Source: Squalus acanthias (Eukaryota). Taken from it: DNA of 64,000 nt. The stretch is taken from assembly GCA_030390025.1 (NCBI GenBank), contig CM059431.1, forward strand, positions 94,738,001 through 94,802,000. The letters are read 5' to 3'. A model generated the notes under the pieces. That model was not told where the DNA came from. It saw nothing but the letters and a program-made list of their open reading frames with translations, and searched no databases. Made by a program: the position numbers and the translations under genes. Below, one piece after another: positions 1-64,000 of this stretch (position 1 is its first letter; each line of letters begins with the position of its first letter).

Positions 1-654
1 GAAGGATGTTCTTGCCATGGAGGGAGTGCAGCGAAGATTCACCAGACTGATACCTGGGATGGCAGGAATGACGTACGAGGAGAGATTGGGTTGATTGGGC
101 TTATACTCGCTGGAGTTTAGAAGAATGAGAGGAGATCTCATTGAAACTTATAAAATTCTAACAGGGCTAGACAGACTGGATGCAGGAAGGATGTTCCCGA
201 TGGCGGGGAAGTCCAGAACAAGAGGTCACAGTCTAAAGATAAGGCGTAAGCCATTTAGGACAGAGATGAGGAGGAATTTCTTCACCCAGAGAGTGGCGAA
301 CCTTTGGAATTCTCTACCACAGAAGGCAGTTGAGGCCAAGTCATTAAATATATTCAAGAAGGAGTTAGATATATTTCTTAAGGCTAAAGGTATCAAGGGA
401 TAGCAAAATACTGCGGATGCTGGAAATCCGAAATAACAACAGAAAACGCTGGAAAAACTCAGCAGGTCAGGCAGCATCCGTGGAGAGAGAAAGAGAGTTA
501 ACGTTTCAGGTCGATGACCTTTCATCAAGGGATATGGGGAGAAGGCAGGGACAGGGTACTGAGTTTGGATGATCAGCCATGATCTCATCGAATGGGGGAG
601 CAGGCTCGAGGGGCCGAATGGCCTACTCCTGCTCCTATCTTCTATGTTTCTATG
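1..654 (+). mobile_element. CR1 LINE 3' end (ORF2 C-terminus and 3' UTR), interrupted by a Penelope fragment
   Basis: ORF 95-403 ([21 protein letters not shown]...TRGH...RRNFFTQRV.NLWNSLP) is the CR1 ORF2 tail; 3' UTR ends in the TTCTATG repeat; same 3' end as the element at 38120. Confidence 0.92.
403..523. mobile_element. Penelope-like element terminal fragment inserted in CR1
   Basis: Flanked by ATCAAGGGATA on both sides (392-402, 524-534); the minus strand carries a truncated hammerhead-like motif (t)TGATGA-AAGGTC-ATC-GACCT-GAAA-CG-TT. Confidence 0.7.
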
Positions 655-1304
655 CTTTGCTTGGGGCTGATCAGTAAAAGTTGTTAGCTTGAACAAGCTT
701 GCTTACAGTAGGGTTCACGAGCAAACTGCAGACCCCCATCAAAAACAAACTGGACTTGGTATCAATTTACTTAGATCCAAATTTCCTCTGAGCATAATTT
801 ACTGAAAATCCCAATTTGTAAAACTGGAAACCTATATTAAAATTTACCAAGGAAATGAGTTCCAAGAACAAAAATGTTTGGGAAATATTTAATTGACTAT
901 AGTTCCAGAAGGATAGAATCCCTGATCAGGCACGGAGCAGCACTCGTAGGGAGCGCTAGTTGGGAAATCGCAGGCCCACTGCCCCTTGATTTTCCTTTCA
1001 TTTATAGAAAGTCAGGAGCTGCAGGGCTGCTATTTCTTGACCAGCGCTTCGAGCGAGTGCCACTCCTCACTCGGAATGTCCAATTGAAGAATCAGCCTCT
1101 TTGAATGAACTGAAGACTAGATTTTTCTGTCCCTACCTTATGAATGGGAGGAAACTCCAGCCCTGTACTCAGTGAACAGCCAACTAGCTGCAGTAGTAAC
1201 AGACTTTTATAAAAATTGGTAAAATACGCATGTTATGGCTCTCCGCTTCCCTCTAACAGTATATTAGTCCCACCAGTTGGTAGTGCAGCCCACACACTCA
1301 CATA

Positions 1305-1385
1305 GGCCCTGAAGTTGGTGGTGCTCCCAATTTTCCGTTGTAACTTCGCGGAAGACAGGGAGAACTCCCAGTGAATTTCAGGGCC
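1305..1385. mobile_element. Short MITE with GGCCCTGAA termini (PIF/Harbinger-like); similar copy at 12241-12325
   Basis: GGCCCTGAA...TTCAGGGCC inverted termini; 3-bp flanks ATA/GTA. Confidence 0.45.
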
Positions 1386-2385
1386 GTAGGACATTGCTCC
1401 AGGGAAATATCACATGACTGCAGTGAGTTCCTGAAGTTGAATCTCAGAACAAATCCAAAAAAGTGAACAAACATTCCAGTTCGGAGAACCTTTCGTCCAG
1501 CAGGTCTGAAGAGTTCGTGTCACATTTTGGGATTTTTGATTATTTGGCCTAAAAGGGATTTTTGGTTTAAGCTATAATGGTTTTGATGCAAAGTCAGATT
1601 CAGGATTCTAAGGATTCATTACTAAAAATCCAACTTTTTTAGAACTTGACAGATAAAGGATGGAACCACTGGGACAAAGATGAACCGGGCATTTTAATGA
1701 ACTCTGCTGAAAGGAAATAGACATCAGTTTTGATAGTAGGCCTATCAGTTTGAGACACTGGGGAGGTTTTTAACACAATCTATCACTTCCTAGTGATGTT
1801 CATATATGTAATGTCAGATTTGCTTCTTCTCACTTAGCTCAGCAGCAGCTCAGCTGAACAGGCCGTGCTGGTGATGTGGGTGGGAGAAGTTTCTGTTCCA
1901 AGATGGTAGGTTTGATTGGTAGCTCAACTGCATGAGCCTGGCAGAGCGGATTGCCCACCAATACTGGCATAAAAATCAAGCGGGTTCTATAACAGGCAAG
2001 CAATCTAGATGAACGCCCATGTGGTATAGATAAAAATTTACTATACAGCTGGGGGAGGGTCAAAGGTCAAGCCTTTCGCTTTATGTTCAGGTAAGAGCAA
2101 GTCAGAAACGCAGTCCACTGGGAGCTCCTAAGTGAGATATAAGGAGTGAAGGCTACATCCTTAAGCTAAGTGCCAACCAGTTTCATAAAAGTTACTGGTC
2201 AGAATAATGTATTTAACTTGCTAAAAGAGATAGTGTAGCATGTTTCATTACTTTCTATGTTACAAGTAGTGTTACAGAATAGATTAACATTCACTCTAAA
2301 TTCACCTCTAAACTAGAGCCCAAAAAACAACTTTCGAAAAAAAACCTAGCTTATTCACACATACGCTGGAATGACTTGAAGAAAT

Positions 2386-2585
2386 AAAAGAACTTGCCTT
2401 TCATGACCTGAGGACATCTCAAAGCACTTTATAGCCAATTAATACTTTTGTAGTGTAGTAACTGTTGTAATGTAGGGAAACGCGGCAGCTAATTTGCACG
2501 CAGCAAGATCCCACAAGCAACAATGCGATAATGACCAGATAATCTGTTTTGTAGTAATGTTGGTTGAGGAATAAATATTGGCCAT
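2386..2585 (-). mobile_element. SINE fragment with L2-type tail
   Basis: Matches the tail half of the SINE at 53585-53997 (GTTGTAATGTAGG.AAACGCGGCAGC.AATTTG...). Confidence 0.65.
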
Positions 2586-4644
2586 TGTTTGCTCTACTGC
2601 TACCTTATACTAGGCAATCAGATTGGAATTCTCTGACCAAACTGAGCATACCCAATTAATTGACATAATTTGTGTCATGGTTGTGATCTTAATGCCTTTT
2701 CCCACAGTGTTTGCACTTAATGCTGGTGCATTGTGCACAATGTCTAAACTCTAACCCGTGACTACTAATTGATTTCCCCAGTGGAAGGAGTAAGGGTACT
2801 GGCTGCCTGCTGGGTTTCAGTGGGTGCTGCTTGGGATTCTAGTGGCTGTTTGCAAATCTATAACCACATCTACTGCTGCTGCAATTGGGTGCCCCTGCTT
2901 GCTTTCTGGAACATCTGTGGTGACTGGCACAGGAGGGCTGAAGAGGCTAGGTGTGATGTGGTCTAAGAGACAGCAACCTTATCCATGCCAACTCAAACCA
3001 TGCCCCTGCTGCTGGGCATTCCCTTGGCATACCCACATGAGATATTGCCACGGGATCAGCATCACCGATCACTCCCACAGGCAGACCTTGCATTCCCTAT
3101 GATAGAGAGTTCTACTTTTTCTGCTCAATATCTAGTTAAATGACCATTAATCCATATACCAGCTGCGAAAATACAACACACATTACCTCGTGAATTCTCC
3201 TTTCTTTATGGCATGCAACCTGAATAGGCACTCAACTGAGGTTAGACACATGCTTCAAACTAATAAGTAGTTTGTTTGCATAAGCTATATGATCGAGGAG
3301 TACACCATTTTCCTAGTATATATTTTGCTACACTTCACTATTATGAGAACAATAGAGACACAACTTGTTCTTTCTCTATGCACTAGCCCGAAGACCTACT
3401 ACCACTTAAACTAGCTTACTGCTTCAAGGCTAAGATGGCTTAGACTTTAAAGTATAGACAATGGCCCTGAATTTCCTGCGGGTGGATGCCTCCGATCGGA
3501 ATTTTTTTTACGAACTTGCCTGCTGGTTCCGTAGGTCCCGAGGCTTGCGATCCTGGACCTCTGCTCTTCAAAATGCGCAGAGGCCCACGTATCCCAGGGG
3601 GCACATGCGGTTCACAAGCGCCCCTGGGATCACGTGGGCCAGGCAAACCAATGAAAGAAGGGAATTCCCCCCTTCACACTTTTGACAGTTCTGTATGCAC
3701 AGAACTGTCAGAAATATGAATGGGTTATCACATTTAAAACACACACAAACATTAAATACATTTTTTAAAAACATTACATATTTAAAATTAATTAAAATGC
3801 CATTTAATATTTTAAACAAATTGATTTTTTTGAAAAAAATAATTAAAAGTTTTTATGGGGCTAAAAATAAGCTTACTTTTTTTAAGAGTACTTTTAATTT
3901 ATAAATTAGTGATCAAATTTTATTTTTCTATTTTTTACAAACTCTTTTGCTGGTAAAAGCAGGCCTTACGCAACATAAACCTGCCCGTCAGAAAGCATTA
4001 GGTGCTCATTGAGACTAAATCCATTGATTAATCTCACCCCAGACTATGTGTGTTTATTTGCCCATGATGGGCCATGTCCACTGGTTTTGTGACCTTTAGT
4101 TGCTTTGGGCCTTTCTGGGCCATTCGGCTCCAGGTTGAGTGCTGGGGCATTGAGAGCTGCTGAATGAGATCACTCCCGAGTCTCGCGGAATGTCTGGTTG
4201 ACAGTCTCAGGGCTGCAATCAGATGCTCCATGGGCCCGATCACTTTCATTCGGCTCAGCCCCTCTTTTCACAAGCCAACCGGCTACCGGGGAATTTTCCC
4301 ATGTCTCCTCCCACAAACCTTGACCGATGAACCCGGAGCAGTCTCACCTTCTGAAGCTCAGTCTCTCCCAGGGCTCTGAGGCCTTGTCCGGCGCCTCGTC
4401 CCTGCCCTTTAACTCGAGTGCTGTTCACTTCCAGACACGCCTTCCTCCTCCCCCGCCGCTCAAGCTCGCTGTCCCTCCAATTACAGCTGCACTTTTTCCC
4501 ACTCCCTCCAGCCACTCGCACTTTTACCATTTGGTTTTGATGCTCAGCTCCTCCCCCTGCTCGAGCTCACTGTTGTACGCGGCCTGAGTATTTCAGTGCG
4601 CAGTACATTCCATATTGCTGCGCTCGCGCGCACCTTCGAGAAAC

Positions 4645-5720
4645 CATTGTCCACTGCCCTTTGTGTGAAGAAATGCTTACTGACATCACCCCTGAACGGC
4701 CTAGCTCTAATTTTAAGGTTAAGCTCCCTTGTACTGGACTCCCTGCCACTCCGCCCCCCCCCCCCCCCCCCCAACAGAGGAAATAGTTTCTCTCTATCCC
4801 ATAGACTCCTTTAACCATCTTAAACACCTCAGTTAGATCGCCTCTTTTATATTCAAGGGAAAGCAAGCTTCGTCTAAACAACCTGTCCTTGTAATTTAAC
4901 GCTTTTGGCTCCGGTGTCATTCTGGCGAATCTGCGTTGCATCCCCTCCAAGCTCTATGTATCGTTCCTGAGTTGTGCCCAGAACTGAATGCAGTACTCTA
5001 AATAGGGTTTAACCAGAGCTTGATGTAACTGTAACATAACTTCCACTCCTTTTATTCCAGCTCCTTTGTATTCCAGCCCCTCTGAGATAAAGGCCAACAT
5101 TCCACTAGTCTTTTTAATTTTTTTGTACCTGTCCACTACCTTTTAGCGATTTCTGTGCTTGGACACCTAAATCTTTGCTCCTCCACAGTTCCTAGCTTCT
5201 GGCCATTTACAACATACTCTGACCTATCTTTCTGTCCGAAGTGGATGACCGCACATTTCCCCACATTGAACTCCATCTGCCACAGCTTAGCCCACTCATT
5301 TAATCTATCAATGTCCCATTACAACTTTCTGCTCCCATCTACACAATACTGTGCCACCTAACTTCTTGTCAGAAAAATTGGATATATGGCTCTCTCGACC
5401 TTCATCTATGTCATTTATAAAAATAGTGAAAAGCTGAGGTCCCCGTACAGATCCACGGGAGACACCGCAAGTCACATCCTGCCAATTGGAGTACATATCC
5501 ATTATCCCTACTCTCTGCCTCCTAACCAAATCCCTACTCATGTCAATAGATTGCCTCCAATTCCATTTGCTCTCATTTTTGGTAACAGTTTCTTATGCTG
5601 TATCATTCTATGATTCTATATGTGGAACATAATCGAGTGTCTTCTGGAAGTCCATCTAAATAAGATCCATAGACACTCCCTTATCTACCACTTTAGTTAC
5701 CTCCTCAAATAATTCAACAT
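4645..5720 (-). mobile_element. Degenerate CR1 ORF2 3' fragment (RT domain)
   Basis: ORF pieces GPQLFTIFINDID, YLEYCIQFW, QRRFARM. Confidence 0.85.
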
Positions 5721-7480
5721 ACTGCAGTCCCAACACACTGTCTGTGTGGCCATTTCTAATACTTATTTATTAGGTAGCAGTAATAAGAATATAAGAAATA
5801 GGAGTAGGCTATTTGGCCCTTTGAGCCTGCTCCGCCATTCAGTAAGATCATGGCTGATCTTCTACCTCATCTCCACTTTCCTGCACCATCCCCATATCCC
5901 TTGATTCCCTTAATATTCAAAAATCTATCAATCTTTATCTTGAATATACTCAATGACTGAGCCTCCACAGCCCTCTGGGGTAAAGAATTCCAAAGATTCA
6001 CCACCCTGTGAGTGAAGAAATTTCTTCTCATCTCAGTCCTAAATGGCCGATCCCTTATTCTGAGACTGTGACCCCTGGTTCTAGACTCCCCAGCCAGGGG
6101 AAACATCCTCCCTGCATCTACCCTGTTGAGCCCTGTAAGAATTTTGTATGTTTCGATGAGATCAGCTCTCATTCTTTTAAACTCTAGAGAATATAGGCCT
6201 AGTCTACTCAATCTCTGCTCATAGGACTATCCCCCCATCCCAGGAACCAGTCTGGTGAACTTTTGTTGCACTGCCTCTATGGCAAGTATATTATTCCTTA
6301 GGTAAGGAGACCAAAACTGTACACAATACTCCAGGTGTGGTCCAACTAGGGCCCTATTTAATTGCAGTAAGACGTCTTTACTCTTCTACTTAAATCCTCT
6401 TGTAATAAAGGCCAACATTCCATTTGCTTTCCTAATTACTTGCTGTACCTGCATGTTAACTTTCAGTGATTCGTGTACACGGACACCCAGGTCCCTCTGA
6501 ACACCAACATTTCCCAATCTCTCTCCATTTAAAAAATACACTGCTTTTCTATTTTTCCTACCAAAGTGGATAACTTCACATTTCTGCACATTATATTCCA
6601 TTTGCCATGTTCTTGCCCACTCACCTTAGCCTGTCTATATCCCCTTGAAGCCTTCTTGCATCCTCTTCACAACTTATATTCCCACCCAGCTTTGTATCAT
6701 CAGCAAATTTGGATATATTACATTTGGTCCCCTCATCCAAATCATTGATGTAGATTGTGAATAGCTGAGGCCCAAGCACTGATCCTTGCGGTACCCCACT
6801 AGTTACAGCCTGCCAACCCGAAAATGACCCGTTTATTCCTACTCTGTTTTCTGTCCGTTAACCAATCCTCAATCTATGCTAGTATATTACCCCCAATCCC
6901 ATGAACCCTAATTTTGTTCAATAACCTCTTGTGTGGCACCTTGTCGAATGCCTTCTGAAAATCCAAATACACCACATCCACTGGTTCCCCTTTATCTATT
7001 CTGATAGTTACAACCTCAAAAAATTCTAACAGATATTGTCAAACACAATTTCCCTTTCATAAATCCGTGTTGACTCTGCCCAATCCTATTATTATTTTCT
7101 AAGTGCCCTGTTACCACGTCCTTAATAATAGATTCTAGCATTTTCCCTACTACTGATGTGCGGCTAACTGGTCTGTAGTTCCCCGTTTTCTCTCTCCCTC
7201 CTTTCTTAAATAGTGGGGTTATATTTGCTACCTTTCAATTCGCGGGAATCATTCTAGAATCTCTAGAATTTTGGAAAATGACAACCAATGCATCCACTAT
7301 CTCTGTAGCCAACTCTTTCAAAACCCTAGGATGTAGGCCATCAGGTCCAGGGGATTTATCGGCTTTCAGTCCCCTTAATTTCTCCAGTACTATTTTACTA
7401 ATGCTAATTTCTTTCAGTTCCTCATTCTTCACTATTTCCGGGAAGTTTTTTGCGTCGTCTTCTGTGAAGACAGACACAAA

Positions 7481-8230
7481 GGGCTGGATTTTGATACTGG
7501 GGCGGGTTGGGGTCGTGTCATCCACTTTTCGTGTTATACACCCGACTGCAATTGGATGTGGGAGATTGATACAATTTTCACCTAATTGGGCAATTGAGTT
7601 CCAGCATGTGGGAACCCATGAACCAATTAATGTTTCCAGTCTGAAAGTTGCCTTTGATGATGTCGTCATTGCTGCTGCATTGAAGGTCTTTAAAGACTGC
7701 CTGGCCTTTGCTGTGAGAGGACCTGCAAAATGAGCAGCAGCAGTCCTAAGTCTGCTCCCAGATATTTTTACACCACCACTCCCAGATATGTCTCCTCTCC
7801 ATCCATATATATATACAGCCAGAACTATCCATATCCAAATGTGCTCCCAACTATCCATATCCAAATGTGCTCCCAACTATCCATATCCAAATGTGCTCCC
7901 AACTATCCATATCCAAATGTGCTCCCAACTATCCATATCCAAATGTGCTCCCGCCATGTTTCACAATCGTGCTTCAGAACAGGCATGCTTCACGTAGAAC
8001 AAGGGTTAAAATCACAAAGGCCTTTCAAAATGGCATTATAGAGGCAATTTAATGTTTAAGGGCCTTAACAGCCTATCCTGCCTCTTAGAGGCGGGATGGA
8101 GTCGGGACCAGCAGACACGATTTAATGAAAATTGCGTGGAGGCGGACTTGTGCCCGCCTGCCAGTTTTCGCAATTTTAACCCCCCACACGCCTCCAAACC
8201 CGCCTCCACGGGTCAATGAAAATCCAGCCC
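7481..8230. mobile_element. Non-autonomous PIF/Harbinger-type element (750 bp)
   Basis: Perfect 12-bp TIR GGGCTGGATTTT / AAAATCCAGCCC; 3-bp TSD AAA (7478-80, 8231-33); CR1 sequence is contiguous once it is removed. Confidence 0.85.
7823..7952. repeat. Minisatellite, 5 x 26 bp (AACTATCCATATCCAAATGTGCTCCC)
   Basis: Five head-to-tail copies, no spacers, inside the 7481-8230 MITE. Confidence 0.95.
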
Positions 8231-8608
8231 AAAGTATTTGTTTAATATCTCTGCCATTTCCTTATTCCCCATTATAATTTCTCTTGTCTCGGCCTGTAAG
8301 GGACCCACGTTTACTTTCACTAATCTTTTCCTTTTTACATACCTATAGAAGCTTTTACCGTCTGTTTTTATGTCTCTCGCTAGTTTACTCTCATTCTATT
8401 TTCCCTTTCTTTATCAATTTCTTGGTCCTCCTTTGCTGAATTCTAAAATCCTCCCAATCCTCAGGCTTACTATTTTTGGCAGCATTATAAGCCTCTTCCT
8501 TTGATCTAATGCTATCTTTAACTTCTCTTGTTAGCCACGGTTGGACCACTTTTCCTGTGGGGTTTTTGTGGCCTAAAGGAATGTATATTTATTGTAAATT
8601 ATGTATTA

Positions 8609-9008
8609 CAGGAAACTCTTTATTAACCGGCACCGACGGGACCGGTGTGGTGCCGGTTTATCAAAAGTACCGGATAACGGAGAGTTATATCTACCGATGC
8701 TATTTTTAACAAAGAAAAATAAATAAATCAAGAAATGAGCAGTATACTTCGGACAGCGCCAGGAGGCCGAGTAGTGGCACTTTTGAAAAATACCCATACT
8801 GACTAAATCGGCGTTCGCGGACTCGGACTCGGGATCGGCAACATTGCCGGTTATTTGAGAGGAGTTTTCGGAGTACTCGGCGTTCGCGGAGACTCGACTG
8901 CGACTCGGCAACATTGCCGGTTATTTGAGAGGAGTTTTCGGAGGATGATTTTTGCCGGTTAAGCGAGAATTCCGGATATTTGGGTGCCGGATAAACAAAA
9001 GTTTCCTG
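8609..9008. mobile_element. Tc1/mariner/pogo-type MITE (400 bp)
   Basis: About 26-bp imperfect TIR CAGGAAACT...CCGGCACC; TA TSD (8607-08, 9009-10); internal direct repeat of about 65 bp; CpG-rich. Confidence 0.85.
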
Positions 9009-10192
9009 TAATTCTTTAAATGCTAGCCATTGCTCGTCCACTGTCATACCTTTTTAACGTAATTTCTCAATCTACCGTAGCCAACTCGCCGCTCATACCT
9101 ACGTAGTTTGCTTTGTTTAGATTTAAGAGCCTAGTTTCGGATTTAACTAAATCATTTTCAAACTCAATATAAAATTCTATCATATTGTGGTCACTCTTCC
9201 CTGAAGGCCCCTTTACTACAAGGTTATTAATTAACCCTTTCTCATTGCACAATACTAGATCTAAAATAGCCTGTTCCCTAGTTGGTTCCTCAACATACTG
9301 ATCTAGAAAACTATCTTGCATACATTCCATGAATTCGTCCTCCACACTATTACTGCAAATGTGGTTTGCCCAGTCTTTATGTAGATTAAAGTTCCCCATG
9401 ATTACTGTATTACCCTTGTTACATGCGCCTCTAATTTCCTGATTTATACTCTGCCCTACATTACAACTACTATTTGGGGGCCTATAAGCAACTCCCACCA
9501 ATGTTTTCTGCCCCTTGCTGTTTCCTAGCTCCACCCAAACTGATTCTACTTCTTGATTTTCAGAGCTAAGATCCTTTCTCTCTACTGTCTTTATCCCATC
9601 CTTTATTATCAGAGCTACCCCTCCTCCTTTTCCATTTTGCCTATCTCTTGTAAAACTTATGAATCCTGGAATATTTAGTTCCCAACCTTAGCCACTTTGC
9701 AACCACGTCTCCGTTATGGCTATTAGATCAAACCTGTTAATTTCTATCTGCGCTATTAATTCATGTATTTTGTTGCGAATGCTTCGCGCATTTAGATATA
9801 GTGCCTTTAGCTTTGACTTATTTCTCTTTTTTTTTCCTGATGTCACCTTAGTCACTGATGCCTTATTACCTTTGTTACTCTCTCTCTTCCTTCCTGACCC
9901 ACTCTGCTTATTTTTACCCTCTAGAGCCTTGAGATTTCTCTCGCTGCTTTTAAATTTACTCTTTCCTGAATCCTCCCGCCCCCCCCCCCCCCCCCCACCC
10001 CCTCTTCATTAGTTTAAAGCCCTGTCTACTGCCCTAGTTATGCAGTTCACCAGGACACTGGTCCCAGCCCGGTTTAAGTGGAGCGCGTCCCAACGGAACA
10101 GCTCCCTCTTTCCCCAGTACTGGTGCCAATGCCCCATGAACCGAAACCCCTTCCACCCACACCATTCTTTGAGCCACGCGTTTAAACCTCTA

Positions 10193-10943
10193 GGGGGAAA
10201 AATTCAGTTGGTTAGCGCCTCGATTTTAGTGCCGCTCGCGAAATTGACCAGTCGTTTTGCGGCGGTGCTAAGTACTACCTCCACGATCTCCTGTGCCCGC
10301 AGATCGTGACGTCAGTTGAGCGTGCAGTGCCCCGGACCGGATATTGAGTCGCGCCCCCTGCCTTAGTGCCTGCCGCTCGGAACAACAGGTAGAGGGGAAC
10401 CTTTTCAAGTCGGGAAGGGGCTGGGGGAGCGCTATTTAAAGACCAACACTTCATGCCTTTTCTTGTCAGCAAAATGTTTGGTACACGCAGATTGAGAGGG
10501 AGAGAGACGTCTGGAAAGATTTAATGCTGTCCAAAGGAGTTTTGGCCCTCAGCACCACTTTTGAGGTTCCTAAGCGCCGAGCTCTTTCCCTGGGCCTATC
10601 CATTAGTGCTTCCAACACAATTGCTTTAGAGGTCTCTCCAGGCTGAGATTCAAGGCTGCAATGAGCAGGGAGTGGCTGGCCAGCAAGATGGCCCCTCCCC
10701 TTTAAGAACTGGACGGCGCCAGTCTGTCTGGCTTCCATGGTTACTGACATCTCCTGAGCTTCGGTAGCGTTCTGAGGTAGCGCCTCGCTCCCCAACGTTA
10801 GCGCCTTAAGAGAGGTGTGTAGCGCCTGATTAAGCACTCAAATCACCTCCAGGGACGATAGAGGCGAATTTTGCAGTCGGAGGCGATAATTAGCTCCGGG
10901 TGCTATTAGCGCCCCAAAATGGGCGATAACCAATTTTCCCCCG
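10193..10943 (-). mobile_element. Internal-deletion derivative of the Harbinger family found at 40960-45063
   Basis: Terminus GGGGGAAAAATTCAGTTGG; probable CTA TSD; both ends align by eye to the ends of the 4.1-kb element in reverse; retains the Myb-gene start (MDRPRERARR versus MERVRERAQR). Confidence 0.85.
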
Positions 10944-12445
10944 CTAATCTGTTTGTCCCTATGCCAATTTGCGTGTGGCTCAGGTAACATTCCAGAGATT
11001 ATTACTTTTGATGTTCTGCTTTTTAATTTGGATCCTAGCTCCTCAAACTCCCTCAGCAGAACCTAATTTCTAGTTCTATGTATGTCATTGGTTCCTACGT
11101 GGACCACGACAACTGGATCCTCCCCCTCCCACTCCAAGTTCTTCTCCAGTCACGAGGAGATGTCTTTAACCCTGGCACCGGGCAGGCAACTCAACCTTCG
11201 GAACTCTCGGTCACGGCTGCAGAGAACAGTATCTATCCCTCTGACTCCCTACCACAACTACATTCCCTTTCACTCCCCCCACTTGAATGGCCTCCTGCAC
11301 CATGGTCAGCTTTCTCATCCATCCTGCTGGCTTTTCCCTCATCCACACAGGCAACAAGAACCTCGTACCTGTAAGACAAGGGCAAAGGCTGAGGCCTCTC
11401 CAGCAATGCACCTGGGTTCCCTTGTCTACCTGAGTTGCAGTCACACCCTCCTGTCCTTGACCACGAACCAGACCTGACCACTATCTAACCTAAGGGGTGT
11501 GACTGCCTCCTGGGTCAAAGTGTCCCATCCCTGATGTCCTGCAATGTCTGCACCTCAGACTCCAGCTCAAAAGCTATAGTAATTTATTTCTTTTACTAAT
11601 AGAATAACTTGAGGTCCATATTGTATTTAGTAGATGGATTTTAGCCTGATTTCAAATTAATTAGTAATTAATTACGCTGAATATTTATTATTGACTTATT
11701 TAACTAAGTTGATGGATTGGTTTATACTTGGCTCAGATTCTTCGGGTTTTGCCGCTCCTCCTCTGTTTTGACTATGATATCTCTTTGTCAGATTTTTCCC
11801 TGCGTTTGTTTTAGGATGCACTGCCATATCTCGCACCCTTTTTAAAGGATAGTAGAAGCAAAAACCTTTGGCGGTTGTTTAAGATACAGTTGGATATTCT
11901 GATGGGGGAGTTAGGGAAATAAAAGATTGAGCTTGTAACTGTCCTGAGGGGCTGGGATGTAGAAAGACGGAGTTGTGGCTCCTTTTACCCATGGGGAAGT
12001 GGAGGGGAATTTCAGTAAATGGGGCAAGTTCTGTGGGTGGTGTCAAAAGACAAACTGCTGTTCTGACTTGTACCAAGGACAGTGTTTATTATTAAAACAC
12101 TCTGTTACATGCACAATTGTGTGTAGTTCCTTTGAAAAAAGTTGAAGATCCTATTATCCAGTGCTACACGGGGGTCTCCACAACCTTGGTGGTGGGCTGA
12201 ATGAATTTTTCACATCTCTGACATCTTTCATATTTTTCTTGGCCTTGAAATTCAACAGAGGTTCTGCCGCCATTTTCACCATTTCTCTGGGTTGCGCTGG
12301 TGTACCACAGCAGGATTTCAGGGCCATTATGTTGAAACCTAATGCAGAACAAAATGCGGAGCTTTAAAATATTATCTTGGCATTTGAAAAACAGAATGAT
12401 TGCTGCATATTCTAAACTGTGCTACTTTTTATTTTCTCTCTTTAG

Positions 12446-12745
12446 TTCCTCCAACTGTTACGGTCCAAATTTATCCAGTTCCCTCTCTGGCTGACTGCAG
12501 TGAACTCCCTGTCACCTGTACGGCAGCAAATGCGAAACCAGCTGCCAACATCACTTGGGAAACACCTTTTCCTTTATATGCCCATCAGAATATTACACCT
12601 CCTGCTGCTAATGGGACTGTGACCGTCTCCAGCCAGTTCCATCTGTGTCCAACTAGCTCGATGCATGGGCAGAATATTTTCTGTGTCGTGGAACATCCAA
12701 CCCTGAAGAGTCCTGAACGATTTCCTTATAAGCTGAATATTTACT
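12446..12745 (+). CDS. Exon of nectin/PVR-like Ig-superfamily membrane protein: C-type Ig domain
   Basis: ctctctttag acceptor, gtaatc donor, 300 nt, phase 1-1; PPTVTV...VTCTAANAKPAANITW...NGTVTVSSQF...GQNIFCVVEHPTL. Confidence 0.9.
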
Positions 12746-12839
12746 GTAATCATAATTACATATAGCTTTGTCAATATATTTGTTTATACGTTTTTAGTAA
12801 ATACAGTGAGGCACAAGGACTGAAATAGAATCTATTATA

Positions 12840-41320: not shown

Positions 41321-43118
41321 ATGGAGAGGGTGAGAGAACGAGCTCAGCGCTTCAGCGAGCGGGCCTTGGATGCTCTGGTTGGCGCGGTGGAGCGCAGAAG
41401 ATCTATACTCTTCCCTGAGAGTGGCAGGAGGCCTTTGCCGCGCGAGTACAGAAGAGTGTGGAGGGAGGTGGCTCAGAGCGTCTCCTGCAGGAGCATGGTG
41501 CCCAGGACCCATGTACAATGTCAAAAAAAGTTCAACGACCTCACTCGGGTCGTCAGGGTGAGTGGCTTTTTTTCAATACCTCTCCATCCCTCCATCTCAA
41601 CCTCACTCTATGGCCAGAGGGTCTTAAAACCCCAATGCACAACACTCATCCAACACCTATGGCCCTCTCATGAAACACACACGCACATTCCACACTATGC
41701 ATACAGTAAGGGCTATTCACCTATGGGAGGCACATCAGGCAAGACCATGGCTGCATACAGTAAGGGCTATTCACCTATGGGAGGCACATCAGGCAAGACC
41801 ATGGCTGTATATTTACTCAGACGCCGTCCTTTTTCTTGCAGGCCAAGCTATCTCATAATAGGAGACAGCAGCAACGGACGGGTGGAGGGCGGCCTCGGCT
41901 GCAACCCCTCAGCGATCTTGAGGCGCGCGTCCAGAGGATTGTGGCAAGCCGGGTGATCGGTCCCGTCGCCACTGGAGACGCCGACCCCGTTCTGGACAGC
42001 AATGGTAAGGTCATCACCTTTTTGTCCTCTGTCCTTCCACTTGTCCCTCACAACACCAGCCTTTGACACTTTCAATCCAACTTACTAAATCGTTGCACTC
42101 ATTCCTCCCTTACTGCCACCCTGTCCTCACGCTAAAGCCACTCTGTACCTCCCTGCTTTCAGATGGTGATTCACCAGCTGAGGAGACGGGCCTTCAAGCT
42201 GCCAGTGGGAGTGAAGCTGCAGGCGAGGAGGAAGATGAAGGCGGCGCATCAGTGCCACCCTCTCCCGAGGAAGCCCATGCCCACACTGGGAACACGCCTT
42301 CCCTGGAGGGGAGCAGGGGGGAAGGATCTGATGAGGGTGAAGCTCCAGGACCCAGCGGGCTGCAGCAACGCCATGGGGGTAGGGAAGAACGGGGGCCTTC
42401 TACCCGGAGGGAGAGTATGCCAGCGACTCCTACTGCACTGGACGCAGAGGAGGAGTGGCTCATCGCTGAAATGAACACCCAGGCGGTGGACATGTACATT
42501 GAGCTCATGGGTGCAGTGGGAAGGGTGCCCGAATGCATTGAATCACTGGCAAGGAGTATGGAGCACTTCGCTGTAGCACAGGCGGATGCCACACTAAAGC
42601 TTAGTGCTGCAATTCAGTCTCAGACTGCTCTCATGCAGACTCAGATTGAGGCCACACGAGCACTGACTGCTGCCATCCTCGATGGTTCGTACACATTTCC
42701 CCGGGGCTCTCACCGCGCCGCAGCAGGCCAGCAGTCTGTGCTCCAGCAGATTGCTCCGGATGCTGAAGTGCTGCCCCGTGGGAGTTCCAGTGTGTCGGTC
42801 GAGCAGGGAGTTGCTGTCCTCTCTCAAGATGACAGCATTCCTGCTGCCACCACTGTCACTTCTCCACTGCACTTGCCACCGCCTGTTGGACAGACTGCTG
42901 CCGCCCATGCAGAGTTGGTGCAGTCTGCAGCCGGGCCCTCCAGGCCTAGAGCTGGTCGAGGCCGTCCTTCAAGGGCATCTGCAGTCTCAGGTTCTGACAA
43001 TCAGCAGCCTTCCACCAGCCTTGCTGCAGCCACTGAGGTCCCATTACGGAGGAGCAGTAGGGTAAGAAGGGGGGAAGTGCGCAAGGGAAGGAGATCACCC
43101 TCGAAGGGCAAAAAGTAG
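41321..43118 (+). CDS. Harbinger Myb/SANT-like DNA-binding protein, 3 exons (41321-41557, 41842-42004, 42163-43118), about 451 aa, open frame
   Basis: RFSERALDALV...W..VA..V...RT..QC.KKFNDL / KL.HNRRQQQRTGGG; canonical GT-AG sites with compatible phases; basic C-terminus. Confidence 0.85.
41698..41805. repeat. Perfect 2 x 54 bp tandem duplication in Myb-gene intron 1
   Basis: TGCATACAGTAAGGGC...GACCATGGC occurs twice. Confidence 0.95.
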
Positions 43119-43417
43119 GAGGTGTGACAAAATGTTGGTCATTTTTTTACTAAAGGCTAAGGTTCGTGGTCAAACTTTTGGACATTATCTCCAGGTTATG
43201 AGAACCAGTTATGTTAATGACTGTGTTTTTGTGTTTCTTTCTATTAGTTTGTCATGAGGAAATGACACACACAGAGTTTGTGAAATAAATAAGTTTTTGT
43301 ATTCAAAATATACATGTTTGGTGTTTGGAATCATTGGTGCCTTGGCCGGCTTAGGGGTTGCGGGTTGGTTTCATTCATGTTGTTCTCAATGGCAGAAGCC
43401 ATTTCCACAGCAGGGGC

Positions 43418-44590
43418 CTAGAAGCGGCTTGCTATCAGCCGTTGACGGACGGCCCTTGCAGTTTCAACATTGTGGGCCGCCCTCACGCCTTGGTGCTGCT
43501 GATGATCCTCCTCCTCTTCCTCCTCCTCCTCTGGTGGTGCTCCAAGGCCTGGTGGCATTGGCTGGGTCCTGAGGATTGCCATGTTATGCAGCATGCAGCA
43601 CACAACTACAAAGTGGGAAACTCGTTCAGGCGAGTACTGCAGGGCTCCTCCAGAATGGTCCAGACAGCGGAACCGTTGCTTCAGCACGCCGATTGTGTGC
43701 TCAACAATGTTCCTGTAGCTTGATGGCTCTCGTAGTACCGCAGCTCAGCAGGGGTGTTGGGCATACGGAGCGGTGTCATCAGCCAGGTGCTCAGTGGATA
43801 CCCCTTGTCCCCGAGAAGCCAACCAACTGGCTGATGCGGTGCCTCAAAGTTCTGCCACAGTAGTCTGGCGCAGGATGAAAGTATCGTGGCAGCTGCCAGG
43901 ATAGTGGGCATTGACGGCGAGTATCAGCTGTCTGTGGTCACAGACCAACTGAACATTCAAGGAATGGAACCCCTTTCTGTTCCGGAAATCCTCGGCATTC
44001 TCATGCGGAGCACGCAAAGCCACATGCGTGCAGTCAATGGCGCCCTGCACCATGGGGAAGCCCGCTATCCTCGCAAAGCCCAGAGCGCGTTCATGCTGCT
44101 TGTCTGGGGTCATGGGGAAAGAGATGTACTCTCGTCTCCTTTTAAAGAGGGCATTTGTGACCTGACGGATGCAGCAATGCACCGCGAACTGGGAGATATT
44201 GACGATGTCCCCAGCAGCAGATTGAAATGAGCCAGTAGCATAAAAGTTCAGAGCCACTGTGATCTTCACTGCCACCGACAGAGACGTCCTGGACCTCAGT
44301 TGAGGCTGCAGATCTGGCTGCAGCAGGTGGCAGAGCTCAGTGACCACCTCCTTGCTGAAGTGCAGCCTCCGCAAACACTGCTCCTCAGACATGTGAATGT
44401 AGGAGAGCTGTTCACGATATACCCTGGGAGGGTAAGCTCTCCTGTACAGACGCCTGTTGGCCCTCCTCCGTCTGGCCATCATTGCCACTCTCTCTCTGCG
44501 TCTCTGTGTCCTCCGATTCAGCTGGCGCAGGACGACGCCCCCGATCAGTGCAGCCCCCAGTCTCTTAGCAAGCAAAGTTATGAAGGCCAA
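43418..44590 (-). pseudogene. Harbinger (HARBI1-like) DDE transposase with two frameshifts
   Basis: [41 protein letters not shown] and CCMLHN lie in three frames; shifts near 43860 and 43712; no ATG start evident. Confidence 0.92.
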
Positions 44591-47105
44591 AAACCAAAGT
44601 ACCTGCCAAGTTATGATCAGTAGCCAAAACTACCTCACACAGCGTTGACTCAATGCAGAAGTCTCTCTTTCTCTCTCTCCGAATCTCTCTCTCTCTCTCT
44701 CAGAACGAGTGGTGCAAAAATGTCAACCACAGAGAAAGACAGGAAGAGGCCCCCTTTAAATAGCGCCCCCCCCCCCAGCCCCACAGCGACTGATAGCGTT
44801 CCAGTCTTCCGGTCGTTGGATGCGCCAGGCGGAAAGGATGGGGGCGCCACTCAATTTCCGCTCCGGGGTGCCACAAGGGCGTTGTACCCTCGTATGACGT
44901 CAAGATCTGCGTGCGCAGGAGATCGCGGCGGTAAAGTTTAGCGCCGCCGCAAAATGTCTAGTTAAGTTCGCGAGCGGCGCAAACATTGCTGCGCCCAGGC
45001 GCTAGCTGCTTTGCGCCCTCTTAAGGCGCTAACGGGAGGCGCAACCAACTGAATTTTTCCCCCAAAGCCTTCAGGCTTGTTTTTTTAATGCTCTTAGACC
45101 TATATGAATTATTATTTACTGTGACCATGTTTGATTTAAACCGTTTTATGGAACAAAAAAAAGAGGGTGTATGATGCATGTCAAGTGAATTCATCAAGGG
45201 AGAACCAGACCAAATACGATAAGTTGAGAGGGGAAGTGAAGATGAAAATAAGATTGACAAAGAGAGAATATGAGAGGGAACCCAAAAGGGAACATAAAAG
45301 GGAACCCAAAATCTTCTACCGGCATGTAAACAGTAAGCGGGTAGTAAGAGGCCTATTAGCGACATAGAAGGTGTTATATGCTTAGAGGCGCAGGGCAAGG
45401 CTAGAACACTCAATGAGTACTTTGTATCGGTAATTACTAAGGAGGTGGCAGCTGACAAAATATCAGTAGCTGTGGAAGAGGTAGAAGCAATGAAAAGGGT
45501 GAAAATTGATAGACCGGATGTACGAGAAACGCTGGGTATGCTTAGAGTGGACAAGTCGCCTGGCCCAGATGGCTTGCATCCCAGATTGCGAAGGGAATTG
45601 GGGGAGGAGATAGTGGAAGGGCTTGCCATAATTTTCCAATCTTCCCTAGATGTTGGGGAGGTGCCTGAGGATTGGAAAGTGGCAAATGTGACACCATTGT
45701 TCAAGAAAGGGTGTAAGGACAATCCTAGTAACTACAAGCTGGTCAGTTTAACATCAGTGGTGGGTAAAGTTTTCGAAACAATAATCAAGGAAAAAATTAA
45801 AGGGCACTTGGAGAGGTTTAAGCTAATTAAGGAGAGCCAACACGATTTGTAAAAGGTAGATCATGTTTGACTAATTAATTGAATTTTTTGATGAAGTAAC
45901 AGGGAGGATCGATGAAGGGATGTTGTCTACATGGATTTTAGGAAGGTGTTTGACAAAGTACCACATAGAAGGCTGGTTAACAAAATTGAGGCTCACGGAA
46001 TAGGTGGGTCAGTGGCAGCTTGGATAAGGAATTGGCTTAAGGACAGAAAACAGCGAGTTGTGGTAAATGGCTGTTTTTCAGACTGGAGGATGGTAGACAG
46101 TGGTGTTCCCCAAGGGTCAGTGCTGGGGCCACTGCTTTTTTTTGCTATATATAAATGACTTGGATATTGGAATACAAAGTAGAATTTCTAAATTTGCCGA
46201 TGACCCCAAACTTGGGGGTGTGGCAAACAGTGAGGATGATACCAATCGACTGCAACAGGACATAGAAAGGCTAGCAGAATGGGCAGACAAGTGGCAGATG
46301 GAATTTAATACAGAGAAGTGTGAGGTGATGCATTTTGGCAGAAGGAACATGGAGAGGCAAAATACACTTAATGGCACAGTTTTAAAGAGTGTGCAGGGAC
46401 AGGGGGACCTGGGAGTTAATGTGCATAGGTCCCTGAAGGTGGCGGGACATATTGAGAGAGTGGTTAACAAAGCGTATGGGATCTTGGGCTTCATAAATAG
46501 AGGTATTGAGTACAAAAGTAGAGAAGTTATGCTGAACCTTTATAAAGTGCTGGTTCGGCCACAACTGGAGTATTGCGTCCAGTTCTGGTCACCACACTTT
46601 AGGAAGGATGTGAAGGCCCTTGAGAGGGTGCAGAGGAGATTTACCAGAATGGTTCCGGGGATGGGGAATCTTGGCTAAAAGGACAGGTTGGAGAAGCTGG
46701 ATTTGTTTTTGTTAGAGCAAAGGAGGTTGAGGGGTGATTTGATAGAGGTGTACAAGATTATGACGGGTTTGGATAGGCTAGACGGGGAAAGGCTGTTCCC
46801 ACTTGTTGATGGTACAAGGACTAGGGGACACAGATTTAAGGTTTTGGGCAAGAGATATAGGGGGATGTGAGAAAAAACTTTTTTACGCAGCGAGTGGTGA
46901 GGACCTGGAACTCGCTGCCGACGGAACTGGTGGAAGCGGAAACGCTCAAGGTTTTCAAGGGGAGACTAGATAGGCACTTGAGGGAAATAAACTTGCAGGG
47001 CTACGGGGATAGAGTGGGGGGAATGGGACTGACTGGATTGCTCTACAGAGAGCCGGCGTGGACTCGATGGACTGAATGGCCTCCTTCTGTGCCGTTATGA
47101 CTCTA

Positions 47106-47842
47106 TCCTAGATTTCCTGTTGTTCTTCCCGCGGTTGTGTTTTATTCGTAGGGGAAGGGATTTTCGGGCGAACTTTCACTTTTAATTCCGTTTACGTATT
47201 CCGATACATGATAAGTAACACACATTTCGTGGCATAGTTCTCCCTCCTTTTCATCCAGCATCCATTGATAAGGGGGGTAATTTTCTGCACCGTACACGAA
47301 CGCAGGAGAAAGGCTGTAAACCGGGAATTCGGACAATTTTTCAGTGGGCCTGGTCGAGGGTTTACGCATCCATATAAACCCTCATACTCTTGGCACCATC
47401 GTGGCCAACATAACATGGTTTCTCCATTGTCTTCCGATTGAGTTGGGCTCCCATTATGTGTCCAAGGATCCCCTATCTGGTGATAACTAGTATTGTCACC
47501 CACCTTTGCCTGAATGAACCATACACGTGGCTGATTCATAGTCCCACTCTTACACTTTATACATATTCCCCTCTCTTCTTGGACCGTGTATGTGGTTACC
47601 CGTACTATTCCTGAACAACTTGTGTCGCACGTACCCTTGATGGATCAGAGGCTAACCTCCCGAGCGATACCTAGGGGCAGAGTTACAGGGGCAATGGTAA
47701 TCTGACTGTCATAACTTGAATTGCTGGATGCTTCCCCTTGTGTTGCTGCTGCCCTTTCGAGATGGAGCACTATGCCACACAGCAACCAAAATAGCCTCCC
47801 CAGTTTCTCTGCCTTGTTCTGGCCTGTGGAAGAGGGGAACAA
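47106..47842 (-). pseudogene. Probable env N-terminal part: signal-peptide-like segment and Cys-rich, possibly Ig-like domain
   Basis: ORFs 47645-47842 and 47192-47539 are in one frame separated by a single TGA; LFWLLCGIVLHLERAAA hydrophobic stretch; lies between integrase and the CR1 insertion. Confidence 0.6.
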
Positions 47843-48049
47843 AACGGAGTGTTACTCCCAGTCCCGTCTCCCTTCTTCCCACCATTGGCCTTTTAGGCTC
47901 TGCGCTGACTATTCACTGGACCGCCAAGGCCGTTGCCTCAGATCGGAACCATACTATACCTGGGGAGGCACCTCGTCACGCAGAGGTGCCTCGGGGGAGC
48001 GCCGCATTAGGCACCCCTTCTCCATCGTCCCATTGGAGCGGCTGAGTCA

Positions 48050-50690
48050 GTTTCACCAGGGCTTGCTGACTTCTTGACATGCTTGTGGGCTGAAAAAGCT
48101 TCATCTGGTTAATGTGAAACCATTTGATTTTCTTGGGTAACTAAACCGCGTATATCATAGGACTGACTTTATCAACAATGTTATACGGTCCCTTGTAGAG
48201 GGGTTCGAAAACTCCCACCCTCGCATAGTTTCATACCATTACTTGGCTTCCCACCTCCCATTCCTGGGGTTTACTTGGAGCCAGGTGTAGTCGATTGCTT
48301 TGGTGTGTCTTCCCAATGTTACGGGCGGCTCAAGTTCAGTTCCTTTGAAGTCCCCCCACAGGTCGCTCAGGAATTTGTCCTGAGTGACTTCTTTAATTTG
48401 ATTATTAGTCAGAGTGGGAATGAACAGGTGTGTGGGGGTTCGCATGGGTCTCCCTGTTATCAGTTCATGAGGGGAATGACCCGTTCCTTTGGATCTGTTA
48501 CTGTGTACCCCCATAAGGATTAGGGGAAGTACCTCATCCCACTTAGTGTGTTGTTCATTTAATTCCTTTCGCAGGGCCAACTTCAATGTACAGTTCATTC
48601 TTTCCACAATCCCTGATGACTGCTGGTTGTGGGTCACATGCCATTTCCCTTCAATTCCAAACAATTTCAGGGTGGCTTGCATTACTTGACCTGTAAAATG
48701 ACTTCCTTGATCTGATTCCACCACTCGGGGAAGCCCCCATCTAGAAACTACCTCCCTGACTAGGGTCTTGGCCGTCCATAATGCTGTATCTGACTTGCAC
48801 GGGAAAGCTTTGACCCACTTGGTAAAATTGTCCCACTAGGATGAGACAATATTTATCGCCCTTCTTAGTGGTGGGCAGGGGTCCGATAAAATCTATCTGG
48901 ACACACTGCCACGGTCCCTCTGGTTGACGGATATGTCTGAGGGGAGCCTTTCTTTTATGTGGGTCAGGATTGTTAGCAGCACACACTAAACAGGTTTTAT
49001 AGTAATTTTCTACGTCTTCCCTCAGATGAGGCCGCCACCCTACCTCTTCGACCAGTTTCCAGGTTGTTTCGGGTCCGGGATGTCCAGCCCCCGTGAGTCA
49101 GCCGCATGAATTCCTCCCTGTATCCTTCGGGCACAATCCACTTATCACGTTTGAACAACATACCTTCCCTGATGTTTACATCTTTGGCCCATAAGGCCCT
49201 TCTACAATCTGTCCTGCTTCTTTTTCCTTGAGGACTGTTTTTAGCACTACATCTGTCGGCTCTATTGTTTTGATAGCCAGGGGAAGCGGAATAGTAACAG
49301 CCGGAGTGACGGCTGCTACCACTCCCGATTGATACGGGTCCCGCGGGACCCATCTCTCCGCTCCCACTTTAGCAAGCTCGTCCACTTTCCTATTTCCCTC
49401 CCATCTGGGTTCTGCTTTAGAGTGGGCTTTGACTTTATGGATATAGTATTCATCGCCACCCCTTTTTATGACTTCCAGTATGGTTGCCAGCATTGACGCG
49501 GTAACCAGTGGCTTGCCATCTGCTGACTTAAAACCTCTTCTAGCTGTATTCCGTGCAAGAATTACATGTAAACATAGTCAGAGCAGATCATATAGGGTGG
49601 GGGAAATTCAGTGGGATGTGTTGCCACATAAGTTACAGCTGCTAACTCTGCCTGCTGAGCACTAAGAGTGGTGGGTAACTTAATCGCCACTTCCATTGCT
49701 TTCTGTGGGTCGTAAATTCCACACCCTGTTTTACATTCCCCCTTTTCTACAAAACTAGACCCATCCACATATGTCTCTCCCCTCAGGGTGGATACCAGAT
49801 TTAAATCCGCCTTCTGTTTCCCACACCCCCTCGACTGTACAGGTGTGTTTCCCCTTATATATAAGGTTGGGTACTAATTTCGGATCGCTTATCGGTTTCA
49901 CTTTCAGGTTCATCCCTTCTAACTGTAGGGTCCACGTAGCCACCCGAGTGCTTGACATCATTCCCTCCTTAATTCTGCCTTCTAACAGGAGGCGGGTTGG
50001 CGTGTGGTGGGTAAGGAGAGTGATGGGCTGGGTTCCCGTGAATACGGCAAAATGCTTCACTGCAAGCAAGTGCCACTCACAGGTAAAGTATCCCTTCTCC
50101 ACCTCAGATAGTCCTTTGGAGGCATAAGCAACTGGTCTCAGACACCCATTCACTTCCTGTATTAAAACAGCACTCGGACTGGTGTCTGTTGCCGTAACTT
50201 CCAAAAAGAAGTCCTTCTTCGGGTCTGTGGCCCCCCAATGCTGGGGCTGTTTGTAGGTCCTTTTTCAACTTTACAAAAGCTTCCTCACAGTGCTCATCCC
50301 AATCCCATTCCACTCCCTTTCTGAGTAATCTCAGCAAAGGAGCAACCGTCGCTGCCTAATTCTCAATAAATTCTCTACAGTACCCTGTCAGACCCAGGAA
50401 TGATCTGAGAGCAGCTATTGAACCCGGGCGGTGCAATTCCTGGACAGTTTTGCACTTTGCTTCGTCTATCGCGCGCTCCCCTGGTCGAAGAGTCAGTCCA
50501 AGAAACTGAACATCTCTTTGCCCTATTTGTGCCTTCTTGGGGTTTACCTTAAAACCTACGGCTGCAAGCAATTCTAACAATTCCTGCAGTAGTTCCTCAT
50601 GTTCCTCTTTGCTATCGGAGAACAGCAGTAAATCATCCACATCCTGTACAAGCTGGCCTGGTTGACTGAATTCTGATAGGCTGTTAGCCG
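48050..50690 (-). pseudogene. pol: pol: RT C-terminal half, tether (degenerate RNase H), retroviral RNase H, integrase
   Basis: QDVDDLLL (mutated YVDD), LRSFLGLTGYCR; PVAYASK.L; YVDGSS...SAQQAELAAV...KVKAH...GN..VDELAK; HHCC; QIDFIG, ESDQGSHF-x35-E; GPY motif. Confidence 0.93.
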
Positions 50691-51749
50691 TACATTTTAA
50701 TGAGAAGCCTGTAAAAAGTGTTTTTTCTAGTTGCCTGAGCATTAAGGATGTCAACAGTTGAACAGCAAACAGCTGCTATGTGGTCTGCTTCACTCCTTTT
50801 GCCAGCTCTAATTTTAGTAATGCTTGTTGAGATAGGAGCATATAAACAACTTGCTTCTTTAAACTGCTCCTTTAAAGGAGAAACTTCCCAATGTGCTTCA
50901 CAAGTTAAGAGCAATGACCATAAGTTTGGTTTTAAGGAGGCTTTTAAAGGTGAATACAGAGGGAGCAAAGGGGAAGGAGTTTAGGAAGCGAGTAGATAAG
51001 AGACAGCTGAAGGTTCTGTTATCGATACTGAAACAGGGAAAGGGAGGGTTGCAGAGGAGGCCAGAGTCCCTGGACTGGAGGGCACAGGCTGGGATTTGAG
51101 GCAGGAGCAGGTTAGAGGTAGGATGAGTTCGGACCATGAGGGGATTTAAAATTTCTACTTGTCATGGGGCATTTCCTGAGGCAATGTGAAATGAGTTTCT
51201 CTCAACACAAGTCAATGGACACTGTGGAGGTAACGTTAACCTAACTCGCCAGGCAGGTAGAGGGTGGGTTGGATGCCCGTTTTACACCCTGCCTGATTTT
51301 ACTCTCCATTGACCCGAATCCGCCCGGCAGATTAGGTTAAAACTATCCCCTGTATTTCACATGTGCCCTTATGCAGAAGTACTAGAACAGCCCATTGCTC
51401 TTTTTAAAATTTACAAGCAGTCTCAATTTTCTTTTTGTAATTTTTGATGTTCTACCCAGTTATCCCACTGTTTCACAGACGTGTCAGAATAAAATGCACC
51501 ATGAAAGTCAATAAAGAACCCTTCCACCTATCCAACTCCCTCTCCTCCTTTAAGACCCTGCTTAAAACACACCTCTTTGGCCAAGCTTTTGGTTACCCCT
51601 CCTAATATCTCCTCCTTTGGTTCGGCATCCGTATTTGTCTGATTATGCCTCTGTGAAGCGCCTTAGGGTGTTTTTCTATGTTAACGATGCTATATAAATG
51701 CAAGTTGTTGTTGTAGAATGACAGAACCTTTTAACTCATTTAATTGCAG

Positions 51750-51879
51750 GTGGGCATCAGTCAAGTCAATACATAATGATTCCCATCATTGTGGTGCTCT
51801 TAATTGTGCTCGGCATTGTCAGCTTTCTTTTTTATAAGAAAACATCACTCAACAAAGAAGTCTGCCCCTGCCTAGATAG
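51750..51879 (+). CDS. Exon of nectin/PVR-like gene: transmembrane segment
   Basis: aattgcag acceptor, gtgagt donor, phase 1-2; (S)GHQSSQYIMIPIIVVLLIVLGIVSFLFYKKTSLNKEVCPCLD. Confidence 0.88.
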
Positions 51880-53584
51880 GTGAGTGTGCATGGAATTCAT
51901 ACCCTGGGGTTTGACAAGTTGACCTTATTTTAATACCAGTGCTTGAATCACTTCAATCTTGTTTCTGTCCTAGCCACAGCACCAAGACTCTGTCTGGTCA
52001 AAGTCACCAATGACTGAGATCAAAGCAAACTATCCTTCTTTGTCCTCCTCGAGCTCTCCACGACTTTCAACACTTTCCCTTTCACCTGTGTTTCACCTCC
52101 ATGGCATCGACCCGTCCTGGTCCCACTTCTACCTGAACCAACTAAATCTTCCCATGCAGTCATGGGCACATCTGCCCTACCGCACGCTTCATCTTGCCCC
52201 CCTCCTGGTTTTCATTTAAATGCAGCCTCTGCGAGCATGGGGTCACCTTCCATACTTATGGTGAGCTGTGCTATCCAATGGCCTGTATGATAAGTCGTGA
52301 ATTTCTCCAGCTCAAAATTAACTCCATGGGACTGCCTACTACTGGTTCCCTTACTACTTTTCTGAATTCAGCCAGTGCATCTCCAGCAAGAGCTTCTCTT
52401 TCCATCCCTGTACCGTCCCCTCCCAGGCTCCTCCAAGGATCTATACTTGGCTCCCTCCTCTTCCTTATCTGTATGCTACCCATCGTTATCATCCTTGGCA
52501 TGGGGTCAGCTTTCAAATGTGTGCTGACGACACCTAGCTCCACTTCGCCACCACTTCTCAACTGCCTCCATATTGTCCAGCATCAAGACTTAGATGAGTT
52601 ACAACTTCCTCCAGCTCAACGCAGGGAAGAATTAAGCTGTCGTTTTCTGTCATAAACTCTGCTTCCTTGCTGCTGGCTCCATCTTCCTCCACGGCCATAC
52701 TCTCAGCTGAATCAGAACGTGCACTATCTTGGTATCCTGTTTGACCCTCAGCCAAGCTTTAAAGAAAGAGAAAGAACGAACTTGCATTTATATAGCGCCA
52801 TGACCTCAGGACATCCCAAAGCGCTTTACAGTCACTGACATACTTTCGAGGTGTTGTCACTGTTGTAATGTAGGAAATGTGGCAGCCAATTTGCGCACAG
52901 CAAGCTCCCACAAACAGCAATGTGATAATGACCAGATCATCTGGTTTTTAGTGATGTTGGTTGAGGACTAAATTTTGTAGTTCCTCTAACTACAGTCTTC
53001 TATGCATGCTCTCCCATTCACCCCACCTTTTCATGGCAGAGCCTTTAGCCACGTTTGTCATAATCTCTGGAACTTCCTCTTCAGAGCTGTCTGTGCCTCC
53101 ACTGCTTAAAAACCTTCTCAAAACCCATCTCTAACTACGCTTTTGGTCACTCCTCCTAATCTTTCACTATCTGGCTCGGCCTGAGTTTTCCCTATCCCTA
53201 TTTTTGGGAATTTCTTTACATTAAAGCCACAATATAAATGGAAGTTGTTGTTGCACTCACTGACACCCCCATTAGCTCCCCACCCTCCAACACATTGACT
53301 TAAAATTCAATGTGCTTATTTTCAAATCACACCATACCCTTGCTCCTCCATAACTCTGCAATCCAACCCCACAATATCCTAACCCTGAATATCTGAACTG
53401 CTGTAATGTCATAGACCCCTAAGTGCAGTATGGAGAGAAGGCCATGCAAAGAGAGGAAGCTGAAGGGTCAAAACTTGCTGACAGCACGAGCAGCTGGTGG
53501 GGCCTTGCACGCAGCGGACAGCTTCCCAGAAATTCGCAGTGCACTATCTGCAATTTAAATCAGTTGATACAAAATCATAAAGTA

Positions 53585-53997
53585 AGACTTGCATTTATAT
53601 GGTGCCTTTCATGACCACTGGACGTCCCAAAGTGCTTCACAGCCAATGAGGTACTTTTGAAGTGTAGTCACTGTTGTAATGTAGGAAACGCGACAGCCAA
53701 TTTGTGCACAGCAAGCTCCCACAAACAGCAATGTCATAATGACTAGATAATCTGTTTTAGTGATGTTGATTGAGGGATAAATATTGGCCAGGACACCGGC
53801 AATAACTCCTCTTCGAAATAGTGTCATAGGATCTTTTACGTCCACCTGAGAGAGCAGACGGGGCCTCGGTTTAACGTCTTATCCAAAAGACGGCACCTCC
53901 AACAGTGCAGCACTCCCTCAGCACTGCACTGGAGTGTCAGCCTAGATTTTTGTGCTCAAGTCCCTGGAGTGGGACTTGAACCCACAACCTTCTGACT
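53585..53997 (-). mobile_element. Deu-domain SINE (SacSINE1-like) with L2 tail; partial copy at about 52775-52965
   Basis: B-box-like GGTTCAAGTCC, Deu-like GTGGACGTAAAAGATCC.ATG.CACTATTTCGAAG, L2-like 3' end. Confidence 0.75.
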
Positions 53998-55017
53998 GTG
54001 GATTAACTACCAGGGCTGTGCAGTCGTAATTTTCTGATTGCATACTACCGGGACGGAAGATCAGGAGCTGCACATCTTCGATTTCTCGATGTGCACTCCA
54101 GGCCAGTGATGTTCTGCACCAGGAGCTGCAATCAGATCATTTGCCCTGAAGCTTTTGGGAATGCTTTTTTTGTTGTCACCAGAGTCCAATCAGCATATTT
54201 AAAAAAGGACCCCACTGTCTTCTGGTGGATGTCCTGCTAAAGGGATTAGGTTTAATATCAGGACCCGCGGGAGGACAGCAGGATTAACTACCGTCGGGTG
54301 TGGGGTTAAAGTTCCCACCACGTCTTTCCCTTTTTACAATCTGATTTTTCTCCTTGCTTCTCAACCTGCTTCTCACAACCCCCAATCATATTTTCGGCTA
54401 CTGATATCCATTTTATCCTTTTGAGTGTTTCCATAGAAGCAGAGATTTTTGTGATCTGCAAAAAGTTTGCCTTCTACTTTATAGCTTTTGTGAGAGTTCT
54501 CTGCTCCTCCACACCTCAAGACAGCACAATATTGAGGGACCGCTGTCACTTGGTGAGTGTCCAACTCTTCAAATGGGAGCAAAACACACAGTTATTATTA
54601 CACAATTTAATTATTATACCTGCATTTTTTTCCCGCCAATAGGAGGCGTGTGAAACGTTTCCTGCGCCACCAAAAAGAGAGTGATCAGGTAACAAAAGCA
54701 GAGCTGTTAATTGATATTTAAGATGTATATTCAATATTTGGACCTTTAAACATACTGCTGCCAAGTGTGTCAGGAAATTGGAGATTCCACTGACATTCCC
54801 AGCAGTCCCCGTGCACTCAGTGGGGGTCATTTTGAATTAGGGTTGCCAACTCTGGTTGGAGGCATTTCTGGAGCTTTGATCACGTGAGATCCTGACCATG
54901 TGACTGCTGATCATGTGACATCAGATCACATGACTTCTACAAATGTTATTGCATTTACCTTGTAGAGGTTGGAGCCCCTGTAGTTATATATTTTTGCTCA
55001 TGATTTTGTGCCTGCAG

Positions 55018-55228
55018 CTGTTGTGTGAAAAGTTCTGAGAACCAGGAATCCAACCATGAGCAAGTGAATAGGGGAAACCAAGGGTGGGGGAAGAGGGGAA
55101 TCCGAGGGTGGGGAAGAGGGAAAACTGAACATGGAGGAAGAGTCGAAACCAAGGTCGGGGAAGAGGGAAGACCAAAGGTGGGGGAGCGAGAGGTGGAAGG
55201 AACTTTGATTTCACCAGTAACTCACTGA
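55018..55228 (+). CDS. Probable terminal (cytoplasmic) exon of the nectin/PVR-like gene
   Basis: gtgcctgcag acceptor in the required phase 2, open to TGA at 55228 ((S)CCVKSSENQESNHEQ...LISPVTH*); AATAAA at 55701. Confidence 0.55.
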
Positions 55229-56119
55229 AATTGCACTGATAGCTAATAGTAATACTGGTAACATTCAGACTCTCCTCATAACCAACAGTAATACAATAAC
55301 TCACTGTAATAGGTGTAACACTCCAATATCCTACCTGTAACTAGTAGTAATCCAATAACCTGCTGATATTTACCCTGAAACCATAGCCAGAAATCCCTTG
55401 CACTGCAGAGTGTGATCAGACTCCCCAGTCGGCCACTTTCTACAGGCCCATCTCTCTCCCCATCTCCTTGGACTCTTGTTTGGACTCTGGTTCCATGTGA
55501 AGGTGACAACTCTGAACCTCAATCAGAGCTGATCTGTACTTGGAATTCACACATCAAAACTGGCCAGTACAGACCGACCTGAACCAAACCGAGATCGCAC
55601 ATAGGACAGCGGGCTCAGTTTGGGGCACTTCTCACAGTGCACATTGTCCTAAACTCAGCTGAGCGCCAAGATTTCTAAACCACCCCCTGGGCTTGCACTC
55701 AATAAAGAGGAGTTTTCATAGAATTATAGAAATTGCAGCTCAAGAGGAGACCATTCGTCCCCCAGTGCTGACGCTCTCTCCTGTAACCCAATTCCTCCCG
55801 ATCCTTTTCTGCTCCTCCTTTTCAATTGATTACCCCATACCGTTTCTATAAAGTTTTAGTCTCTTCCTTAATAGCTACATGCACTGAAGGCTCCCACGGT
55901 CTAGTAGCCGTCATTTCAAGAGCTTGCTCCTCCTTTCCCCCTGTTTCCTCCAGTGAGAATCCTTGGTTCCCATTCCCTAGTTCCCCATTCGTCCACAAGT
56001 GGAAACAATCTCACTATTTACCCACAGTAAGGTCTCCAGGTTTCACTGGCTCCCCCTCCCTCAGTTCCGCTCACATTCACCACGTTCTAGGTGCTGTTCC
56101 CGGCTCTCCAGAAAATCTC

Positions 56120-56275
56120 CATCTCTCCCCGAGCCTCCATTAACCAGTCCCCACATCTATCCCGAGACCCCATTTCCCAGACTCCAACTCTCCCCGAGCC
56201 CCCGTTCCCCAGTCTGCAACTCTCCCCGAGCCCTCGTTCCCCAGTCTCCAACTCTCCCCGAGCCCCATTCCCCAG
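56120..56275. repeat. C-rich minisatellite, about 30-bp unit (CTCCAACTCTCCCCGAGCCCC.TTCCCCAGT), 3-4 copies
   Basis: Direct inspection. Confidence 0.85.
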
Positions 56276-57171
56276 TTTTGTCTCCTCCAACCACTCTCGA
56301 GTCCCCCGATTGCTGCCACCACCACCCTCCGCGATTGCCCACACTCCGGTTGCCGAGGCGGGCTGCGGGAGACCTCTGCCGCAGTCTGTTCTCCGATCCA
56401 CAGCACCTCCAACTCACTGAAGGGATCTGACGGTCCTGGCAGTCATTTCAAATTAATCCCTCACCTTGCAAAAACCATCGCAAAACGTCTACACTATATT
56501 GTTAATCAAATCATTTATTCAATGTGCTAACCAGGCAGTTGTGTCGTTAGCTTGGTCAAAAGACATGCAGTTAAATCTAGTTAATAATTAATAATCAATA
56601 AGGTAGTTTGAATATGCTTTCAGCTCTGTCGTGTAATATAAAATGCCACACGCGCCTTTTTCGATCGTAAACCGGGCATACTCCCTGTCGTGCTAGTCCT
56701 TCCACTCCCCAAGAGCCTGGGAGGGTGTCCTGATCGCCTTTATCGAGTCCATGGAAACTTTAGTGAAAGGGGATACCTTCAAGGAGTTCTGTGACTTTCA
56801 TCCATAGCTGATCCAACGTGGATCCACTTTGTTGAGCCCAGACCTCCGGTGCTTTACGCAGCACCACGCAGAATGAATCTGTCACTGTGACGTTACTCAG
56901 CACTCTGCCCCAGCATGTGGATTTACCCTGGATGACATCTCTCCCCGGTATACCATTATTGTCACCAAGTGGGGGCGGGGGTGGGGGTGGGGTGGGGAAC
57001 ATAGGACCAGGAATAGGCGATTCAGCCCCTCGAGCCTGTTGCACCATTCAATTAAATCTTGACTGATTTGCATCTTAACTCCTTTTACCCGCAGGTGGAA
57101 GAAGGACAAGTGGAGGAAGATGAAACTAATCTTCAAACAAGTCGACTGCAAAGCAGACAAGAGCAGGTGTC

Positions 57172-57330
57172 TGACTGTGCTCTGGGCCCTCCACACTAGC
57201 TCCTGACTGTGCTCTGGGCCCTCCATACTAGCTCCTGACTGTGCTCTGTGCCCTCTACACTAGCTCCTGACTGTCCTCTGGGCCCTCCATACTAGCTCCT
57301 GACTGTGCTCAGGTACTTGCTCCTGACTGT
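57172..57330. repeat. Minisatellite, about 4 x 32 bp (TGACTGTGCTCTGGGCCCTCCA.ACTAGCTCC)
   Basis: Direct inspection; bracketed by two identical ~70-bp CR1-tail copies (about 56995-57064 and 57341-57410). Confidence 0.9.
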
Positions 57331-57408
57331 AACTTACTAAGGAACATAGGACCAGGAATAGGCGATTCAGCCCCTCGAGCCTGTTGCACCATTCAATTAA
57401 ATCTTGAC

Positions 57409-60400
57409 TGGTCCCATCCACCCGGGTCACGTACTGCGGGGGTTCATCATACCTTACTAAGTGGTCTGCCTGATGTACTCCTATATTCTCCACGCAGAAT
57501 AGAGGATTTGGGGTTGCCTTTTCATGCAGGATGGGATAATAGAATGCCATCCCTAATAAGGTGATGTCATTCTGTTCCAGCAAATGACATTTGTGTTTTA
57601 CTGGGTACACCTGTACTAGTTCTGGTAAATTGATAAGTGGACATTGCCCTCAGATGTCGATCAGTCACCCACAAGAGAAGCTTCCCCTCAGCAATGCGCT
57701 GCAGGTTTTCACAGGCTTGTTCCACTAACCAGGATCCATACGTTACACAAACATCATTTTGCATGGCCTCACTAGAGGCATTCAGATTCTCCTTTCTAAT
57801 TTGGTTTATCTTTTTAGCATGGGATTCTAAATAGTTAAAACACGTCCTGCACTTGAATGGTCATAATTTGGTCCTCCTTCAATTCCTCTTGTTCTAGACC
57901 ATTCATTTTATTCAGAATTTCCTTTAGACGATTTCTAACTGCCTTTACGGATTGATCGAAATCAGCCAAATCAAGGCTATTCACAAGGGAGGTTCCGGTA
58001 TTAAAAACAGCGGCTGCATCATTTATCAGACCCCGTCGCGTTCTGATATGGTCCCCTTTAACCCCGTAACTGATGTTGTTTCCTTCAGTGATCTCAGTAT
58101 TTTCCCCAAAGTTATTGTTAAATCCATTACTATCTCATGAGCCCTTGCACTATAATGGCTCTAATTCTGATTTCGCCAAAGTTGTGCTGGCTCTTTCCCA
58201 AAATCCTTTTATTAATTCCCGCACCATTCTCCCATATAACCGTGCTGTTTCTGGTTTGCGCCAGTTCAGTATTCCCACCTCGGTCAGATTTAATATCACA
58301 GGTACCACCTCCTGATGCACATCATGGTACTATATCATCCACGTTGGGATTACTACTAACCCATTTGTCGGCGTCTGAGAGTATTTGAGACAGACAAAGA
58401 GGAGGTGGACCTGTGTGGGAGCGGCAGCGGGACCTGAGAGAAGGCGGAGTGGCCAAAAAGGACCGCGGCTGAGGAGGCCCGACACCGGAGGAGGCGGACC
58501 TGCATGGGAGCGGCAGCAGGACCTGAGAGGCAAAATTCAAAAGAGTGACGTCAGAGTGAACAAAGTGACGTCGGCATTAGGGAAGGAGCTGATTGGTGAG
58601 TAGCTGGTGAGTGTCTTTTCTTTTTAAGTTTTAGAAATGTATTTGTTTTTTTTGAGCATCACTTTTTTTTGTCTGTAGCCTTTTAGCCTTTAGCTAAGGG
58701 CAGCGTGTTATACTAAATACTTCAATTAATGAATCTAATAACTAGAGGCATGGCAGGGCAGTTCGGTCCCGTGGAGTGCACATTCTGTGCCATGTGGGAA
58801 GTCCTGGACGCTTCGCGTAGCCTGGATCACCACATGTGCAGGAAGTGTCGCCAGCTGCAGCAACTCGAGTTCCGGGTTTCGGAGATTGAGCAGCAGCTGG
58901 AGTCACTGCGGTGCATCCACGAGGCCGAGAGTTACGTGGATAGCACAGTTCAGGAGGTGGTCACCCCACAGCTAAAGAGTGTGCAGGCAGAGAGGAAATG
59001 AGTGACTGCTAGACAGAAGAGGAGGACCAGGCAGGTAGTGCAGGAGTCCCCAGAGTGCATCTCGCTCTCCAACCAGTATTCTGTTCCGAGTACTGGTGAG
59101 GGGGATGGTTCCTCTGGGAAGTGCAGCCAGAGACAAGTCCACAGCACCACGGGTGGCGCAGCTGCACAGGTGGGGAGGAAAAAGAGTGGAAGAGCTATAG
59201 CGGTAGGGGATTCGATAGTTAGGGGAGCAGATAGGCGTTTCTGCGGCCGTAGACGTGACTCCAGGATGGTATGTTGCCTCCCTGGTGCCAGGGTCAAGGA
59301 TGTCACTGAGCGGCTGCAGGACACTGAGGGGAGAGGGTGAACAGCCAGAGGTTGTTGTCCATATCGGTACCAGCGACATAGGCAGAAAGAGGGATGAGGT
59401 CCTGCAGGCAGAGTTTAGGGAGCTAGGAAAGAGATTAAAAAGCAGGACCTCAACAGTCGTAATCTACGGATTACTCCCGGTGCCACGTGCTCGTGAGTAC
59501 AGGGATAGGAGGATAGAACAGATGAATGCATGGCTGGAGAGATGGTGCAGGAGGGAGGGCTTTAGATTCCTGAGGCATTGGGATCGTTTCTGGGGAAGGT
59601 AGGACCTGTACAAGCCGGACGGGTTACACCTCAACAGAGCTGGGACCAATATTCTCGCGGGGAGGTTTGATAGTGCTGTTGGGGAGGGTTTAAACTCGCT
59701 TGGCAGGGGGATGGGCACCAACATATAGGAGTAGAAAAGAGGAAGAAAGTGCATAAAAGAGTGAGTGTGTTGGATAGTACTGAAGAAGAAAGTAGTACTA
59801 GAGGCAGAAGTAGTACCACATTAGATAGGAGCAGAGTAAGAAAGACTACGAAAAATTCAAAAATGGGTTTAGAATGCATGTGCGTAAATGCACAAAGTGT
59901 GGTGAATAAGGTTGGTGAGCTGCAAGCACAATTAACCGTTTGGCAATATGATGTTGTGGCAATAACGGAAACGTGGCTTAAAAACAGTGAGGACTGGGCA
60001 CTTAATATTCAAGGGTACAAGGTGTTCAGAAAAGATAAGGAAGGAAAAAAGGGGGGTGGGGTGGTAGTGCTGATTAAGGAAGACATTGTAGTGTTGGAAA
60101 GGGAGGATGTTCTTGAGGGGACAAGGACAGAATCCATTTGGTTAGAGTTGAGGAGCAAAAAGGGTATGATCACGCTATTGGGGGTATTCTACAGGCCTCC
60201 AAATAGTGAGAGGGAGGTAGAGGATCAAATCTGCAGGGAAATTGCAGAGATATGCAAGAGCTACAGAGTGGTGATATTGGGGGACTTTAATTACCCAAAT
60301 ATCGATTGGGATAATGCTAGGGTAAAGGGAAAGGAGGGGGACGAATTTCTGAAATGTGTTCAGGAGAATTTCCTTGACCAGTATGTTCTTGGCCCAACTA

Positions 60401-63400
60401 GGAAGGAGGCATTGCTGGATCTGGTGCTGGGGAATGAGTTGAGCCAGGTCAGCCAAGTGTCTGTGGGAGAGCACTTGGGTACGAGTGATCATCGTATCAT
60501 AAGATTTAGATTAGCAATGGAGATGAGCAAGGAACAATCTAGAGTGGAACTTTTAAACTGGTATAGGGCTAACTTCAATGGGATGCGAAAGGATCTAGCC
60601 AGGGTAAAATGGAACCAAAGACTAACAGGAAAATCTGTAACGGAACAATGAGTGATCTTCAAGGAAGAGATGTTCCAAGTACAGGCTAGGTACATTCCAA
60701 CAAGAGGTAAGGGAACCAAAGCAAGGGTTGTTTGGATGACGAGGGAGATAGAGAAACATAGAAACATAGATAGGAGCAGGAGTAGGCCATTCGGCCCCTC
60801 GAGCCTGCTCCGCCATTCGATGAGATCATGGCTGATCATCCAAACTCAGTACCCTGTCCCTGCCTTCTCCCCATATCCCTTGATACCTTTAGCTTTAAGA
60901 AATATATCGAACTCATTCTTGAATATATTTAATGACTTGGCCTCAACTACCTTCTGCGGTAGAGAATTCCACAGGTTCACCACTCTGAGTGAAGAAATTC
61001 TTCCTCATTTCTGTCCTAAATGGCTTACCCCTTATCCTTAGATTATGACCCCTGGTTCTGGACTCTCCGACCATCGGGAACATTCTTCCTGCATCTAGTT
61101 TGTCCAGACCTGTCAGAATTTTATATGTTTCGATGAGATCCCCTCTCATTCTTCTATACTCCAGCGAGTATAAGCCCAATCTCTCCTCATATGTCATTCC
61201 TGCCATCCCAGGTATCAGCCTTGTGAATCTTCGCTGAACTCCTTCCATGGCAAGAACATCCTTCCTCAGATAAGGTGACCAAAACTGCACACAGTACTCA
61301 AGGTGTGGTCTCACCAAGGCCCTATACAACTGCAGCAGGACATCCCTGTTCCTATACTCAAACCCTTTCGCTATGAAGGCCAACATACCATTTGCCGCCT
61401 TCACCGCCTGCTGCACCTGCATGCTTACCTTCAGCGACTGGTGCACAAGGACACCCAGGTCTCGTTGCACTTCCCCTTCTCCCAATCTATTGCCATTCAG
61501 ATAATAGTCTGCCTGTCTGTTTTTGACATCAAAGTGGATAACCTTGCATTTATCCACGTTGTATTGCATCTGCCACGCTTCTGCCCACTCACCCAACCTG
61601 TCCAAATCATCCTGGAGTTTCTCGGTATCCTCCTCGCAGCACACACTCCCACCCAGCTTTGTGTCATCTGCAAACTTGGAGATATTACATTTACTTCCCT
61701 TATCTAGATCATTAATGTATATTGTGAATAGCTGGGGTCCAAGGACCGATCCCTGCGGTACCCCACTAGTCACTGCCTGCCACTCGGAAAAAGACCCATT
61801 AATTCCTACTCTCTGCTTTCTGTCCGCCAACCAGTTCTCTATCCAAGTCAATACCTTGCCCCCAATCCCATGTGCCTTAACTTTACACGCTAATCTCTTA
61901 TGCGGGACCTTATCGAAAGCCTTTTGAAAGTCCAAATACACCACATCTACTGGTTCTCCCTTATCTATTTTCCCAGTTACATCCTCAAAAAATTCCAGTA
62001 GATTAGTCAAGCACGATTTACTTTTTGTAAATCCATGTTGACTTTGTCCGATTCTGTCATTGTTTTTCAAGTGCTCAGCTATTACATCCTTTATAATGGA
62101 CTCTAGCATTTTCCCCACTACCGATGTCAGGCTTACCGGTCTGTAATTGCCCGCTTTCTCTCTACCACCTTTTTGAATAGTGGGGTAACAATCCATGGGT
62201 ACAGTTCCAGATTCCATCGAATGTTGGAAGATGATCAGCAATGCATCTACTATTCCTAGGGCCACTTCCTTAAGTACCCTATGATGTAGATTATCAGGTC
62301 CTGGGGATTTATCGGCCTTCAATTTCCCTAACACCATTTCCCTGCAAATACTGATTTCTTTCAGTTCCTCCCTTTCATCAGACTGTATGTTCTCCAACAT
62401 CTCTGGGAGGTTATTTGTGTCCTCCTTTGTGAAGACAGAACCAAAATATGCATTTAATTGGTCTGCCATTTCTTTGTTCCCCATTATAACTTCCCCCGCT
62501 TCTGACTGCAAGGGACCTACACTTGATTTCACTAATCTTTTTCTCTTCACATATCTATAAAAGCTCTTAGTCAGTTATTTTCCCTGCAAGCTTACTTTCA
62601 TATTCTATTTTCCCCTTCTTAATTAATCCCTTTGTCCTCCTTTGTTGAATCCTAAACCGCTCCCAATCCTCAGGGTTACCGCTTTTTCTGGCCAATTTAT
62701 ATGCCCTCTCCTTGGATCTTATGCTATCCCTAATTTCCCTTGTTAGCCACGGTTGAGTCACCCTTTTTGTTTTATTCTTATGCCACACTGGGATGAACAA
62801 ATTCTGTAGTTCATCCATGCAGTCTTTGAATGTTTGCCATTGCCTATCCACCGTCAACCCCTTGAGTGACATTCCCCAATCAATCCTACCCAATTCGCGC
62901 CTCATACCATCGTAGTTTCCTTTATTTAAATTCAGGACCCTAGTCTCTGATTCTACTACTTCACTCTCCGTCCTAATGAAGAATTCGATCATATTATGAT
63001 CACTCTGACCCAAGGGGCCTTGTACAACAAGATTGCTAATTAATCCTTTCTCGTTACATAATACCCAGTCTAAGATGGCCTGATCTCTGGTTGGTTCCTC
63101 GACATATTGTTCCAGAAAACCATCCCGTAAACATTCTAGGAATTCCTCCTCCACAGTATTTTTACTAATTTGGTTAGCCCAATCTATATGTAAATTAAAG
63201 TCACCCATGATGACTGCTGTGCCCTTACTGCATGATTCTCTAATTTCCCTTTTAATGCCGTCCCCAACCTCCGTATTACTGTTTGGAGGTCTATATACCA
63301 CTCCCACTAACGTTTTCTGCCCCTTGTTATTTCTCAGTTCTACCCATACAGATTCCGCATCATCAGAGCTAATATCCTTCCTTTCAATTGTGTTAATCCC

Positions 63401-64000
63401 CTCTTTAACCAGCAATGCTACCCCACCTCCCTTTCTTTTTTGCCTATCTTTCCTAAATATTGAATACCCCTGGATGTTGAGTTCCCAGCCTTGGCCACCC
63501 TGGAGCCATGTTTCTGTAATCCCAATCAAATCGTATTCATTTACCTCTATTTGCGCAGCTAATTCATCCACCTTGTTCCGAATGCTCCTTGCATTAAGAC
63601 ACAAAGCCTTCAGGCTTGTTTTTTTAATGCTCTCAGACCTATATGAATTATTATTTACTGTGACCATGTTTGATTTAAACCGTTGATGAAACAAAAAAAG
63701 AGGGTGTATGATGCATGTCAGGTGAATTCATCAAGGGAGAACCAGACCAAATACGATAAGTTGAGAGGGGAAGTGAAGATGAAAATAAGATTGACAAAGA
63801 GAGAATATGAGAGGGAACCCAAAAGGGAACATAAAAGGGAACCCAAAAATCTTCTACCGGCATGTCAACAGTAAGCGGGTAGTAAGAGGCCTATTAGCGA
63901 CATAGAAGGTGTTATATGCTTAGAGGTGCAGGGCAAGGCTAGAACACTCAATGAGTACTTTGTATCGGTAGTTACTAAGGAGGTGGCGGCTGACAAAATA
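57409..64000 (+). repeat. Segmental duplicate of 34803-45462 lacking the Harbinger (env remnant 57409-~58397, CR1+ ~58398-60752, CR1- ~60753-63684, CR1+ resumes to the end)
   Basis: Near-identical sequence across identical element junctions; runs off the window. Confidence 0.96.
60943..63694 (-). pseudogene. CR1 ORF2 (APE 62567-63694, RT 60943-62550), nearly intact, in the duplicate copy
   Basis: 375-aa and 535-aa ORFs with [20 protein letters not shown] and FADD motifs. Confidence 0.92.

What the first reader, a model, noticed from the sequence alone, without database searches (positions are those of the whole stretch)
47106..47842. Apparent Ig-like domain at the N-terminus of the retroviral env
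Seen: reading through one TGA (47645-47, plausibly decayed CGA) gives a hydrophobic leader LFWLLCGIVLHLERAAA followed by TYTVQEERGICIKC-x10-W(FIQ)...MLCWPRWCQEYEGLYGC, and later TELKVKV. This matches the Ig pattern of A' strand, B-strand Cys, C-strand Trp, E-strand Leu and (D/E)GxYxC. The F-like portion (GLVVIP...VVPVILNL) starts only on the other side of the CR1 insertion. Inference: an env made of an Ig-like module plus an F-like fusogen, or a separate secreted accessory protein, possibly a captured host domain used for receptor binding or immune mimicry. Caveat: the gap between the F-strand Cys and the putative G strand is atypically long and the copy is degenerate.
Basis: inference. Interest (0 to 1): 0.78.

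Follow-up and report, generated by a model that had tools for sequence, protein, structure and literature searches.

The report
Antibody-like head on a retroviral envelope
A dead endogenous retrovirus here carries the broken front end of an envelope gene whose first ~190 residues probably fold like an antibody variable domain with a large hypervariable loop, most likely the part that once bound the host cell.

Summary
The quoted strings are all at 47842-47106 (minus strand).

The segment is not a separate gene. In 17 other loci of the same genome, and in an annotated skate protein, it lies in one open frame with a linker, a furin site, a fusion peptide, heptad repeats and a membrane anchor. 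It is therefore the N-terminal ectodomain of env.

Support for an Ig fold is moderate:
- The Cys/Trp/(D/E)xGxYxC positions are conserved, and framework pN/pS is 0.33.
- Pfam Ig_3 and V-set hits are in the right register but below threshold.
- Two low-confidence AlphaFold models from lineages about 36% identical match only Ig V/I-type domains (best VIA Z 9.3 and 6.6).
- Profile comparison with the host's own V-set exons is not significant, so recent host capture is not supported.

A 43-61-residue insert sits where CDR3 would be. It comes in five unrelated classes that have been swapped between frameworks.

The "F-like" nature of the fusogen rests on architecture and one language-model lead. All sequence tests for it were negative.

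The parts
48239..49097 (-). Integrase of the provirus. It lies just upstream of env.
   Evidence: Pfam Integrase_H2C2 E 1.1e-10 and rve E 2.6e-07. Further upstream are RNase_H, RT_RNaseH and RVT_1 (49565-50775).
47747..47803 (-). Env leader (LGRLFWLLCGIVLHLERAA). The start position reads CTG in this copy.
   Evidence: 25 of 30 copies have ATG at this aligned position. Mean Kyte-Doolittle hydropathy of the 12-residue core is 2.38. No signal-peptide predictor was available.
47645..47746 (-). Ser-rich stretch after the leader, ending in the in-frame TGA at 47645-47647.
   Evidence: Translation. In the alignment blocks that were printed the other copies carry a sense codon at this position.
47366..47644 (-). 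Ig-like core, from the A-like to the F-like strand. It runs from SIKGTCDTSC to EGLYGC. B-like Cys at 47563-47552, Trp at 47521-47519, F-like Cys at 47368-47366.
   Evidence: Conserved positions. Pfam Ig_3 and V-set match the homologous stretch of L061 below threshold. AF2 strands and Ig V-type fold matches.
47192..47365 (-). Hypervariable insert at the FG-loop (CDR3-like) position. In this copy it is broken by gaps of 13 nt (about 47335) and 17 nt (about 47186) and ends in a TAA.
   Evidence: Gaps relative to the majority of copies. Five insert classes of 43-61 aa with 25% identity between classes, against 57% for the framework.
47171..47191 (-). G-like strand TELKVKV.
   Evidence: E/L/K/V are kept in 32-36 of 39-42 rows. 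Modelled as a strand in both AF2 models, and included in the aligned range of the Ig matches.
47108..47170 (-). Pro-rich linker carrying an NKT site (RPKIPSPTNKTQPREEQQEI). It is cut off by the transposon insertion.
   Evidence: Same linker frame as in the open copies L061-L069.
35794..47107 (.). Block of nested transposons that splits env. It holds LINE reverse transcriptases on both strands and a DDE_Tnp_4 transposase.
   Evidence: Junctions read. Pfam RVT_1 and DDE_Tnp_4.
35675..35755 (-). First conserved strand of the fusogen part (GLVVIPT..VVPVILNLTE). This copy has two in-frame stops here.
   Evidence: Homologous to the segment that follows the linker in 17 open loci.
35366..35437 (-). 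RTRR cleavage motif (35437-35426) followed by a fusion-peptide-like GLINDAAAVFNTGTSLVNSL.
   Evidence: ORF 34961-35527. The same motif is present in L061 and L117.
34083..34235 (-). Membrane anchor (34235-34176), short tail and stop codon (34085-34083).
   Evidence: ORF 34083-34424. The homologous anchor in L117 scores hydropathy 2.55.

Best explanation
47842-47106 is the decayed 5' end of the env gene of an endogenous retrovirus on the minus strand.

In working relatives the gene encodes one polypeptide, in this order:
- a short cleavable-type leader;
- a Cys-rich domain of about 190 residues;
- a Pro-rich, glycosylated linker;
- a long class I fusogen with a furin site, fusion peptide, heptad repeats, an ectodomain of about 400 residues, a membrane anchor and a short tail.

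The N-terminal domain most likely folds as an Ig V-type beta-sandwich. The loop between its F-like and G-like strands, where antibodies have CDR3, is expanded into a 43-61-residue Cys-containing insert.

Inferred mechanism: the domain is the receptor-binding head and the insert sets receptor choice. After furin cleavage the head stays on the N-terminal fragment, as SU does, and receptor binding releases the fusogen.

Shown: one reading frame, conservation, purifying selection on the framework, variability and exchange of the insert.

Inferred: the Ig fold (from low-confidence models), receptor binding, and the trigger.
For: One gene:
- 17 loci hold the G-like strand, linker and fusogen start in one open frame.
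- L061 reads Met, leader, domain, linker, RGRRRK and fusion peptide in one frame of 459 aa.
- L116 plus L117 give open frames of 299 and 519 aa.
- The annotated skate protein P0007 has the same layout and is 73% identical over 255 aa.

Selection:
- Framework pN/pS is below 1 in 29 of 29 usable pairs, median 0.33.

Ig fold:
- Hallmark positions are conserved.
- Pfam on L061 gives Ig_3 E 0.0035, V-set E 0.016 and I-set E 0.096, all spanning B-like Cys to F-like Cys.
- L116 gives Ig_3 E 0.14 in the same register.
- ESM features: 9 of the 10 best named hits share the Ig clan.
- AF2 model 1 (the window's own family): Foldseek gives 14 hits at E <= 1e-3, and every chain I can identify among the rows listed is an Ig V/I-type domain (antibody, TCR, IgNAR, MyBP-C). 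Best is 5.8e-4, rmsd 2.7 A over 89 columns.
- For the same model, VIA best Z is 9.3, rmsd 2.7 A over 95 residues, with 79 chains at Z >= 8.
- AF2 model 2 (L061, about 36% identical to L024): the chains I can identify are again Ig V/I-type. Foldseek best is 2.3e-3 and VIA best Z is 6.6.
- In L115 only 16 residues separate the F-like Cys from GLKVQIK. The long insert is therefore a lineage-specific expansion of that loop.

Variable insert:
- Five classes, 25% identity between classes against 57% for the framework.
- The same insert class sits on divergent frameworks. For L064 against L067, framework pS is 0.77 and insert pS is 0.17.
Against: - AF2 confidence is low: mean pLDDT 46.6 and 51.0, pTM 0.47 and 0.44. 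The insert is unmodelled.
- The two alignments behind the models overlap, so the models are not independent. AF2 may also be led by the Ig-like motifs themselves.
- All Pfam Ig scores are under the curated cut-offs (18.3 against 30 bits; 15.8 against 26). Only 1 of 72 alignment members hits an Ig family.
- hhalign against host V-set exons gives probability 0.53 and E 0.11.
- A profile search of PDB sequences found nothing significant. Complement C3 scored E 0.46 and an antibody VL E 1.4.
- VIA Z under 8 (model 2) can reflect only a common strand arrangement.
- The domain has at least 7 conserved Cys, more than a plain Ig domain.
- phmmer against 1.84 billion representatives found only 3 spurious repeat proteins.
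- Receptor binding is untested.
Confidence: 0.62

Rival explanations
1. The N-terminal domain is a real, conserved part of env, but it is a Cys-rich beta domain of some other or new fold. The Ig picture would then be an artefact of low-confidence models and a few motif-like residues.
For: - Low pLDDT.
- Pfam scores below cut-off, and only 1 of 72 members hit an Ig family.
- hhalign not significant.
- No PDB sequence hit.
- Seven or more conserved Cys, including CxxxC and CxxC pairs.
- One third of the domain is unmodelled.
Against: - Two lineages about 36% identical give the same fold class with two different aligners.
- The weak Pfam hits in L061 and L116 share one register.
- The ESM neighbours are Ig families.
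- L115 has a short F-G loop, as a plain Ig domain would.
Confidence: 0.22
2. The segment is a recently captured host Ig-superfamily V exon, used for immune mimicry or as a decoy rather than for entry.
For: - V-type fold matches include shark and fish immune receptors.
- Viral Ig-like proteins of pox- and herpesviruses top the BFVD list, all weakly (best E 2.8e-3).
Against: - No significant similarity to 20 host V-set exons.
- No protein relatives outside env copies.
- The domain is present in env lineages only 28-36% identical to each other, and in a skate. If it was captured, the capture is old.
- It sits at the N-terminus of the only envelope protein, where a receptor-binding part is expected.
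Confidence: 0.07
3. The segment encodes a separate secreted accessory protein, not part of env.
For: - In the window the frame is closed by stops and by the transposon.
- In about 25 of 30 close copies the leader frame stops after 5-39 residues.
Against: - Those stops are decay shared within one subfamily.
- 17 loci, L061, L116/L117 and the skate protein P0007 read straight through into the fusogen.
- No second leader or start codon precedes the fusogen part.
Confidence: 0.02

Closest known systems
Foamy virus Env gp130 and the 'class Ib' fusogens (F scaffold plus receptor-binding modules): Fernandez et al. 2024, PMC11468914. I read the abstract and section 9.
   Same: - One envelope protein that carries its own receptor-binding module on a long, furin-cleaved class I fusogen.
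- No separate attachment protein.
- The paper describes such proteins as modular (RBD modules added to an F-type core), which is the layout proposed here.
   Different: - In foamy virus the RBD is inserted between N-SU and C-SU, and a long leader peptide with its own membrane span precedes it.
- Here the module comes directly after a short leader and before the first fusogen strand.
- Here the module looks Ig V-like.
- No sequence similarity to any PDB chain, foamy Env or F included, was found.
- The fold of the fusogen part was not tested here.
Lokiretrovirus Env: Wang and Han 2020, PMC7947760 (passages read); also PMC9040795 (passages read).
   Same: - A vertebrate endogenous retrovirus.
- An Env built as signal peptide, RxKR-type site, fusion peptide, coiled coil and membrane anchor. 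That Env is reported to resemble paramyxo- and pneumovirus F (PF00523, E 2.2e-7 in the paper).
- A dual RNase H in pol (RT_RNaseH plus RNase_H).
   Different: - PF00523 was not detected in any fragment, nor in an open 519-aa relative.
- The passages I read describe no N-terminal Ig-like domain.
- 'Cartilaginous' and 'shark' occur 0 times in that paper's text.
- RT phylogeny was not done here, so membership is open.
Gammaretroviral SU: a receptor-binding domain with an Ig-like sandwich core, variable regions and a following proline-rich region. This is recalled knowledge (Fass et al. 1997), not read here.
   Same: An N-terminal beta-sandwich head with variable segments that set receptor choice, followed by a Pro-rich hinge. 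Variable parts are exchanged by recombination.
   Different: - The partner subunit here has an ectodomain of about 400 residues and no CX6CC motif (0 matches in L117), unlike gamma-type TM.
- No gammaretroviral RBD appeared in the top 50 rows of any fold search. That is inconclusive.
Ig V-set domains (PF07686), including antibody, TCR and IgNAR V domains with a long CDR3.
   Same: - Predicted two-sheet sandwich.
- Cys, Trp and (D/E)xGxYxC at the expected spacing.
- An ELKV strand at the G position.
- The greatest variability at the CDR3 position.
   Different: - Scores are below the Pfam cut-offs.
- No significant profile match to host V exons.
- Extra conserved Cys.
- The loop insert of 43-61 residues has its own conserved PYQW and YHVxxCxNG anchors.

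Membership tests
Ig V-set / Ig-like domain (PF07686, PF13927, PF07679) | Score at or above Pfam's gathering cut-off. | tested here: not met
   L061 domain: Ig_3 18.3 bits (cut-off 30), V-set 15.8 (cut-off 26), I-set 13.2 (cut-off 23.7). Only 1 of 72 members hit any Ig family. L116: Ig_3 13.1 bits. The window ORF gave no hit.
Ig V-set / Ig-like domain | B-strand Cys, C-strand Trp and F-strand (D/E)xGxYxC at canonical spacing, conserved across relatives. | tested here: met
   Cys 42 of 50 rows, Trp 43 of 48, Gly 48 of 50, Tyr 43 of 49, Cys 47 of 49. About 70 residues lie between the two Cys. hhalign puts these residues on the host V-set hallmark columns.
Ig V-set / Ig-like domain | Two-sheet beta-sandwich fold. 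| tested here: inconclusive
   Two AF2 models match only chains I can identify as Ig V/I-type. Foldseek best E 5.8e-4 and 2.3e-3; VIA best Z 9.3 and 6.6. However, mean pLDDT is only 46.6 and 51.0.
Ig V-set / Ig-like domain | Significant profile-profile similarity to bona fide V-set domains. | tested here: not met
   hhalign of A2 against 20 host V-set exons (A3): probability 0.53, E 0.11 over 75 columns.
Paramyxo/pneumovirus-type F (PF00523), F-type Env | Sequence match to PF00523 or to solved F or foamy Env chains. | tested here: not met
   - No PF00523 hit in window fragments, L027, L061 or the open 519-aa L117.
- No F or foamy Env chain in PDB searches with a single sequence or a profile.
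- The genome-wide PF00523 scan found nothing, but it ran with a stricter first look and its controls were silent, so it is uninformative.
Paramyxo/pneumovirus-type F (PF00523), F-type Env | Furin site directly followed by a fusion peptide, then a heptad repeat, a large ectodomain, a second helix, a membrane anchor and a short tail. | tested here: met
   Read directly in the window (RTRR plus GLINDAAAVF...), in L061 and in L117 (RQRR at 63-66, anchor at about 470-490, about 404 residues between them, no CX6CC).
Paramyxo/pneumovirus-type F (PF00523), F-type Env | Domains I-III of the F fold. | not tested
The only lead is from ESM features: Baculo_F clusters 0.95 (213 shared features) and Fusion_gly 0.91.
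Lokiretroviruses | RT phylogeny that places the element with lokiretroviruses. | not tested
   No reference RT sequences were available to the tools. The pol domains found (RVT_1, RT_RNaseH, RNase_H, Integrase_H2C2, rve) are shared with other retroviruses.
Foamy virus Env | Long leader peptide with its own membrane span, and an RBD inserted inside the SU part of the F scaffold. | tested here: not met
   The leaders here are short: 19-25 residues in the window, L003 and L061. The domain lies before the first conserved fusogen strand. The comparison rests on PMC11468914 section 9.

The most novel reading that the evidence does not exclude
A large, old family of elasmobranch retroviruses uses a true antibody-type V domain as its receptor-binding head. 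The domain is fused ahead of an F/foamy-type fusogen. Receptor specificity lies in a CDR3-positioned cassette of 43-61 residues that is swapped between lineages by recombination. That would be a viral counterpart of a long-CDR3 antigen receptor, in the vertebrate group where such receptors first appear. The domain would be either an ancient capture from the host Ig superfamily or an independent viral Ig lineage.
Probability: 0.3. Interest if true: 0.8.

Novelty: new variant of a known kind. Interest (0 to 1): 0.6.

Why it matters
Viruses with F-type fusogens usually need a second protein to bind the cell. Foamy viruses and coronaviruses solve this by adding receptor-binding modules to the same scaffold.

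This envelope family would be a third solution, with a different module: an Ig V-like head whose CDR3-like loop is the variable, exchangeable part.

It offers a natural set of five or more head variants on one framework for studying how receptor choice evolves. It also assigns a function to proteins annotated as uncharacterized in shark and skate genomes.

I found no description of such a domain in:
- three full-text searches;
- the passages read of PMC7947760 and PMC9040795;
- the preprint 10.1101/2023.10.26.564294;
- PMC13709493.

Supplementary files of these papers were not opened and could hold relevant Env models.

Tried and rejected
- **Pfam on window and copy fragments.** Nothing significant.
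- **phmmer of the L024 frame against 1.84 billion representatives.** Three hits, all repetitive bacterial-type proteins and spurious.
- **The search for homologous proteins with the L061 376-aa frame.** None, with lengths 'longer' or 'near'.
- **PF00523 scan of the genome.** No match, but uninformative.
- **PDB sequence searches for the fusogen.** None relevant, with a single sequence or a profile.
- **PDB profile search for the N-domain.** Not significant.
- **hhalign against host V-set exons.** Not significant.
- **A 592-aa open frame on C22, hoped to be a whole fusogen.** It runs into a Gly/Glu/Arg simple repeat.
- **My first script to find the start codon.** It used a wrong offset and was replaced by an alignment-based count.
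- **Between-class pN/pS of the insert.** Meaningless, because the classes do not align (pS 0.7-0.9).
- **Gammaretroviral RBD, foamy RBD and paramyxovirus attachment proteins.** None appeared in the top 50 rows of any fold search. This does not exclude them.
- **Earlier-findings look-ups.** The look-ups by place (near), by words and by sequence returned nothing.

Full report
**What is at the coordinates**

The window lies in a 3.7-Gb vertebrate assembly. Earlier notes of this scan call it a cartilaginous-fish genome; I did not test that.

A provirus sits on the minus strand. Its pol carries the following Pfam domains:
- RVT_1, RT_RNaseH and RNase_H at 50775-49565;
- Integrase_H2C2 and rve at 49097-48239.

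The finding begins about 400 bases downstream of the integrase.

At 47107 a LINE 3' end begins. The retroviral sequence resumes near 35793, and GLVVIPT starts at 35755. The 11.3 kb in between holds LINE reverse transcriptases on both strands and a DDE_Tnp_4 transposase.

Downstream come an RTRR motif (35437-35426), a fusion-peptide-like stretch, heptad-rich sequence, a membrane anchor (34235-34176) and the stop codon at 34085-34083. These lie in four overlapping frames, so this part is decayed as well.

**How the window copy is broken**

A DNA search of the genome gave 53 matches at 79-100% identity. I aligned the window with 29 other copies. Relative to them:
- The position that is ATG in 25 of 30 copies is CTG in the window.
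- The window has the TGA already noted.
- It lacks 13 nt near 47335 and 17 nt near 47186.

The two gaps sum to 30 nt, so the frame before and after them is the same.

Other copies use the frame of the window ORF 47142-47381.

In about 25 of the 30 copies the frame that starts at the leader position stops after 5-39 residues. Only L003 (from its ATG) and the window (from its CTG) read on from the leader into the domain.

Copies cluster on a few contigs. The window locus itself is tandemly duplicated together with its transposon insertions (period about 22.6 kb, 97-99% identity). L002, just beyond the window end, shows the same transposon junction. Much of this subfamily therefore spread as dead DNA.

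**One gene, not two**

A protein search of the genome gave 155 matches, with 6958 first-look candidates and identities down to 36%. A second search, with a divergent member as query, gave 154 matches.

I fetched 33 short stretches from divergent lineages.
- In 17 loci the G-like strand, the linker and the first fusogen strand are in one open frame.
- In L061 a 459-aa frame runs through Met, a hydrophobic leader, the domain, the linker, GLVIIPT..., RGRRRK, a fusion peptide and a heptad repeat. The copy is broken after that point.
- The places of two earlier findings of this scan belong to the same env superfamily (tblastn E 1e-19 and 6e-17).
- One of those places has open frames of 299 and 519 aa covering the whole env.
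- Its relatives include uncharacterized proteins of a sawshark, and a 516-aa protein of a skate. The skate protein holds head, linker, cleavage site and heptad repeat in one chain, and is 73% identical over 255 residues.

The accessory-protein reading is therefore rejected.

**Is the head Ig-like?**

Evidence for:
1. Hallmark positions are conserved across rows that are 27-90% identical. The B-like Cys is kept in 42 of 50 rows, Trp in 43 of 48, and the EGxYxC Cys in 47 of 49. The ELKV strand is kept in 32-36 of 39-42 rows.
2. The framework is under purifying selection. pN/pS is below 1 in 29 of 29 pairs with usable divergence, median 0.33, among 14 distinct pieces. I dropped three rows because they were the same places fetched twice.
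3. Pfam gives weak hits in the expected register for the L061 domain: Ig_3 E 0.0035, V-set E 0.016, I-set E 0.096. L116 gives Ig_3 E 0.14.
4. The ESM-feature neighbours of the L024 frame are mostly Ig clusters at score 0.91. The tool's own recognition value for this query is low.
5. Two AlphaFold models were built from alignments of unaltered natural pieces.
   - Model 1 is L024, from the window's family: 57 rows, pLDDT 46.6, pTM 0.47.
   - Model 2 is L061: 72 rows, pLDDT 51.0, core blocks at 55-79.
   - Model 1 is clearly all-beta. Model 2 has fewer and shorter strands. The insert is unmodelled in both.
   - Model 1: Foldseek gives 14 hits at E <= 1e-3. The chains I can identify among the listed rows are antibody, TCR and IgNAR V domains and one MyBP-C Ig domain. 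VIA best Z is 9.3, with 79 chains at Z >= 8.
   - Model 2: Foldseek best is 2.3e-3, with nothing at 1e-3 or better. VIA best Z is 6.6. The best viral-library hit is a poxvirus Ig-like protein at 2.8e-3.
   - In the VIA searches the aligned ranges include the C-terminal ELKV strand.
6. In L115 only 16 residues separate the F-like Cys from GLKVQIK. That is what a plain Ig domain would show.

Evidence against:
- Every Pfam score is below its cut-off, and only 1 of 72 members hits an Ig family.
- hhalign against 20 V-set exons of the same genome puts the hallmark residues in register but is not significant (probability 0.53, E 0.11).
- A PDB profile search gave nothing significant.
- The models are of low confidence and share much of their input.

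I put the Ig fold at about two in three.

**The insert**

Between the F-like Cys and the G-like strand lie 43-61 residues. They fall into five classes with 25% mean identity between classes, against 57% for the framework (17 pieces, three of them duplicate fetches of the same places). Two short anchors (PYQW and YHVxxCxNG) are conserved within the insert.

Within a class, insert pN/pS (0.28-0.84) exceeds that of the framework in 13 of 19 pairs, but it is never above 1.

The same insert class occurs on frameworks that are far apart. For L064 against L067, framework pS is 0.77 and insert pS is 0.17. This points to exchange by recombination.

This is the pattern expected of a receptor-specificity determinant. 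That function is an inference.

**The fusogen**

Its architecture fits a large class I fusogen. In the open L117 frame there is one furin-type site followed directly by a fusion peptide, about 404 residues up to the anchor, no CX6CC motif and a short tail.

ESM features place the region from the first fusogen strand (GLVVIPT...) to the first heptad repeat next to baculovirus/errantivirus F clusters (0.95) and, lower down, Fusion_gly clusters (0.91).

All sequence tests for F or foamy Env were negative. 'F-like' is therefore plausible but not shown here.

**Comparison with what is known**

- F-type Env in retroelements is in print: lokiretroviruses (PMC7947760, PMC9040795) and errantiviruses (preprint 10.1101/2023.10.26.564294). 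I read passages of each.
- Fernandez et al. 2024 (PMC11468914; abstract and section 9 read) describe foamy Env, F and spike as one modular class. In that class, receptor-binding modules are added to a common core.
- The present family fits that idea, with a different module at a different place.
- I found no description of an Ig-like head on such an Env in the searches, or in the passages read.

**Verdict**

- The segment is the receptor-binding-type head of env.
- The head is probably Ig V-like, with a hypervariable CDR3-position insert.
- Host capture and the accessory-gene idea are not supported.
- This window's copy is an ordinary dead member of a large family. The interest lies in the family.

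Noticed in passing
window 34800-40230 and 57400-62880; also 45150-45460 and 63690-64000: The broken provirus, together with its nested transposons, is tandemly duplicated at 97-99% identity. The period is about 22.6 kb, or 18.5 kb for the upstream part, so one unit differs by about 4 kb. L002, just past the window end, carries the same LINE junction in env.
   Followed up: partly
L004-L026 and L028-L030 (oriented positions about 1550-1680): In about 25 of the 30 close copies the frame that starts at the leader position stops after 5-39 residues. Copies cluster on C7 144-148 Mb, C29 14-19 Mb, C262 and C1065. This suggests spread of an already dead template, or segmental duplication, rather than repeated infection.
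   Followed up: partly
L062, L064, L084 against L067, L068, L069: The same insert class sits on frameworks that differ at most synonymous sites (framework pS 0.69-0.85, insert pS 0.16-0.24). This points to recombination that swaps the variable cassette between env lineages.
   Followed up: partly
P0004-P0008: Public 'uncharacterized' proteins of a sawshark and a skate are pieces of this env family and carry no Pfam annotation. One sawshark model named 'Niban 1-like' (673 aa) matches 31% of the env query at 64% identity. It may be a gene model fused to a provirus.
   Followed up: no
L094 (C22:33909541-33911300), positions about 450-1150: In this copy the env frame runs into a long Gly/Glu/Arg-rich simple repeat that keeps a 363-aa frame open. 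It gave a misleading 592-aa 'open frame' in the genome search.
   Followed up: yes
window 43418-44629 (minus strand): A DDE_Tnp_4 transposase ORF (E 1e-14) lies among the transposons nested inside env.
   Followed up: partly
G000 C29 6.4-10.3 Mb, C13 52.9-54.8 Mb, C911 0.17-0.52 Mb: There are dense arrays of host V-set exons; all 150 scored matches are over the Pfam cut-off. They are presumably antigen-receptor loci. I used 20 of the matches, drawn from these and other contigs, only as a comparison set.
   Followed up: no
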